From a virus (Duplodnaviria > Heunggongvirae > Uroviricota > Caudoviricetes), in IMG/VR virus record IMGVR_UViG_2579778871_000002: 63,419 bases of DNA; one strand, 5' to 3'. The position numbers were made by a program, and so were the translations under genes. Below the pieces are notes generated by a model. The model was not told the origin of the DNA, did not search any database, and was given only the letters and a program-made list of their open reading frames with translations. Below, one piece after another: positions 1-63,419 of this stretch; positions within the stretch are counted from its first letter, which is position 1, and each line of letters begins with the position of its first letter.

Positions 1-26
1 TCTTAAACCAAGGTATTGGATAACGG
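1..26. other. cix/hix/gix-like site-specific invertase crossover site (left half truncated by window edge)
   Basis: Window starts TCTTAAACCAAGGTATTGGATAA, close to the recalled 26-bp Hin/Gin/Cin site architecture (AAACC-AA-GG(T)nGATAA); lies inside the tail-fibre ORF as in invertible fibre segments. Confidence 0.4.
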
Positions 27-1371
27 CTAGTGTGCTTGTTTTAGCCAGAATATCGCGACCGACTGACGTTAAATCAGTCTGCGCTACCGTATCCTTACCG
101 GTGAAATAAGGCAGTTTGTTTGCACCAGTCGCAAGGCCAGCGAGCGCGGTTAAAGTTGCATCCAGAGGCTGTTTGCCTGCCAGCGCATTTGTCATTGTTG
201 TCGCAAAGTTCGGGTCATTGCCAAGTGCTGCGGCAAGCTCATTCAGGGTATCAAGAGCTTCTGGTGATGAACCAACCAATGCGGATATGGCAGCTCTTAC
301 ATAAGCGGTCGTAGCAATCTGCGTGTTATTCGTACCCTGTGCGGCGGTCGGCGCAGTAGGGACACCCGTTAATGCAGGGCTTGCCAAAGGCGCTTTGAGA
401 GCCAGGGCATTGTTGATAGTTGTGCTGAAATTCGGGTCGTTATTGATCGCAGCCGCTATTTCTTTCAGCGTATCCAGTGTGCCAGGCGCACCGTTGATAA
501 GTGCAGTTATAGCTGCCTTAACAAAGGCTGTATTTGCGATCTGCGTGCTGTTTGTACCTTGCGCTGCCGTCGGCGCGGTTGGCGTTCCTGTCAGACTCGG
601 GCTTTCTATTGGCGCTTTGGTATCAGCAAGATCTTTTACAGACTTAACGGCTTTAGGGGTCGCCGCCATTGTTTCGCTGTCGCTGTTAGTTTCGCTACTG
701 AGCTGAACTAATCCCTTTTGCGTTGTGCTTGCATCCTGCGCCGTATACTTGCTTTTTGCCAGATCGTAGGCTTTTTTAACCGCCAGCGAACTTGCCGCAA
801 CATCACTTCTGGTACTGGTTACAGAGTCTGAAATATCAATGCCGATCGTGCGGTTAATACGCTCGGATGTATCAATCATCTCCTGGGTAATGGCAGATAC
901 GCCAGCAGGGATATTCACCGTACAAACAAGCAGTTCCCCATCTCCCAACTGATATGAATCGGTATAGGTTCTGGTAACAAATTCAGCCGCATGAATATGT
1001 GACGCTGTATTAACCTGATAGGTATCCTCTCCAAGGAGATATCTTCCCTTCAGCACAATTGCATATTTCTTACCTGCGCTAAGTGCAAGAGAAATATCCT
1101 TACGATGCTGAATAGTTACCTGGTAGAATTCACCAATATCAACTGACGCAGCGCCAGCAGTTTTATCACCATCCACTGAGGTGATTAACAGGTTCATCCC
1201 ACCGCCAGGCTTAGGTAAGAAACCGGCATAAAATCCCGGGTCAACAATCCCCCTGAATTTTCGGTTTAGCGCGGCTGACAGATATGGTTCGTGGTATTGC
1301 ACATCAGCCACCAGAGCCAACGACTCGGGTGATGGGTAAGTAACCGATGTAACAACTGTAACGTCATTCAT
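1..1371 (-). CDS. tail fibre protein, N-terminal constant part (3' end of gene outside window)
   Basis: Open frame on minus strand from ATG at 1371 to window edge (457 codons); hand translation gives MNDVTVV... and a PSLTGTPTAPTAAQGTNSTQ-type fibre repeat around 541-600; plus-strand ORFs here are low complexity. Confidence 0.6.
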   Translation of the reverse strand, partial: MNDVTVVTSVTYPSPESLALVADVQYHEPYLSAALNRKFRGIVDPGFYAGFLPKPGGGMNLLITSVDGDKTAGAASVDIGEFYQVTIQHRKDISLALSAGKKYAIVLKGRYLLGEDTYQVNTASHIHAAEFVTRTYTDSYQLGDGELLVCTVNIPAGVSAITQEMIDTSERINRTIGIDISDSVTSTRSDVAASSLAVKKAYDLAKSKYTAQDASTTQKGLVQLSSETNSDSETMAATPKAVKSVKDLADTKAPIESPSLTGTPTAPTAAQGTNSTQIANTAFVKAAITALINGAPGTLDTLKEIAAAINNDPNFSTTINNALALKAPLASPALTGVPTAPTAAQGTNNTQIATTAYVRAAISALVGSSPEALDTLNELAAALGNDPNFATTMTNALAGKQPLDATLTALAGLATGANKLPYFTGKDTVAQTDLTSVGRDILAKTSTLAVIQYLGLR

Positions 1372-1382
1372 CAAGCATATCC

Positions 1383-1817
1383 TTATGCTGTAGTCGTGTT
1401 TATGGCCATAACTGCGGTATATGTTTTGCCCACATACAGCGAGTCTTCCTGGACACAAATAATGGCGATTGGCTTGTTCTCGTTATCCAGTACAACCAGA
1501 GTGTTGAATGGGTAGTTTTTCCCTTCCTGCAACTGGCTTTGATCAAGGTCCATTCGGACAGTAATTATCCCACCTGAGTAGGTTGGCACGAGGTTGATGG
1601 TGCAAAATTGACTGGTTAGTTCTGCCAGATCGAAAGCCTTTGGCAGTTCTCCAATCTCATAAGTGCCATCTCCTTTCTTAGTAACCAGCGAACTGGTACC
1701 GAAAACGGCCTTGCTGATTAAAAATCGAGAGCCTTTGTTAATGGACGATTCAGCGCGCCGCTGATAGTAATAGTCCAACAACTGACTCTTATAGAGGTTT
1801 GTTGAGACGTCAGACAT
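1383..1817 (-). CDS. tail fibre-associated structural protein
   Basis: 144-aa ORF directly upstream of and co-oriented with the fibre gene. Confidence 0.5.
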   Translation of the reverse strand: MSDVSTNLYKSQLLDYYYQRRAESSINKGSRFLISKAVFGTSSLVTKKGDGTYEIGELPKAFDLAELTSQFCTINLVPTYSGGIITVRMDLDQSQLQEGKNYPFNTLVVLDNENKPIAIICVQEDSLYVGKTYTAVMAINTTTA

Positions 1818-1868
1818 GATTTTCCCTAATCAATGTTGTGAAGCCTCATTGTAAGATAAGTAACTTGT

Positions 1869-1891
1869 CACCCCGCCCTGCGGACGGGGTG
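1869..1891. terminator. GC-rich hairpin between two minus-strand tail genes (intra-operon attenuator/terminator candidate)
   Basis: CACCCCG-N9-CGGGGTG inverted repeat. Confidence 0.3.
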
Positions 1892-1895
1892 ATTG

Positions 1896-2735
1896 TCAGG
1901 CATCGCTATCCAGCAGCAAATCATCTGCGCGGGTGCGATCAAACGTAGGCGTCGATTTCACAATAGTGCCGCCCGGCGTTGCAGTGATCGGGGCGCTAAT
2001 CGAGGTAACTCCAGTAAGCGAAGTTGTATCCGAAGTTTCAAACCAGCAGTACGCTTTTTCGGTATCAGAAATCTCGTTCAAAGTGATCATGTCGGCGTGT
2101 TCATTTACAACAACCGACAAATAGAGCGTAAGCCCATCAAACACTATATGCAGTGGCAGTAGAGGCTTTACGAACTGATTAAACTTTCTGAGAATTTCTT
2201 CTGTAATTGCGGACTGATCTATCGTGCCAGTAATCCCCATTGTCCGGGCCAGGTCGTTTATGGGAATACTGATCATCCCTCTGGAAGTCAGAAACATCTC
2301 GCCGAATGTGCCGCCGGTAGTCTCCAGTGTGCTTTCTGGTATTAGAACCGTGCCATAGGGATGACGCTCAAGGTCCACCGGTGCATATATCGGATCCCAT
2401 AAAACAGAAATACCGTTAAATTCGCGGTAAATTGTCTGGTTTATAGGACGTTCAGTCCCCTTAAAGTGAATCTCATCAAGACGCTGTTGTAACAACATCG
2501 GAACGGAAGATGAGTTCGACGTTCTGATAGTAAAGAACTGGCCAAGTTCATTTGTCCTGGTCTCCAGATCCTCCTTGCTCATGGAAAAAATAGACTTCCG
2601 GTTGGTAATTCGCTCCAACCATGGGTCAACAAAGGTATCCATCATTGACTGAACCAAATCAGCCAATGATTTATAGAGCAATGACTTTTGCTTAGCTGAT
2701 GTAAGCCGGTTATTAAACCAGGAACGCTGCATCAC
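1896..2735 (-). CDS. tail/baseplate structural protein
   Basis: 279-aa ORF in co-oriented structural operon; stop overlaps next gene start. Confidence 0.5.
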   Translation of the reverse strand: MMQRSWFNNRLTSAKQKSLLYKSLADLVQSMMDTFVDPWLERITNRKSIFSMSKEDLETRTNELGQFFTIRTSNSSSVPMLLQQRLDEIHFKGTERPINQTIYREFNGISVLWDPIYAPVDLERHPYGTVLIPESTLETTGGTFGEMFLTSRGMISIPINDLARTMGITGTIDQSAITEEILRKFNQFVKPLLPLHIVFDGLTLYLSVVVNEHADMITLNEISDTEKAYCWFETSDTTSLTGVTSISAPITATPGGTIVKSTPTFDRTRADDLLLDSDA

Positions 2736-4165
2736 TCCTCCTCATACGAAATATTAAAGGTGGAGTTTTCTGTATCCAGATAAACGAAATCGTAAAAGCC
2801 GTTGGACTCATTCCACTCGACAAATTCCAGATAAAAGTCGCGGAAATAACCCAGCGTTTCGATAAACGCCCAAACGTCTTTTTTCTTAATCAGGATGTAC
2901 TTTCCGACGCGGTTCGGATCAAAGAAAGTTGAGTCGCGCCCAAATTTTGTTTCCAGTGCCAACTTCAGCTCATCGGTCACATTCTCAATGGTCAGGCTTG
3001 CCGATATCCGTCCGGTGATGGTTATCTTAAATGGTAGTTTTCTGACCTCTTTATAAGAGAATTTCTTGTTCAGTTCATTCGGTACCTTCTTAAAGGCAGT
3101 CAGGATCATTTCTTCAAGCTCTGACTGGCTTTTATTTGGATGCCATCCTGAAATAAATATCTTATTGATATTCTGAACATTATAAGCACCATCTAATTTC
3201 TCTTGCTGGCCTTCGCCCCATGCCTTTACCCAGGACAGCCCCGGGATGTTACGAACCAGAAAATACGTATAGTCCCCGCCCCATACGACCTGATCATCAT
3301 AGGCAAGGTAATATTGTGCACGGTTACGTGTGATCTCCGTTGTTTCAGCATCGGTACCTGCGGTTATAGGTGTCGTTGTCTTAACTGAAATCAAATTAGC
3401 TAAATTAGCCGCAGAATCGACAGGCGTCAGGTTTTGGCCAGCAACCAGGGTTATATCGCCGTTGGTGCACCATACCTTAAGCGTAATTGTCGAGCCTTCT
3501 GGCGGTATTTGCCCAATTAGCCCATCGCCGAATCGGACACCCAACTGTTCGGATGGTTTATAAAACTCAACGTAGACCTGGCTTTTACTACCAGCTAACC
3601 GGAACATTGTGCTGGAAGACCACTGCGTGGTCTTACCATCGGTCGTCACGAATACTTCCAGCTTATAGCAGACAGCAGTGAGAGCCTTTGATAACACGAC
3701 TTCCAGAAATTCTTTGGCAGCCGTAACGGTATATGTCACCTCCTGAATTTCCAACTGTGCCACTTCTACCGTACCGGTGCCGTCTACCAACCTGCATACA
3801 TCCATAGTCATGTAAGGGTATTGGTCGTCAGATATTAAAGGCATGTTTTTGGGGATTACCGCTGGGGCATCTTCACTTGTGGCGGTGATCTCAATCATCC
3901 CCGATGACGGTGTTGGCTTGGTACCAACATAACTGTTCGTTTCTGCCGCAGCCAGGATAGAGGAACGCCGCGTCGCGGTCGATATAAAGCCTTCAGCCAG
4001 CGCCGCATCGGCATACTGAAAGCACCTGTAGACAATCTGGGTAATAAACAATGTCAGCATCGAGACAAATTGAGAGCCGACAAACTTCGACCAGAATGAA
4101 TCTTTCTCGACAAGCTCTTCAAACTCTGCACGAATACTGTCTTTAGTCGGTGTTGTTTTACTCAT
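2732..4165 (-). CDS. baseplate protein
   Basis: 477-aa ORF, translationally coupled to neighbours, upstream of fibre genes. Confidence 0.5.
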   Translation of the reverse strand: MSKTTPTKDSIRAEFEELVEKDSFWSKFVGSQFVSMLTLFITQIVYRCFQYADAALAEGFISTATRRSSILAAAETNSYVGTKPTPSSGMIEITATSEDAPAVIPKNMPLISDDQYPYMTMDVCRLVDGTGTVEVAQLEIQEVTYTVTAAKEFLEVVLSKALTAVCYKLEVFVTTDGKTTQWSSSTMFRLAGSKSQVYVEFYKPSEQLGVRFGDGLIGQIPPEGSTITLKVWCTNGDITLVAGQNLTPVDSAANLANLISVKTTTPITAGTDAETTEITRNRAQYYLAYDDQVVWGGDYTYFLVRNIPGLSWVKAWGEGQQEKLDGAYNVQNINKIFISGWHPNKSQSELEEMILTAFKKVPNELNKKFSYKEVRKLPFKITITGRISASLTIENVTDELKLALETKFGRDSTFFDPNRVGKYILIKKKDVWAFIETLGYFRDFYLEFVEWNESNGFYDFVYLDTENSTFNISYEEE

Positions 4166-4521
4166 AGCACCACGTCCTGTGTGATAGTTATATCCCTGAT
4201 ACGAATGGATATTTTCAACTTATCAAAAGCATCTCCCTCGGCTACTGACAAGCCAGAAATCGGTATATCAGGTAAATCTACCGTCAGTTTTTGCAACAGC
4301 ATTGCCTCAACCGCAATTTGAACATGCGACAAGTTGGTCGGTTCGTGTTTAAACTGCGGTAAAACATTGCCCCATGACGGATCTCCGTATACCTCACCCT
4401 GATAAGTGTTTAGCCACTCATATAAACGAGCGCCCCAGGCCTCCTCCTGGGACTCATACGTTTTTACGCCGGATAACTCCAGCGTCAGCAAAGGATCAAT
4501 TTCGTTATTGTTGGCCATCAA
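4162..4521 (-). CDS. small baseplate/tail protein
   Basis: 119-aa ORF with 4-nt overlaps on both sides. Confidence 0.45.
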   Translation of the reverse strand: MMANNNEIDPLLTLELSGVKTYESQEEAWGARLYEWLNTYQGEVYGDPSWGNVLPQFKHEPTNLSHVQIAVEAMLLQKLTVDLPDIPISGLSVAEGDAFDKLKISIRIRDITITQDVVL

Positions 4522-7500
4522 TCAACTCTCGCGTAGTCATTCATCAACGGATCATCAATTGACAGTGGTACCGTGCGCATAACGCCCGGCTGAGGCGTGC
4601 TGACCTTTACGACAGTTCCCTGGCCTTTCGCCGAGTCTTTGGTGTGCTCTTCAATCCTGGCAAGCAATGAGGTCATCTGCGCAAACAGCCGCTTCGTTTC
4701 ACCATCAAGTGAAACGGTATTATCAGCCAACTGCATTGTCGGCTTGGCACCGGAACCGCCAAGGTCACTAATAACCTGCCCGTCTATCTGCATACGACCG
4801 GTTGGTTGCTGCAAATCGTTGGCGGCAGTCGTCACCTGGGACGTGGAGGCTGGTTCAGGCGCATTATTTTTCCGCATCCCCGGCGAGTTGCGGAGTTTAT
4901 CGAATAGTCCATCAATCCCCATTTGTGCGCCGAGATGGTCAAAGTAACTTGAGTTGTTGGCCACCGGACGCGCCTCTTCAACTGGCATCGGGGTATCAAC
5001 ATACACATTGCCAGCTGCTGTTGCGGTCCCCTTCCCTCGTGCACGTTCTTCGAGCGTTCCCTGAACGACTTCCCGACGCATCCCCCGGCCATTCATGAAT
5101 TTGTTGACCAGATCGTTAACGCCAACAGCATTGCCAATTTTGTCTACCAGACCGCCTTTCTCAAACGGGCTATCACCAGGGGTAAACGCCAGGCCAGTAG
5201 ACTGATCGATAACAGCGTTATCAGGCAGTGGTCCCCTCACTCCATATTGCGCCCCACCCTGTGCTCCTGCTCCAGGTGTATAGATTTCACCACCTAAATA
5301 GCGAGCACGATGAGTATTGACCTTGATCGCGTACTCACGGTTTTCTTTCGATAAGTCACCTGTGCCTTTTTTCCACTTATTGATAGTGCCAAACCCAGCA
5401 TTATATGCAGTGATGGCCTCGTTTAAGTCTCCATTGGCTTGCTTCAGATATTTGCTCATGAGAAGAGCCGCAGCTTCTGCCGATTTCACAGGATCAAACG
5501 ATTCACCTTCAGCTAAGCCAGTCTCTTCACGAGCAATCCCCGTGAACTGAAACATCCCCAGAGCACCGGTTTGGGATTTTGCATACGGATTACCACCAGA
5601 TTCAGTTGCAGCAATCGCGTAAAGAGTGCCTTCTGGAAGACCGTATTTATTCTCTAGTTCGGCAAAATACGGAGCCAACTTATCGAGATTTGCCTTACCT
5701 TCAGCGCCAAGACTTCCGACTTTTACATCCAAGTTGCCATTGTTGTAGGTATCCGCAGCTTTCTGAATGTCATTCCTGGTGCCAGTGGTATTAAACGACG
5801 ATGATGACGAGCTATTTTGACCAATAGCTTTATCAATTTTCTGCAACGCGCTATTGCCCGTTTCTACGGCATTTGCATTGATAATCTGATTGGCAGTTTG
5901 TTTTACTGTTTTATTGCTATCTTTCGCCGTGTCAAGTGCCGCATTTATCACGCGGGTAGCAATATTACTCTGTTTGGCATCGGATTCAGTTTTAGAATTA
6001 GACGTCTCCTGGTGGCTATTAACCGGAGCTTTTAACTCTGGAGTGATTTCTTTCGCATTAGCCTCGCCGATTGGATTGGGTATTTTTGATACAATCATTG
6101 CCGCAGGGGTATTTTTAACGGCATCAACCGCTGCATCTAATGCTTTACCTGGTAAATTTTTAACCCCATCCCAAATATTACCAGCCGCCTCTTTAATGTG
6201 TTTCCCTGGGTTCTTAATGAAATCAATTGCACTATCAATTGCATCACTGAAAACCTGTTTCAGGTTATCGACAGTAAAGAAGTCTTTGATGGCATCCAGC
6301 TTTTCAAGCAGCTTATTAGATGTATCGCTAAACCATGCTGAAACAGCATCACCAATCTTTGCTGTGTAATCATCGAACTTGGTAGAAATGGTGTCGCCAA
6401 GGTTAGAAATATATGTTTCTAAGTTGGTAATCCCACTATCAATGGCCTGGGCAATACTTTCCGTCGAAAATGATTGCAACATATTGCCGATATCCTCAAA
6501 TCCAAGTGATTTGAGAACCTCACCAATGGCGCTGCTAATACCAGATACCAGTCCCCCCATATCAAGTACATTAGCTAACGTATAAGCGGCTTTTTGCTGG
6601 AATGATGGATCTTGTCCTGATTTAAGCCCAAACGCTCGACGTTGCGCTTCTGTATCATTCCAACCGGTTACCGCATCATAAATACCTCCAGCCACTGTGC
6701 CGACCAGGGGAATTGCGCGTAACGCCCCTTTACCAACTGCCTTTAATCCAAGTTTACCTGCTGCCCGGGCAGCCAAATCTCCGCCTTCATGGGCGAGAGT
6801 CTTCTTGCCACCACCGCGTAGCATTCCTACAAGTTTCTTTGCCCCCAGAGCGCCAAAAGCGAGTGCTCCAGCTTTTTTCAGCATGCCACGCCCCATTAAC
6901 AACGACGCGACGCCACCGGCCCCCTTCCCTAACAGGCTAAATAGTTTGGACAGCAAGCCGCCCTTCTTTTTCCCGGTGTTTTTGGCTATCTGATCAAGGG
7001 CGCTGAGAATCTTGTCATTGCCCTCTTTAATTTCGCTGGTCTGCTCCTGAAGTTCCTGAACCGTCCGTTTTTGGGTGTTAACCTGAACGACATCGGCACT
7101 ATTTTGCGATTTACGCCTAAAAAAACCTTTTCTACGGCTGTTATCGTCATTGCCACGAATCACATCGGCAATAGACTTTCTGGCACCATTAAGCGATCCA
7201 CCAACTTCTTTTGATATCCCGCCAAGCTCCTTCCCTGCTGCCCACAATGGACCAGCAACGGCATAACCTAACGCATCGACGGCACGAGTCTCTGAAGGGT
7301 TACCTATGCCTTCAGCTACTTTTGACAGTTTTTTTAATAAACCTGATTCAGCATTTAGACGCTCATCATCCTCTTTGCGCCTGGCCTTTTCAGCACGTTC
7401 AGCACGGGCATCTTCCGCTGCGGCCTTACTCCCTGACTTTCCAATAAAACGACCACGCGCATCGCGTTGGTTTTGGCTTTTTTGCGCACCGCCTTTTTGA

Positions 7501-7910
7501 CCGAACATTTCGCGAGCGTGTTCGGCTGCTTCGGTCCGTTGCGCCTTTACATCTTCTGTTATAGCCTTCTTGCGTCGTTTTTTACCCTTTCGCGTAGTTG
7601 ATTTGGCCTGCGGTTCCTGTAGAGCAACATCCTCCTGAACTACACGAGAAACGTCCCCTAAATTAAGCCGTTTCATTGCCTCAACAATAGGGTCCACTGA
7701 TGGCGCATTGGCCACAAAGTCTGGCCGGGAATTTTCGATTGTGCGATTTAATGCCGACACACTGCGAGAGACAGGATCAACAGTTGCAACGCGCCCCCCT
7801 TTCAAATCTTCAACAGCTTCCCGGATACCTGCAAGCTCTTCCAGCTCTTTTGCACTGGCGGTTTCAACTGTCCTTATAACATCGTCAATGTTGGCGTTTT
7901 TTCTTTCCAT
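4518..7910 (-). CDS. sit: tail tape-measure-like / injection protein with lytic transglycosylase domain
   Basis: 1130 aa; SLT-type motif (ESGGNPYAKSQTGALGMFQF ... AYNAG); Gly/Lys-rich central region; size close to recalled P1 Sit. Confidence 0.75.
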   Translation of the reverse strand: MERKNANIDDVIRTVETASAKELEELAGIREAVEDLKGGRVATVDPVSRSVSALNRTIENSRPDFVANAPSVDPIVEAMKRLNLGDVSRVVQEDVALQEPQAKSTTRKGKKRRKKAITEDVKAQRTEAAEHAREMFGQKGGAQKSQNQRDARGRFIGKSGSKAAAEDARAERAEKARRKEDDERLNAESGLLKKLSKVAEGIGNPSETRAVDALGYAVAGPLWAAGKELGGISKEVGGSLNGARKSIADVIRGNDDNSRRKGFFRRKSQNSADVVQVNTQKRTVQELQEQTSEIKEGNDKILSALDQIAKNTGKKKGGLLSKLFSLLGKGAGGVASLLMGRGMLKKAGALAFGALGAKKLVGMLRGGGKKTLAHEGGDLAARAAGKLGLKAVGKGALRAIPLVGTVAGGIYDAVTGWNDTEAQRRAFGLKSGQDPSFQQKAAYTLANVLDMGGLVSGISSAIGEVLKSLGFEDIGNMLQSFSTESIAQAIDSGITNLETYISNLGDTISTKFDDYTAKIGDAVSAWFSDTSNKLLEKLDAIKDFFTVDNLKQVFSDAIDSAIDFIKNPGKHIKEAAGNIWDGVKNLPGKALDAAVDAVKNTPAAMIVSKIPNPIGEANAKEITPELKAPVNSHQETSNSKTESDAKQSNIATRVINAALDTAKDSNKTVKQTANQIINANAVETGNSALQKIDKAIGQNSSSSSSFNTTGTRNDIQKAADTYNNGNLDVKVGSLGAEGKANLDKLAPYFAELENKYGLPEGTLYAIAATESGGNPYAKSQTGALGMFQFTGIAREETGLAEGESFDPVKSAEAAALLMSKYLKQANGDLNEAITAYNAGFGTINKWKKGTGDLSKENREYAIKVNTHRARYLGGEIYTPGAGAQGGAQYGVRGPLPDNAVIDQSTGLAFTPGDSPFEKGGLVDKIGNAVGVNDLVNKFMNGRGMRREVVQGTLEERARGKGTATAAGNVYVDTPMPVEEARPVANNSSYFDHLGAQMGIDGLFDKLRNSPGMRKNNAPEPASTSQVTTAANDLQQPTGRMQIDGQVISDLGGSGAKPTMQLADNTVSLDGETKRLFAQMTSLLARIEEHTKDSAKGQGTVVKVSTPQPGVMRTVPLSIDDPLMNDYARVD

Positions 7911-7991
7911 GATCTTATCGCCTACCGTTTCGGTTTAAGTTTTTCTTCCAGTTTCTCCAACAGGAAAAACGCATAGGATTCAGTAAGCCTT

Positions 7992-8873
7992 TCAGCGTCC
8001 TGAATCGGTATACCCCCATACAAAACCAGGTTGGACACTAAGGTCTGATAGCTTTTCAATCCCCACCTGTGGAATGAAGTCGGTAGCCCGAAAGGGCACC
8101 CACAGACGGGTATATGCACCCTCTGTGGACTCCTTTTTATCCTGATTTGGGCATTTATGCGGCGGGAGACGAAGACGCATTTCACCTTTATCGATGTAGC
8201 ACGGTAAACCATGTTCGAGCTTTTCATGAGCCAGTCGGATGTGTGCCGCCAGCTTCATAAATTCAGTATCAATGGCCATCCGTTTAATCGTTTCATAACG
8301 ACGCTCAGCCTGATCTTCACGAGTACCGCTAACATCGTTATAAAGCTCACACTGATAAGCGAATTCCCAAAAACGCAAATCAACGATCGCTTCTTTGAAT
8401 TCCGCGTCGTCTTCAGGTGGCAATGCAGCACGGCGCATCTCCAGCATTTCCATTGCCCAGCCATCAAGCGGCACGATACGCCATTGATAAGGCACTCCCT
8501 CTACAGACACCTCAATATCGTCAATGAACGGTTCCACTTCCAGGACCTGGATATCTTCAGCCAGAGCATTCATATCGCAATCGTAATAATGCTCTTTACC
8601 GCAATGTTTACAGGTGTAGGTGAATGTCTCGACCGGTGTTTCACGGGAGCCGGTAAATATCCACCATAACGCGGTAATCCGATCCTGCGCCGTCCATGTC
8701 AGGGGATCATGTTTCGCGGGTTCAGCCAGCAAGGCTTTTAAATACGCCGTTGTCTGTTGTTCTTGTTCCTCCGGTGTTATCGAGTTGAAACGCATCGCAT
8801 CAGCAATATTTGGCTGACGGAACTGGATCAATTCAGTTGGCCGCGATGGTAGCGGGAAAAGAGGTAAAAGCAT
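7992..8873 (-). CDS. hypothetical structural protein with CxxC pair
   Basis: 293-aa ORF; CKHCGKEHYYDCDM motif. Confidence 0.45.
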   Translation of the reverse strand: MLLPLFPLPSRPTELIQFRQPNIADAMRFNSITPEEQEQQTTAYLKALLAEPAKHDPLTWTAQDRITALWWIFTGSRETPVETFTYTCKHCGKEHYYDCDMNALAEDIQVLEVEPFIDDIEVSVEGVPYQWRIVPLDGWAMEMLEMRRAALPPEDDAEFKEAIVDLRFWEFAYQCELYNDVSGTREDQAERRYETIKRMAIDTEFMKLAAHIRLAHEKLEHGLPCYIDKGEMRLRLPPHKCPNQDKKESTEGAYTRLWVPFRATDFIPQVGIEKLSDLSVQPGFVWGYTDSGR

Positions 8874-8887
8874 CCTTGCTCCTTAAT

Positions 8888-9499
8888 TCAAAGAGAAAAA
8901 CTAAAGCCCAGAAGGGAAGCCAAAGAACTTGAGGATTGGTTAAACGTGCTGTGCAATGCGAAGGTCATTGGGAATGACTTAAATTCCGTAACCTGATCCC
9001 GCGCATAGGTGACATCGCCGGTAGTGACCGGAAAAACAGTCATCTCATTTTCCAGTTTGGTTAAGCCGGAAGACAGCAACCGATAAATACGCACATTGAG
9101 CAAATATTTAGACGGTATATTCACGGTGCCGTCAGGATTGATCACCCGACTTTTTGCCGTATTAAACCAGTCAAAAACAAGGCCATCACCGGTATCCCTG
9201 ACCATCATTGTTATCTGCCCAGGAGAACGCTCCGTTGGCTGAAGGATATTCCCTCCGCCGATTTTAATCGTTTCATATTCGATGCTGTAATCGTGGTAGG
9301 TAATGTCTTTGGCAAAGAAGTCTGCCCCCTCCAGTCCATCAACTTCGACAGAGAACTGCCATCCTTGCGCGAACAACATTTTGTTCATGATGATTGACGT
9401 CAGCTTACCAACTTCCCGCTCACCAACGCCGGAGCCAAATAATGTCGTCGTTAATGCCGAAGATACATAAGACTTTACTGAAGCAACATTAAGCCCCAT
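8888..9499 (-). CDS. tail structural protein (tube-like candidate)
   Basis: 203-aa ORF in structural operon. Confidence 0.4.
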   Translation of the reverse strand: MGLNVASVKSYVSSALTTTLFGSGVGEREVGKLTSIIMNKMLFAQGWQFSVEVDGLEGADFFAKDITYHDYSIEYETIKIGGGNILQPTERSPGQITMMVRDTGDGLVFDWFNTAKSRVINPDGTVNIPSKYLLNVRIYRLLSSGLTKLENEMTVFPVTTGDVTYARDQVTEFKSFPMTFALHSTFNQSSSSLASLLGFSFSL

Positions 9500-9509
9500 A
9501 TCAGCTCCC

Positions 9510-10100
<591 letters not shown>

Positions 10101-10134
10101 TTACCCGATTCTACGAGTAGTCATTTGTGACAGG

Positions 10135-10611
10135 TCATTTTGCGCGCTTCAGGCAGCCATCTTCAGGTGCCGCGTTGAAAAGCTCTGCGGCCTTACGTAG
10201 CGTAAATGTTGCGATTTTTTTTCCGTCTACGTATGCATCGAATGTTTTAACTTCCATATCAGGGGTATCTGACCAAAAACCATACCAGTAACTATCACCC
10301 ACAGAGGAACCGATAGAACTGATAGGATATTCATCATCACCAACTTTCAGCGTTATTTGTTCTTTTTTAGCATCAAATGACTCACCGCCAGGTTCTGTTT
10401 TCATGAGAGTGAGTAGTCGTGTTCCTACTTGATTGGGATCCGTATTATTAAATCCAACATCGCACTCAAATGTAAGCGTATAATTATCTTTGCTGGAAAC
10501 AGCATAAGAGCGAACGCCATGAGTCTCGCTGGTGGACCATTTGCTTACATTTGCCATTGATGAAAACGGAGTAAGCAAAGCAAGAATTAGAAAATATCGT
10601 TTGATGCGCAT
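10135..10611 (-). CDS. secreted/periplasmic protein (Sim-region)
   Basis: 158 aa; N-terminal signal peptide MRIKRYFLILALLTPFSSMA. Confidence 0.5.
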   Translation of the reverse strand: MRIKRYFLILALLTPFSSMANVSKWSTSETHGVRSYAVSSKDNYTLTFECDVGFNNTDPNQVGTRLLTLMKTEPGGESFDAKKEQITLKVGDDEYPISSIGSSVGDSYWYGFWSDTPDMEVKTFDAYVDGKKIATFTLRKAAELFNAAPEDGCLKRAK

Positions 10612-10662
10612 TAATTTATCTCCTTTGGATATTAATATTTTAATTAGTTAACCACCATATAT

Positions 10663-11337
10663 TCACCATTCATAGGGTAAATTAAGCGCTTTTAAACCTT
10701 GCTGGAAAGTATTAAGAGAGCCGTTTTTTTGTTGTTCCATTTTTTCGCGTGCAGCTTTCTCATACTGCTCCATCCGTTGGTTATACTCTTGCAATTCCTC
10801 CGGGGAGAGGTTTCCCATTGGGGAGTTTGTACCCGGCCCCCTGGCCCGTTCTTCAAGCGTACCCTGAACGTTTTGATGGCGCATTCCCGGGGCGTTTCTG
10901 ATTGAATCAATGCCATTTCTTCCAACGTCTTCTTTATTAACGGCATTGCTCGCCACCAGTACGCCCCAGCTAGGGATAGCAAAATCAGGAGCGGTTTCGC
11001 ATGCCTTTACCATATAATCGAAAGAGCTTCGATTGATCTCGTTTGCGTCGGGATTTAATAGGCGAGAATATTGATATTTAGCATTTTCGTTGGTTGCGAC
11101 TTTATACAGTTCTTGCTGCACCATCGCTTCAGAAAGTTTAAGGCGTTTCATATCTGATAGTAACTTCTTGCGCATGGATTCGTCTTGACTGACAGCAAAA
11201 CCGTAAACGTGCCCAAGGTATTTCGTATAATCGGTACAAATCTCCTTTACGCTTGATGCTGCATTAACAGTCCCAGCCATAAATAATAACGGTAGTAATA
11301 GTTTTCTCATTATAACCTCACCTGCCTTATAACTCAT
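10663..11337 (-). CDS. simC: superinfection-exclusion-like periplasmic protein (SimC-like); likely true start at 11310 (MRKLLLPLLF..., SD GGTGAGG)
   Basis: Signal peptide MRKLLLPLLFMAGTVNAASS; about 25 kDa; sits between tail operon and immI as recalled for P1 sim; shares motif with Sit. Confidence 0.5.
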   Translation of the reverse strand: MSYKAGEVIMRKLLLPLLFMAGTVNAASSVKEICTDYTKYLGHVYGFAVSQDESMRKKLLSDMKRLKLSEAMVQQELYKVATNENAKYQYSRLLNPDANEINRSSFDYMVKACETAPDFAIPSWGVLVASNAVNKEDVGRNGIDSIRNAPGMRHQNVQGTLEERARGPGTNSPMGNLSPEELQEYNQRMEQYEKAAREKMEQQKNGSLNTFQQGLKALNLPYEW

Positions 11338-11406
11338 TTAGGGTACATATTTTCGCCTTTAAAAAAAAGAGGTTATTAGATCCAATTGTGTATTTATTAA
11401 GCATAT

Positions 11407-11423
11407 AATGCTCTAATAAATTT
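11407..11423 (+). promoter_or_regulatory. C1 repressor operator (immI promoter region, Op51-like)
   Basis: AATGCTCTAATAAATTT, 16/17 to recurring 17-mer ATTGCTCTAATAAATTT. Confidence 0.7.
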
Positions 11424-11469
11424 GTATTTTTAAGTCGCGAATGCTATCTTTTCGCATCATATTGACCTT

Positions 11470-11560
11470 TTAATCGTTCAGGCTTATAGTTCCGCCGTCG
11501 TAGCAAATTCTGCGACCGGGTTTAGCAGCCTGAATGATTGTGCGGACAGCCGCAGATATC
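11470..11560 (+). ncRNA. c4: c4-like antisense immunity RNA (approximate bounds)
   Basis: Noncoding stretch between operator and icd; GGTTTAGCAG (about 11519-11528) is complementary to CTGCTAACC (11661-11669) and resembles TTTAGCAGCGGGTAGCAG further downstream, matching the recalled c4 a'/b' to a2/b2 pairing mechanism. Confidence 0.3.
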
Positions 11561-11737
11561 CGATATTGCGGTATTTTTGTGTCCGTAAAACCGCGTTACG
11601 CCCAAATTATGGTGGGGCGTGATGGGGAGGCTTCGGCCTGCTGGTTTCACAATCGCCAGTCTGCTAACCCCGTCACGTCCTGCCACCTGTTTAGCAGCGG
11701 GTAGCAGGTTGTTAAACCTGATTGTGAGGCCGTAACT

Positions 11738-11959
11738 ATGGTTAATGCCAATCCTTGCGCACGCCAAGAATTCATCTGGCGTTTCTATTCCTGTAAAAAA
11801 CACCACTATCACTTCGTTATCGCAGCAACAGAAGACGAAGCACGCTCTCAATTGCCTGATGGCCCCTGCATTTTTACTGCCCGTTTTTCAACTAACTCGC
11901 GCAATTCACTTAGTTACTGGAACCTCCCCTTCTCTGCCGACGTTCAGGGGGGTTTATGA
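11738..11959 (+). CDS. icd: Icd-like small protein (cell-division interference), stop overlaps ant start (ATGA)
   Basis: 73-aa ORF immediately upstream of and translationally coupled to ant. Confidence 0.45.
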   Translation: MVNANPCARQEFIWRFYSCKKHHYHFVIAATEDEARSQLPDGPCIFTARFSTNSRNSLSYWNLPFSADVQGGL

Positions 11960-12993
11960 AAAAACCTCTCGTCACCCGTAATGACATAGCCGAAGCGATC
12001 GCCCTGCATACTGCCTGTATGCCGACACGGGAGATCCCCGGCGCAATTGCCAACTATTTCATGATAACCAGACGTTTTTATACCCGAACAGATAAGGCTG
12101 TGATCAACAAGCTACTGATAGCCGAGATCAGGGATTATTTGATTGAACAAGGACGTCTACGTTACGCAACAGTGGCAGCAGAAATGAGAAAGGAGGCACA
12201 TAGAATGACCGGTAATAATTTAAATGTTGAAAAACCAGCGCCTGTTGCTTCAGCTACGCCAGCACCAGCCGTGAATATCATCCCCAACACCGGAGACACA
12301 ATCGACAGCCTGACACTGTTAAAGATGGTCAATGAAGCGCGTAAGTTATGTGGGGAACCAGAGGTTCGGAACAACAAATTCATCGAAAAAATACTCGATG
12401 AGCTTGATGGTGAGCACTACACAAAAAGTGTAGTGGAAAAAATGAACAAAACATCAATGCTTGTCATAACCATGACTTTCAAACAAGCCCTGCGAGTCGC
12501 CGCGCGCGAGTCAAAAGCGGTCCGCCGTTCGCTGATCGACAAACTGGAAGAATTACAGCAGGCAAACTCCCCTACCCCATCGATCCCCCAGACATTACCA
12601 GAAGCCCTACGCCTGGCTGCCGAGTTAGCAGAACAGAAAATGCAGTTGGAACAACAGCTGGTGGCCGCAGCCCCTAAAGTCGATTTTGCCGACCGGGTAT
12701 CAGTGGCCAATGGAATCCTGATCGGGAACTTTGCAAAGGTCGTTGGACTTAAGCAAAACGCCCTTTTCTCATGGTTGCGCCAGAACGGCATTCTCATGGC
12801 TTTTGGAGCGCGCAAAAACGTACCGCGCCAACAGTACATCAACGCCGGGTATTTCACGGTGAAAGAAGTGGTGCTGGATGATGAAAATGGCTACCAGATA
12901 CGGCTGACGCCCCAATTAACGGGTAAAGGCCAGCAGTGGTTAACTCGCAAGCTACTTGATGCTGGTTTGTTAAAACCAGTAGCAATAGGTTAA
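11956..12993 (+). CDS. ant1: antirepressor Ant (KilA-C/ANT C-terminal domain)
   Basis: 345 aa; C-terminal 135 aa about 65 percent identical to C-terminus of the downstream KilA-like protein. Confidence 0.7.
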   Translation: MKKPLVTRNDIAEAIALHTACMPTREIPGAIANYFMITRRFYTRTDKAVINKLLIAEIRDYLIEQGRLRYATVAAEMRKEAHRMTGNNLNVEKPAPVASATPAPAVNIIPNTGDTIDSLTLLKMVNEARKLCGEPEVRNNKFIEKILDELDGEHYTKSVVEKMNKTSMLVITMTFKQALRVAARESKAVRRSLIDKLEELQQANSPTPSIPQTLPEALRLAAELAEQKMQLEQQLVAAAPKVDFADRVSVANGILIGNFAKVVGLKQNALFSWLRQNGILMAFGARKNVPRQQYINAGYFTVKEVVLDDENGYQIRLTPQLTGKGQQWLTRKLLDAGLLKPVAIG

Positions 12994-13006
12994 CAAAAGA
13001 AAAAAA

Positions 13007-13030
13007 CCTGCCAGCAAACTGGCAGGTTTC
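13007..13030 (+). terminator. rho-independent terminator after ant
   Basis: CCTGCCAG-CAAA-CTGGCAGG perfect hairpin followed by TTT. Confidence 0.6.
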
Positions 13031-13071
13031 TGAGCAGATCGACCAACCCGATCTGGATCGAGTTAGAAAAA

Positions 13072-13088
13072 TTTGCTCTAATAAATTT
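13072..13088 (+). promoter_or_regulatory. C1 operator upstream of kilA-repL (Op53-like)
   Basis: TTTGCTCTAATAAATTT 16/17 match; three GATC sites just upstream. Confidence 0.7.
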
Positions 13089-13157
13089 CGTTTTCTAAGT
13101 GCAAAGAATCACCATTTCGAGCTGGTGATTGAAGGTTGATGCAAATTTGGAGAAAAA

Positions 13158-13958
13158 ATGCAACAAACATTCAATGCGGATATGAATATATCAAACCTTC
13201 ATCAAAATGTCGATCCTTCAACCACTCTGCCTGTTATTTGTGGTGTTGAAATTACGACCGACCGCGCTGGCCGTTACAACCTTAATGCTCTACACAGAGC
13301 GAGCGGACTCGGTGCCCATAAAGCGCCAGCTCAATGGCTAAGAACGCTGTCAGCCAAACAGCTCATCGAAGAGCTTGAAAAAGAAACTATGCAGAATTGC
13401 ATAGTTTCGTTCGAAGGCCGTGGCGGCGGCACTTTTGCCCATGAATTGCTCGCTGTGGAGTACGCAGGCTGGATTTCTCCCGCGTTTCGGCTGAAGGTAA
13501 ACCAGACATTTATCGACTATCGAGCCGGAAGATTACAACCTGCTATTCCGCAGAGTCTCCCTGAAGCTCTCCGTTTGGCTGCCGACCTGGCAGAGCAAAA
13601 GCAACGGCTGGAGCAAAAAATGCTTATGGATGCACCTAAAGTCGAATTCGCCGAACGCGTTGCTACCGCCAGCGGGGTTCTAATCGGCAACTATGCCAAA
13701 GTGCTCGGCCTGGGCCAAAACTATCTCTTCACCTGGTTGCGTGATAACGGAATTCTGATCGCAACCGGTGAACGCAGGAACGTCCCCAAACAAGAATACA
13801 TATCCCGTGGGTACTTCACCCTCAAAGAAACCGTGATCGATACAAGCAACGGAAGCAGGATTTCTTTCACGACTCGTATAACCGGCAAAGGTCAGCAGTG
13901 GCTGATGAAGCGATTGCTTGATGCTGGTGTGCTGGTACCTGTCGCGGCTACGCGCTAA
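13158..13958 (+). CDS. kilA: KilA (KilA-N domain plus ANT-like C-terminal domain)
   Basis: 266 aa; KilA-N-like N-terminus; position upstream of repL. Confidence 0.7.
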   Translation: MQQTFNADMNISNLHQNVDPSTTLPVICGVEITTDRAGRYNLNALHRASGLGAHKAPAQWLRTLSAKQLIEELEKETMQNCIVSFEGRGGGTFAHELLAVEYAGWISPAFRLKVNQTFIDYRAGRLQPAIPQSLPEALRLAADLAEQKQRLEQKMLMDAPKVEFAERVATASGVLIGNYAKVLGLGQNYLFTWLRDNGILIATGERRNVPKQEYISRGYFTLKETVIDTSNGSRISFTTRITGKGQQWLMKRLLDAGVLVPVAATR

Positions 13959-13987
13959 CAGACGTAGTAAGAACCACCAGCATTGTA

Positions 13988-14833
13988 ATGCTGGCTAAAG
14001 TCACTTTCCTGAGCTGTATAACGATGAGCGATTTTACTTTTTCTGGCTATGAATTGGCCTGCTTTGTAACACACTCCGGTCTATCCCGTAGCGCCGGGCA
14101 TATCCTGTCGCAATGTGCAAATCTAGCGGCAACAACCAGTGAATACTTCATTCACAAGCCTCACCGCCTGATCGCGGCAGAAACTGGTTATAGCCAATCA
14201 ACCGTCGTTCGTGCATTCCGTGAAGCTGTAAACAAAGGAATTCTGTCTGTAGAGATTGTTATCGGCGATCACCGTGAACGTCGCGCTAACCTGTACCGGT
14301 TTACACCATCCTTTTTGGCCTTCGCACAACAAGCCAAAAATGCGCTGATTGAAAGCAAATTAAAGATCTCTTCAGCGGCAACCAAGGTTAAAGCTGTTCT
14401 CGCTAAGACATTGGCTTTATTTAATTTTTTATCCACACCCCCATGTCAAAATGATACCCCCTCCCCCTGTCAGGATGACGTGGCAATAAAGAATAAGAAG
14501 TCACAAGTTAAAAAAACAAAAAGATCAGTTTCCGGCGGTGCCGGAACGACCAGACTCAAAAAATTGACTTCATGGATCGCTGAGGCAAAAGCAAAGGCTG
14601 ACAATCTGCGGTTATCCAAAAAACGCGCTCAAAAACATGAGTTCAAGCAGAAAGTAGAGGCGGCAGCGCGGAAATATGCTTACCTGAAGAACAAGCGTTC
14701 TCCTGATATTGGCGGGGTATCAAACTTCGATAATCTGCCGCATTGCATGACGGTAAACGAAGCTCTTAATGCGGTTTTAGCCAAAAATAAAGATAACGAA
14801 CAATGGGGTATACCGGCAGGATTCAGAGGGTGA
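13988..14833 (+). CDS. repL: lytic replicon initiator RepL (oriL expected inside)
   Basis: 281 aa; HTH-like segment LIAAETGYSQSTVVRAFREAVNKGIL; size and position match recalled P1 RepL. Confidence 0.65.
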   Translation: MLAKVTFLSCITMSDFTFSGYELACFVTHSGLSRSAGHILSQCANLAATTSEYFIHKPHRLIAAETGYSQSTVVRAFREAVNKGILSVEIVIGDHRERRANLYRFTPSFLAFAQQAKNALIESKLKISSAATKVKAVLAKTLALFNFLSTPPCQNDTPSPCQDDVAIKNKKSQVKKTKRSVSGGAGTTRLKKLTSWIAEAKAKADNLRLSKKRAQKHEFKQKVEAAARKYAYLKNKRSPDIGGVSNFDNLPHCMTVNEALNAVLAKNKDNEQWGIPAGFRG

Positions 14834-14883
14834 TAGATTGCTCTAATCTGGAGTCACCTGGCGTTTTCAGTTTGAGGTCGGAG

Positions 14884-15129
14884 ATGCAATCTGATTTTTT
14901 ACAGTTAGCGATCGCTTTTGCAGGATATGTTTGTATTGGCTTCTGTGTATACATGATCAGCCGAAAAATGCTTGTCGATATCGACCGCAAAGAACGAGCA
15001 GAGGAGATCTTAGTATGGATTTTCTTTGGCGCGGTCTGGCCATTAGGGATCATGTTTGCTGCAACATTTCTTCTGATGTGGATATTCACCCTTCCAGGTG
15101 ATTTCTATAGAAAAAAAGCCAGACATTGA
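14884..15129 (+). CDS. small membrane protein (track ORF 14803..15129; start chosen at SD-preceded ATG)
   Basis: Two predicted TM helices (LAIAFAGYVCIGFCVYMI, ILVWIFFGAVWPLGIMFAATFLLMWIF). Confidence 0.4.
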   Translation: MQSDFLQLAIAFAGYVCIGFCVYMISRKMLVDIDRKERAEEILVWIFFGAVWPLGIMFAATFLLMWIFTLPGDFYRKKARH

Positions 15130-15252
15130 TACAATCGTTGCGGGTGCTTGAGGCTATCTGCTTCAGGCATTACCCGAAAAGCAGATAGAAGAAAGCCCCA
15201 GATAACATTACGCGTCCTGCAAGACGCTTAACATTAATCTGAGGCCATATCT

Positions 15253-15459
15253 ATGCTTAGCATACGTAGATTAGCCTCTTACCGACCAAAAGGTCAAGGA
15301 GAAGCAGGCTATGAAGCAGCAAAAAGCGATGTTAATCGCTCTGATCGTCATCTGTTTAACCGTCATTGTGACGGCACTGGTAACGAGGAAAGACCTCTGC
15401 GAGGTACGAATCCGAACCGGCCAGACGGAGGTCACTGTCTTCACAGCCTACGAATCTGA
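15253..15459 (+). CDS. mok: Mok-like overlapping reading frame of hok locus
   Basis: 68-aa ORF in a different frame overlapping almost all of hok, as in hok/sok loci. Confidence 0.4.
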   Translation: MLSIRRLASYRPKGQGEAGYEAAKSDVNRSDRHLFNRHCDGTGNEERPLRGTNPNRPDGGHCLHSLRI

Positions 15460-15466
15460 AAGGTAA
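15311..15466 (+). CDS. hok: Hok/Gef family type I toxin
   Basis: 51 aa MKQQKAMLIALIVICLTVIVTALVTRKDLCEVRIRTGQTEVTVFTAYESER; matches recalled Hok (…[28 protein letters not shown]). Confidence 0.8.
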   Translation: MKQQKAMLIALIVICLTVIVTALVTRKDLCEVRIRTGQTEVTVFTAYESER

Positions 15467-15540
15467 GAGACCTGGCGGGGAGAGATCCCCGCCACTCTTC
15501 GTGTGTCAGGTATCCTCAATGCACCCTTTCCTCTCCAAAT

Positions 15541-15566
15541 AAAAAAGCTCCCGAAGGAGCTTTAAA
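15541..15566. terminator. bidirectional terminator between hok and convergent structural operon
   Basis: AAAAAA-GCTCC-CGAA-GGAGC-TTTAAAA. Confidence 0.6.
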
Positions 15567-15582
15567 ATACAAGGGATGACTC

Positions 15583-16092
15583 TTAATCCCACTCAATCCA
15601 GTTGTAGACGATACGAAGTGACGGGCGCACAGCGGCAGTCACATCTTCGGTACTAAAGTCGATTGCATCACTGTAGATTTTGCAGTCCAACATTTCAATT
15701 GTTGTAGCAGCTTTAGTCACAGCGTTAACCCCGGAAGATTTGGATTCAGGGGTCGCAGCCATCGTGATATCAACATAGTCCTTCGCCGCAATGCGATCTT
15801 TAATGAACTGAAGAATATCGCCTTCGATAGTCTCCACGCACTGGACCTGGATTTCCCCAGAGTTTCGAATTGGACCGTGCTGGTTGAACTTCACACCATT
15901 CGGACCATAGTCCTCCACATCCTCGCGGGTCATTTCAGGAATTTGCGACGTGCGAACCAGTACGCTGATATCTTCATGGCCTGCAAAAGTGAGCTGGAAT
16001 TCAGAAGATACCAGTCGTTCGCCTTTGGCCGCGTTGGCAGTATAGCGGCCCTTAATAAATTTACGGTTTCCCTTAGTGTTATTGTGCCCCAT
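15583..16092 (-). CDS. tail structural protein
   Basis: 169-aa ORF, last gene of minus-strand operon. Confidence 0.4.
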   Translation of the reverse strand: MGHNNTKGNRKFIKGRYTANAAKGERLVSSEFQLTFAGHEDISVLVRTSQIPEMTREDVEDYGPNGVKFNQHGPIRNSGEIQVQCVETIEGDILQFIKDRIAAKDYVDITMAATPESKSSGVNAVTKAATTIEMLDCKIYSDAIDFSTEDVTAAVRPSLRIVYNWIEWD

Positions 16093-16103
16093 ATAAAATC
16101 CTT

Positions 16104-16685
16104 TTACTGGAACGCCCGAACAATATCGGAGCTGTTATATATCGAAGAACCGGTCAACTGGAGGTTGACGGTGTTTTTCAGGAAATGCCCATTGCTGTCC
16201 CTGGGCGCATCGAGATCGAAACTTATGTCCTGGATAGCGACATCAATGATGTTGATCCGGCGACCAATGTTTAGCGTCACACGCTCCGGGATTCGACCAC
16301 CAATACTGGCATCTTTAAGTTCCGGGCTAATCATCGCTGACAATGCGGCGATAGCTCCTGAAACCTCCGTGAATGGGTCAAACAAAGCGATGAAAGTTAC
16401 TGGCAGCGTGAAAGTCGGCGGTGTTCCCCCCTCCCAAACCATTAAGCTGTTCCAACGGGCCACCGACGTTGTTTCAGTACCAACCTGCGCAAAACCACTG
16501 AAAGCACCAGCAACAGACCCCATGGACATACCGGTAAACGGCGCTTCCCAATTCTGGGCCATGTTCATTGCTGCCCCCTGGCTGATATATCCGGTAACCT
16601 GGTACTGAGAGTTCGTTAAAGTAACTTTCAGAAATGGCGATACACCGTCAGCCTGGCTGTAAACCCCATAAGGTATAGGTGCCAT
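16104..16685 (-). CDS. tail tube protein candidate
   Basis: 193 aa, directly downstream of sheath-like and 271-aa genes. Confidence 0.4.
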   Translation of the reverse strand: MAPIPYGVYSQADGVSPFLKVTLTNSQYQVTGYISQGAAMNMAQNWEAPFTGMSMGSVAGAFSGFAQVGTETTSVARWNSLMVWEGGTPPTFTLPVTFIALFDPFTEVSGAIAALSAMISPELKDASIGGRIPERVTLNIGRRINIIDVAIQDISFDLDAPRDSNGHFLKNTVNLQLTGSSIYNSSDIVRAFQ

Positions 16686-16720
16686 TCAAGTTAAAGGCCG
16701 GAGTTCTCCGGCCCCCTCCT

Positions 16721-17536
16721 TTAGCCAAGGCGCTTACGGCGCAGTTTCATTGACTTTTTGCGGGCAAGTTTTGCCGCGCCGGTCTGGGCTTTTCGACGCG
16801 CTTTTTTCAGCGCCGATTTTTGAGCCGCAGTCAGACGTTTTTTACGCAGGCGTTTACGGATGAGTTTGATCTCACCGTTACGAACAACCTTCTTAAATGC
16901 TTCAGTCAGCATTTCATCAGAAGTGCCAGCAACAACAAACGCCGCTTCCAGTTCGTCACGGTCGTCGCTATCTAAACCAGCGATAGAGGCACCAACATCA
17001 GCAGCTGCGTCGTCGTCTTCATCGTCAGCCAGTGCTTCGATCAGGTCATCATCTACACCGCATGCTGCGAGGAAGTCAGCAACATTTGCCCATGCTTCGT
17101 TATAGGCATCGTCCTGTTCTTCTGTAACTTCGGAGTCGTCGTCATCAGAGATACCAGCGATAGCCTGAACGAAACCATCAAGGGAGTCGAAAGTCAGATC
17201 ACCGCTATCAGCCCAGGCGAAAACGGCGTCGGCCGCATCACTCAACGCATTCTGCATAGCACTTCGATTTGCAGCTTCCAGAATCATCTGGTGCGCCTGT
17301 TCGACGGTCCATTCTTTACCGTCTTTCCCTTCCAGGATTTGCTCAGGAGCCGGGGCAGATGGAACGTTATCGTTAGTCTGTGCCGCCGGTTCCGAATTAT
17401 TATTAATAACCGGATCTGTTGGCGGTTCGGCGCTTGCTCGGGCAGACTCCATCAGCTGCACAGGATCAGAGTTCAAAGCGAAACGAGACAGTCCATTCCC
17501 CAAAAATGCCCCGGATTGAAAAAAGTTTTTGCTCAT
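16721..17536 (-). CDS. acidic protein with highly basic C-terminal tail
   Basis: 271 aa; Asp/Glu-rich middle, C-terminus KKRLTAAQKSALKKARRKAQTGAAKLARKKSMKLRRKRLG. Confidence 0.4.
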   Translation of the reverse strand: MSKNFFQSGAFLGNGLSRFALNSDPVQLMESARASAEPPTDPVINNNSEPAAQTNDNVPSAPAPEQILEGKDGKEWTVEQAHQMILEAANRSAMQNALSDAADAVFAWADSGDLTFDSLDGFVQAIAGISDDDDSEVTEEQDDAYNEAWANVADFLAACGVDDDLIEALADDEDDDAAADVGASIAGLDSDDRDELEAAFVVAGTSDEMLTEAFKKVVRNGEIKLIRKRLRKKRLTAAQKSALKKARRKAQTGAAKLARKKSMKLRRKRLG

Positions 17537-17545
17537 TGTATTCCC

Positions 17546-19135
17546 TTACTTAATAAGCAGCGGTACGCCCTGGATACGACGGGCTACGCCAGTCGGGCAG
17601 CAGGCCCAGACTACTTCCCATTTATCGAATTCCGCCTGCGTAACTTTCAGCACATACGGTTCTGTACCGTCAGCATCAGGATCACGAGGAGCCACCAGAG
17701 CGCCGGAGGCGACAAAGCGATCTAAAAGTTTGGTCATCCCTTTAGTCAGGCCAGCCGCAGTAATACCGTCCGGGCTATGCTTCATCTGTCGGGCTAACTG
17801 GACAAAGAAACGGCTGATTGCATTCATCAGGGATGGGACGTGCTGGAAGTGCAGATAGTTATCCTGCGTGCAGCAAGTTAAAGCATCGTCGATGATCATC
17901 TGGCCAGAGGTGCCAACAGATACTTTATTGAGACGGCCCTTGACCATTGCTTCTTCGTCCGGGGTATCTTCCGGATACAGCGGTTGAATTGACGCACGAG
18001 CAATGACGGCACGTTCTTCACCAGCAGGTGAGTAATGCCAACCGCCGACATCAGAGTTTTTCTTGACGCCACGAGCTTTCGCCGCATACGCCACGCCAGA
18101 CAGACCAAAGACCACACGGGATTGGGTCCATTTGTCTTTGCAGGAGAACGGGTAGTGATAGACAGAACAGCTTACATAATCGGTACCAAGTAAACCGGTA
18201 TCTTCAACAGCAGACAGCGCTTCCGTGTACGTCAATGTCGGTTTAACATCAAAGAAGCCATCAATCAGGCGATCAGAACAGATATTACCTAACGCAGTGA
18301 TTGCCGCATTGTCATAGCAGCCCAGGCCAAGAACAGCGGTGTACATGTACGGGGCATTGTTCAGCACTTTCACCGCACGCAGGTACGCAGCAGTTGAGAT
18401 TTTCGATTGATCACCGTTGGTACCACCGGTGAACGCCAACGATTTTTTGTTTGTTACTTTCGCTGTCGAAATCAGCTCTTCATTAACAACCGCACGCAGA
18501 TATTTAGAACGGGCTTCCAGAGCCGTAGGCAGATAACACAAGCGGCCCATGTCATCTTTCGCTTCTTCCGCCAAAGACACAGTGTGTGTCTCCAGGGTCG
18601 TTACCACACCGAGCGAAGTCGTCTGGGTCAGTTTTAAGAGGAAGCGTTCATTGCCCGCACTGTCCGCTGTTGCCGTTTCGATGGTTAACTCACGGGTAGG
18701 TGAAATACACGGATCACCATCATCAACGTAGATAGCAAAGGCTTCGCCGCTATCAAGTTCAATTTCAGAACCGTATGGCAACGCACTGTAAGCCGGTTCG
18801 CCTGATTCATCGAACATAATAATCGGGAACTTCGCATCATCCGGAACAGCACGGACAACATAACCAGACGTTTGCTGAATAGCTTCGTACACATGGCGAA
18901 TTGGTTCGAACTGTGAGCCGGAAGACGGCTTCAGCGGTTCGCCGAGAACATCTTCGTAATTGGACTCAGTAACCGCAAGAACAGTAAACGGCTTGCCACG
19001 CGCAAATACGCCAATACCAGCCCACAAGCTGCTATTTAATGCAACACCGGTAGATAACGTCGCATCGGCATTGATCGGGCTAACCGCGACGCCGGATGCA
19101 TTACCTAATGACTGTTGAATTGAATATTGAGACAT
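17546..19135 (-). CDS. tail sheath protein candidate
   Basis: 529 aa, between capsid-like gene and tube candidates. Confidence 0.45.
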   Translation of the reverse strand: MSQYSIQQSLGNASGVAVSPINADATLSTGVALNSSLWAGIGVFARGKPFTVLAVTESNYEDVLGEPLKPSSGSQFEPIRHVYEAIQQTSGYVVRAVPDDAKFPIIMFDESGEPAYSALPYGSEIELDSGEAFAIYVDDGDPCISPTRELTIETATADSAGNERFLLKLTQTTSLGVVTTLETHTVSLAEEAKDDMGRLCYLPTALEARSKYLRAVVNEELISTAKVTNKKSLAFTGGTNGDQSKISTAAYLRAVKVLNNAPYMYTAVLGLGCYDNAAITALGNICSDRLIDGFFDVKPTLTYTEALSAVEDTGLLGTDYVSCSVYHYPFSCKDKWTQSRVVFGLSGVAYAAKARGVKKNSDVGGWHYSPAGEERAVIARASIQPLYPEDTPDEEAMVKGRLNKVSVGTSGQMIIDDALTCCTQDNYLHFQHVPSLMNAISRFFVQLARQMKHSPDGITAAGLTKGMTKLLDRFVASGALVAPRDPDADGTEPYVLKVTQAEFDKWEVVWACCPTGVARRIQGVPLLIK

Positions 19136-19195
19136 AACTTTCCCTGTTATGCGCCCCGCACGGGGGCGCTATGTTAAACGGAGAACTTCCTCTGA

Positions 19196-20923
19196 TTACT
19201 CAGAGTCACCGGCATCAATCGTGTCGCCGCTTATGAAGTTAAGCCCGCCTTTTTTGGCCATTGTCAGCGTTACACGAGTGAAGTAATCAGCGCCGTTGCG
19301 TGGGTGCATATCGTTGATAGCCGAACCCCACAGTGTGGTACGGTTGACCAGCGCCGGAGTGGTCGGATGCTGGAACGGGATAGCCGGGACAGCATCACCA
19401 GTCACGAAGCCTGCTTTACCCGGATTTTCATCACGGACGTAGCACAGCACATCCATCGAGCTGAACTGAATGTTCTCTGTCGTTAAGTTCTTACAAATAC
19501 CAGCAGGTACTTCGTACACTTTCACGTTACCGAACAGGGTACCGATGTAGTGAACATACGGAGTCTGGATATAGTCTTCGGCTGGCTGGAAGAAATCCTT
19601 CGGCAACTGTTTGAAGAAAGATGCTGCATCAGCACCAGCAAACATTCCCATCGCACCAGAAGATTTAACGCGCTCAATAATGTCGCGATATACAGTCTGG
19701 AATTTGCCACGAATGATGGTTGCCCATACATCAAAGGACTGGTTAACCGGCAGAGCGATGTCAAAGGTGTCGGTCGCAAGAGTGCGCCAGATCATGATGC
19801 GAAGACGCAGCATATCCTGTTCATGAGACAGGTATTCTTTCAGGGTGCGGAACTGTAGGGAACCCAGGTCCAGACCAAATTCACGCTGTGCTTCATACGC
19901 CGCCTGTACCGTGTGCTCAGCCGCGATAACGAACTGACTTGGGAACAGGGTGTATTTCTTCATTTCGTGGTTGATCAGCGGGATCAGCTCAGGAGCGGCT
20001 TCAATATTGATTTCCGTCTCAATTGCGATCTCAGTGCCTTTATCCGGCGCTTTGGAGAACGACAGGGCAATCTGACCAATGTTGTAGTTCAGAGAGCAGG
20101 TAACAGTGATTTGCTCACCAGCAGCATTAGTAAACGAGTGAAGTAGGCTGCCGGAACCGTTATCAACAACAGACTTAATACGGTTAACGTAGATGTTAGT
20201 GCGACCTTTTCGGATTGGTACATTCTGGCCTTCGAAGTCTTCCATCTTGAAGGTTGCGGTTTTGCTAGTGCCATCGGAGCTTGCCACCAGCACATAGCGG
20301 CGACGTAACTGGCTGTACACACCGACGGATTGCATGTCCAGAACATCACCAGCAGCATAAGAACCAAAAGAGGAACCTGCCACGTTAAAGACTTCATAGA
20401 TGTCGGACTGGTCACGCGTAACCGGAATGAAGGTACACGCATCAGCGGTAGCTGCCCCCAACTGAACAGGCAGGATCATCGCGAGGAATAAAGGCAGACG
20501 CATAACACCGTCAGAAACGCTCATCATCTCTGCTGCGACGGATTCCAGCATCGCTTTATTAGTGGCATCCATGCTATTGCGGGTGGACTCAATCAGGCAG
20601 TTTTCCAGCGTCTGGTGGCAGGAGGCCAGAATTTCCGGACGCGGCATAGATTTATGTGCTGCGGCGTAGTCAGCCAGTGCACTTGCCCACGCTGTAGCGA
20701 TTTGAGCGGTGGCATTATCAGAGATACCCGCAAAAACCGGGTCTTTACGTGCAGCTTCAAGGATAGATGCGGCACGCGCGGCATCATCTTTAATGAATTG
20801 GTTATCAGTACCGAACTGCGCAGTGCTTGCCCAGCCAAGCACAGCTTTAGAGCGTTTTGCGATATCTGCAATACGATTCTGGTATTCGCGTAAGTTACTC
20901 AATTTACTCTTCCTTAAACACAA
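19196..20923 (-). CDS. major head (capsid) protein candidate
   Basis: 575 aa, immediately adjacent to parS as recalled for P1 gene 23. Confidence 0.5.
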   Translation of the reverse strand: MCLRKSKLSNLREYQNRIADIAKRSKAVLGWASTAQFGTDNQFIKDDAARAASILEAARKDPVFAGISDNATAQIATAWASALADYAAAHKSMPRPEILASCHQTLENCLIESTRNSMDATNKAMLESVAAEMMSVSDGVMRLPLFLAMILPVQLGAATADACTFIPVTRDQSDIYEVFNVAGSSFGSYAAGDVLDMQSVGVYSQLRRRYVLVASSDGTSKTATFKMEDFEGQNVPIRKGRTNIYVNRIKSVVDNGSGSLLHSFTNAAGEQITVTCSLNYNIGQIALSFSKAPDKGTEIAIETEINIEAAPELIPLINHEMKKYTLFPSQFVIAAEHTVQAAYEAQREFGLDLGSLQFRTLKEYLSHEQDMLRLRIMIWRTLATDTFDIALPVNQSFDVWATIIRGKFQTVYRDIIERVKSSGAMGMFAGADAASFFKQLPKDFFQPAEDYIQTPYVHYIGTLFGNVKVYEVPAGICKNLTTENIQFSSMDVLCYVRDENPGKAGFVTGDAVPAIPFQHPTTPALVNRTTLWGSAINDMHPRNGADYFTRVTLTMAKKGGLNFISGDTIDAGDSE

Positions 20924-21037
20924 GGCACTTGTGTGAATCCCTTTTCGGAAGAGATTTTATTGAAAGTCACTTGTTGACTTTCTCGTGACAAGCAATTTTT
21001 TTATTTTTTTCGGGAGGAGGGGAGGAAGGTAAAATCC

Positions 21038-21125
21038 AAGGTGAAATCGTGGCGATTTCACCTTGAAATTTTAGAAGTATTTACTTTAAAAACAGTAATT
21101 TAATGGTGAAATTTGAATGGCGAAA
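21038..21125. other. parS: parS partition site
   Basis: Heptamer ATTTCAC/GTGAAAT (x3) and hexamer TGGCGA (x2) boxes flanking an AT-rich bend region, just downstream of parB. Confidence 0.7.
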
Positions 21126-21127
21126 GT

Positions 21128-22129
21128 TTAAGGCTTCGGCTTTTTATCGAGGCTCTTTCTAAGGATATGCCCAATCATCCTGTCGAGTTCTTCCTGTAAC
21201 TCTTTTGAGAGTCGATTAAACTCATAAGAAAATGCACGGCCTTTCACGCGCTTCCTTGCAAAGCGATCCTTGTCCTCAAATTTCCATAATTCAGTAACTA
21301 CGGACTTATCTTTAGAACCTTTATCCGTGAGTAGTGAGGCTTCCTTTGTTATCAAGCGCAAGATTTTATTTTTAACTTCATCTTCGGCCATTTCTTCAAT
21401 GGATAAGATGTCGTTTATTTCCGGGGATATGTTTTGAATAAGCTGATCAAACTCTAAATTCTTGTTCCCCATTTCGTCGCCAACAGCACAAAGCGTTTTG
21501 TAGTCCGAAAAGGTTAATTCCGACTGCACAGGGAAAAGGGCGACTAATTCTTCTGGAGCACTCGCTGCCTGGAGAGCACGTGTGACCTTCGCCTGAGATA
21601 GCCCTTCCTTGGCTGCAATATCCTTCTGACTCATCCCATCATTTTTCATTCGCATCAAACGCAGACCTATTTCTCGAATGCTGTGCTGCAATGCTGTCTG
21701 AACGTCTTTCGCTAAATTTTGCGCTTCCTGAACGCTGATCTCCTGGTCCGTGACTAAAACCCGCAACCCTACGTTCTCTAAGATGGCAGAAGCTCGACGC
21801 CGGGAACCATCCAAAATTTCAATTTTCCCTGTAGCACGTCTAACACCTATTGCAGGATAAAATTGCTGATGCTTAATAGTGCTTCGGATACTTTTTAATG
21901 ATTTTGGCGTAAGAGATGCCTGGTCACGACCGTTGTTATGCTGATCAACAAAGGTATCGCTTTCTACCTGATTCGGAGGTATTACCTCTTCAATAAATGT
22001 GGCCTGGCGACCTGTTGATAACTTGAATACCTGCTCGACTCGATCGCCAGAGGCTGAAGAACTATCAAATCCGCTTAATATTGAAGGATTAAGGGTTCGC
22101 CCAATTGTTGGTCTGTTTTTCTTTGACAT
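21128..22129 (-). CDS. parB: partition protein ParB
   Basis: 333 aa; sequence and length match recalled P1 ParB; downstream of parA. Confidence 0.85.
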   Translation of the reverse strand: MSKKNRPTIGRTLNPSILSGFDSSSASGDRVEQVFKLSTGRQATFIEEVIPPNQVESDTFVDQHNNGRDQASLTPKSLKSIRSTIKHQQFYPAIGVRRATGKIEILDGSRRRASAILENVGLRVLVTDQEISVQEAQNLAKDVQTALQHSIREIGLRLMRMKNDGMSQKDIAAKEGLSQAKVTRALQAASAPEELVALFPVQSELTFSDYKTLCAVGDEMGNKNLEFDQLIQNISPEINDILSIEEMAEDEVKNKILRLITKEASLLTDKGSKDKSVVTELWKFEDKDRFARKRVKGRAFSYEFNRLSKELQEELDRMIGHILRKSLDKKPKP

Positions 22130-22145
22130 GGGGGTTTCTTACTCC

Positions 22146-23342
22146 TCAGTTAGATCTGATAAATTCAATACGGTCAAAAACTGCTTTAGCAAAATCTTCC
22201 GCGGCAATTCGCGCGTTCTTCAATGCATCAGCACTACCAACATACGTTGCCGGGTTAGCTGAAATAACAGTGTCAAAAGACTCGCCGCAGCGTTCAAAAC
22301 CGTCAAGGCGAGGGAGGACGACATCAAGCATATCCCCACCAAACACTTCTTTAGCCAGGCTATGGCAATACTTATGGTCTGCCTTGTTACTCAACTTGGA
22401 CATAAAACCAATGTTAGTCGCAAGCTGGCACTCGCAGCCTTCATCCGAAATGAGTTTCACCAACTCAGGAAGGCGGGCAACGTATTTAAGCGATGAGTGG
22501 AAATCAACCGTTGCAGGCGGCAGAGGTGTAAACAGTATATTGGCCGAGGCCAAAGCATTTTTCAGGAAGGCGTCAAGGTGAGGACCACTATCAACGAGGA
22601 TAAAGTCATAATCGCTCTTCAGCTTATCAATCACATTTTCTTTCAGGACAGCATGGATGTTCTGACCCGGTAGATGCTCATTGCACAGCTCTCTCCAATC
22701 GGATGCAATAAAGGCATCGTCAATCGACGCAGGCATAACGTCAACCCCAGGTACAACAGAAGGAACAATAAACTCCTCTAACAGCTCTTCACGGCTTACA
22801 TTCTGCAACATAGCCTGTGCAGATGTTGCGTTTACGATACCAATAGAGTGTTTATGGCTTAAAAACATCGTCGCTGAAGATTGCGGATCAAGGTCAATAA
22901 CCAGAATCCTTAAATCTTCCATCAGAAGATGAGGGTGGGCACGCATTGCATGCGCCAGAGAAACCGTCGATACAGTTTTTGACACACCGCCTTTAAGATT
23001 GGAGATGAAAATCACATACGCTTCGCTGTAGCGATCCCGGTATTTTGGCACTCCGCGATGTTCATATATGTCAATGATGTTCTGAATTGACATCGCATAT
23101 TTCATTGAAGAGCCAGCAGGGCGTTTATCAAAAACATAACCCTTTTCTTCCATTTCACTTACGGCATAGTCAACGTTCGCTCGAGTCAGTAGAGGCAATT
23201 TTGCCAGTGCCGCTTTCGCATAGACCTGGTAAAACTCGTTCGCGTGTAGCTCATCCTTTTGCAACTGTACTTGTTCAGTCAGAACATTGAGCATTCTGTT
23301 TGCTCTTTGAGCAACCTTGTGAAGCTGGCTGGAATCACTCAT
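22146..23342 (-). CDS. parA: partition ATPase ParA
   Basis: 398 aa; deviant Walker A KGGVSKT; N-terminal HTH extension; matches recalled P1 ParA. Confidence 0.85.
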   Translation of the reverse strand: MSDSSQLHKVAQRANRMLNVLTEQVQLQKDELHANEFYQVYAKAALAKLPLLTRANVDYAVSEMEEKGYVFDKRPAGSSMKYAMSIQNIIDIYEHRGVPKYRDRYSEAYVIFISNLKGGVSKTVSTVSLAHAMRAHPHLLMEDLRILVIDLDPQSSATMFLSHKHSIGIVNATSAQAMLQNVSREELLEEFIVPSVVPGVDVMPASIDDAFIASDWRELCNEHLPGQNIHAVLKENVIDKLKSDYDFILVDSGPHLDAFLKNALASANILFTPLPPATVDFHSSLKYVARLPELVKLISDEGCECQLATNIGFMSKLSNKADHKYCHSLAKEVFGGDMLDVVLPRLDGFERCGESFDTVISANPATYVGSADALKNARIAAEDFAKAVFDRIEFIRSN

Positions 23343-23379
23343 CGAAAGTCATCCTTTATGCTGTATTTTTGAATTTAAT

Positions 23380-23415
23380 TAAAAATGCTACATAAAATAA
23401 TAATGTATGCGCAGA
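23380..23415. promoter_or_regulatory. par operon promoter/operator region
   Basis: AT-rich region with imperfect inverted repeat GCTACAT...ATGTATGC upstream of parA start. Confidence 0.35.
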
Positions 23416-23613
23416 TGCTTGTACATAGCATTCTCTGCATGTTTACTCCTTTGCCAGGTGTGTCACAACATGCTTTGGCATCCTCCCGCATAAACGACGC
23501 GGATTTCTTCTACGTTCAGGTTGTAGCCTGAATCATTTTGGTGATTTCCTGCTTCAACGGGCAGCAAGGCTTCACTCTCTATCAACTGGTGAGAACGGCT
23601 TGCCCGGCAGCAT

Positions 23614-23900
23614 CGATGTGTGCTGGAGGGAGAATAAAAGTCTAAGATGTGCGATAGAGGGAAGTCGCATTGAATTATGTGCTGTGGAGGGATCGCTGGT
23701 ATCAAATATGTGTGCTGGAGGGAAAGGCAGATAATTACATGTGCACTGGAGGGAAAAACGGATGGACAGATGTGTGCTGGAGGGAAAGTCTGGGCAAACT
23801 GCGGGGCGTCCCCCTCCAGCGCACATCAAAAACGGGAAACTGGACAAGCCTTCCCGGCAGCACACATTTTTTGAATGCAGCTGCCCTCCAGCACACACTT
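23614..23900. repeat. incA iteron array (9 copies of 19-bp RepA-binding repeat, 6 direct then 3 inverted)
   Basis: Core TGTGCTGGAGGGA / TCCCTCCAGCACA counted by eye at about 23614, 23646, 23675, 23706, 23738, 23768, 23806, 23846, 23881. Confidence 0.8.
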
Positions 23901-24759
23901 ATTCGGGGAGTTTCAGCTTTGGATTGCGAGAATGGACGATTACAAAACTTTCCCGGCCTTTCTTCTCAATTGAACAGTCGAGATAGCCGATTGTTTTAAG
24001 CTGTTCTATCGCTTTCTTAATGATACGGTTTTGCTCGCCAACAGCTGACTGCAAAGCCAGGCGCTCACGGATTCGCGCGAACGATAGCGGCAACGGGTTC
24101 TGCGGAAGGCTTTCGATAAAAGTGTAAATGGCTTGTGCTGCTTCTTTCTTCGGAAGGGCACGCAAGGCGTGGTGCTGCAACAGGACGCGATAATCAAGCT
24201 GGAACAGCTCCCACAGCTTCGAGTCGGCTTCCAGCTCGATCAGATCGAGGTCAGCATCGAAACGTCCGACCTTCAACAGACCAGTCTGGTAGCCACCTTT
24301 AGCATCTTTTCCGCGCTTAAAAGCGATACCCTTGTTACGCAAGCGTCCAAGTGATTCATGAATGGTTAAACGCAGTTTCGCATCCAGACGTTTTGAGGGG
24401 AAACCACAGGCTTTAGCGAATTCCTGAAACGATAACTGGATGGTGTTTGAGGACAAGCCGTATTTGCTGAACGCGTAGATAACACCGATCCACGTTTTGA
24501 AATCAGTATCCATATCGAGTCGAGGACCGGTGATTTTAATGTCATCGTAACCTTCTGCTTTAGCTATCTCCAGCTGGGAAAACGCTTTGGTGGCATCAAT
24601 CTCTTTACTTTCTCCTTTGCTCTTTGATGGCTTCGGCACGAATACCCCCAAGCGCATCAACGCTACAGGCTGCACAGTGTTGTTTGAATTAACTGTTAGT
24701 TCTTTTGCCTTACTTTCAATGTCTGCGTAAAGAATATCGGAGATAAAAGATTGATTCAT
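23899..24759 (-). CDS. repA: plasmid replication initiator RepA
   Basis: 286 aa flanked by iteron arrays; matches recalled P1 RepA. Confidence 0.85.
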   Translation of the reverse strand: MNQSFISDILYADIESKAKELTVNSNNTVQPVALMRLGVFVPKPSKSKGESKEIDATKAFSQLEIAKAEGYDDIKITGPRLDMDTDFKTWIGVIYAFSKYGLSSNTIQLSFQEFAKACGFPSKRLDAKLRLTIHESLGRLRNKGIAFKRGKDAKGGYQTGLLKVGRFDADLDLIELEADSKLWELFQLDYRVLLQHHALRALPKKEAAQAIYTFIESLPQNPLPLSFARIRERLALQSAVGEQNRIIKKAIEQLKTIGYLDCSIEKKGRESFVIVHSRNPKLKLPE

Positions 24760-24795
24760 ATTACTTTTTCCGAATTATGTGGATAGTTTTCATAA

Positions 24796-24900
24796 GTGAT
24801 GATAACTACCCAGGCTTTCCCGTCAGCACACATCCTATATCCCGCCAGCACACATTAGCAACCCGTCAGCACACATTTTTATCCCGCCAGCACACATCGT
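24796..24900. repeat. incC iteron array (5 direct iterons) upstream of repA
   Basis: Five copies of CCCG(C/T)CAGCACACAT spaced about 21-22 bp. Confidence 0.8.
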
Positions 24901-25025
24901 TTTCCCTCCAGCACACATCGCGATACACTTCTAGGCCAGACGTGGCGCGGCCTGCAACGATCAGGGATCTATATGGATCTAATTGGGATCTGTATGGACC
25001 TAATTATTGGATCTATCCAGTGGAT
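24900..25025. other. plasmid replication origin (oriR) with GATC cluster and DnaA box
   Basis: Five GATC sites within about 60 bp (24947-25002) and TTATCCACT (minus strand, about 25007-25017). Confidence 0.7.
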
Positions 25026-25077
25026 AATGTGGGTAAGTGAAAAACCGGCCAACAAAGCCGGTTGGAAGGAAGCCGTA

Positions 25078-25470
25078 TTATTCTACGCTTTCGATGAGAA
25101 GGCCATGTTCATAACACTTAAGCTCATCGCCTTCGTACAGGAATTGGTATCCAATACCACCATTTTCATGGACATTAGGGAATAACTCATAACTCACTGA
25201 AGAGCAAATCACACCAATGCAGCGATCAACGCCTTCTCGTTCTTCAGTGCTAAAAAAATCCTCTTCGGTAAGAACATGAGTACATTGCTCATCAGCATAG
25301 GTCGGAAATACATGCTCGATGCAATCCGGGTGTTTTAAACCAAGCTGATCGGCAAGCTCGAAAGCATGACGGTATTGTTCAGATCCTGGCTTGCCAACAG
25401 TGATGTGCTCAATTTTGTAGATTGAAGTCGCTTTGTTGATAATTTGCTTTACTGTTACTTTATCAGACAT
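25078..25470 (-). CDS. hypothetical protein
   Basis: 130-aa ORF. Confidence 0.4.
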   Translation of the reverse strand: MSDKVTVKQIINKATSIYKIEHITVGKPGSEQYRHAFELADQLGLKHPDCIEHVFPTYADEQCTHVLTEEDFFSTEEREGVDRCIGVICSSVSYELFPNVHENGGIGYQFLYEGDELKCYEHGLLIESVE

Positions 25471-25481
25471 AAAAATCCCTT

Positions 25482-25814
25482 TTAGTTACCGCTGATAGCG
25501 CGGTTGTAATCATTAACGTTGCGATTCTTCCTGTTAATCCCCATCAGCATCGTTTCTATATCGAGGATATACGCTGGCAGATCATCAAAATATTCACTGC
25601 TAAACTCTGGCATCCTGCACATAAACGCACTTTTGGGGGCAGGGTGGTTAACCTTTGTCGGCGTCGGCGTTAAATTCGCTGATCGACTCCCGGAGCAACC
25701 GCTGAGTGTCAGCAGGAATACGCTGGCGAACATTACCCGCCGCAACCAGTTGTTTCTGAACTTCAGCTTTTCGTTCCATTTGCCTGTCAGCATACTTGGC
25801 TTGCTCTGATTCAT
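25482..25814 (-). CDS. small lipoprotein (probable start at TTG about 25745 giving MRRVMFASVFLLTLSGC)
   Basis: Lipobox LTLSGC after hydrophobic segment. Confidence 0.5.
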   Translation of the reverse strand: MNQSKPSMLTGKWNEKLKFRNNWLRRVMFASVFLLTLSGCSGSRSANLTPTPTKVNHPAPKSAFMCRMPEFSSEYFDDLPAYILDIETMLMGINRKNRNVNDYNRAISGN

Positions 25815-26097
25815 TTTTCACTTCCTGGCTGTGAAAATGTTGATCTGCTTTGTTCATCGTCTCAATGGTCTGGTTAAGATCCATTATTGACTTATCACGT
25901 TCCTTAACAGCCTGATCAAGACTGCCAATTTTCTCCATGGCTTGCTTTAGCTGATGACGTTCCCATGCAAACCCAGCACCAACAAGTGCGCAAATCAGAA
26001 CAAGAACACCAGTAGCAGCAAGTTTCTCCTTCAAAGACAAAGCTGTTTTTAACGTAGAAAAGAATGACATGTCTTCCTCCTGAAGAAAAATTATCAA
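25648..26097 (-). CDS. membrane-anchored coiled-coil protein
   Basis: 149 aa, N-terminal TM helix (GVLVLICALVGAGFAW); 3' end overlaps the lipoprotein gene. Confidence 0.4.
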   Translation of the reverse strand: MIIFLQEEDMSFFSTLKTALSLKEKLAATGVLVLICALVGAGFAWERHQLKQAMEKIGSLDQAVKERDKSIMDLNQTIETMNKADQHFHSQEVKNESEQAKYADRQMERKAEVQKQLVAAGNVRQRIPADTQRLLRESISEFNADADKG

Positions 26098-26109
26098 TGA
26101 AGTCCTTTG

Positions 26110-26955
26110 TTACTGTGCCACTTTGTTTAATTCATCAAGAACAGAATCAGGAACCAAAGCGGCGACTGCGCTGGCTGTGCTGGCCTTGTTTGCTGATGCT
26201 TCAGCAAGCGCGGTACCGATAGCATGGTTATAAGCAGTTATGGCTACGTTGGCGCTTTCATTCGCTCGTTCATACTGCTGTTGTAACGCAGTTGTGGGCG
26301 CTGTTGTCTGGTTGAAAACAACCCCAAACTGTTCAGTTGCTACTTTCAGAGATTCAATTTGTTCTTCTGTTAGTGCTGGTGGGGGAGTGGCAGTTCCGCC
26401 GCCTGAACCAGAGCCTGACGAGCTTCCTGAGCCAGTGTTAAGGGTCTGGTTAATCTCCCCCATAGCAGCGACTAAACTTGATGTATTAAGCGCGTTAACA
26501 GCGTCCTCAAGCGATTTAGTAATATTCACATCACCAATGGCAATAGAGATCGGCAGTTCTGATACTTCTCGCTCATTAGCACGGCAGTAAACATCCCAAC
26601 CAATATCGAGTTGAAGCAGCATTGACAGATCTGCATAACCAGCCAACAGGTCCGCGTGCTTAGTTGCCAGTTCTCCAATGTTCGTTAAGCCGGTTATGGT
26701 TGTTCTGATCGTTGAAACATAGCTGGTAATAGTGTCGGGATAGACAATTGTATCCAAAATTAATCCGGTCAATTCTTCTGCAAGCTGTTTTGCCGTGTTA
26801 GCACTGTTTCGTGCCGATGTTATGGCACCAGGTGTTTTCATCCCACCGGCGGCGGCCAATTTTTTATATGCGGATAACTGGTAGTCTTTTTCCAGCATGA
26901 TATCTCCTAACTTACCTGAACCAGGCCGTCTCCTGATGCTACGGTAGAGCCGCAT
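26110..26955 (-). CDS. hypothetical protein with Gly/Ser-rich linker
   Basis: 281 aa; GSGSSSGSGSGGG linker. Confidence 0.4.
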   Translation of the reverse strand: MRLYRSIRRRPGSGKLGDIMLEKDYQLSAYKKLAAAGGMKTPGAITSARNSANTAKQLAEELTGLILDTIVYPDTITSYVSTIRTTITGLTNIGELATKHADLLAGYADLSMLLQLDIGWDVYCRANEREVSELPISIAIGDVNITKSLEDAVNALNTSSLVAAMGEINQTLNTGSGSSSGSGSGGGTATPPPALTEEQIESLKVATEQFGVVFNQTTAPTTALQQQYERANESANVAITAYNHAIGTALAEASANKASTASAVAALVPDSVLDELNKVAQ

Positions 26956-27191
26956 GAAACAGGGTCACCAACGCATACGACCCCTTTACCATTGACGGTA
27001 AACCATGCCCTGGTTGATATAGCTTGCCCACCGTGCGTACTGTTTCCATCGGTATGCTGTGCATATTGCTTACCATCAACTAACACTTCTACTCCGTTGA
27101 CTTTAAGTAGTGGTTCACTCTCTACAGGAGGCCTGGATGGGAATCCTCCGTGCCCCGAACAAATGCTGTCTTTTGTTGCAATACTTGCCAC
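26907..27191 (-). CDS. hypothetical small protein
   Basis: 94-aa ORF, first gene of the minus-strand cluster. Confidence 0.3.
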   Translation of the reverse strand: MASIATKDSICSGHGGFPSRPPVESEPLLKVNGVEVLVDGKQYAQHTDGNSTHGGQAISTRAWFTVNGKGVVCVGDPVSCGSTVASGDGLVQVS

Positions 27192-27272
27192 GTTATCACC
27201 AATGATTTGCTCTGATTTTCGTTATTTTAACTTAGGTTGTTTGTGGTCTACATGGCGTTTACTTATTGTAAA

Positions 27273-27289
27273 ATTGCTCTAATAAATAT
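27273..27289 (+). promoter_or_regulatory. C1 operator upstream of hrdC-dmt operon
   Basis: ATTGCTCTAATAAATAT 16/17. Confidence 0.7.
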
Positions 27290-27360
27290 TGTTTTTTATG
27301 TCGTGTTTTCGGTACCATTCAGCCATCGCCCTTCAATGGGCATTTGTTTGGAGTCGTCAG

Positions 27361-27645
27361 ATGCAGATGGAGCTAATAAGCCGCAAGGAGTTCGATAGCC
27401 GTGTAACCAGCGGTGAACTCGACAACTTGCAGGCTATCAAGGTGAAAGAAGGCTTTTGCCTCATTGGGAATCAGAGCGGAACAAATCGCGTTTTTATGCT
27501 TCGCCGTACGGATTTGAAGCCATTTGTCTGGAAGAACGAAATTGGTCCCAGCTCATACGCTCAAACGAGGGGGTGCCACAACCTGGCCTTTTTCTACAAA
27601 GACGAGCTTTCTGTGGTTGATATTCAAGGGTTACAACATGTTTAA
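27361..27645 (+). CDS. small hypothetical protein upstream of hrdC (start uncertain)
   Basis: Track ORF 27289..27645; internal Met chosen. Confidence 0.3.
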
Positions 27646-28543
27646 GCACTGGAAAAACATTACTATTTATAAACTTTCTCGTGAGGCGGATCTGACCGAC
27701 TTAGAAGATAAAAAGAAAATGATCCTTTTCACGCCATGCGGTAGTCAGGATATGGCCAAGTTCGGTTTTGTATCGCCATTTGGTGATAATTCCGAAGTTA
27801 TCGCTATGCATGGAAATGGTTTTATCCTTGTTGAAGCAAAGCGCGAAACAAAAATTCTTCCCCCGCCGGTTATCCAGCGAGCTATTCAAGAAAAAATTGA
27901 AAAACTTGAGCAAGAACAAGCGCGTAAACTGAAGAAAACAGAGAAGGACTCCCTGAAAGACGAAGTTCTGCATTCTCTTCTGCCACGGGCTTTTTCAAAG
28001 TTTTCTGTTATCCAGGCGATCTACGACGGTTCAACTAAACGTATCTATATCAATGCCAGCGCGCGGCAGGCAGAGGATATGCTCGCGCTTATGCGTAAGT
28101 CTCTGGGTTCTCTTCCTGTTGTTCCCCTGAGTGTTGAAAATCCCATTGAATTAACGCTGACCGACTGGGTACGTGATGGTAGTGCTCCACAGGGATTTCA
28201 AATGGGGGATGCGGCAGAACTTAAGGCAGTGCTTGAGGATGGCGGTATTGCCCGGGTGAAAAAGCAGGATTTGGGAAGCGATGAAATTTCCACACACCTG
28301 GAAGCTGGCAAGCTCGTCACTAAGTTGGCACTCGACTGGCAGAACCGCATTAAATTTACACTGGACCATAACTTCAGCCTTACCAGCGTCAAATTTGCGG
28401 ATGAATTGCTTGAGCAGAACTCTGATATTGATAGTGAAGATGTTGCGCAGCGACTGGACGCAGATTTCTTCCTGTTGACCAGTGAAATTTCGTGCCTGGT
28501 TGATGCTCTGGTAAATGCCCTTGGTGGAGAGGCTAAGCAGTGA
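27638..28543 (+). CDS. hrdC: RdgC-like recombination-associated protein
   Basis: 302 aa from [16 protein letters not shown]...[17 protein letters not shown], matches recalled E. coli RdgC N-terminus. Confidence 0.75.
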
Positions 28544-41376: not shown

Positions 41377-41622
41377 TTGGCAGAACGTGTTGATGATGCA
41401 GAGCTGAGCATGAATCAGTTAGAAGCTCTCAAAGACATAGCCATCGATAACATCAGAAAGCAGGCACAGGTCGTGAGCCAGGTATTTACAGGGAAGTGTC
41501 GTTACTGCAATGAATCGATTGAATCAGGCATTTATTGTGACGCTGAATGTGCGCAATGGCACAGGGAAGAGCAGGCTGCAAAACAGCGTAAATATGGCAT
41601 GCGACCGGCAGGATTTGACTGA
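41377..41622 (+). CDS. TraR/DksA-type C4 zinc-finger protein
   Basis: 81 aa; CRYCNESIESGIYCDAEC. Confidence 0.5.
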   Translation: MAERVDDAELSMNQLEALKDIAIDNIRKQAQVVSQVFTGKCRYCNESIESGIYCDAECAQWHREEQAAKQRKYGMRPAGFD

Positions 41623-41624
41623 TT

Positions 41625-42203
41625 ATGTTGCGCTTTACTGAGGAAGAGTTTCAGGCTTTTAGTGAGCGTCGAAATAAGGGGCGGTCCAGGCCAAAAACCA
41701 AAAAGGATCCATTCTTATCGCTTGCGCCGGTAAAAGAAGTTTCTCCACATGCGAAGGCACTTGCAGCACTGGCAAAGAACCCAGACCTGCGCGACGGAAA
41801 TTGCGAGCACTTCGAGCAGGTTTTCATTTTTGATTACTTCGAACGCAAGCACCCTGACATCTATGAGCTGTTGCATGCAACGCCTAACGGAGGGAAACGT
41901 TCAAAAGCAACCGCCGGGAAAATGAAGGCTGAAGGGCAGAAAAAAGGTTATCCGGACATGAGTCTCGATAAAGCATGCGGTATTTATCACGGCATGCGAA
42001 TTGAGCTTAAAGAACCAAATGGTAAAGCCCCGACGAAAGAGCAGATCGCCTGGATGCGCAGGCTTAGAGAGGAAGGTTACTACGTCGTTCTTGCGTATGG
42101 TGCAGAACAAGCGATAACCGCCATCCTGGAATACATGAGCCTTAAAAAGGGTGAGGCTATTGAGCATGTATTGAACGGTGACAAGTGGTTGTACGCTACG
42201 TGA
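41625..42203 (+). CDS. VRR-NUC (PD-(D/E)xK) nuclease domain protein
   Basis: 192 aa; GYPDMSL...GMRIELKEP motif. Confidence 0.5.
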   Translation: MLRFTEEEFQAFSERRNKGRSRPKTKKDPFLSLAPVKEVSPHAKALAALAKNPDLRDGNCEHFEQVFIFDYFERKHPDIYELLHATPNGGKRSKATAGKMKAEGQKKGYPDMSLDKACGIYHGMRIELKEPNGKAPTKEQIAWMRRLREEGYYVVLAYGAEQAITAILEYMSLKKGEAIEHVLNGDKWLYAT

Positions 42204-42227
42204 AATAATAAATTAATTAGTGCATGT

Positions 42228-42425
42228 GTGCTCTTTGATATAGCGCACATTAACATCGGGAGAATAATCGTGTCATCCAAGGTTAATTATGAGTCGCTGG
42301 CATCGGTCATGCCGCGTAATGAACAGGAAACAGATGCTGTAGTGGACCCTGTAATCGCTGAAATGAATGCTCGCCTGGAGGCTGAATTTGCAGCTGAGAA
42401 TGAACATACCACCCAGGGCGACTAG
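42228..42425 (+). CDS. small acidic protein
   Basis: 65-aa ORF. Confidence 0.3.
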   Translation: MLFDIAHINIGRIIVSSKVNYESLASVMPRNEQETDAVVDPVIAEMNARLEAEFAAENEHTTQGD

Positions 42426-43029
42426 GACTGTTTTTTGTGTCGGTAGCGGTCCTTCACTCACTCGTGAGGACTGTGCTGCTATAGAAAAAACTGGCTGTTC
42501 AATCATCGCGGTTAACAATTCCTGGCAGATGTTCGATGACATTTATGCCTTATACGCCGGTGATTTGTCATGGTGGAAGCAATACGGTTCCACCATACCG
42601 GGAGGGAGGTTCCGCAAAGTGACAGCCAACCTGGCAGCGGCGAAATCATTTTCGTTGGAGTACAGGCGATATTGTGGACCGGCGGAAGGGGTAAATAGCG
42701 GCGCGCAGGCTATCAGTCTGGCGGCTGAATCAGGGGCTGAAGTAGTTGTATTAGTCGGCTATGACTGTTCTCTGCAAAACGGCCTTCATTGGCATGGGGC
42801 GCACCCTCAAGCACTACGGAATCCAACGCAGGTATCTATTTCAAAATGGCAACAGCAGTTCCTGGATACCCGCAAAAAACACGCAGATTTACATATTTTG
42901 AATGCAAGTAGGAGCAGTGCAATTCAATGTTTCCCAAGAATAAATTTAGAGGCAGTGATCGCGTTATTATCGTCGGCAGTGGCCCAAGCGCCGCAAACTT
43001 TGTTGCGCCGCGCGGAGTGCCGATTATAG
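42367..43029 (+). CDS. GxGPS-motif Rossmann-like protein, DUF115/CstII(GT42)-like glycosyltransferase fold candidate (likely start 42400)
   Basis: FCVGSGPSLT ... VVLVGYDCS resemble the recalled CstII/Maf motifs (IIAGNGPSL, SGIDFY). Confidence 0.4.
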   Translation: MLAWRLNLQLRMNIPPRATRTVFCVGSGPSLTREDCAAIEKTGCSIIAVNNSWQMFDDIYALYAGDLSWWKQYGSTIPGGRFRKVTANLAAAKSFSLEYRRYCGPAEGVNSGAQAISLAAESGAEVVVLVGYDCSLQNGLHWHGAHPQALRNPTQVSISKWQQQFLDTRKKHADLHILNASRSSAIQCFPRINLEAVIALLSSAVAQAPQTLLRRAECRL

Positions 43030-43553
43030 CGGTCAATGGGGCCATCGACTGGCTTAACCGCGCTTCTTATTTTTTCACACTTGATCCATCGTCAGACAAT
43101 ATGCGGCGCGTTGGTCGTGGCCGCCGTCGCCGTGGTGTTTGTTATTGCATGGCACTACCCGATGTTAAAGAACGTGAAGTCAGAGATGGCGTTCTGTGCT
43201 TCCGTCGTGTGGCTGAACGCGGCACGGAGCCTAAAAATACGAATTCTCCCGAGTGGTGGGCGTGGCGCTGGTCCGCACATTTCGGCCTTTGCGAAGATGA
43301 GAATGAAATTGCCAGCGGCAATAGTGCATATGGTGCTCTGAACCTAGCTTTCCATATCGGATTCAAACATGTAGCCCTGGTGGGCGTTGACGCTACGCAA
43401 GAACCACGCGTTCACTCCGGCGGCACGCCAAAAAATCTAAGTCACCTGCCTTTGTTATTCCAGTCTGCGCGTGAACAGATTGACGTTGTTTCATGCGGGA
43501 AAATGGGAGGTATTCCGCAGATGACTCTTAAAGAATGGCTGAAGAATACATGA
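42927..43553 (+). CDS. paralogous GxGPS-motif glycosyltransferase-fold candidate
   Basis: 208 aa; [10 protein letters not shown] ... VALVGVDAT; paralog of preceding gene. Confidence 0.4.
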
Positions 43554-44227
43554 TGGCACCCACAATTTATCACCGTATCGACGGTACCAAATACAGGAAT
43601 GTCTGGGTTGTTGGTGATCTGCATGGTTGCTACACCAGACTGATGTCCGAACTCCATCGTGTGGATTTTGACCCGGCGCAGGATTTACTGATATCGGTCG
43701 GCGACCTTATCGATCGCGGTACTGAAAATGTCGAATGTCTGGAACTATTGCAGATGCCCTGGTTCAGGGCAGTGATGGGGAACCATGAGCGGTTGATGCT
43801 CGATGCGTTAAGTCCTGATGGCAACGTGAATAACTGGCTAATGAATGGCGGTCAATGGTTCTTCATGCTGGACGCTGATCAGGAAATATTAGCCAGGGCG
43901 CTGGTGGAGTTGGTAAGACGACTGCCCTATATCATTGAGTTGAACACCGGGCAAGAAACTATCGTTATAGCCCATGCCGACTATCCGGATAATGAATATC
44001 AATTCGGTAAGGAGGTGCCGCTTTTCAACGTTGTCTGGGCGCGCGAGCGTATCAGTGATTCGATGGATGATATTGGTGGCGAAATTTCGGGCGCAGATCG
44101 TTTTATCTTTGGTCACACTCCGGTGAAAAGCCCGAAGACATTCTGGAATCAGCATTATATCGACACTGGTGCCGTATTTTGCGGAAACCTGACATTGATG
44201 AAAGTGAAAGGTGATGGTGCAGCATGA
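43535..44227 (+). CDS. Ser/Thr protein phosphatase (lambda-PP/calcineurin-like metallophosphatase)
   Basis: 230 aa; GDLHG, GDLIDRG, GNHE motifs. Confidence 0.8.
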
Positions 44228-44925
44228 AGATTGCTTTAGTTCTTCGCTCTGGTGGTGACTATAACGCTTCCGATGTGCAGTGGCTGGTTAATCAACTGCC
44301 AAAAGGCTATGAAATTATTTGCCTGACAGACCTGAAGCGTTTACATGTACCTGGTGTCAAAGTTGTCCCATTGATCAACCAGTGGCAAAAGTGCCGTGGC
44401 TGGTGGGCGAAAATCGAGTTGTTCCGACCGGATATAACCGATGATCTGTTCTATCTGGATTTGGACACGGTTATTGCCGGTGATATACGCCCAATCCTTG
44501 AGAATCCACCAAGCAGCTTCACCATGCTTAGGGATTTTTACCATCCACAATATCGTGGTAGCGGTGCACTGTGGATACCAAATAGTGTAAAAGCGCATAT
44601 CTGGAGTTCATTCTGGCAAGATCCGGAAGGTTGGATTTCTCGTTGTGTCACTACTGAGTGCTGGGGTGATCAGGGGTTCTTACGGAAGGTTATGGGCGAT
44701 GATACACCAGCATTTCAGGATCTGTATCCAGGATGGTTTGTAAGTTACAAGGCCGATGTTGTGGAACCTGGTTCAAAATATGCGAGCGCGCGTTACTCCA
44801 GGGGGAATGGGGCATTACCAAAGGACTGCCGAATAATTTTTTTCCACGGCAAACCGCGACCTCGCGAAGTGTCAGAGGATTGGCTTCCCCTTATCAGCTC
44901 GTTTTTTGAGCAAGAATCAGAATAA
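44224..44925 (+). CDS. GT-A-like nucleotide-sugar transferase candidate (DxD motif)
   Basis: 233 aa; FYLDLDTVI DxD-type motif. Confidence 0.4.
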
Positions 44926-44942
44926 TATTGCTCTAATAATTC
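44926..44942 (+). promoter_or_regulatory. C1 operator
   Basis: ATTGCTCTAATAATTCC 14/17. Confidence 0.6.
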
Positions 44943-44951
44943 CATATTTTT

Positions 44952-44979
44952 AAAACGTGATGTACACTCATCACGTTTT
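44952..44979. terminator. bidirectional terminator hairpin flanked by inward-facing operators
   Basis: AAAACGTGATG-TACACT-CATCACGTTTT (11-bp stem) followed by T-run. Confidence 0.6.
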
Positions 44980-44992
44980 TTATTAGAGCAAT
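44976..44992 (-). promoter_or_regulatory. C1 operator (inverted partner)
   Basis: Reverse complement ATTGCTCTAATAAAAAA 14/17. Confidence 0.55.
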
Positions 44993-45006
44993 CCATAAGG
45001 TGCACT

Positions 45007-45225
45007 ATGTGGCCATTCCGACGGAAATATCACTACTGGCTGATCGCCTTTGTTACGCCGACCGGCGGTATCAGGCATGTCATCACCAGGTATCGCAACA
45101 AGAGACTCACCTTAGCCAGAATTTTACAGGCTGCCATAGGTGAGGGACTGGATACAAATTGCGTAGTCCTTCCACCTTCATACTTAGGAAAAATGACCGA
45201 AGCACAAGCTAATACGGAACTTTGA
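45007..45225 (+). CDS. small hypothetical protein
   Basis: 72-aa ORF. Confidence 0.3.
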   Translation: MWPFRRKYHYWLIAFVTPTGGIRHVITRYRNKRLTLARILQAAIGEGLDTNCVVLPPSYLGKMTEAQANTEL

Positions 45226-45226
45226 A

Positions 45227-46489
45227 ATGAGCACTTCAGCACAAAACCAATCAATCGAAAATGTATCTATCCCTGACGTCCTGAATGCCGGTATCCCGGC
45301 CATTATCCAGAACATCCGGGCCGCGCAACGCCGCGTTAGTTGTGATGACCTCACAGCACGTTTTTTTGATAATGCGGTTCAGTCAGCGGAGATGCTTCAC
45401 GCACAGCTTATTGATGTTTATAACGCAGAAGCTGATAGCCATAACTCCCTGGTAGATGCAGCTGAAAATATGCAGTTGGATCTCGGTCTGAAGGGTAAAG
45501 AAATTGAAGAGCTTCAGCTGCAAATTGAACATTTGAAACGCCAGCAACAGGACGCGATCGACGATGCGACGCATGACGCCAACCAGCGTGCTGATAATGC
45601 CGAACGTATAAGCATTGAGCTGGAAACAAAACTCAATGAAATGACCGCGATGGTTGAACTGCGGAACTCACAGATTTCAACGCTAAAATCTCAATATAAA
45701 GAGATCATGAAACTTGATCCTTTTAACCTTGAGAAACGCTATAACAAAGCTAAAAGCGAGCGACAGGAACTGCGTAAGCAGGTCGCCGACCTTAACCAAC
45801 AGCTCAAAAAAACTATTAAAGATGCAAGCGAGGCGCGCGTGGCATTTGCTAATAAAAAAGCAGAGGTTACCGCGCTGGTTAATGAGAATGCCAAATTTGC
45901 GACGCTCAAGAAGGAAATGTATGGCATTACTGAGCGCCGTTTCCCTGCAAGCAAACTTCATCCGACGTTAGGGCAAATCTCCTTCTTCCCGCGCCTCCTG
46001 GCTTATGGGATCTCATCGCCTAAAGAGTTCAATAACGAGCGTCCTTATATCGTTTCTAAGCTGGACTTTGCTTATCAGTTCTGCTGCGACATGGGCTATG
46101 CCATTGATATCCGAATCAACGAATGGTTGATGCCAAACTTCCAGCCGTTGGCAATTTTCCGCGAGTTCCAGCCGGAAGGTTGGGTAGAGTTCTTCCATGA
46201 ATTAATCTGTAAAGAGATGGAAAGCCGCCGCCCGGAATTGGTCCGTCGAGTTGAGTGGGCGCAAGAGGTTATGTTGGCAGATGCAGAGCTGCCGTTCGAA
46301 CCGGAATTCATTGATGATCTGGCAACTAAAGGGTTGCATACCCTGTTTGATGTGGTTACCCGCCGTCATGAGCAGTTGGTTGTCGAATTGGGTTTAGAGG
46401 AAACAGCGGCAAGAAGACTTCTCGATGTTTGCTATGCACGTAGCGATGCATGGGAAAAAGAGAACGGCGGCACTATTTACGTTCGCTGA
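45227..46489 (+). CDS. coiled-coil protein with C-terminal globular domain
   Basis: 420 aa; heptad-rich region residues about 60-230. Confidence 0.45.
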   Translation: MSTSAQNQSIENVSIPDVLNAGIPAIIQNIRAAQRRVSCDDLTARFFDNAVQSAEMLHAQLIDVYNAEADSHNSLVDAAENMQLDLGLKGKEIEELQLQIEHLKRQQQDAIDDATHDANQRADNAERISIELETKLNEMTAMVELRNSQISTLKSQYKEIMKLDPFNLEKRYNKAKSERQELRKQVADLNQQLKKTIKDASEARVAFANKKAEVTALVNENAKFATLKKEMYGITERRFPASKLHPTLGQISFFPRLLAYGISSPKEFNNERPYIVSKLDFAYQFCCDMGYAIDIRINEWLMPNFQPLAIFREFQPEGWVEFFHELICKEMESRRPELVRRVEWAQEVMLADAELPFEPEFIDDLATKGLHTLFDVVTRRHEQLVVELGLEETAARRLLDVCYARSDAWEKENGGTIYVR

Positions 46490-46561
46490 TAGTTACAGTG
46501 TCACTTTTAATGCTGGTGGAGTGCGCCCACCAGCATTTTTTTCGTCCAATGAGGAGGGCAT

Positions 46562-47068
46562 TTGAGTATTTTCAATAAACACGCACACCAGGAACGTCCG
46601 TACATCGTCATAGTAGATATTGATGGGACGATATCAGAGGCAACGGAAGACAGGCTGCATTTACTTCCACCACCTGGCAAAGGTGCATTAACAGAGCACT
46701 GGAACGAGTTTAACCTTGCCTGTGACACTGATGCTCCCATCACTCCAGTTATTGATATGGTGCGCCAGTTGTCCGGCATTTACACCCTCTGGTTTGTAAC
46801 CGGGCGCTGTGAGATAGCCAGGGATAAAACACGAGCTTGGTTGCGTAAGCACGTAACAAACGGGGCTGAGCCTTTGCTATCTATGCGTCCTGCCACCGAT
46901 GACAGAAATGACGGCCCAGCAAAGATTGATCTCCTTAAGAAAATTGGTCTAAGTAAAATCGCGTTCGCGCTGGAAGATAAGATTGAAGTGGCGCGTGTTT
47001 TCAGGAGTCACGGCGTACTTACGTTAATGGTCAGGGAGTATGAAAATGCGCTTCTCCATCAACAATAA
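46562..47068 (+). CDS. HAD-superfamily phosphatase/nucleotidase-like protein
   Basis: 168 aa; motif I IVIVDIDGTI. Confidence 0.5.
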   Translation: MSIFNKHAHQERPYIVIVDIDGTISEATEDRLHLLPPPGKGALTEHWNEFNLACDTDAPITPVIDMVRQLSGIYTLWFVTGRCEIARDKTRAWLRKHVTNGAEPLLSMRPATDDRNDGPAKIDLLKKIGLSKIAFALEDKIEVARVFRSHGVLTLMVREYENALLHQQ

Positions 47069-47084
47069 TTGCTCTAATAAATCT
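47068..47084 (+). promoter_or_regulatory. C1 operator
   Basis: ATTGCTCTAATAAATCT 16/17. Confidence 0.7.
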
Positions 47085-47262
47085 TGATTTTTAAAGCGGA
47101 GAAAGTGAAAATAAAAACATGCCGCAAGGCGCGGCATGTATCCAATCAATCACAGGAGCTGAAAATATGAACACGGCATTCAAAATCATTATGGCCGCGA
47201 TCTATTTCTGGCTGTTCTCTATCACTTTTGGCGGCATTGTCGCGCATGGGTAAGGGGGATGC

Positions 47263-47868
47263 ATGAAAGGCGAAGTGAAAGAGCGCGGCATGATTTTCAA
47301 CGATGAGATGGTCCGGGCAATTCTTGGCGGGAATAAAACACAGACTCGCAGGATTGTTGAAGAAAAATTCTATGGACGGGCAGTGGCCGCAGAGTTGCTT
47401 GCTAAACATTGTCCATATGGTCAACCGGGAGATCGTATTTGGGTTCGTGAAACCTACCGGGTACATGGCAAAGCGACGGACGTCGCAACGCTGGTTTATC
47501 GCGCAAGCGTGCGTAACTCCTGGACAGAACAAACGCACCGGGTTCCGGTTGAGGTTTGTAATAAGCCAGTATCAGAAAAGTGGACGCCATCAATTCACAT
47601 GCCGCGATGGGCATCACGCATCCTGTTGGAAATTACCAACGTGCGCGTTGAGCGGTTGAACGATATCAGCGAATGCGATGCAAGGGATGAGGGCGTTCCG
47701 CCTGCTGGAAGTTTGCTTCCTGATCACCCGGGAACATTCCTTACTCCCAAGGGGGATTTCGCAATGGCCAAGGTTGCGTTCCAGCGCCTGTGGGAATCCA
47801 TCTACGGCGAAGAAAGCTGGAGTGCTAATCCCTGGGTTTGGGTAATCGAGTTTGAGCGTATTCAGTAG
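47263..47868 (+). CDS. ASCH/PUA-like domain protein
   Basis: 201 aa; N-terminal MIFNDEMVRAILGGNKTQTRR. Confidence 0.4.
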   Translation: MKGEVKERGMIFNDEMVRAILGGNKTQTRRIVEEKFYGRAVAAELLAKHCPYGQPGDRIWVRETYRVHGKATDVATLVYRASVRNSWTEQTHRVPVEVCNKPVSEKWTPSIHMPRWASRILLEITNVRVERLNDISECDARDEGVPPAGSLLPDHPGTFLTPKGDFAMAKVAFQRLWESIYGEESWSANPWVWVIEFERIQ

Positions 47869-47877
47869 GGCGAGCGT

Positions 47878-48099
47878 ATGCAATCAGTTATTTGTGAGGA
47901 AGTCGGCCTGAATAAAGCATCCCCAGCAGAGTTAAGAGCAAGTCTCGAAATGGCGCATAGCCTTGCTCAAATTGGTGTCAGGTTTGTATCAATTCCAGTT
48001 GAAACAGATGAAGAATTTCACAGGTTAGCGGCATCGGCAGCACAAAAGCTGGAAATCATGGCAGCGAAAGTAGAGAAAGCTGAAGGAGCGACAAAATGA
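47878..48099 (+). CDS. small hypothetical protein
   Basis: 73-aa ORF. Confidence 0.35.
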   Translation: MQSVICEEVGLNKASPAELRASLEMAHSLAQIGVRFVSIPVETDEEFHRLAASAAQKLEIMAAKVEKAEGATK

Positions 48100-48311
48100 G
48101 CAAGCCAACCGACGAAGAAATAGTTCGGGTGTTGGAAGAACACGGGCGCTGTATGACTTACGTCGTGACCAACTGGCTTAGGGATAAATATCGCACACTC
48201 AAAACGGCATACGTTTTGCGTCGTCTAAAGAAACTGGAGTTCGACGGGAAAGTAAAGCGCGTTAACAGTTCTTATATAAGACAAATTTGCTGGGAGGCAT
48301 CCAGTGAGTAA
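48096..48311 (+). CDS. small winged-helix-like DNA-binding protein
   Basis: 71 aa; basic helix-rich. Confidence 0.35.
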   Translation: MSKPTDEEIVRVLEEHGRCMTYVVTNWLRDKYRTLKTAYVLRRLKKLEFDGKVKRVNSSYIRQICWEASSE

Positions 48312-48948
48312 CCGTTTTTACATGATGTGCTTGCGTGAAACTGTGGGTAATAACGCCTCATTCCATTGCCATAACGGCAATGGTTACAGTTCTGATATCG
48401 ATCGCGCTCATGTTTACACGCTGGAAGAAGCCCAAAAAGCCTGGAATTGTGGGCGAGATATCGATCAGCCTGTTTGTGCCGATAGTGTGGATGCAATGGC
48501 TGTGTGGCACGTTGATTGCCAGTACATCCCTACAGAAAGCCTGATTGAGTCAGATTGCACTGCGTATGTGGCCTACAAAAAAGGTAGCTGGAACGGCAAC
48601 GATGTTTACTGGCTTCAACACGGTGGATTGCCAACAGATGACTTCAGTAAAGCGACCATCTTTAGCGTCGCCAACAAAAACGAACCAGGAATAGTTTGGT
48701 TGCCATTTTCCATTGCTGATGCAGCAAAGCGTCGGACGTTCAATATCAATAACTTTAACCGCAGAACAATGGTTCAGGGCGCAGGTTTGGTCATGCCTGA
48801 CTGGTTGAAAGAGCAGAACAGAAGAAAGAAGTCGCGAAGCGGGAAGGTGCGTTGGAATTGTCCGCATTGCGGAAAAATAACCTGGCAGTACAGCCCATAT
48901 GATTTTGAAGGCTGTAGTGATTACAACTGTGAAGGATGGCGAGAATGA
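48304..48948 (+). CDS. hypothetical protein with C-terminal zinc ribbon
   Basis: 214 aa; CPHCGK...CSDYNCEGW. Confidence 0.4.
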   Translation: MSNRFYMMCLRETVGNNASFHCHNGNGYSSDIDRAHVYTLEEAQKAWNCGRDIDQPVCADSVDAMAVWHVDCQYIPTESLIESDCTAYVAYKKGSWNGNDVYWLQHGGLPTDDFSKATIFSVANKNEPGIVWLPFSIADAAKRRTFNINNFNRRTMVQGAGLVMPDWLKEQNRRKKSRSGKVRWNCPHCGKITWQYSPYDFEGCSDYNCEGWRE

Positions 48949-49625
48949 CAATTGACTATCAGGTACTGCGTGAGGCGGCAGAAAAGGCAACACCAGACGA
49001 ATGGGTCGCATTTATTTCGACGGATACTGGTACTTATGCGGTGCACACGCCCGGTGATGAACGATGTGAAGACGTTATCAAATGGACCGGCTTTGATGGA
49101 CAGAAAAATGCAGAGAACAACGCTCGTCATGTTGCCGCGTTCAACCCAAAGGTTGCACTGGAGCTGCTTGGTGAAATTAAGTGCCTGGAGGACACAAATA
49201 TTGATGCTATGTGTCGAATTGCAGAGCTTGAGACTAATCTCGCGGCGCTGGTGTCGGAGAATGCGGGGCTAAAGGCGATATGTGATGACCGTCGCAGATT
49301 CATCATGAATGGGGTGCAGATGGGTTATATCAAGGTGCCAGCAGCGGAAACAGATCCAGACCTTGAGACAATTCGCATTGCTATATCACCACAAAAGCCC
49401 ATTCCAGCCACTGATGCTTTCCTGTCTGAAGTGCGGGCGCAGGGGGTGGATGCTGCTATAGAAGCTGCAAAAAATCTGGTGGTCCAAGAATATGAGTATA
49501 AGGATTTCAAAGCGGCGCAGAGTGATTGCTGTATGCACCCTGGTTCAGACCTGGTAGGGAAGGTTGAAATGACTGAGTGGTTAGTTGACTTTGCTGCCCA
49601 GCTTCGCAAAGGAGGCAACCAGTGA
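48936..49625 (+). CDS. Ead/Ea22-like protein
   Basis: 229 aa; N-terminus TIDYQVLREAAEKATPDEW shared with next gene. Confidence 0.45.
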   Translation: MARMTIDYQVLREAAEKATPDEWVAFISTDTGTYAVHTPGDERCEDVIKWTGFDGQKNAENNARHVAAFNPKVALELLGEIKCLEDTNIDAMCRIAELETNLAALVSENAGLKAICDDRRRFIMNGVQMGYIKVPAAETDPDLETIRIAISPQKPIPATDAFLSEVRAQGVDAAIEAAKNLVVQEYEYKDFKAAQSDCCMHPGSDLVGKVEMTEWLVDFAAQLRKGGNQ

Positions 49626-50119
49626 GCGAAATTAATTACCAGGCATTGCGTGAGGTGGCGGAACGTGCAACTCCAGCAATGGAACGCCTGTTAATGTTGC
49701 CAGCTGATGATGATTTGTTAAGTGAACAGGAACTTAAAGATTACGGTGTGGATATTGATGCGCTCAACGCCTTCAAATTTCTGACCGGACCAGAAACCGT
49801 GCTGGCACTACTTGATGAACGGGAAGCAGACAAAAAGCGCATTGCAGAACTGGAAGCTCGGGAAATAAAACCAGCCAAAGGTGAAGTTCTTGTCGTTGTT
49901 TCTGGTTTTACTGGTTGCGGAAAAAGCGCCATTGCCGGGGAAATAGAAATCGCGATGAAGGCTATTGGTGTACCGGTTCAGTGGACTAATGGCGATGCGG
50001 AAAAGCGCATGACAGGAGCTGACTGGCTGACAGCGATTGAGATGTACAAACCAACTGTGCGCATCGTGGAAGTTAATGTGCCACGCGCCGCTGGCATTCG
50101 CATCAAAGGAGGTGAGTAA
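49622..50119 (+). CDS. Ea22-like N-terminus fused to small P-loop domain
   Basis: 165 aa; EINYQALREVAERATPAME; Walker-A-like SGFTGCGKS. Confidence 0.45.
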   Translation: MSEINYQALREVAERATPAMERLLMLPADDDLLSEQELKDYGVDIDALNAFKFLTGPETVLALLDEREADKKRIAELEAREIKPAKGEVLVVVSGFTGCGKSAIAGEIEIAMKAIGVPVQWTNGDAEKRMTGADWLTAIEMYKPTVRIVEVNVPRAAGIRIKGGE

Positions 50120-50295
50120 TGCGTGTGGCATGTATCGGCTTGTTACCGTACCCGACTCGTTTTTGGGCTTCTGCGCTAATTGCGAAGCCGCATGTCCTGA
50201 TGGCTGACAACATCATCCCGGCACCAAAGCGCCGCCATACCGGTATTGCGGCTGCACGACGCGAAGCAAAGAAACGCAGGAGAGCAAAACGATGA
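50119..50295 (+). CDS. small protein (58 aa) absent from ORF track
   Basis: ATG preceded by AGGAGGTGA; TAATG overlap with upstream gene and ATGA overlap with downstream gene. Confidence 0.4.
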   Translation: MRVACIGLLPYPTRFWASALIAKPHVLMADNIIPAPKRRHTGIAAARREAKKRRRAKR

Positions 50296-50480
50296 AAAAC
50301 CGTAAAGCAAAGATTCTGTTAGTTCGTAGAAACGCTCCTGGCGTCTGGCAGTGGGTGAGACTCAGCAACCGACGGATGGGGTTGATGAAATATTACGGGA
50401 TGATGGATTGTGGTTTTTGCAAAAAGCCCAGCGCGGCGCAAAACCGCTGGAAAAACCACTTGCGCACTAAAGGAGAGTGA
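50292..50480 (+). CDS. small basic protein
   Basis: 62-aa ORF, coupled. Confidence 0.3.
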   Translation: MKNRKAKILLVRRNAPGVWQWVRLSNRRMGLMKYYGMMDCGFCKKPSAAQNRWKNHLRTKGE

Positions 50481-50481
50481 T

Positions 50482-50997
50482 ATGGCGTTAACACACCGTG
50501 AACTCTGTCAGATTGCGTATAAGTTCCTTAAGCGCAACGGGTTCAAGGTTTGTTTTCATGACCGCTTTATAGCTGTAACCAGTACCGGAGAACAGCCAGA
50601 TGCTATGGGATTCAGAAATTCAGCATCATGCCTGATAGAAGCGAAGTGTTCTCGTGCTGACTTGTTAGCAGATAGAAAAAAGCGTTTTCGTAAAAATCCG
50701 TCTCTTGGAATGGGCGACTGGCGATTCTTTATTAGTGAGCCGGGAATTATTTCAATTGAGGATTTACCACCTGGCTGGGGATTACTTCACGTTGTTAACG
50801 GAAGAGTACGGAAAGTACATGGGTGGCCCAAGGGTAATTGCTGTTGGGGTAATCCTGACGATAAGCCATTTACTGGAAATAAGCAGGTTGAATGCGATTA
50901 CATGTTATCTGCATTAAGGCGCATGGAGTTGAGAGGGCACCTTAATGAAATATATGACGGTGTAATTGTTAATAAGAAAGAAGGAAACGCGGCATGA
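50482..50997 (+). CDS. PD-(D/E)xK nuclease-like protein
   Basis: 171 aa from SD-preceded ATG; PDAMGF...LIEAKCS motif. Confidence 0.4.
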   Translation: MALTHRELCQIAYKFLKRNGFKVCFHDRFIAVTSTGEQPDAMGFRNSASCLIEAKCSRADLLADRKKRFRKNPSLGMGDWRFFISEPGIISIEDLPPGWGLLHVVNGRVRKVHGWPKGNCCWGNPDDKPFTGNKQVECDYMLSALRRMELRGHLNEIYDGVIVNKKEGNAA

Positions 50998-52190
50998 TCA
51001 CTATTACCAAAGAGCGACTGCTGACAATCAAGCAGTGGCGCGAAACATACGGACCTGGCAGCAACGTTGTACTGCCAGCAGAAGAAGCGGAAGAACTGGC
51101 ACGAATTGCTCTGGCATCTCTGGAAGCAAAACCAATAGGTGCATTTCACATTGCAGAACAGCAAGTTGACGGCACAAGTGACTACATCAAGGATGGGGAG
51201 TGGCCTATTGATAATGGGACAATTGAAGTATACGCCGCCCCTCCAGCGCCAGTAGTACCGGAAGAAAAACCAATGCCTAACCCTCTTGGCATGTACGCGG
51301 TTGATGCTGTTGCTGCTATTGCAGAGGTGAGAGGCTGGAACGCCTGCCGCGCCGCCATGCTTCAGTCCGGAAACTTTCGGGAAAACAATAATTCGTCAAC
51401 CAATAATTTTCGGGAAATCGCGGAAACGTCAACCAACTATCCGATAATTCCTAGTGAGGTGTTGTCCGCAATCCTGAAGGTTGCCAAGATTCGTGCCGAT
51501 TTCGATGATTTTGACGGTGACAGGCGAGGTATCGGTGATTGTCTGGATGAGGCTGAGCAAGAGCTTATCGTTACCATTAACAAATATGCCAGTCAGTTGG
51601 CAGCAGAACCGATAGCGACTAATGACGTTCGAGAGCAAACAGCCGTTCCGCCAGTTCCTGTAATACAGGCTGATGTCGCGCAGGCAATTGAAAAACTCAA
51701 ACGGAAATTAGTGGAATGCAATCGCTATAACTACTGCGCAGATGCAGTTAAGGGCGTTGAGTATGCCTGCCACGCTGCCATGCTTCAGGGTAGCCAACCT
51801 GTAAGCCAAACTTACAAGTTTCCAGTTAATACACCTTGCCAGGATGCGCCAGCCCATATCTGGCTGCAAACAGCTGGAGTATGGCCAGAAGATGGCGAGT
51901 TAAGCGAATTAACGTGGTGCAGCCACAATCAGCACCATGATGACACGCTATATGTTCGAGCTGACTTGGTAAATGGCAATTCTCCGGTAACTCCGGATGG
52001 TTGGATAAGCTGTAGTGAGCGAATGCCCGCTCAAGATGATTGGATTTTAATTTATTCAAAGCACGGTGAGTATATGGCAGGACAGGTGCAAGGGGAATAC
52101 GTGGAGTTGAGCGACGGCACTTTATCGTGGTTAGGGAACGCCTTGTTCTGGATGCTGCTACCAGAACCTCCCCAGGAGGCAGGTCAATGA
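50994..52190 (+). CDS. hypothetical protein with C-terminal DUF551-like domain
   Basis: 398 aa; GWISCSERMPAQDDWILIY. Confidence 0.4.
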   Translation: MITITKERLLTIKQWRETYGPGSNVVLPAEEAEELARIALASLEAKPIGAFHIAEQQVDGTSDYIKDGEWPIDNGTIEVYAAPPAPVVPEEKPMPNPLGMYAVDAVAAIAEVRGWNACRAAMLQSGNFRENNNSSTNNFREIAETSTNYPIIPSEVLSAILKVAKIRADFDDFDGDRRGIGDCLDEAEQELIVTINKYASQLAAEPIATNDVREQTAVPPVPVIQADVAQAIEKLKRKLVECNRYNYCADAVKGVEYACHAAMLQGSQPVSQTYKFPVNTPCQDAPAHIWLQTAGVWPEDGELSELTWCSHNQHHDDTLYVRADLVNGNSPVTPDGWISCSERMPAQDDWILIYSKHGEYMAGQVQGEYVELSDGTLSWLGNALFWMLLPEPPQEAGQ

Positions 52191-52254
52191 GCTGGCCTGA
52201 AGCATTCGCAACGGTAGGAATTGTGATGGCGGCAGCACTGGGTTTGTATTCAAT

Positions 52255-52506
52255 TTGTCGCTGGTGGTAACGATGGGGAAATTAACTTTTGTAGTCGAAT
52301 TTGAGGATGGTAAAGAGCCACCTGTTAGCGCCAATCTTGATGTTGCTGGTGGCAGGCTTGTTTCGGTTCTATTTGGTGACTACCGAGATGACTTCTTCCA
52401 ACCAGAAGAAGTTGATGTAGTGCGAGAGGCATTAAACGAGTTAAGTGTTGACAACGATGATGCTCATGCGGAAATCATCCAAAAAATGGAACTGCTAACT
52501 CACTAA
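52255..52506 (+). CDS. small acidic protein
   Basis: 83-aa ORF. Confidence 0.35.
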   Translation: MSLVVTMGKLTFVVEFEDGKEPPVSANLDVAGGRLVSVLFGDYRDDFFQPEEVDVVREALNELSVDNDDAHAEIIQKMELLTH

Positions 52507-52554
52507 ATTAGAAATTATGGTGCTATCACCTACGACACCGAGAGAAAATTTATA

Positions 52555-52677
52555 ATGTCAAAAGTAAATGTTTTGATTTTTTCAGCAATTGTTGGCTTTG
52601 GTTTTACTGCCGGAGTGCAGATTTATATTACGTGGGAAAAAATCATCAACTACGCATGGAGTTGTTTTATTAAGTGA
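52555..52677 (+). CDS. small hydrophobic peptide (40 aa), not in ORF track
   Basis: MSKVNVLIFSAIVGFGFTAGVQIYITWEKIINYAWSCFIK; single TM helix. Confidence 0.25.
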   Translation: MSKVNVLIFSAIVGFGFTAGVQIYITWEKIINYAWSCFIK

Positions 52678-52684
52678 GGTAAGT

Positions 52685-52978
52685 ATGTGGAGAGGTAATA
52701 GTCATGGCAAAAGCCAGATGATACTTACCGAATATCAGCTCGACCACAAAACCAATAAATCACGTTCAGTATATTTGCTTCGCCACAATAGCCGCGTAAG
52801 GAATACCGTACTGGAGCAAAATCTGACCGTTGAAATGGATAATTACGGGGGCTTCAAGCCAACAATATCGCTTGATGATTTTCCTCGTGGTTTAAGCGAA
52901 AGAGAAGCAATGCTGAAATTAGCAGAATGGCTACAAAGATTAAGCATTGCTATTGAAGATAACTGGTCTGAACCTTAA
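52685..52978 (+). CDS. hypothetical protein
   Basis: 97 aa from SD-preceded ATG within track ORF 52589..52978. Confidence 0.35.
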   Translation: MWRGNSHGKSQMILTEYQLDHKTNKSRSVYLLRHNSRVRNTVLEQNLTVEMDNYGGFKPTISLDDFPRGLSEREAMLKLAEWLQRLSIAIEDNWSEP

Positions 52979-52984
52979 ATTTAT

Positions 52985-53359
52985 ATGATGACACTAAAAC
53001 ATTTTCTTGACCGCCCATTATGGGCGGCAGCCGCAGGCTATGACTTTAATTATATGGATTGCATGTCTTATACTGCCAATGCATACGACCATTCGTTCAG
53101 CCTGCTGTTTAATTCTTTAAGAATATTGCCGGAAACAGAAGTTGGAGAGCTTCATTTATGGATATTGGGCTTTATCGCGGCTGTCGTTGGTATTGCTGTA
53201 TGGCCTTTTATTTTCTGGCTGGTGGCTGTTGTAGTGTGGTTTAAGTGTAAGACATACCGGAAAAAGTATTTCTTAGGTGATGGAATGACTGATATTGCCA
53301 AAATGAACATTGAAAAATGGACTAAGGAATGTGAAAAGAAATGGCGCAAAAAGAAATGA
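52985..53359 (+). CDS. membrane protein
   Basis: 124 aa; hydrophobic helices LWILGFIAAVVGIAVWPFIFWLVAVVVWF. Confidence 0.4.
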   Translation: MMTLKHFLDRPLWAAAAGYDFNYMDCMSYTANAYDHSFSLLFNSLRILPETEVGELHLWILGFIAAVVGIAVWPFIFWLVAVVVWFKCKTYRKKYFLGDGMTDIAKMNIEKWTKECEKKWRKKK

Positions 53360-53991
53360 CCAGAATCACTGAAGAGCGTATATCAGAGATTATTTCCCGT
53401 ATCGAAATGTATGGTCACGGTGCTGGATATACGGCAGATGAAGTATTGGAAATAGCCCAGCAGATGCTGGCCTTGAGACAAAAAGAGCAACATGAAAGTA
53501 ATACGTGTAGATTGAATTTTGAGCAGTGGCTGGAACAGCAACGCGGAAAAATCGATGTGGACTGTGGTTGTGTGTCCACTGAAACATTCATGCACTGGCT
53601 GCGGGTAGCTTACGAGGCTGGCAACTATCCGGATATTCCGGATAGTTCGGTGCCAGCGCCAGGAAAGGGCGTCACCGGTGAACGTATCCGCATTAAGCCG
53701 CATGTTTATCGCGAACTGGTTAACCGTCTCCACGATACAGCGATCAAGTGTGCTGGCACCCAGCAATTACGAGAAAGAATTAGCCGTGTTTTGGGCGACG
53801 TTATTACGCCAGATCATCATAAACAAGTCGAGAAAAGTGGCCTGGAAAGATGTCACCTTGAGGCGGCATTAAACATTAAGCCAGGGCATACGCTTGGCAT
53901 TATTGATGCACTATTGGTTCATAAGATGGCCAGGGCTTTATTGCCGCTGGCGGCTGAAAAGCATGAGGCGGACCATGCCAACGAAAGCTGA
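53341..53991 (+). CDS. hypothetical protein
   Basis: 216-aa ORF. Confidence 0.4.
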   Translation: MAQKEMTRITEERISEIISRIEMYGHGAGYTADEVLEIAQQMLALRQKEQHESNTCRLNFEQWLEQQRGKIDVDCGCVSTETFMHWLRVAYEAGNYPDIPDSSVPAPGKGVTGERIRIKPHVYRELVNRLHDTAIKCAGTQQLRERISRVLGDVITPDHHKQVEKSGLERCHLEAALNIKPGHTLGIIDALLVHKMARALLPLAAEKHEADHANES

Positions 53992-54259
53992 GTTACAGGC
54001 GCGCATAGAGATTCTTGAAAAAGAGAATGCGAGTCTAAAAGGAATGCTGGCGCGGGCGGAAAGGGAATTATCAGGCAAATTATTGCCAGAAGAACTGCCA
54101 CCAGCAGATATACCAGATCGAGTGTCCCGGTGGATGAAGTCTTTTGGTTTACCGTGGGAGGCTTTTTGGTGCTACGAGCATCGCAGATGGTGTGATGAAC
54201 TTGATAGCAGTTTCCCCTACTTTGCGGAAGGGAACACTTGCCCTGAGTGTAGGAGGTAG
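53975..54259 (+). CDS. small protein with C-terminal CxxC
   Basis: About 94 aa from MPTKAELQARIEILEKEN; ends CPECRR. Confidence 0.3.
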   Translation: MPTKAELQARIEILEKENASLKGMLARAERELSGKLLPEELPPADIPDRVSRWMKSFGLPWEAFWCYEHRRWCDELDSSFPYFAEGNTCPECRR

Positions 54260-54263
54260 CGCG

Positions 54264-54524
54264 ATGTTTCGTCCTCGTCCAATACCGCCGAAAATAACTA
54301 ATGGCTATCAGCCGAATACTCCAGAAATACAAGGGAGTGAGGGGCTTAAACCACCACCAGCACCACGTATTCCGCCTGTAGCAAGGAACGTATCATTACG
54401 ACGAGAGTTAATATTAGCCTTGTCGCCCGTTCTGGCTGCCCGCCAGGATTGGGTAAGTAATGATGACCTGGCAGAAAAAATCACATCGCTGGTGGATAAA
54501 ATTCTGCATAAAGCTGATGTCTGA
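54264..54524 (+). CDS. Pro-rich small protein
   Basis: 86 aa from AGGAGG-preceded ATG. Confidence 0.35.
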   Translation: MFRPRPIPPKITNGYQPNTPEIQGSEGLKPPPAPRIPPVARNVSLRRELILALSPVLAARQDWVSNDDLAEKITSLVDKILHKADV

Positions 54525-54563
54525 TCACCATGCTAAAATCCCCTCAATTCACAGAGGGGATTT

Positions 54564-54836
54564 TTGTATATGTTGCATAGAGTTTTATGGAAAAGCGTTA
54601 TTGTCGGCGCGATACTGGCTATATCTGGGTGCGCAATGGTGCAATACAACGACGGTGAAAAGGTAAGCATACAGTCAGATGGTTGGTATGGCCTGGATAG
54701 CCTGCAAAAAACCGCAGATAAAGCCTGTCAGCAATATGGGAAGTCTAAAGCTGTATATCAGCATAGCGCGAATGCTAATCCCCATCTCGCTCCCGGTTCG
54801 GGTGTTCAGAATACCATCTGGAAATGTGAGCTTTAA
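54564..54836 (+). CDS. small lipoprotein
   Basis: 90 aa; signal/lipobox AILAISGCAMV. Confidence 0.45.
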   Translation: MYMLHRVLWKSVIVGAILAISGCAMVQYNDGEKVSIQSDGWYGLDSLQKTADKACQQYGKSKAVYQHSANANPHLAPGSGVQNTIWKCEL

Positions 54837-54884
54837 ACATGAGCAACTGCAATATTGCAGCTAAAAGCCAGGAAGAACGGAATT

Positions 54885-55409
54885 ATGACAAAATTTGGAA
54901 AGCTGGAAGCTCATTTGCTAACTCGTAACTACCGCCATGATATACACCCATATAGACAGTGGATCGATGAAAGTGAAGGAGTAGTTACATTCCCTCTATA
55001 CAGATTTGATGGGATGTTGGCTGGGTATCAGACATATAGACCAGGTGCTCCTAAGCAGCATAGCAATCCGAAGATGGCTCGGTATTTCACGCGATCACAT
55101 GGCAAACAGTTACTTTGGGGAACCTATCTTCCTTTAAAAGATGGCCCAATATGGATAACTGAGTCTATTTTTAAGAGCGCAGCTGTACACAACGCGGGCG
55201 GCAATTCGTGGGCGCTGTTAGGTTCGACTTTCTCCGCAGGATTACGCCGTCAACTTGCGATGCTGCCGTATGACTTTCGTGTAATAGGTGACAATGATGC
55301 GGCTGGTGAATTACTTGTGAAGTCTTTCGGAAAAGGTTTTGTGGCCCCGGATCTTGACGAGCTACAACCACATGAAGTGTCTCATTTGATTTTTAGCCAT
55401 AGCCAATAA
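54885..55409 (+). CDS. TOPRIM-like domain protein
   Basis: About 174 aa; IWITESIFKSA and VIGDNDAAGE motifs. Confidence 0.35.
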   Translation: MTKFGKLEAHLLTRNYRHDIHPYRQWIDESEGVVTFPLYRFDGMLAGYQTYRPGAPKQHSNPKMARYFTRSHGKQLLWGTYLPLKDGPIWITESIFKSAAVHNAGGNSWALLGSTFSAGLRRQLAMLPYDFRVIGDNDAAGELLVKSFGKGFVAPDLDELQPHEVSHLIFSHSQ

Positions 55410-55469
55410 GCATCCCTCCACTTTGAGGCCACAAGTAGTGGCCTTAAACAATGTGTTTTCTACCTCGAT

Positions 55470-56051
55470 TTAGCCTCTATTATCGTTTTGCATTTCTCTA
55501 ATCCGGTTCAGAACTACTTCATGCTGGGCTTGGATAGCGGCTTTTTCGTTTTCAAGTCGGGCAATAGACATCTCTAATTCTTTGCTGTACCAGGCGAGTT
55601 GGGCCAGGTTCATCCGGTTGTGGTCGAGAGTTGGAGACACTTCGACGCGATCCCTTTCTTCCTGCTTTAATGAGAAGAGATTCATCTCATCCCTTGAGGA
55701 AAATTCAGCAACAATTTCTTGTTGATGATCCGGTCGCTGCGGCATCCTCGCCAGTATAAATGGCGGTTCTTTTGAAAACATGAATGTCGGTTCAGAACGT
55801 GTTTTCACCCATCTAGCCTGCTGTCTTTCGGCAAGTTCACAGGCTTCATCATAGTTATTTGCCAAACCAAGCACGGATGGACGGTCCCACGCGCCACCAT
55901 TCAGACAATAAACAACAATTTTCCCGTCATGTTCTGTAACCCCATAGGGATGGTCCCACCAGGCGTCCAGCTGAGCTTTAGAGCGTTTCTCGTTAGGAGT
56001 GCAGTCAAAATTTTTGGGCAATACAGGATCGAGAGGAATGCGATTAGACAT
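55470..56051 (-). CDS. hypothetical protein (isolated minus-strand gene)
   Basis: 193-aa ORF with C-terminal coiled coil. Confidence 0.4.
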   Translation of the reverse strand: MSNRIPLDPVLPKNFDCTPNEKRSKAQLDAWWDHPYGVTEHDGKIVVYCLNGGAWDRPSVLGLANNYDEACELAERQQARWVKTRSEPTFMFSKEPPFILARMPQRPDHQQEIVAEFSSRDEMNLFSLKQEERDRVEVSPTLDHNRMNLAQLAWYSKELEMSIARLENEKAAIQAQHEVVLNRIREMQNDNRG

Positions 56052-56186
56052 AGCTAATTCCTTATTAACTGATTGGCAACGAGGTTACGCTGATCCGTTG
56101 GTGATGAATAGTAGCAAAGAGCACAAAATCATCAGCGGTGGTTGATGTACGTAACGCGTTTGCACCAAAGGTGTCTCTTTAATGTA

Positions 56187-56206
56187 TACTGTATAAATGA
56201 ACAGTA
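56187..56206 (+). promoter_or_regulatory. LexA (SOS) box upstream of humD
   Basis: TACTGTATAAATGAACAGTA fits CTGT-N8-ACAG consensus. Confidence 0.75.
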
Positions 56207-56225
56207 TTATTGAGGTGAAAACGCT

Positions 56226-56615
56226 ATGGGCTTCCCTTCTCCTGCGGCGGATTATGTTGAAAGCCGAATTTCTCTTGATCAGCAACTAATCAGGCATCCA
56301 TCAGCAACCTACTTCATGCGGGCAGCTGATAGCCATCACCGTGAGGGAATATTGCAGGGTGCTTTGCTGGTGGTTGATTCCTCGCTTACTCCGGTTGATG
56401 GTTCTCTGCTTGTGTGCGCTATGGAGGGTGAATATCGCATAAAGAGATACAGGAAGTATCCGCGCCAGCACCTGGAGGATTTAAGCACCGGGAAGAAAGA
56501 GGCGTTACCAGAAGATGACGATGGATGCACGGGCAGTAATGCTGTTTTTGGTGTGATCACTCATGTCATCAATGATGCCCGAAGTGGGGAGTTTGATGAT
56601 TGTCCGGTTATTTAA
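56226..56615 (+). CDS. humD: UmuD'-like SOS mutagenesis protein
   Basis: 129 aa; S24 peptidase-like fold lacking N-terminal cleavage region; LexA box upstream. Confidence 0.7.
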   Translation: MGFPSPAADYVESRISLDQQLIRHPSATYFMRAADSHHREGILQGALLVVDSSLTPVDGSLLVCAMEGEYRIKRYRKYPRQHLEDLSTGKKEALPEDDDGCTGSNAVFGVITHVINDARSGEFDDCPVI

Positions 56616-56687
56616 GCTGCAAAGAGCTGGTGCTTTATGCCTGTGAGGTTTATAATTGTGTACACATAACGAGTACACGAGGTGTTT

Positions 56688-56909
56688 ATGCAATCCATTA
56701 ACTTCCGTACCGCGCGCGGCAACCTTTCTGAAGTGCTCAACAATGTTGAAGCCGGGGAAGAGGTTGAAATCACCCGCAGAGGCCGTGAGCCAGCAGTAAT
56801 TGTCAGCAAGGCGACTTTCGAAGCCTACAAAAAAGCGGCGCTGGATGCCGAATTTGCATCCCTGTTTGACACACTGGACTCCACCAACAAGGAACTGGTT
56901 AACCGATAA
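56688..56909 (+). CDS. phd: Phd antitoxin
   Basis: 73 aa [73 protein letters not shown]; ATGA coupling to doc. Confidence 0.9.
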
Positions 56910-57289
56910 TGAGGCATATATCACCGGAAGAACTGATAGCGCTTCATGATGCGAATATAAGCCGCTACGGCGGCCTGCCGGGAATGTCAGATCCGGGTAG
57001 GGCAGAGGCCATTATCGGGAGAGTTCAGGCCAGAGTTGCCTACGAAGAGATCACCGACCTTTTCGAAGTCTCCGCCACCTACCTGGTGGCTACAGCGAGA
57101 GGGCATATATTCAATGATGCCAATAAGCGTACCGCGCTAAACAGTGCGCTGCTATTTCTACGCCGTAACGGGGTGCAGGTATTTGATTCACCTGAACTGG
57201 CAGACCTTACTGTAGGCGCTGCGACTGGCGAGATATCTGTATCTTCTGTCGCCGACACGTTACGTAGATTGTATGGTTCTGCGGAGTAG
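56909..57289 (+). CDS. doc: Doc toxin (Fic-fold kinase)
   Basis: 126 aa; [11 protein letters not shown] Fic-like motif. Confidence 0.9.
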
Positions 57290-57293
57290 ATTA

Positions 57294-57473
57294 ATGGCAC
57301 GCAAATACAACAAATTGTCCCGTGAAGCGTTAAAGATGCTTCTTGATGGCGTGAGTCGCCGCAAGGTAAAGCAATACTTGGTTGGTAAGCAAATTGGTGC
57401 CAGGACCGCTATTGCTGTGTTATGCCGTCAGGAAATGGTTGTGCTTAAACAGAGAATGCCGGGCAGCAGATAA
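57294..57473 (+). CDS. small basic HTH-like protein
   Basis: 59 aa MARKYNKLSREALKMLLDGVSRRKVKQYLVG... Confidence 0.3.
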   Translation: MARKYNKLSREALKMLLDGVSRRKVKQYLVGKQIGARTAIAVLCRQEMVVLKQRMPGSR

Positions 57474-57500
57474 AGCCCAATCAGTGATGAAAGGTGTGAT

Positions 57501-58544
57501 GTGAAAGCCGTAATTACTCCCTTTGTACAGAAAGAGCTTGGCCTCGCCACGTTCAAAGTGGATCAGGAGGTCAGAAAGCTGGTGGAGGCTGGCCGTAAAT
57601 TTATTATGGAGCCGGTGCCGCGTGAGTTAATCGAGCACATGGAAGACGGCCTCGTTGTTACCGAGCAAACCATGGCAACAAATGAGGCGTTGCAGCCGTT
57701 TTTTAACAGCGATGAACTGTTTCGCCGTATTGGTGGAATTGACGCGCTGGTGGCGTGGTTGCGCAGGAAAGAGGAACAATGCCAGGCCGCAGATCGTAGC
57801 TGGTGTGACAACCATATTGTCCACGCAGAACGAGACAATAGCGCGGTGTTGTTGTGCTGGCATCACGATAACCATTACCGGATGCGTGGTTTTAATGAGC
57901 TGAAAGAAACGCTGCATAATAATCGCGTTAACTGGATACTGGATGTCGCCCGTCAGGAAATGGGGCTTTCAGATGGCCATGATTTAAGTATTCAGGAACT
58001 GTGCTGGTGGGCTTTCATGCGCAACATGATGCACCTGATGCCGGAAGAAGTTTGCCGTATATCAATAAATAAGATGAAAGCCGCAACGCAGGATAGCGGA
58101 CCTTTGAAAGAGGCGGATATTCGCCCGTATGACGATCGCGCTACAGCATATGTTCAGATGATGGAAGAACGCGCCGCGCCGATGCGTGCAAAAGTATGCC
58201 CTGTGGATGTTGACTCCGACCCTGGCATGGCGCATTTCAAAATACCAAAACTGCAATCGCTAAAATTACCTGAGTACATGGACTTTGTTGCTTCCCGTCC
58301 ATGCTGTGGGTGTGGAGCTGCGGGAGCTGGCGCTCACATTACGCCTTATATCGTTCGTCATAGTCGATTATGCGCGCATGACATTTACGCAATTCCTCTG
58401 TGCCAGTCATGCCAGCGTGATATTGAGCGTGACCGCGATAATTGGGAGAAAACGCACGGCAGGCTGGCGATGCATCAACGATTGTTCTTTGATTACGCGC
58501 TTGGAGTCGGCGCTATCACAAGTCATTCGTCGAGCGTTAGATAA
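57501..58544 (+). CDS. hypothetical protein with Cys-rich C-terminus
   Basis: 347 aa; [12 protein letters not shown]...C..C cluster. Confidence 0.4.
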
Positions 58545-58545
58545 A

Positions 58546-58562
58546 ATTGCTCTAATGTGTTG
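58546..58562 (+). promoter_or_regulatory. C1 operator-like site upstream of lpa-like gene
   Basis: ATTGCTCTAATGTGTTG, first 11 positions match. Confidence 0.4.
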
Positions 58563-58632
58563 CTATTTCTTTAATCGAGGGTATTATATTCCACGTTGAT
58601 TAGTTGACATGGGCTAATCAGTAGGTGACAGG

Positions 58633-59085
58633 ATGTTACTTAACTGGCAGGGACGCCACTTCATGGAAATAAATCACTCACGAATAACATCGTATGAGAT
58701 TGCGGATTACATGATCCGCACTAAATCTCTTCTATCAGCGAAAGAACTCGCAGCAATCCTTGAAAAGGAATACCCGCATCTGGATGTCGATAAGCGCGAC
58801 GTTTATCTGCGCTTAAAGGCTATCGCTGTGTCTAAGTATTCGTCTGTTTTGATTGACGATAGTACACGCCCACGTAGATTTCAGATCCACTCTCTGAACC
58901 CTGAATTCTTTCGCCGCAGCCGCGCACCGCGCCGGTTTGATGAAAAACTCCAGAACGAACTCTATATGACGCAGGACGAAAAGGAACGCCGGGAGCACCA
59001 GCCTTGGGTAATGGCGCGTCAACTTTTCAATAAGGTGGCCCGTCAGCACCGTCATTACGGTAATGCCACATCCGCACGTATCTGA
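58633..59085 (+). CDS. lpa: late promoter activator-like protein
   Basis: 150 aa immediately upstream of pacA. Confidence 0.45.
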   Translation: MLLNWQGRHFMEINHSRITSYEIADYMIRTKSLLSAKELAAILEKEYPHLDVDKRDVYLRLKAIAVSKYSSVLIDDSTRPRRFQIHSLNPEFFRRSRAPRRFDEKLQNELYMTQDEKERREHQPWVMARQLFNKVARQHRHYGNATSARI

Positions 59086-59166
59086 TTGCTTGCCCGTTCC
59101 GGGCCTTTTGACATGTGACTTTCGTTACCCTCGCGTCAAAAAGAGTTTTTACGAAAGGAAGCATAA

Positions 59167-60360
59167 GTGACCTGGGACGATCACAAGAAGAATTTTGCTC
59201 GCCTGGCGCGAGATGGTGGTTACACCATCGCACAGTATGCCGCCGAGTTTAATCTTAACCCTAATACTGCACGTCGTTATCTCCGTGCCTTCAAAGAAGA
59301 CACCAGGACAGCGGACAGCCGCAAGCCAAATAAGCCAGTCAGGAAGCCACTAAAAAGCATGATCATTGATCACTCTAATGATCAACATACAGGTGATCAC
59401 ATTGCGGCTGAAATAGCGGAAAAACAAAGGGTTAATGCCGTTGTCAGTGCCGCAGTCGAGAATGCGAAGCGCCAAAATAAGCGCATAAATGATCGTTCAG
59501 ATGATCATGACGTGATCACCCGCGCCCACCGGACCTTACGTGATCGCCTGGAACGCGACACCCTGGATGATGATGGTGAACGCTTTGAATTCGAAGCGGG
59601 CGATTACCTGATAGATAACGTTGAAGCGCGGAAGGCCGCGCGCGCTATGTTGCGTCGTTCCGGAGCTGATGTTCTGGAAACCACTCTTCTGGAAAAGTCT
59701 CTTTCTCATCTCCTTATGCTGGAGAACGCCCGGGATACGTGTATTCGCCTGGTGCAGGAAATGCGCGATCAGCAAAAAGACGATGATGAAGGTACTCCGC
59801 CTGAATACCGTATCGCGAGCATGCTAAACAGCTGTTCCGCGCAGATAAGCAGCCTGATCAACACCATTTACAGCATCCGCAATAACTATCGAAAAGAAAG
59901 CCGGGAGGCGGAAAAGCACGCTTTATCTATGGGGCAAGCTGGCATTGTTAAGCTGGCATACGAACGAAAGCGTGAAAATAACTGGTCAGTGCTGGAAGCA
60001 GCTGAATTCATCGAGGCGCATGGCGGGAAAGTGCCGCCCCTGATGCTGGAGCAAATCAAAGCCGATCTGCGTGCTCCTAAGACCAATACCGATGATGAGG
60101 AAAGGCAAACAGCCGTCGGTGGCCCTTCTCTTGAAGATCTGGACAAAGTTGCGCGAGAACGGGCCGCCAACCGCCGCGCCGATGCCGCATTGTGGATTGA
60201 GCAGCGTAGGGAAGAAATCGCCGATATCGTTGATACAGGCGGTTATGGAGATGTTGATACTGAAGGTGTATCAAACGACCCATGGCTGGAACAAGACCTG
60301 GACGAAGACGAGGAGGAAGACGAAGAAGTTACCCGCAAGCTATACGGGGATGATGATTAA
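59167..60360 (+). CDS. pacA: terminase small subunit PacA (GTG start)
   Basis: 397 aa; N-terminal HTH; pac hexamer repeats inside gene; TAATG coupling to pacB. Confidence 0.8.
59360..59545. other. pac packaging site (TGATC(A/G) hexamer clusters)
   Basis: Four TGATCA at 59360-59399 and TGATCG/TGATCA/TGATCA at 59490-59518 (plus TGATCG at 59540). Confidence 0.75.
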
Positions 60361-61844
60361 TGGCCAGAAGTTGCGTAACGGATCCACGTTGGCGCGAGCT
60401 GGTGGCGCTATATCGTTATGACTGGATTGCTGCCGCTGATGTTTTGTTCGGCAAAACACCTACCTGGCAGCAGGATCTGATTATTGAGTCTGTGCAGGAA
60501 CAGGGTAGCAAGACATCTGTTTCGTCTGGTCACGGTACCGGGAAATCAGACATGACTTCTATCATGATCATGTTGTTCATAATCATGTATCCCGGTGCCC
60601 GCGCCATTATCGTTGCGAACAAAATTCAGCAGGTAATGACCGGTATATTCAAGTACATCAAGATAAACTGGGCTACTGCCACCAGCCGTTTCCCATGGCT
60701 TGCTGATTATTTTGTTCTGACAGAAACCGCTTTCTATGAGGTTACTGGTAAAGGTGTATGGACTGTAGTACCGAAGGGCTTTCGTCTGGGAAGTGAAGAA
60801 GCTCTCGCCGGTGAACACGCAGATCATCTTCTGTATATTATCGATGAAGCCTCCGGTGTCAGTGATAGAGCTTTCGGTATCATCACCGGTGCTCTTACCG
60901 GACAGGATAACCGCATCTTATTACTGTCACAGCCTACACGCCCAAGCGGCTATTTCTACGATACACATCATAAACTGGCCAAGCGTCCTGGTAACCCTGA
61001 TGGCGTTTATACGGCGATCACGCTTAACAGTGAGGAATCACCGTTGGTAACGCCAGCATTTATCAAAATGAAGCTGGCGGAGTACGGCGGGCGTGATAAC
61101 CCTATGTACATGATTAAGGTACGCGGCCTATTCCCTAAATCACAGGATGGCTTCCTTCTTGGACGTGATGAGGTTGAACGTGCAACGCGGCGGAAAGTCA
61201 AGATTGCAAAAGGATGGGGCTGGCTTGCATGTGTGGACGTTGCTGGTGGTACGGGACGGGATAAGTCCGTTATCAATATCATGATGGTGTCCGGCCAGCG
61301 AAATAAACGCCGTGTAATCAACTATCGAATGCTGGAATACACAGACGTTACAGAAACGCAGCTTGCCGCCAAAATTTTCGCAGAATGTAATCCTGAGCGA
61401 TTCCCAAATATCACCATAGCGATAGACGGCGATGGCCTGGGTAAAGCAACGGCGGATCTGATGTACGAGTATTATGGTATTACCGTACAGCGTATACGCT
61501 GGGGTAAAAAGATGCATAGCCGTGAAGATAAGAGCCTGTACTTTGATAAACGTGCTTATGCCAACGTTCAAGCCGCAGAGGCCGTAAAATCTGGTCGTAT
61601 GAGACTGGATAAGGGTAATGAAACTATTGAGGAAGCGTCGAAAATCCCTGTAGGGATTAACTCCGCAGGTCAATGGAAGGTGATGAGTAAGGAGGATATG
61701 AAGAAAAAACTCAACCTGCACTCACCAGACCATTGGGATACATATTGTTTCGCTATGCTGGCGGATTATGTTCCCCAGGATGAAGTGCTTAGCGTCGAAG
61801 ACGAAGCGCAGGTTGATGAAGCTCTGGCATGGCTTAATGAATAA
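60360..61844 (+). CDS. pacB: terminase large subunit PacB
   Basis: 494 aa; Walker B-like [10 protein letters not shown]. Confidence 0.8.
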
Positions 61845-61868
61845 CTCATTGACCATGCCGGATGGAAA

Positions 61869-62720
61869 CTATTGCGCGCTTTCGGGGTTGTCGTTTACTG
61901 GCTGCCCCTTCTTAGCTTTACGGCTGCGCGTAACTGATGCGGCTGATTTGACCTTTTTCTCTTCGCGAGTGATGGCAATTTGTTTTTTTACATTTTCAAT
62001 ATCTGCCAGGCGATATATTTTTGCCTGCGGCCAACGGTCGCAGATGATCGGTTCTATGGAGTCATAAAGGCTAAATTTTGCTTTCTCGAATTCACCGTTG
62101 ATGATGATTCCATCACGGAGAGTTTCATCGCAGATAAACACACCACACAGCGGCACATGGTAACTAACTGATTTACCATCATTGTAGTTAGGGCTACTGG
62201 AAATGTAATGGACGCGCAGCATTGTTTCGCTAAAGCCGTGTACGCGCATACGGAATTTTTCATCCTCCGGGTACTGCTTCATTAGCTCTTTTGTTGCTTC
62301 CAGGTTCTCTATGTATTTCGCACTGTGCTCATTGATCCCCGCGCTTTTTTGGATGCGAATGTCCTTATCAATCAGATGAATAATGCGGCCAGCGGTCATA
62401 TTGACGCTGTTCACTGCTTCTGTCTGATAAGTTGTAACCTTACGCACACCGCGAAGGATGTTAGGAACTGGATATAAAATAGTCTTTGGGATATTGAGGT
62501 CTGGGTACTGTTCCAGTTCCCGCGCCATTAAAGTCCATTTATCAATTTCAGCCTGAATGCTGTCCGTTTCTTTGAACGGCAGAACGACAACCGGGCGTAC
62601 AGGACGACCGTCGCTGGCGGCATCAACGTGTTGGGCGCGTGCAACAGCTTTTTTTAGAAAGAGATCCCTGAAGCTGACGAACTCCTGGTACAGTTGTTCG
62701 CCGTAGACATAATTTATCAT
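61869..62720 (-). CDS. c1: C1 immunity repressor
   Basis: 283 aa MINYVYGEQLYQEFVSFRDLFLKK...; matches recalled P1 C1; operator cluster upstream. Confidence 0.85.
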   Translation of the reverse strand: MINYVYGEQLYQEFVSFRDLFLKKAVARAQHVDAASDGRPVRPVVVLPFKETDSIQAEIDKWTLMARELEQYPDLNIPKTILYPVPNILRGVRKVTTYQTEAVNSVNMTAGRIIHLIDKDIRIQKSAGINEHSAKYIENLEATKELMKQYPEDEKFRMRVHGFSETMLRVHYISSSPNYNDGKSVSYHVPLCGVFICDETLRDGIIINGEFEKAKFSLYDSIEPIICDRWPQAKIYRLADIENVKKQIAITREEKKVKSAASVTRSRKAKKGQPVNDNPESAQ

Positions 62721-62815
62721 TGATCCTCCTCCAGAATTGACATGGCCAACAACTCACAGCGGATTACACTGGGAGTTGTTGGCCACCATTATAGAAGGAT
62801 CCAACGAAAATAATA

Positions 62816-62832
62816 GATTTATTAGTGCATTT
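62816..62832 (-). promoter_or_regulatory. C1 operator (autoregulatory cluster)
   Basis: Reverse complement AATGCACTAATAAATCT 14/17. Confidence 0.5.
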
Positions 62833-63040
62833 ATTGTGAGTCTGGCTGGTTAGTGGCCATGAGATATTCGATTGTGTCAGTGAGATCATCCAGGTCGTCT
62901 TGGGTGATGCGGTACTCCTGATTGGATATCTTTGAGTAGTGTTCAGCAATGGCGCGGGCAGCGTCGGTTTCGGCGGGGTCTACAGATAAAGCGTTAGAGC
63001 AATGTCTAACGTCGTCGATGGTTGGTGGAATGAAAGCCAT
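62831..63040 (-). CDS. coi: Coi (C1 inactivator)
   Basis: 69 aa acidic protein immediately upstream of c1. Confidence 0.75.
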   Translation of the reverse strand: MAFIPPTIDDVRHCSNALSVDPAETDAARAIAEHYSKISNQEYRITQDDLDDLTDTIEYLMATNQPDSQ

Positions 63041-63278
63041 AATTATGCCTCACTGTATTGACAACACAGAGCCTGAAGCTCTGACCTACTGTTTCACCCA
63101 TGATCCATGCTGGGGTAATCTAACAACATTGCGCTGTGTGTAAGATGAGCAATGCATAGCTGTAATGCCGTTGTATAAGGTTTCCCTGTTTGCTCATTTC
63201 CTTCTGAGCCGCTCTACAACGCTGAAGACACATTAAATAGTGAATCCAAAGTCGTATTACGAAACGGCGGCAAAACTA

Positions 63279-63295
63279 TAATTTATTAGAGCAAT
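63279..63295 (-). promoter_or_regulatory. C1 operator
   Basis: Reverse complement ATTGCTCTAATAAATTA 16/17. Confidence 0.65.
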
Positions 63296-63361
63296 TGTCA
63301 AACAACTATGAAAAACAATCCAGTTTTTGGCTGGTGGAGTGGGATTTTTCTCTCAAAATTT

Positions 63362-63378
63362 ATTGCTCTAATAATTCT
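63362..63378 (+). promoter_or_regulatory. C1 operator
   Basis: ATTGCTCTAATAATTCT 15/17. Confidence 0.6.
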
Positions 63379-63419
63379 TGATTTTTATGCGCAGCTGGAC
63401 GTAAACTCCTCTTCGGACC

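Follow-up and report, generated by a model that had tools for sequence, protein, structure and literature searches.

A conserved segment of the P1-type tape-measure protein Sit recurs in a small simA-family protein of the same phage, a possible decoy in superinfection exclusion

The sim (superimmunity) region is a recognised variable region of P1-like phage-plasmids, and one gene found there raises the question of why a small, probably exported phage protein should carry a copy of a segment of the tape-measure protein encoded by the same phage. The DNA analysed here (the window) is a 63,419-nucleotide stretch of a Caudoviricetes virus (IMG/VR record IMGVR_UViG_2579778871_000002). Its initial annotation had described a Sim-like secreted protein and a Sit-like injected transglycosylase that share a peptide motif, and had proposed that the former mimics a segment of the latter and competes for the same periplasmic or inner-membrane partner.

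The larger of the two genes, sit, is located at positions 4518..7910 on the minus strand (as are all the features described below) and encodes a 1130-aa tape-measure protein and injection transglycosylase. Its DNA is 97-98% identical to the sit genes of P1, P7 and Ro157c2YLVW (97% for P1), its product matches the P1-type tape-measure family phrog_2533 over the full length, and the gene order pmgC-tub-pmgB-sit-pmgA-bplA is the same as in P1. Residues 748-857 (5340..5669) form an SLT lytic transglycosylase domain (Pfam PF01464, 93.4 bits, E=8.9e-27), and the Sit-like label was borne out, as the product is the tape-measure protein known from P1 and includes this transglycosylase domain. The general assumption is that Sit is ejected into the periplasm as infection starts.

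The smaller gene (10663..11310) is an intact member of the simA family (phrog_3933, E=4.8e-137) and encodes 215 aa. Translation from an upstream in-frame ATG (11337) would yield 224 aa, but the real start is most likely the ATG at 11310 (MRKLLL..., preceded by AGGTGAGG), before which a ribosome-binding site is found; the homologues and the RefSeq record of a 98%-identical phage start at the equivalent position. The encoded domain order is signal peptide, helical domain, motif stretch and variable tail. The signal peptide, MRKLLLPLLFMAGTVNA (11260..11310), recognised by reading the sequence and conserved in the family alignment, is of the A-x-A type without a lipobox Cys, and its predicted cleavage site is V-N-A|A. 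Neither a Cys lipobox nor a hydrophobic segment after the signal peptide was found in the protein. These features, typical of a cleavable signal peptide, suggest that the small protein is probably exported, periplasmic and soluble, in line with its earlier description as secreted.

In an AlphaFold2 model built with a 22-sequence alignment, mature residues ~18-128 (10927..11259) form a conserved all-helical N-domain (pLDDT 91-97), which in the same alignment contains two invariant Cys and an invariant IPSW. The small protein matched no solved structure, either by sequence or by fold, and no fold relatives of this domain were found. The shared motif, KEDVGRNGIDSIRNAPGMRHQNVQGTLEERARGPGT (10828..10935), follows with a pLDDT of ~48-58 and is probably flexible, and the variable C-terminal tail is in this case one long charged helix (residues ~170-208, 10687..10803). 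A match of 85 residues of the helical region to PTP-like phytase (PF14566) was rejected as spurious, with 26.4 bits, below the cut-off of 27, and no fold support. A simple scan upstream of the gene gave no consensus sigma-70 promoter, and expression from the prophage is thus only an assumption.

The motif common to the small protein and Sit is highly non-random, far beyond chance. All three peptides quoted in the initial annotation are present in the sequence, namely NGRGMRREVVQGTLEERARGKGT (Sit residues 940-962), GIDGLFDKLRNSPGMRKNNAP (Sit residues 998-1018) and, in the small protein, GIDSIRNAPGMRHQNVQGTLEERARGPGT. The pairwise alignment for which that annotation had called is significant: BLASTP of the two proteins aligned 47 residues with 23 identities (43.1 bits, E=7e-9), and the Smith-Waterman score was 101, compared with 39.8±5.3 (maximum 63) for 500 shuffles (z=11.5). 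Among the 66 ORFs of the window, Sit is the sole Smith-Waterman outlier against the small protein, the runner-up scoring 49. The two PHROG profiles are cross-hit reciprocally, the small protein matching phrog_2533 at profile positions 929-972 (E=9e-8) and Sit matching phrog_3933 at 129-169 (E=3.7e-6). The similarity extends beyond the peptides first quoted, over ~35-45 residues, from about DKIG/KEDxG to G-x-GT...GN. In Sit it corresponds to motif 1 (residues 923-962, DKIGNAVGVNDLVNKFMNGRGMRREVVQGTLEERARGKGT, 5025..5144), which is not part of the SLT domain but follows it at a distance of ~65 residues, and is present in all complete Sit orthologues examined, down to 40% overall identity. In motif 2 (residues 998-1018, 4857..4919), the first half of motif 1 is repeated in part; motif 2 is placed within an insertion of ~43 residues that occurs only in the E. 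coli P1/P7-type Sit; this region has two allelic forms among related loci.

The small gene occupies the same position as the simABC locus of P1, with the immI region (c4-icd-ant) on one side and the late tail operon (pmgC-tub-pmgB-sit) on the other. The label "Sim-like" therefore holds as far as the sim locus of P1-like phages and the kinship to simA are concerned, but not with respect to SimC. Homology to SimC was ruled out: no BLASTP alignment better than E=29 was obtained, and the two proteins belong to different families (phrog_3933 versus phrog_14355). SimC, like the small protein, is a signal-peptide protein, whereas neither SimB nor SimC has sequence similarity to the small protein or carries the motif. 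SimC is the P1 protein annotated as conferring superimmunity. According to the literature of 1989-1990, Sim reportedly blocks P1 entry after adsorption and is said to be processed by signal-peptide cleavage.

The region upstream of the small gene is ~97% identical to P1, and the 52-aa SimA of P1 matches the 224-aa reading of the small protein residue for residue over positions 1-45, after which it diverges and stops. On this comparison P1 simA is a truncated remnant of the intact gene, which corrects its reading as a gene. The phage in the window has no simB and simC, and carries instead the intact simA-family gene and, downstream, a gene for a 158-aa exported YfjT-like protein (10135..10611, phrog_3429), whose orthologues in related loci belong to PF27224 (YfjT) and are 30-66% identical to one another. 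Signal peptides are found on all the alternative products of the locus, i.e. SimB, SimC, Upf50.0 and Upf50.5 of P7, and the YfjT-like proteins, and in a distant phage the simA-family gene adjoins genes for another exported protein and for a multi-pass membrane protein. The PADLOC-DB defence profiles gave no match at E≤0.1 for the small protein, the YfjT-like protein, SimB or SimC.

An exhaustive search of 1.84e9 representative proteins with the motif profile gave 10 matches, which, apart from one spurious repeat protein, were members of the Sit and simA families or their fragments; no host protein among those searched carried the motif. Therefore, it is neither a common module nor a copy of a host protein segment. 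The small protein matches phrog_3933 over the full length (positions 1-213 of 213), and 35 homologues were found, named 'simA domain protein'; in the records examined the gene is annotated only in this way or as 'hypothetical'. All the long contigs with a simA-family gene are P1-like phage-plasmids that also encode a motif-bearing Sit, thus the two proteins are always co-resident.

Conservation of the motif in P1-like phages, the second check proposed in the initial annotation, was confirmed, as all simA-family members in the 22-sequence alignment keep the core N-x-[PR]-G-M-R-x-Q. Both families have kept the motif in lineages in which Sit is only 40-50% and the SimA-like protein 42-59% identical. 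In about half of the simA family only this core is present, the QGTLEERARG part being swapped for unrelated tails. An abundant E. coli variant of 163 aa terminates directly behind the motif and lacks the charged-helix tail, and other lineages have Cys-pair modules as the tail. As both this variant and a distant 176-aa clade end 2-14 residues from the G-x-G-[TV] of the motif, the N-domain together with the motif appears to be the unit that is retained. In a further variant from E. coli (L049 type), a standard Sit is accompanied by a SimA motif that has clearly diverged. P1 and P7 keep the same Sit motif without an intact small gene, therefore the phage can do without the small protein.

Of the 24 motif codons, 15-17 in each of four genomes specify identical residues in the two genes, and at 10-11 of these positions the codons themselves differ. 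This argues against recent gene conversion and for purifying selection acting on the peptide in both proteins. There is also a weak indication of co-variation: cognate SimA and Sit motifs are more alike (sum 99) than the permutation mean (91.2), and 16 of 720 permutations reach 99 (p≈0.02, for six lineages that are non-independent). In one diverged phage, reconstructed from two contigs with an overlap 100% identical over 5.6 kb, both proteins have a lineage-specific GSMA, where other Sits have GTL[AE]. The SimA motif of the window matches the Sit of a Klebsiella aerogenes phage-plasmid (L086) at 20 of 32 positions and its own Sit at 17 of 32.

Based on these observations, we tentatively suggest that decoy-type superinfection exclusion is the best-fitting and most likely role of the small protein. 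The intact simA-family gene would encode a soluble periplasmic protein with a folded helical domain and, C-terminal to it, a flexible stretch that displays a copy of the conserved Sit segment. Made by the prophage, this protein would shield the cell envelope from the entry of P1-like phages, with the displayed peptide acting as a decoy: by engaging the partner to which the Sit segment has to bind once ejected, it would cause the incoming phage to fail at cell-wall penetration or channel formation. Candidates for this partner are Sit itself, a further ejected protein of the phage, and a factor of the host periplasm or inner membrane. A low-confidence motif stretch beside a confidently predicted helical domain is as would be expected for a displayed linear motif. 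The mimicry and competition proposed in the initial annotation are a hypothesis consistent with the private motif, the purifying selection, the flexible stretch, the weak co-variation and the exported products of the alternative cassettes. A point against the decoy is that the annotated exclusion determinant of P1, SimC, is unrelated to the SimA family. The dispensability of the small protein in P1 and P7, the weakness of the co-variation, the reduction of the motif to its short core in about half of the family and the lack of a host protein bearing the motif also count against it. A more specific version, self-mimicry, is possible but doubtful: a soluble exported copy of an essential and constrained segment of the phage's own tape-measure protein would saturate the periplasmic partner of this segment and block genome entry of all segment-dependent phages. 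Such a block would be hard to escape, because the Sit segment cannot easily change. No prior description was found.

T4 Imm, Ltp of TP-J34 and gp15 of HK97 are phage-encoded envelope proteins which block genome entry at the tape-measure step, and provide a precedent for exclusion directed at this protein. [quoted passage not shown] However, all three are membrane proteins or lipoproteins, whereas the small protein looks soluble and has no membrane anchor. Moreover, none of them is reported to share sequence with the tape-measure protein that it blocks, whereas the small protein carries a copy of such a segment, which implies competition or co-assembly and not simple capture.

The targets of Imm and Ltp also speak for an alternative that we consider unlikely, in which, as the trans-envelope conduit assembles, the Sit segment mediates contacts of Sit with itself or with a further ejected protein of the phage, and the small protein interferes as a poison subunit or by direct binding. 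It might co-assemble via its own copy of the segment, or its helical domain might bind the Sit segment, with its own copy serving as an in-cis placeholder. The outcome would still be exclusion, the target being an incoming phage protein and not a host factor. Phage-phage contacts would predict the lineage-specific co-variation (GSMA in both proteins), and the motif was found in no host protein. On the other hand, AlphaFold2 did not dock the motif confidently on the N-domain (motif pLDDT ~50), and in the cryo-EM study of P1 (2026), in which Sit is named as the tape-measure protein, Sit is unresolved in the virion structure, thus no contact of the segment is known.

It is likewise improbable that the segment is an autonomous periplasm-active module used by each protein independently and without competition, e.g. 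to dock a chaperone or protease of the periplasm or to contact the cell wall or a membrane, the small protein then being a lysogenic-conversion or envelope factor with no part in phage exclusion. The purifying selection that acts on both copies of the peptide, the expectation that both proteins meet the periplasm, the company of other exported or membrane proteins (YfjT-like and others) in which the gene travels, and the retention of only the short core in half of the family would all suit such a module. However, a generic module should recur in other families, and the motif occurs in only two, within one phage group; the simA family is found only in phages with a motif-bearing Sit, and a conserved host partner would not predict cognate co-variation, unless the partner differs among host genera. 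That the similarity is a functionless leftover of a piece of sit (or simA) once copied by illegitimate recombination is very unlikely, since, even though the sim locus, with its mosaic cassettes, is a hot spot of recombination, the tails of the SimA family are mosaic with breakpoints directly after GMRxQ, and Sit contains a partial internal duplication of the segment, the synonymous sites of the motif are largely randomised while its residues are identical in four lineages, and the motif is kept in clades only 39-43% identical as well as in the short variants ending just past it.

Two other systems resemble the proposed decoy in part. T4 Spackle (Sp), a periplasmic inhibitor of the tail lysozyme gp5, acts on the cell-wall-degrading part of the incoming tail. 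Both Spackle and the small protein are small exported phage proteins, and the SLT domain of Sit is the equivalent enzymatic part; however, the segment shared here lies outside this domain. The tape-measure proteins of mycobacteriophages contain small embedded motifs (Rpf-like and others) shared with otherwise unrelated secreted proteins. There, the secreted partners are products of the host and the motifs presumably help the phage to infect, whereas in the present case both proteins come from one phage and no host protein among those searched has the motif.

P1-like phage-plasmids are often carriers of resistance genes. Among complete E. coli genomes, ~1.5% have the full-length small gene, and 4.6% at least a part of it, on such phage-plasmids, and the decoy, if true, would give this gene a function. 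Little is understood of how contractile-tailed phages such as P1 bring their tape-measure protein and DNA through the periplasm, and the Sit segment, conserved and copied in an exported accessory protein, is a candidate interaction site. If the decoy idea is correct, it would add competition, as opposed to capture, to the known ways in which phages exclude their relatives.

The initial annotation had noted a peptide motif common to Sit, the 1130-aa tape-measure/SLT transglycosylase protein encoded at 4518-7910 on the minus strand, and the small protein encoded on the same strand at 10663-11310 (215 aa; 224 aa when read from the upstream ATG at 11337). This similarity was borne out and extended. 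BLASTP aligned residues 131-177 of the small protein (224-aa reading) with Sit residues 927-969, with 23/47 identities (E=7e-9), and the Smith-Waterman score was 101, compared with 39.8±5.3 (maximum 63) in 500 shuffles. Among the 66 window ORFs compared with the small protein by the same algorithm, Sit was the sole one above background. The PHROG profiles cross-matched reciprocally (E=9e-8 and 3.7e-6), and a multiple alignment delimited the similarity to approximately 35-45 residues, from DKIG/KEDxG to F-M-N-x-[RP]-G-M-R-x-x-V-x-Q-G-T-L-x-E-R-A-x-G-x-G-T.

An exhaustive HMMER search of 1.84 billion representative proteins with a profile of this motif returned 10 matches, i.e. Sit-family proteins, simA-family proteins, fragments of either, and one repeat protein (database entry P0033, with MLEERTRGHGV) that was judged spurious. 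As the matches are, apart from the latter, confined to the two families, the peptide is private to them and was not copied from a host protein. The exhaustive search replaced a word-indexed one with the same profile, which had recovered four fragments only and missed Sit itself. A literature search, outside the reach of which lay the P1 genome paper, yielded no account of a motif common to the two proteins, nor of simA being a truncated gene.

The "Sim-like" label previously given to the small protein holds in one sense only: the gene is the intact simA of the sim locus, but its product is not a SimC homolog, since the two proteins share no similarity and belong to different PHROGs. The P1 SimA protein (52 aa) is identical to the 224-aa reading over its first 45 residues, then diverges and ends; in a comparison of window positions 11176-11337 (minus strand) with 8943-9101 of the P1 locus (L001), the 45 common codons are followed by 7 unrelated codons in P1. 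The DNA upstream of the gene is about 97% identical in the window and P1. The matching residues and the upstream identity together indicate that P1 simA is a truncated remnant of the gene found intact in the window, the rest of which, together with the YfjT-like gene, appears to have been replaced by P1 simB-simC. In the P1 annotation simA is a 'putative superimmunity accessory function', and its homologs are named 'simA domain protein' in databases. The ATG at 11310 is likely the true start of the small gene; it is preceded by AGGTGAGG, and the homologs and the RefSeq record use the same start.

The 215-aa protein is composed of a signal peptide, an N-domain, the motif and a variable tail. 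The signal peptide ends at V-N-A↓A and has no lipobox, and the N-domain carries two invariant Cys residues and an invariant IPSW in a 22-sequence family alignment. With this alignment, AlphaFold2 predicted an all-helical domain at residues ~20-128 (pLDDT 91-97), a motif stretch with pLDDT of ~48-58 and a C-terminal helix (170-208); a 14-sequence alignment had given an unusable model (pLDDT 43), and the 22-sequence one, with its confident N-domain, included the distant clade. The modeled anatomy would be that of a displayed linear motif, in which an exported folded domain is joined to a flexible stretch copying part of the tape-measure protein. The simA-family profile had no match in a PDB sequence search, the small protein matched no solved structure in sequence or fold, and PADLOC and NCBIfam searches gave no matches. 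A Pfam match to PTP-like phytase was sub-threshold and was dismissed.

The Pfam-defined SLT transglycosylase domain of Sit spans residues 748-857, and the C-terminal 270 residues had no match in a PDB sequence search. In a 2026 cryo-EM study of P1, Sit is called the tape-measure protein and was not resolved in the structure. The second copy in Sit, GIDGLFDKLRNSPGMR, repeats the first half of the motif only. It lies within a ~43-residue insertion (window 4857-4985, minus strand; Sit residues ~976-1018) that Sit of the E. coli P1/P7 type has and Sit of the Salmonella/Klebsiella type lacks; this internal repeat was exposed by the orthologue alignment and was not reported by self-BLAST of Sit. Related loci contain two allelic forms of the insertion, ...FDKLRNSPGMRKNNAP... 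and ...YDKLINARGMRSNNSP..., of which P1 itself has YDKLINARGMRSNNSP. At residues ~318-375 (window 6780-6960, minus strand) Sit contains a glycine-rich hydrophobic stretch, GGLLSKLFSLLGKGAGGVASLLMGRGMLKKAGALAFGALGAKKLVGMLRGGG, typical of the segments by which tape-measure proteins are proposed to insert into membranes.

The region shares 97-98% identity with Punavirus (P1-like) phages; Escherichia phage vB_EcoM-Ro157c2YLVW matches best, with P1 and P7 next. On the minus strand the genes are arranged as follows: the 10663-11310 gene, the 10135-10611 gene, pmgC, tub, pmgB, sit (4518-7910), pmgA and bplA; the c4-icd-ant immunity region diverges from these genes on the plus strand. Just upstream of the simA-family gene and divergent from it, the immI region contains the C4 antisense RNA (11605-11690, plus strand; Rfam RF01695, 69.6 bits) as well as the a1b1 element that it targets (11484-11536, plus strand; RF03163). 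A C1-operator-like sequence, ATAATGCTCTAATAAATTT (plus strand, ~11404-11422), is located ~95-110 bp before the start codon at 11310, where the P1 annotation places operator Oc4. A simple promoter scan of the DNA preceding the gene detected no strong sigma-70 site; the P1 annotation predicts a promoter, PsimA, in the homologous sequence, which is 97% identical to the window. The downstream neighbor (10135-10611, minus strand) encodes a 158-aa signal-peptide protein (phrog_3429), whose orthologues in related phage-plasmids match Pfam PF27224 (YfjT, named for an E. coli K-12 gene). In most lineages a YfjT-like gene occurs together with the simA-family gene, with an identity of just 30-66%.

The simA family (35 clusters) is carried by P1-like or D6-like phage-plasmid contigs of ~85-104 kb from Escherichia, Salmonella and Klebsiella, and it is also present in metagenomes; every one of these contigs that extends to sit encodes a motif-bearing Sit. 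A simA-family match was found in 251 of 5426 complete E. coli genomes (full-length gene in 81), with 248 of the 252 places being plasmid-borne, and in 267 PLSDB plasmids (84 full length). Gene copies with 99-100% identity also occur on two short contigs (L081 and L082, ~2.8 kb each) from MAGs bearing the labels 'Candidatus Paenibacillus intestinavium' and 'Bacillota bacterium'; these most likely represent binning contamination with an E. coli P1-like gene, not real host range.

Besides the 215-aa form of the window, the family includes a 163-aa form ending directly after ...QGTLEERARGPGVAP, remnants of 43-52 aa as in P1, a distant 176-aa clade that stops soon after NAPGMRHQAVKGSMAERARGDGT, and forms that retain just N-x-[PR]-G-M-R-x-Q and continue into unrelated Cys-pair tails. 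The 163-aa variant is abundant in E. coli (loci L033-L046 and L080, e.g. L036) and 97-99% identical up to residue ~161; as it ends right after the motif (...QGTLEERARGPGVAP), the window version's long C-terminal helix is dispensable. In many members (P0010, P0017, P0020, P0030, P0042 and others) the part after GMRxQ is swapped for a ~35-residue module flanked by two Cys residues and present once or twice, e.g. IKKCVETKLALMKQDSPNIPVSQLTATATSLCKDGL, which makes the tail a mosaic. The P7 cassette at this locus is different (a DUF5384 protein and a lipoprotein), and every alternative product of the locus has a signal peptide. In a distant P1-like phage from metagenome SHEN23-1 (contigs L089, 10001-11452, and L088), with a Sit 40% identical, the cassette is wholly absent from its usual position. 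Its simA-family gene lies at another site, adjoining a PAAR-like gene and not the tail operon, with genes for a different exported protein of 123 aa and a 161-aa multi-pass membrane protein on its 3' side.

In four genomes, comparison of 24 motif codons between sit and the simA gene revealed the same residue at 15-17 positions, 10-11 of which use different codons. At the DNA level, the two motif regions agree at 24 positions of a 27-nt stretch. As identical residues are mostly specified by different codons, recent gene conversion or a DNA-level repeat was rejected as the main cause, and the pattern argues for selection maintaining the peptide in both proteins.

Strict co-variation of cognate pairs was not upheld on the 16-residue core. 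With 32 residues from six lineages it was only nominally significant, the cognate SimA/Sit pairs summing to 99 identities versus a permutation mean of 91.2 (16/720 permutations reach 99; p≈0.022). The clearest case is the SHEN23-1 phage (its two contigs overlap over 5628 nt with 100% identity), in which Sit has NAPGMRHQVATGSMADRAYG and the SimA-like protein SAPGMRHQAVKGSMAERARG; other Sits have GTL[AE]. A SimA-like protein from a short contig has GTLAERAYGKGTSTAMGN, the Salmonella/Klebsiella Sit version, and that of the window has EERARG, the E. coli Sit version. However, the motif of the window's SimA is closer to the Sit of another locus (L086) than to its own, and the L049-type variant has diverged despite adjoining a standard Sit. 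Cognate co-variation is suggestive only.

The locus of the small gene encodes superimmunity functions in P1 and always exported proteins elsewhere. The best-supported reading, which we put forward tentatively, is that the exported small protein may display a flexible copy of the Sit segment, and that this copy would act as a decoy interfering with a periplasmic step of P1-like phage entry; the mimicry proposed in the initial annotation is plausible. A close rival, in itself rather unlikely, is that the partner of the small protein would be Sit of the incoming phage, or else a protein ejected along with it. It is likewise doubtful that the segment has an independent function common to both proteins, with no competition between them. 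A functionless relic is very improbable, because the same residues are kept through different codons in four genomes.

In T4, the periplasmic protein Spackle inhibits the tail lysozyme. The T4 exclusion protein Imm binds the tape-measure protein, and TP-J34 Ltp and HK97 gp15 are exclusion proteins acting at the tape-measure step. Imm, Ltp and gp15 are membrane-anchored and have no reported sequence in common with their target, whereas the small protein contains a copy of a Sit segment. If mimicry holds, the small protein would represent a case of exclusion at the tape-measure step.

Follow-up and report, generated by a model that had tools for sequence, protein, structure and literature searches.

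A predicted hok/mok/sok toxin-antitoxin module between repL and bplB in a P1-like phage-plasmid

The 63,419-nt stretch of viral DNA analysed here (hereafter the window) very probably carries an intact type I toxin-antitoxin module of the hok/mok/sok kind, belonging to the hokD/hokW sequence subgroup, which would work by the mechanism of the R1 system and whose most likely role is an additional addiction function for the phage-plasmid. The whole unit extends over about 15108-15526 and comprises a promoter, tac, ucb, the mok SD, dcb, the hok SD, a 3' hairpin and fbi. We found no interruption of the module in this copy, and both ORFs are open. A first-pass annotation had already recognised a hok/mok-type type I toxin locus, and this identification is borne out by the location of the defining RNA elements and by matches to Pfam PF01848 and Rfam RF01794. 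It had, however, bounded the unit at 15253-15566; the coordinates of both ORFs hold, but the real unit begins about 110-145 nt further upstream. The locus as such is already known, being annotated in databases and common among P1 relatives, and what this analysis shows are its RNA elements, their predicted folds, the covariation and the distribution.

The toxin gene hok (15311-15466, plus strand) encodes a peptide of 51 aa (MKQQKAMLIALIVICLTVIVTALVTRKDLCEVRIRTGQTEVTVFTAYESER) that covers all 42 positions of the Pfam profile PF01848 (HOK_GEF), with 78.7 bits against a cut-off of 22 (E=2.4e-22), and matches phrog_251, 'MokW-like host killing' (E=5e-32). The NCBIfam models for the Hok subfamily (49.5 versus 73) and HokA (38.1 versus 89) match below their cut-offs. 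The peptide displays a hydrophobic stretch at residues 6-24 corresponding to an N-terminal transmembrane helix, the motif TRKDLCEVRIR of the conserved TRKxLCE...EV..F..YE core, Cys30 and, as a codon editable to Cys, Tyr47, and it shares 48 of 51 residues with the HokD-type peptide of homologous loci L008, L009 and L012. The 51-codon Hok/Gef peptide with a transmembrane helix noticed at first is thus confirmed at the coordinates originally given. Its SD (AAGGAG, 15296-15301, plus strand) is conserved and is sequestered in the full-length fold of the mRNA. The Tyr47 codon TAC (15449-15451) lies within a TACGAA hexamer kept in 33 of 33 homologues, which is the known editing context of TadA. A hairpin around Tyr47 is unstable when folded alone (0 kcal/mol), and RNAalifold gives a 3-bp stem with covariation; we regard a possible TadA-like hairpin at this codon as a lead only.

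ORF calls and comparison with homologues place mok at 15253-15459 on the plus strand, a reading frame of 68 codons that overlaps hok in another frame, as the first-pass annotation had seen. Its ATG at 15253 lies upstream of the hok start and its stop 7 nt before the hok stop, and homologues likewise keep its SD (GAGG, 15241-15244, plus strand) ahead of the ATG. Out of frame here because of one extra T in GGTCAAGG, mok shares the frame of hok in phage 933W, in chromosomal loci and in Photorhabdus. Relatives that make no use of the equivalent alternative frame still have it open for 49 codons, and we could not find any match for Mok in NCBIfam, Pfam or PADLOC.

A consensus scan (9/12 with TG) predicts a promoter for the hok/mok mRNA at 15108-15135 on the plus strand, with a -35 TAGAAA, a 16-nt spacer and an extended -10 TGaTACAAT; it lies 7 nt ahead of the 5' end conserved among these mRNAs and is, from its sequence, the putative source of this transcript. 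Homology and folding delimit the full-length mRNA body as 15142-15526 on the plus strand, from tac to fbi. The translational activator element tac (GGGUGCUUGAGG, 15142-15153, plus strand) aligns with the 5' end of the R1 hok mRNA. Folding of the 5' and 3' mRNA regions, which the first-pass annotation had proposed as a way to look for tac and fbi, pairs it with the fold-back inhibitory element fbi (CCUCAAUGCACCC, 15514-15526, plus strand) over 12 bp with one bulge, in both the minimum-energy and the centroid folds and with compensatory changes among homologues. Between these ends lie the anti-SD box ucb (AAAGCCCC, 15192-15199, plus strand), which is in the same register as in R1 (model in PMC9841398) and whose positions 15195-15199 pair with 15241-15245 at the mok SD in the full-length minimum-energy structure, and dcb (GCCUC, 15274-15278, plus strand), which was placed by a constrained fold and is contained in an invariant GCCTCTT block. 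A GC-rich stem-loop of 9 bp at 15473-15494 (plus strand) folds, is conserved and has compensatory pairs; it would be expected to halt 3'-exonucleolytic trimming, so that the truncated, active mRNA would end there.

The full-length mRNA is strongly structured (minimum free energy -157.7 kcal/mol, z=-8.29), and the fold of 15142-15530 combines the tac-fbi helix, the ucb-mok SD pairing and a buried hok SD. The unconstrained fold of the truncated mRNA gives a 5' metastable hairpin and not the R1 tac/ucb stem; when enforced, the R1-register open fold comes out 5.5 kcal/mol less stable than the predicted minimum. The tac-fbi helix was also recovered by RNAalifold from an alignment of 33 loci (Escherichia, Shigella, Kluyvera, Citrobacter, Pantoea, Photorhabdus, phage 933W and R1), where 19 of the 71 pairs of the whole structure show compensatory changes. 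Within this helix, alignment column pair 4/435 is U-A in 18 loci, C-G in 12, U-G in two and C-A in one. As MAFFT shifts part of fbi (its 5' half) by one column in Photorhabdus, where the bulge is absent, only the 6-bp half of the helix can be counted column by column. Duplex energies of own versus crossed tac/fbi pairs gave no discrimination over 16 distinct combinations and are uninformative because the U in tac accepts both A and G; the covariation is therefore judged by the RNAalifold pair counts. The outlier in these energies (L018) is an IS-interrupted locus.

All named blocks of R1 can be aligned in the window (tac, ucb, mok SD and ATG, dcb, the Sok promoter blocks, hok SD, 3' hairpin and fbi), the R1-type reference having been confirmed at 100% identity in IncF plasmids. 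The Rfam family RF01794 matches 15142-15316 with 114.9 bits (cut-off 59, E=9e-27). We rejected this match as proof of an antisense RNA, since what the model describes is sense-strand sequence, colinear with the leader of hok between +1 and its AUG. Further Rfam matches, to CRISPR-DR46, ceN48 and sbrA, all fall far under their gathering scores and were set aside as chance.

Concerning the antisense RNA itself, the first-pass annotation had proposed looking for a sok promoter and RNA on the minus strand near 15230-15320. Homologous sequence is indeed present at the position of R1 Sok and sokW, but its promoter matches the consensus at 8 of 12 positions, under the threshold of the simple promoter scan, which called no minus-strand promoter. 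By positional homology, the predicted Sok promoter occupies 15268-15297 on the minus strand, with a -35 TTGACC (15297 to 15292), an 18-nt spacer and a -10 TAATCT (15273 to 15268). Its counterparts are TTGCGC-17-TATCCT in R1 and TTGCCT-17-TAACCT in 933W; the extra T accounts for the TTGACC and the 18-nt spacer found here as against the TTGCCT and 17 nt of 933W. The assignment rests on this homology, from which the element may function as a promoter. Mapping of sokW and a hairpin fold predict an Sok RNA of about 75 nt at 15187-15261 on the minus strand, and the annotated sokW of 933W maps onto window positions 15261 to 15191. The predicted RNA opens with a single-stranded tail whose sequence is complementary to the region of the mok start, continues as a long hairpin from 15245 to 15195 with compensatory pairs in its stem, and closes with a U-rich tail; it has a minimum free energy of -30.4 kcal/mol (z=-4.56).

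The module lies inside a cassette of 693 bp (14848-15540) in the variable slot between repL and bplB; the junction alignment shows that P1 homology ends at 14847 and resumes at 15541. In reference P1 (NC_005856/AF234172) the same slot holds rlfA-rlfB-pmgF, and in P7 it holds rapA/rapB. Because the cassette replaces rlfA-rlfB-pmgF, the module is absent from reference P1 and P7 and not merely unannotated there. The early suspicion that it does not belong to the classic P1 annotation was therefore correct, but of the two explanations then offered, unannotated in P1 or specific to this relative, neither fits well: the sequence is missing from P1, and it is the commonest occupant of the slot among P1-like plasmids (see below).

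Two further features of the cassette region lie outside the hok module. The left junction coincides with a core operator of the C1 repressor (ATTGCTCTAAT, 14837-14847, plus strand; Orlf/Op55 in the P1 annotation), an 11-mer that occurs nine times in the window against 0.06 copies expected. Next to it, ORF81 (14884-15129, plus strand; phrog_3772, E=6e-54), an ORF also called by RefSeq, encodes a small protein with two hydrophobic helices for which we found no match in Pfam, NCBIfam or PADLOC. We found it in P1-like phages alone, SJ46 having a copy of 44% identity at the same position, and the hok promoter draws the TG of its extended -10 from the TGA stop of this ORF.

At the other end, sequence shared with other hok loci stops at 15526 and the cassette ends 14 nt past fbi, with no terminator of its own just after that element, whereas the native relatives L008-L014 have the terminator ACCCGCTTCGGCGGGTTTTT right after fbi. 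Such a terminator is not regarded as family-defining, yet its absence is a real difference. The downstream terminator proposed by the first-pass annotation does exist as a hairpin (AAAGCUCC-CGAA-GGAGCUUU, 15544-15563), but it belongs to the P1 backbone, being present next to bplB in reference P1, and the consensus scan finds it terminator-like for minus-strand transcription alone, at the end of the bplB tail operon; on the plus strand just three U follow the stem. As it is the sole candidate stop for plus-strand hok transcription, the 3' end of the hok mRNA is probably at or beyond this hairpin. With the dedicated terminator missing and the downstream hairpin weak on this strand, this copy may be unlike other loci in where its mRNA ends and in how fast it is trimmed.

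The nearest sequences are the hok loci of Rac, 933W (AF125520) and lambdoid phages, which are 87-91% identical at the nucleotide level over exactly 15130-15526 and have the same order of elements. In hokW/mokW/sokW of the Stx2 phage 933W, tac and fbi are the same as here except for the bulged base. However, mok is in frame there and gives a 70-aa N-extended Hok instead of an out-of-frame product of 68 aa, the -35 region of the upstream promoter and the downstream terminator of 933W-type loci differ from this copy, and the carrier is an integrated lambdoid prophage and not a plasmid prophage. R1 hok/sok (parB) also has an overlapping, out-of-frame mok (70 codons versus 68), and it matches this copy in the position of the predicted Sok promoter, in the predicted Sok hairpin with its U tail and in the 3' protective hairpin. 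It is nevertheless distant in sequence, with only the conserved blocks aligning and no match at megablast level. Its Hok has 52 aa versus 51 here, its tac-fbi stem is shorter than the bulged 12 bp of this copy, the predicted Sok hairpin is longer here, with 16 nt inserted compared with the Rfam model, and R1 is a conjugative IncF plasmid as opposed to a phage-plasmid.

E. coli K-12 hokD (relF) has 48 of 51 residues in common with the peptide and retains the 3' hairpin and fbi, but the K-12-type hokD loci (L013 and L014, the latter directly after relE) are without tac, promoter and Sok region. Since the full regulatory leader present here is missing from K-12 hokD, the name hokD, which PGAP gives to this gene in existing records (one phage record has MokW instead), reflects similarity and not an orthologous locus. 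The K-12-type hokC (gef) locus L018, of the same family, has an IS186-type element in the same 3' hairpin as many P1-like plasmids; compared with hokC/IS186 of K-12-type chromosomes, the copy in the window is free of the IS and keeps fbi.

The repL-bplB slot is one of eight regions described as variable (PMC9603915), and a hok in this cassette was already noted by Venturini (2019). Among P1-like plasmids in PLSDB, we found the cassette near-complete in 255 of about 516, which makes it the commonest state of the slot; about 100 have the P1 arrangement, and other relatives carry other cassettes. The full-length copies listed are 99.3-99.9% identical. A 121-nt query covering the hairpin/fbi region matched 453 records, 449 of them with 95% identity or more; the region is uninterrupted in 226 plasmid records, while an IS186-type insertion parts fbi from hok in about 40% of relatives (about 188 of 453 plasmid copies). 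The target of IS186/IS421 in these relatives is the 3' hairpin, with 15478-15489 duplicated. The intact module is thus evidently dispensable, and 673R5 and RCS47 retain remnants without hok.

By the scheme established for R1 hok/sok (summarised in PMC9841398), we infer that both RNAs are transcribed and processed, that Hok is toxic and that the module stabilises the plasmid. The weak promoter at 15108-15135 would give a stable mRNA starting near 15142, in which tac is paired with fbi, the mok ribosome-binding site is held by ucb and that of hok is buried, so that the message could neither be translated nor bound by Sok. Slow 3' trimming to the hairpin at 15473-15494 would strip fbi, whereupon tac would pair with ucb and the mok SD would enter a hairpin with dcb, opening mok to translation and hok to translation by coupling. 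As long as the plasmid is present, the short-lived Sok (about 15261 to 15187, minus strand) would pair with the mok start region and RNase III would destroy the duplex. On loss of the plasmid or arrest of transcription, Sok would decay first, the stored mRNA would mature, and Hok would be made, insert into the inner membrane and kill the cell. The most likely role of the module would accordingly be post-segregational killing on behalf of a unit-copy plasmid prophage. As phd-doc (56688-57286) and parB/parA (21128-23342) are encoded in the same window, the idea of a third maintenance function alongside phd-doc and parAB, already voiced in the first-pass annotation, is reasonable.

The same chemistry could serve another end. 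A phage that shuts off host transcription would let Sok decay and Hok kill the cell, and the module might then serve mainly against phages, by abortive infection, or as cargo in the competition between elements. This reading, which is compatible with addiction, strikes us as unlikely but deserving of some weight. The slot resembles an accessory or defence hotspot in that relatives fill it with other cassettes, RlfA and RlfB of reference P1 are hit by the PADLOC models of a candidate defence system, PDC-M04A/B (E=1e-95 and 1e-51), and older work, cited in PMC13047441, reported that R1 hok/sok excludes T4. On the other side, R1 hok/Sok did not check T4 in MG1655 or BLR (PMC13047441, 2026), hok genes were not enriched near defence systems in a survey of Hok (10.1101/2025.08.07.668861), and neither Hok nor ORF81 matched in PADLOC. 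A more elaborate version appears doubtful to us: the slot would be a swap site for conflict cargo, with hok/sok as the majority allele versus RlfA/RlfB (PDC-M04) of reference P1, the main benefit would be competition, through exclusion of hok-less P1-like rivals in the same incompatibility group or through abortive infection, over simple stabilisation, the IS186-type insertions at the 3' hairpin would be a repeated switch-off, and orphan leader/Sok remnants would act as anti-addiction elements.

Several findings count against the addiction reading: the closest relatives of the module are prophage or chromosomal hok loci, the predicted Sok promoter is a modest consensus match, the dedicated terminator is missing, the open fold of the truncated mRNA is not the predicted minimum, and many copies are split by an IS. 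It is conceivable, though we judge it improbable, that a prophage-type hok entered P1-like genomes by recombination and has ceased to kill, in the manner of the chromosomal hok loci of E. coli K-12. Its membership in the hokD/hokW/hokC group of prophages and chromosomes, the reported lack of post-segregational killing by chromosomal hok loci tested earlier (10.1101/2025.08.07.668861), the missing terminator, the frequent splitting by an IS at the site also hit in hokC and the remnants in 673R5 and RCS47 would all suit an inert passenger. However, this copy has all regulatory elements, mutually compatible, and both ORFs open; the sequence is near-invariant over hundreds of plasmids, and a survey of 45 diverse Hok peptides found toxicity in 42, regardless of genomic location (10.1101/2025.08.07.668861). 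That the two ORFs are chance frames between genes and have no function of the hok kind has a negligible probability: the 68-codon mok frame is by itself statistically unremarkable, as its 49 open codons in non-using relatives illustrate, but the Pfam and Rfam matches, 88-91% nucleotide identity to annotated hok/mok/sok loci and an RNA structure supported by covariation refute it.

The module is not a new kind of system, it leaves the understanding of hok/sok function unchanged, and its practical consequences are modest. It does show that reference P1 is unrepresentative of its own family at the repL-bplB slot: with hok/sok in place of rlfA-rlfB-pmgF in about half of the P1-like plasmids of PLSDB, annotation derived from P1 misses it. 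The intact, IS-interrupted and leader-only copies form a natural allelic series for the role of hok/sok on a phage-plasmid. P1-like phage-plasmids spread resistance genes, and an extra killer module could aid their persistence.

The stretch is of the P1-like (Punavirus) genome type. Between the RepL gene (13988-14833, plus strand) and the tail-tube/baseplate gene bplB (15583-16092, minus strand), the first-pass annotation had placed a hok/mok-type toxin locus at 15253-15566, and both of its reading frames are present at the positions claimed on the plus strand: a 51-codon ORF (15311-15466) and, in a frame other than that of hok, a 68-codon ORF (15253-15459). The assignment of the 51-aa product to the Hok/Gef family is borne out by a match to Pfam HOK_GEF that spans the entire 42-position profile (78.7 bits against a cut-off of 22, E=2.4e-22), and the same product matches PHROG 251, "MokW-like host killing" (E=5e-32). 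At the DNA level, 15142-15316 matches Rfam RF01794 with 114.9 bits (gathering score 59, E=9e-27). The hok/mok observation is real and far above chance. The start of the unit has to be revised, as it reaches further upstream than had been claimed. RF01794 is named 'sok antitoxin', but it matches the sense strand and its consensus runs from the 5' end of the hok mRNA to the hok AUG, so that the match marks the hok leader and not the antitoxin strand.

The locus is carried by a cassette of 693 bp (14848-15540) that has no counterpart in reference P1: BLAST homology to NC_005856 ends at 14847 and restarts at 15541. Its absence from classic P1, initially suggested, is thus confirmed; at the equivalent place about 1.8 kb of P1 DNA carries the genes rlfA, rlfB and pmgF, and P7 is arranged in the same way, with the gene names rapA/rapB. 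The left junction lies directly 3' of the 11-nt core of the C1 operator Orlf, ATTGCTCTAAT, which occurs nine times in the window versus 0.06 expected. Exact copies start at 14837, 27273, 30795, 44927, 44982, 47068, 58546, 63285 and 63362, one of them being the left cassette junction. The right junction is the first base of a hairpin, AAAAAAGCTCCCGAAGGAGCTTTAAAA, which had been taken for the downstream terminator of the locus. However, P1 has the same hairpin, which therefore belongs to the P1 backbone, and a consensus scan finds it terminator-like on the minus strand only, as the end of the bplB operon. Within the cassette, 15130-15526 shows 87-91% similarity to hok loci elsewhere (in Rac, 933W and many lambdoid prophages), and the remainder is an 81-codon ORF.

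This ORF81 (14884-15129, plus strand; PHROG 3772, function unknown) codes for a small membrane protein with two hydrophobic helices and is confined to P1-like phages, with a 44%-identical copy in SJ46 at the same position after repL. It lies directly 3' of the retained C1 operator core, and its expression may therefore be limited to conditions in which C1 repression is lifted. Its 3' end contains a terminator-like hairpin (15086-15101), which shortly precedes the hok promoter.

Alignment to hokW/mokW/sokW as annotated in phage 933W and to an R1-type hok/sok sequence (100% identity over 433 nt with many IncF plasmids) allowed every named element of the R1 paradigm (summarized in PMC9841398) to be placed in the locus. 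On the plus strand these are a hok/mok promoter predicted by promoter scan (TAGAAA, 16-nt spacer, TGaTACAAT; 15108-15135), the mRNA 5' end with tac GGGUGCUUGAGG (15142-15153), the anti-SD element ucb (15192-15199), the mok SD GAGG (15241-15244), mok, with dcb GCCUC inside it (15274-15278), the hok SD AAGGAG (15296-15301), hok, a GC-rich 3' hairpin of 9 bp (15473-15494), and fbi CCUCAAUGCACCC (15514-15526). The antisense promoter and RNA sought on the minus strand are both predicted there. The putative Sok promoter (TTGACC, 18-nt spacer, TAATCT; 15297 to 15268) has its blocks positioned as in R1 (TTGCGC-17-TATCCT) and 933W (TTGCCT-17-TAACCT), and the putative Sok RNA (about 15261 to 15187) comprises a hairpin (15245 to 15195) followed by UUUCUUCU; the GenBank-annotated sokW maps to 15261 to 15191. 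The interpretation of the module as a standard hok/mok/sok system is supported.

In phage 933W, the hokD/hokC-type loci of chromosomes and Photorhabdus, mok and hok share a reading frame, which makes Mok an N-extended Hok. In contrast, mok is out of frame in the window copy, as in R1, owing to one extra T in GGTCAAGG (15292-15299) that is shared by two near-identical copies from E. coli (L006) and Kluyvera (L007). With respect to hokW/hokD-type loci, this T also turns the Sok -35 box into an improved TTGACC and the spacer into 18 nt. The alternative mok frame stays open even where relatives make no use of it, and the 68-codon length alone is therefore no evidence of selection. Native hok relatives have their own terminator directly after fbi, whereas the cassette has none. 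The toxin is identical to the HokD-type peptide at 48 of 51 positions, but K-12-type hokD loci (L013, L014) lack the entire leader, unlike the window copy, and the PGAP name "hokD" thus reflects peptide similarity only.

The minimum-energy and centroid fold of 15142-15530 (-157.7 kcal/mol, z=-8.29) contains the tac/fbi pairing that we looked for, 15142-15153 with 15514-15526 (12 bp plus one bulge). In the minimum-energy fold ucb pairs with the mok SD, and the hok SD and AUG are buried; the full-length mRNA is thus predicted to adopt a closed, untranslatable form. When the 3' end is removed (fold of 15142-15497), the 5' end is freed and refolds locally. Enforcing the tac/ucb stem in the R1 register costs 5.5 kcal/mol and lets the mok SD/dcb target hairpin form, so that the open form appears plausible, yet is not the predicted minimum. 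Sok is predicted to fold into a long hairpin flanked by a 5' tail and a U tail (z=-4.56). Hok-encoding loci were gathered from genomes (47 in total), and 33 complete mRNAs were aligned, from Escherichia, Shigella, Kluyvera, Citrobacter, Pantoea, Photorhabdus, phage 933W and R1. RNAalifold recovered the long-range tac-fbi helix, with column pair 4/435 being U-A in 18 mRNAs, C-G in 12, U-G in two and C-A in one. In total, 19 of the 71 predicted pairs show compensatory changes, some of them in the Sok-target stem and the 3' hairpin. This agrees with the covariation published earlier for the hok family (Gultyaev et al. 1997, as cited in PMC9841398).

The Tyr47 codon TAC (15449-15451) lies within TACGAA, invariant in 33/33 homologues. 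The surrounding CUACGAA is identical to the 7-nt anticodon loop of E. coli tRNA-Arg(ACG), the natural TadA substrate. TACGAA is also the context of TadA editing in hok mRNAs, which changes a Tyr codon to Cys (bioRxiv 10.1101/2025.08.07.668861), making this codon a possible candidate for A-to-I recoding from Tyr to Cys. A 3-bp stem flanking it (15444-15458) covaries.

The whole locus is present in only six records of the phage collection (phi456, MH422554, where the hok CDS is labelled "MokW", MH445380, MH445381, and two of Ro157c2YLVW). It had been considered that it might be specific to one relative, but 255 PLSDB records carry the cassette (coverage of at least 80%), out of 516 with repL. 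The P1-type rlfA-rlfB-pmgF is found in about 100, which puts reference P1 in the minority for the repL-bplB slot in PLSDB; rlfA/rlfB/pmgF is one of eight highly variable regions in P1-like plasmids (PMC9603915). RefSeq labels the pair "hypothetical protein" and "hokD: type I toxin-antitoxin system toxin HokD", Venturini et al. have noted the gene as well, and the module is therefore already known at the annotation level, in hundreds of records, while we found no element-by-element anatomy or functional test in a P1-like element in the literature searched. Identical or near-identical copies of this enterobacterial hok on tiny contigs of the unrelated Acinetobacter idrijaensis (L015, 275 bp) and Xanthomonas pisi (L027, 431 bp), and in a record of Actinobacillus phage vB_Apl-pPE4 (H8), likely represent assembly contamination.

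Many P1-like plasmids have an IS4-family element within the 3' hairpin loop, with 15478-15489 duplicated at the IS ends (e.g. L054:3242-4580 and L055:3078-4416). It is annotated as IS421, with the transposase in both orientations among plasmids, and was named IS186B by Venturini et al. A query that crosses the insertion point matches as an intact stretch in 226 of 453 records, and as two separated halves in about 188. In L018, a hokC locus of a K-12-type chromosome, the same IS end is found at this hairpin. The loop is a recurrent IS186/IS421 insertion site, cutting fbi from hok; under the R1 model, such a cut would be expected to do away with the pool of stable inactive mRNA, and with it post-segregational killing. 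In 673R5 (L004:201-1978) and RCS47 (L005:2902-3168) hok is absent and the leader is retained only to 15279, inside the Sok promoter spacer, leaving the hok promoter, tac and the Sok RNA region; the place of hok is taken by a gene of PHROG 7522 on the minus strand, with a PmgF-like N-terminus. The window copy has neither the IS insertion nor the leader-only loss. The frequency of IS knock-outs, together with the missing terminator and the reported inactivity of chromosomal relatives, makes it possible that the module is an inert passenger, but all its elements are intact in the window copy.

In reference P1, RlfA and RlfB (L003:1703-2868) carry the annotation 'possibly associated with lytic replication'. 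In PADLOC they hit PDC-M04A/B, a candidate anti-phage system (E=1e-95 and 1e-51), so that the slot looks, from these matches, like a defence/accessory hotspot. The module may accordingly have a role in defence or competition, although R1 hok/Sok gave no protection against T4 in a recent re-test (PMC13047441). The window also encodes phd-doc (56688-57286) and parAB. Beside these, the hok/mok/sok module would most likely provide an extra post-segregational killing system for the unit-copy plasmid prophage.

Follow-up and report, generated by a model that had tools for sequence, protein, structure and literature searches.

Background

Virion glycosylation has been described for mycobacteriophages (Che8 and relatives; Freeman et al. 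2023, as cited in PMC11256854 and PMC12619734). As the citing articles present it, proteins of the capsid and tail tube are decorated, or proposed to be, by phage-encoded glycosyltransferases together with methyltransferases. Our search of the accessible literature returned no description of head-protein glycosylation in phages of Gram-negative bacteria.

The genes discussed here occupy positions 41377-44925 of a 63,419-nucleotide stretch of viral DNA (the window). This block is the already annotated, laboratory-dispensable pmgL–pmgQ region of phage P1: it matches P1 78425-82325 at 98.5% identity, and the P1 annotation names the genes there pmgL-pmgM-pmgN-pmgO-pmgP-ppp-pmgQ. P1 (GenBank AF234172) and P7 (AF503408) carry identical genes in identical order with identical regulatory sites, at 97-98.5% DNA identity; the window shows no material difference from them and represents another P1-like element. 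In P7 the genes go by the names upf81.0-upf81.2-hdmA-D-ppp, and RefSeq already labels the products as VRR-NUC, alpha-2,3-sialyltransferase, metallophosphoesterase and glycosyltransferase. As to function, the deposited records say "putative morphogenetic" (P1) and "head morphogenesis" (P7), and no more.

Layout, conservation and regulation of the block

A reading of the DNA made from sequence alone (the sequence-only reading) described seven co-directional, mostly coupled genes, and this description holds. All seven ORFs are in the ORF list of the window, all on the plus strand, with a gap of 2 nt between pmgL and pmgM and subsequent ORF overlaps of 59, 103, 19 and 4 nt. The block is kept in at least 530 P1-like plasmids and hence is conserved backbone rather than variable cargo, which answers the question of synteny raised by that reading. 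Some of its genes show purifying selection, with dN/dS of 0.09-0.17; for the others dS is saturated. In P1, published single deletions and CRISPRi knockdowns had no plaque phenotype, with the disputed exception of pmgN.

The regulatory coordinates of P1 were transferred from the AF234172 annotation (window position = locus position + 38699). An annotated late promoter, LPpmgL, lies at 41270..41288 (plus strand) and has a -22 element in common with the divergent promoter LP26. It is followed by the C1 operator O26 (Op82) at 41303..41319 on the minus strand (ATTGCACTAATAATTTT, 2 mismatches to consensus), which is annotated in both P1 and P7 and overlaps the predicted sigma-70 promoters P1pmgL and P2pmgL (41280-41340). 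Between pmgM and pmgN, the region 42171..42226 marks the start of a second transcription unit; it contains the predicted promoter PpmgN (42171-42197, plus strand) and the C1 operator Oppp/Op83 (42210-42226, minus strand; CATGCACTAATTAATTT, 4 mismatches to consensus), both from the P1 and P7 annotations. This unit ends at an intrinsic terminator-like hairpin at 44952..44979 (plus strand; 11 bp stem, 6 nt loop, U-run), whose RNA fold has -13.4 kcal/mol (z -6.1) and was equalled in stability by 0/200 shuffled sequences. A further C1 operator of the P1 annotation, OpmgRa (Op86a), at 44927..44943 on the plus strand (3 mismatches), is part of the next operon, pmgR-pmgS. Across the window we counted 12 C1 operator-like 17-mers, where chance would give 0.34.

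The sequence-only reading correctly had C1 operator-like sites at both bounds of the block (41303-41319, minus; 44927-44943, plus); it overlooked Oppp/Op83 with PpmgN, the late promoter LPpmgL and the hairpin at 44952-44979. We disagree with its view of the block as one seven-gene operon with a single purpose. Because Oppp/Op83 and its promoter split pmgL-pmgM from pmgN-pmgQ, the single-operon idea loses its support, and the independence of ppp and the failure of pmgL and pmgM to travel with the other genes (see below) speak against it as well. We regard the block as made up of three components rather than as one pathway: pmgL-pmgM, the pmgN–pmgQ unit, and ppp inserted into the latter.

Genes around the enzymes: pmgL, pmgM, pmgN and ppp

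The first gene, pmgL (41377..41622, plus strand), encodes an 81-aa Cys4 zinc-ribbon protein, putatively of DksA/TraR-like type, with CxxC (C41, C44) and CxxxC (C54, C58) both present. PmgL matches PHROG 54, "DksA-like zinc-finger protein", with E 9.2e-12, as the sequence-only reading would have it, while against Pfam there is no zf-dskA_traR match but a weak treble-clef match instead. The product of pmgM (41625..42203, plus strand) is a VRR-NUC nuclease of the PD-(D/E)xK type with a 75-aa N-terminal extension. This assignment, also made earlier from sequence, agrees with the match to the solved VRR-NUC structure 4qbl (E 8.1e-17, the alignment spanning the GYPD and IELK motifs) and to PHROG 5702, "Holliday junction resolvase" (E 5.9e-27); the Pfam VRR-NUC score of 21.2 bits is just short of the cut-off of 23.8. 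PmgM is probably a junction-resolving or debranching nuclease. With C1-controlled and late promoters, pmgL and pmgM would most likely serve to process branched DNA ahead of packaging. Outside P1-like elements, the two genes are never found alongside the cassette described below.

The third gene, pmgN (42228..42425, plus strand), encodes a small acidic protein of 65 aa if translation begins at the GTG at 42228; the P1 annotation starts it at 42270, giving 51 aa. PmgN matches PHROG 2350, a family of unknown function, and occurs in P1-like elements only.

The phosphatase gene ppp (43535..44227, plus strand) encodes a Ser/Thr (metallo)phosphatase of lambda-PP/NinI type, and here the sequence-only reading was entirely right: Ppp matches the lambda phosphatase 1g5b with E 1.4e-94, scores 59 bits against the 21.5-bit cut-off of Pfam Metallophos, and displays the motifs GDLHG, GDLIDRG and GNHE. 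Between pmgP and pmgQ it is missing in phage phiNP as well as in a distant P1-like element. Because it is absent from that distant relative and stands alone in phage D6, ppp is a separate, independent insertion into the cassette in the P1/P7 lineage.

The predicted enzymes: PmgO, PmgP and PmgQ

The products of pmgO (42367..43029, plus strand) and pmgP (42927..43553, plus strand; overlapping pmgO by 103 nt) are paralogous (hhalign 98%, E 1.7e-13), and both contain a GxGPS motif (VGSGPS in each). PmgO may start at 42400, as its homologues begin near Met12 rather than at 42367. PmgP is the most conserved protein in the block: its dN/dS is 0.09 (against a 79%-identical relative), and more than 300 homologues, from several orders of Proteobacteria, are among the matches listed at 50% identity or more.

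Both proteins have the fold of the DUF115/MptE-like superfamily, common to Maf, CstI/CstII and MptE, and by two methods their best fold matches are Maf and CstII. That these are two GxGPS paralogues with a CstII/DUF115-like fold had been proposed beforehand, and motifs, hhalign and fold matches agree. The GxGPS, N, SG and GxD positions of PmgO align with the CMP-sugar site of CstII. PmgO is a putative CMP-sugar-type glycosyltransferase. A His after GxD is kept in both families (PmgO H130/H132, PmgP H173), with a spacing unlike that of H188 in CstII. In a profile search against the PDB, CstII reached E 0.4-0.8 only. Against Pfam PF01973, PmgO and PmgP score 23.4 and 21.1 bits, below the gathering cut-off of 34.6; several homologues carry precomputed PF01973 matches, one of them (P0171) at 44.6 bits. 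This fold is also that of the pyrophosphokinases MptE and TPK, which in the comparison with PmgO score almost as high as Maf and CstII; therefore PmgO and PmgP may not be glycosyltransferases. To our knowledge, E. coli K-12 does not produce CMP-sialic or CMP-pseudaminic acid, and therefore the donor of PmgO and PmgP is uncertain.

PmgQ (44224..44925, plus strand; 233 aa) is predicted to be a retaining GT-A glycosyltransferase of the GT8 type. Among 46 homologues D79-L-D81, K63 and D149 are invariant, and G148, Q150 and H208 nearly so; in the alignment with glycogenin and Gat1 each of DxD, K, DQ and H has its counterpart. A profile of the homologues finds the Skp1 alpha-galactosyltransferase 6mw5 (E 1.1e-8), glycogenin (4e-5) and GlyE (1e-4) in the PDB. 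In a Foldseek search with the AF2 model (pLDDT 95.2) every one of the top 50 PDB matches is a GT8 or GT8-like enzyme (E 1e-8 to 6e-7). Against Pfam, however, there is no family at E<=1, and the Glyco_transf_8 threshold is not reached. A DxD-motif GT-A-like protein had been expected, and PmgQ, with its DLD at 79-81 and its catalytic motifs, is one. Fold searches had been suggested as a check on the sugar transferases; for PmgQ they give GT8 enzymes, whereas for PmgO the matches to Maf and CstII are accompanied by pyrophosphokinase folds that are nearly as good.

The cassette in other phages

The conserved core of the cassette is pmgO-(pmgP)-pmgQ. In Citrobacter phage phiNP the three genes are contiguous, without ppp, pmgL or pmgM, and they are contiguous without ppp in the distant P1-like contig too, which suggests, as far as gene order goes, that pmgO, pmgP and pmgQ form a mobile cassette. 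Where both gene types occur outside P1-like elements, the pair lies within the head-assembly cluster in 21/29 loci, in the order TerL-portal-protease-capsid-[small ORF]-O-(x)-Q-head completion/connector. The Pfam families of the flanking ORFs include Phage_capsid (13 + 2, in two surveys), Phage_HCP (15) and HK97-gp10 (11). Neighbouring genes in these loci overlap by a few bases and hence belong to one late operon. Glycan-tailoring functions are also found next to the cassette, namely FkbM and other methyltransferases, GT2, GT7C, a sulfotransferase and PIG-L.

The small ORF deserves attention. We collected 38 loci by means of the motif of this small partner protein itself, and in 38/38, including that of the cultured phage D3, the partner is followed by a PmgO-like gene; the capsid gene is upstream in 36/38, the remaining two starting too late to show it. 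In several representatives the N-terminal domain of the partner is fused to the PmgO-like enzyme, and the GenBank record of PAJU2 labels its PmgO homologue as a structural protein. In the relatives, glycosyltransferase genes lie, and are expressed, together with virion genes, as would be expected of a virion-glycosylation system. Solo PmgQ-like genes adjoin integrase and tail-fibre genes in lambdoid phages (Escherichia phage Chlobot and similar prophage contigs, for example); this being the position of lysogenic-conversion genes, GT8 relatives may serve other acceptors.

What does the cassette modify?

The sequence-only reading left the substrate open between DNA, a virion protein and the host envelope. 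From gene order, a head-associated protein of the phage now seems a likelier substrate than DNA or the host envelope. In our opinion, the best explanation is that the cassette glycosylates such a protein, and we give it a probability of roughly 0.4, the acceptor being deduced solely from gene order. Gene content, regulatory sites, folds, catalytic motifs, paralogy and the patterns of synteny, fusion and conservation are observations; in the following scheme the acceptor, the donors and the sequence in which the enzymes act are our proposal. The pmgN-pmgO-pmgP-ppp-pmgQ genes form a C1/Op83-controlled unit ending at the terminator, with a putative portable glycosylation cassette as its conserved core; it would be expressed after C1 inactivation and then again late in infection. 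PmgO and PmgP would transfer the first sugar from a host nucleotide sugar, perhaps a CMP-activated ulosonic acid (Kdo, for example), to Ser/Thr of a phage-particle protein, probably a head-associated one. PmgQ would then add an alpha-linked hexose from a UDP-sugar in a Mn2+-dependent reaction. The modification would be dispensable for plaques in the laboratory and elsewhere would act on surface properties of the virion.

Several observations count against the head-protein explanation. None of PmgL-Q, and no decoration protein, turned up in proteomics of the P1 virion; that work reports no glycan, and the P1 cryo-EM work at 3.2-3.5 A makes no mention of any. The P1 cassette lies between tail/connector genes and pmgR, 3' of the late promoter, away from the capsid gene; the small partner protein is missing from P1, and PmgN is unrelated to the partner of the HK97-like phages. 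The lack of a plaque phenotype of deletions in K-12, the scores of PmgO and PmgP short of the PF01973 threshold, and the lack of a Pfam match for PmgQ, are further such points.

The envelope of the host is the next substrate to consider; P1 adsorbs to glucose of the LPS core. PmgQ together with PmgO and PmgP could add sugars to the LPS core or to an undecaprenyl- or lipid A-linked glycan at the cytoplasmic face of the membrane, and the altered P1 receptor would block superinfection or prevent loss of progeny on cell debris. Enzymes of LPS core synthesis do occur in GT8; PmgQ, a relative of WaaO/WaaJ, can be aligned with WaaO of E. coli over DxD, DQ and H, LgtC is among its fold matches, and the solo PmgQ-like genes sit in the classical conversion-gene position. 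PmgO and PmgP also show a weak collinear resemblance to the Kdo transferase WaaZ, but it falls short of significance (probability 11-14%, NCBIfam E 0.1). We consider the envelope unlikely, as the P1 unit stands behind C1 operators and is therefore expected to be silent in lysogens, the O/Q pair of most other phages is translationally packed into the late head operon and not in a moron position, and the linked small phage protein and its fusions have no role in LPS synthesis. Somewhat less likely still, in our opinion, is that PmgO and PmgP belong with nucleotide-dependent enzymes like MptE and thiamine pyrophosphokinase, or are assembly factors that lack catalytic activity, in a block of unrelated accessory genes that share no product. 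The MptE name of their sub-threshold Pfam family, the poor E-values of CstII and the demonstrably separate modules ppp and pmgL-pmgM would fit. Yet PmgO-like genes recur in pairs with genes for bona fide glycosyltransferases (GT8, GT2 and GT1-like) and for methyltransferases of the sugar type, and both the top fold matches and the agreement with the CMP-sugar site of CstII speak for a transferase.

An acceptor among host proteins is improbable. Transferases that glycosylate, and a phosphatase that dephosphorylates, translation, stress or defence factors in favour of lytic growth would explain the phosphatase embedded in the unit and the C1-controlled early promoter, and proteins are indeed the substrates of the solved enzymes closest to PmgQ (Skp1 alpha-GalT, glycogenin, GlyE) and to PmgO (Maf). 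The position in head operons and the phage-encoded small partner elsewhere, however, indicate a phage target, ppp is outside the conserved cassette, and the published deletions showed no growth phenotype on K-12. More improbable yet is a hypermodification that would shield P1 DNA from restriction and from other nucleases, the VRR-NUC protein being its DNA-directed partner. P1 DNA is open to restriction, and cutting and cloning it is routine. Phage GT-A enzymes, some GT8-like in structure, do glycosylate 5hmC in DNA (bioRxiv 10.1101/2023.12.21.572611), and a nuclease gene adjoins the cassette, but pmgM does not accompany it beyond P1-like elements. A hydroxymethyl-pyrimidine synthase, TET/5mYOX or similar enzyme was found beside the cassette in none of the loci surveyed, the published deletions left antirestriction unchanged, and PADLOC gave zero hits.

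Returning to glycosylation of a head-associated protein, a wider proposition may be made, tentative and rather doubtful as it is: P1 would share with thousands of Gram-negative phages a hitherto unrecognised protein-glycosylation system, in which a Maf-like DUF115 enzyme primes the head-associated protein and variable enzymes extend the glycan. The priming sugar is possibly Kdo from CMP-Kdo, the sole CMP-sugar made by every such Gram-negative host. For D3 and other HK97-like phages, the target of priming would be the small protein whose gene lies between those of the capsid protein and the enzyme. The extending enzymes would be the GT8 enzyme PmgQ, a GT9-like enzyme, GT2 or methyltransferases. 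If this is true, the literature that could be searched offers no earlier virion glycosylation system in Gram-negative phages, and a set of pmg genes in a paradigm phage would gain a function.

Comparison with known systems

The mycobacteriophage system, as reported in the articles that cite it, is dispensable for growth, and so is the P1 cassette. In cluster F1 mycobacteriophages, however, the accounts cited place the glycosylation genes near the right genome end and not inside a head operon. Their hosts are Actinobacteria.

Phage DNA glycosyltransferases and genes for LPS or O-antigen conversion also include phage-borne GT-A enzymes, some GT8-like; unlike them, the P1 cassette is C1-repressed and comes without base-hydroxymethylation partners, a membrane flippase or Gtr-type partners. 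PmgO and PmgP are single-domain proteins of ~200 aa, whereas Maf has 632 aa; their sequence similarity to Maf and GT42 (CstI/CstII) is short of significance, and the usual Maf/GT42 donors, CMP-Pse, CMP-Leg and CMP-Neu5Ac, are not known to be produced in E. coli K-12. With GT8 enzymes (glycogenin, Gat1, GlyE, LgtC, WaaO/WaaJ) PmgQ has in common the GT-A fold, DxD, Lys, DQ and a C-terminal His, but it is shorter, has an N-terminal VLRSGG motif of its own and falls below the Pfam GT8 models.

The remaining genes recall the nin region of lambda. NinI is the lambda phosphatase, and Ppp is its close homologue (64% identity according to the P1 annotation); PmgM is probably a phage junction nuclease of the kind found in nin regions (Rap/NinG-type), where DksA-like zinc fingers are also common. 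In P1, by contrast, they lie dispersed about the putative glycosylation cassette, under C1 and late control.

Identity and organisation of the block

Phage P1 and its relatives match window 41200-45100 over the full length at 97-99% identity (megablast), and the genes at 41377-44925 (+) are named pmgL, pmgM, pmgN, pmgO, pmgP, ppp and pmgQ in the P1 record AF234172. In the P7 record these genes appear as upf81.0, upf81.2, hdmA-D and ppp, under the label 'head morphogenesis'. The block itself is already annotated and, taken alone, ordinary. The seven ORFs are all intact in the window, where the sequence-only reading placed them, and the C1 operator-like sites with which that reading bounded them do match the consensus (41303-41319 and 44927-44943), which occurs at 12 sites in the window vs 0.34 expected by chance.

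The same reading described its proteins well, but it also took the seven genes for one operon, and here we disagree. It missed a third C1 operator (Oppp/Op83, 42210-42226) and, beside it, the promoter PpmgN, both placed between pmgM and pmgN by the P1 annotation, as well as an annotated late promoter upstream of pmgL and a stable terminator hairpin that we detected at 44952-44979. The block therefore contains at least two transcription units. The hairpin, 3' of pmgQ, falls exactly between the C1 operators Op86a and Op86b of the pmgR promoter (window 44927-44992); A- and U-runs flank it on both sides, and it may function bidirectionally.

The block is also a mosaic. The distant P1-like contig L048 reads PmgM, a 90-aa ORF, PmgO, PmgP and PmgQ, with ppp absent; in Citrobacter phage phiNP, PmgO-PmgP-PmgQ occur by themselves, flanked by lysis genes and the terminase gene; phage D6 has ppp among nin-like genes, and the transferases are absent. 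In the loci surveyed, pmgL and pmgM were never found beside these genes outside P1-like elements. Since ppp, pmgL and pmgM are separable from the transferases, the conserved unit is pmgO-(pmgP)-pmgQ, hereafter the cassette.

In P1-like plasmids, the block as a whole is backbone and not variable cargo. At least 80% of it is found in at least 530 records, whose identity is 95-99% in nearly every case, and the block is under purifying selection, with dN/dS of 0.09-0.17 where computable, the synonymous sites of the other genes being saturated. In some P1-like elements (plasmid matches H71-H73 and phage phi456, H19) the initial 690 nt of the searched stretch (41200-41890) are missing, and with them pmgL and the 5' end of pmgM, while pmgN-pmgQ is kept; the matching part of some of these elements has annotated IS elements.

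Proteins of the block

PHROG, PDB, profile and fold matches bear out what had been proposed for the individual proteins. PmgL is an 81-aa four-Cys zinc ribbon of the PHROG 'DksA-like zinc-finger' family; PmgM matches the solved VRR-NUC domain 4qbl (E 8e-17) and retains the GYPD and IELK motifs; Ppp matches the lambda phosphatase 1g5b (E 1e-94). PDB searches with a single PmgO or PmgQ sequence gave nothing significant, homologue profiles being required, and PmgQ has no match in Pfam. A profile of 46 PmgQ homologues matches GT8 enzymes (Skp1 alpha-galactosyltransferase at E 1e-8, glycogenin, GlyE), the structural matches of its AlphaFold model (pLDDT 95) are GT8 only, and its DxD, Lys, Asp-Gln and His positions show little or no variation among these homologues.

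PmgO and PmgP, both of the DUF115 type with a Maf/CstII-type fold, are paralogues (hhalign 98%). The PmgO family counts 3,763 clusters (50% identity) at E<=1e-10, and its long forms have no informative extra domain in a Pfam scan. Kinship of PmgO and PmgP with the Kdo transferase WaaZ was considered and rejected as too weak (NCBIfam E 0.1; hhalign probability 11-14% against K-12 WaaZ). The genes pmgO (42367-43029) and pmgP (42927-43553) share 103 nt, read in different frames. This overlap seems to be maintained, since the C-terminal tail of PmgO, although not conserved, is present in several relatives too. The start of pmgO could be called at either of two codons, homologues beginning near Met12 (42400); a good Shine-Dalgarno sequence precedes neither.

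Phenotypes reported for P1

The block genes are known, and they are dispensable in the laboratory. Gonzales et al. 2022 (PMC9024508) found no plaque defect or antirestriction change in 24 of 29 single-gene pmg/upf knockouts, and Piya et al. 2023, citing that work, regard all seven genes as non-essential. A CRISPRi screen (PMC10695390) agrees for six of them; the exception is pmgN, where plating fell ~70-fold and the gene was scored 'essential', a conflict with the deletion data that its authors flag. Deletion of pmgN causes no defect, and knockdown of each gene downstream of it is neutral. Polarity on the whole unit, paralogue redundancy or an off-target effect are possible explanations. PmgC and PmgG are the only Pmg proteins detected in P1 virions, and the P1 cryo-EM study (PMC12810830) gives no role to PmgL-Q and does not mention glycans.

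The cassette in other phages

A profile scan of IMG/VR returned 546 PmgQ relatives. The loci analysed comprise 38 distant viral ones, 16 from genomes and 3 recovered through homologues; ORFs were called with priority to the strand that carries the matched gene. The cassette lies inside the head-assembly cluster in 21 of the 29 non-P1 loci with both DUF115-type and GT8-type genes, some of these 21 being closely related to each other. The order there is terminase, portal, protease, major capsid protein, a small ORF, the PmgO-like gene, in places extra genes, the PmgQ-like gene, and head-completion or connector genes; Pfam matches of the flanking ORFs (Phage_capsid, CLP_protease, Phage_HCP, HK97-gp10, Phage_connect_1) confirm this context. 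Few-base overlaps between neighbouring genes imply late co-expression with head proteins. Genes for glycan tailoring occur in or beside the cassette, with Pfam matches to FkbM-type and other methyltransferases, GT2, GT7C, sulfotransferase and PIG-L. The capsid proteins adjoining it have short Ser/Gly C-terminal ends, and a clear extension was not found. Bacterial hosts named in the samples are Gram-negative without exception.

In PAJU2, Klebsiella jumbo phage Eowyn and E. coli phage EP_H11, PmgO-like genes are paired with other transferase-like genes and methyltransferases. GenBank labels the PAJU2 homologue ORF010 (L148:4474-5043) a 'structural protein', and that of Eowyn likewise; if this label reflects virion proteomics, the PmgO-like enzyme itself may be particle-associated.

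The small ORF between the capsid and PmgO-like genes is conserved in nine of the loci analysed (for example L003:7311-7574 and L051:3511-3792). The encoded protein (~90 aa) carries an N-terminal DUF7210-like domain and a basic tail, together with a motif close to SASPAAPASPxQT. When IMG/VR was searched with the motif alone, a relative was confirmed at 38 new loci (L109-L146). The PmgO-like gene follows directly downstream in all 38, and the capsid gene precedes in 36, the remaining two starting too late to show it; a PmgQ-like gene is also present in just 8. Cultured phage D3 has the same order, orf6 (capsid), orf6.5 (the small protein, L147:4337-4624), orf7 and connector. Several PmgO-family representatives (P0377, P0383, P0399, P0410, P0433) have the N-terminal domain of the small protein fused ahead of the enzyme. 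The window does not encode this partner anywhere; PmgN, tried as its P1 counterpart, was ruled out because it has no similarity.

Other contexts were also met. Lambdoid (pro)phages of E. coli and Salmonella (L088, L054, L055, L059, L060, L062) carry solo PmgQ-like GT8 genes, 36-40% identical, with a PmgO-like gene absent from the stretch examined. In Escherichia phage Chlobot the gene (L088:6001-6720) sits between the integrase and tail-fibre genes, a position of lysogenic conversion, which suggests that the acceptor differs, the LPS core being one candidate. A third, different context for the PmgP-like family is found in Pseudescherichia and related MAGs (L095-L099), where very large proteins with Big_1, Invasin_D3 and RCC1 repeats are encoded downstream of solo PmgP-like genes.

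Possible function

In our opinion, the cassette may glycosylate a head-associated phage protein; judging from comparative gene context, we give this a probability of about 40%. We favour it because a Maf-like enzyme is constant and the other transferases and methyltransferases vary. The Maf-like enzyme, linked with head genes and the small phage protein, would prime the acceptor, and the second transferases and methyltransferases would extend the glycan. E. coli K-12 is not known to make CMP-sialic acids, and since the hosts are Gram-negative, CMP-Kdo is a plausible, if speculative, sugar donor. Our confidence is limited because P1 lacks the small partner protein, because its cassette is not beside the capsid gene, and because neither proteomics nor cryo-EM (PMC12810830) of P1 particles has reported a glycan. 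Ser/Ala/Pro-rich acceptor-like tails, sought in all window ORFs, were found only in tail-fibre repeats and non-coding frames. That search also met, at window 343-606 (-) in a 494-codon open frame, the repeated motif xSPxLTGxPTAPTA, which we take to resemble tail-fibre repeats.

It is possible, if doubtful, that the enzymes modify LPS instead: GT8 is kin to LPS core enzymes, and the solo PmgQ-like genes of lambdoid phages adjoin integrase and tail-fibre genes. Receptor editing in lytic growth would then be revealed. The DUF115 fold also houses pyrophosphokinases, a caveat to the glycosyltransferase assignment, and a role of PmgO and PmgP outside glycosyl transfer is possible but unlikely; modification of a host protein we consider a little less likely still. 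Glycosylation of DNA is unlikely. GT8-like DNA transferases do exist (bioRxiv 10.1101/2023.12.21.572611), but base-hydroxymethylation genes are absent beside the cassette in the loci surveyed, and deletions leave antirestriction unaffected (PMC9024508). Membership of the block in a defence or anti-defence system was also considered and dropped, there being no PADLOC matches.

Significance and comparison with known systems

E. coli genetics relies heavily on P1, and resistance genes are spread by P1-like phage-plasmids, yet about half of the P1 genes have no defined role. Since the block is already annotated and dispensable in the laboratory, the present value of our analysis is a sharpened, testable hypothesis, specifically that of a widespread phage glycosylation cassette. 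If true, it would bear on phage stability, on immune recognition in therapy and on the engineering of P1-based delivery particles, and would assign a chemistry to the very large PmgO-type protein family (~3,800 50%-identity clusters). If pmgO-pmgP-pmgQ indeed glycosylates particle proteins, virion glycosylation would reach Gram-negative phages, beyond mycobacteriophages. The pattern of the cassette is similar to that of mycobacteriophage virion glycosylation, as the latter is cited in PMC11256854 and PMC12619734.
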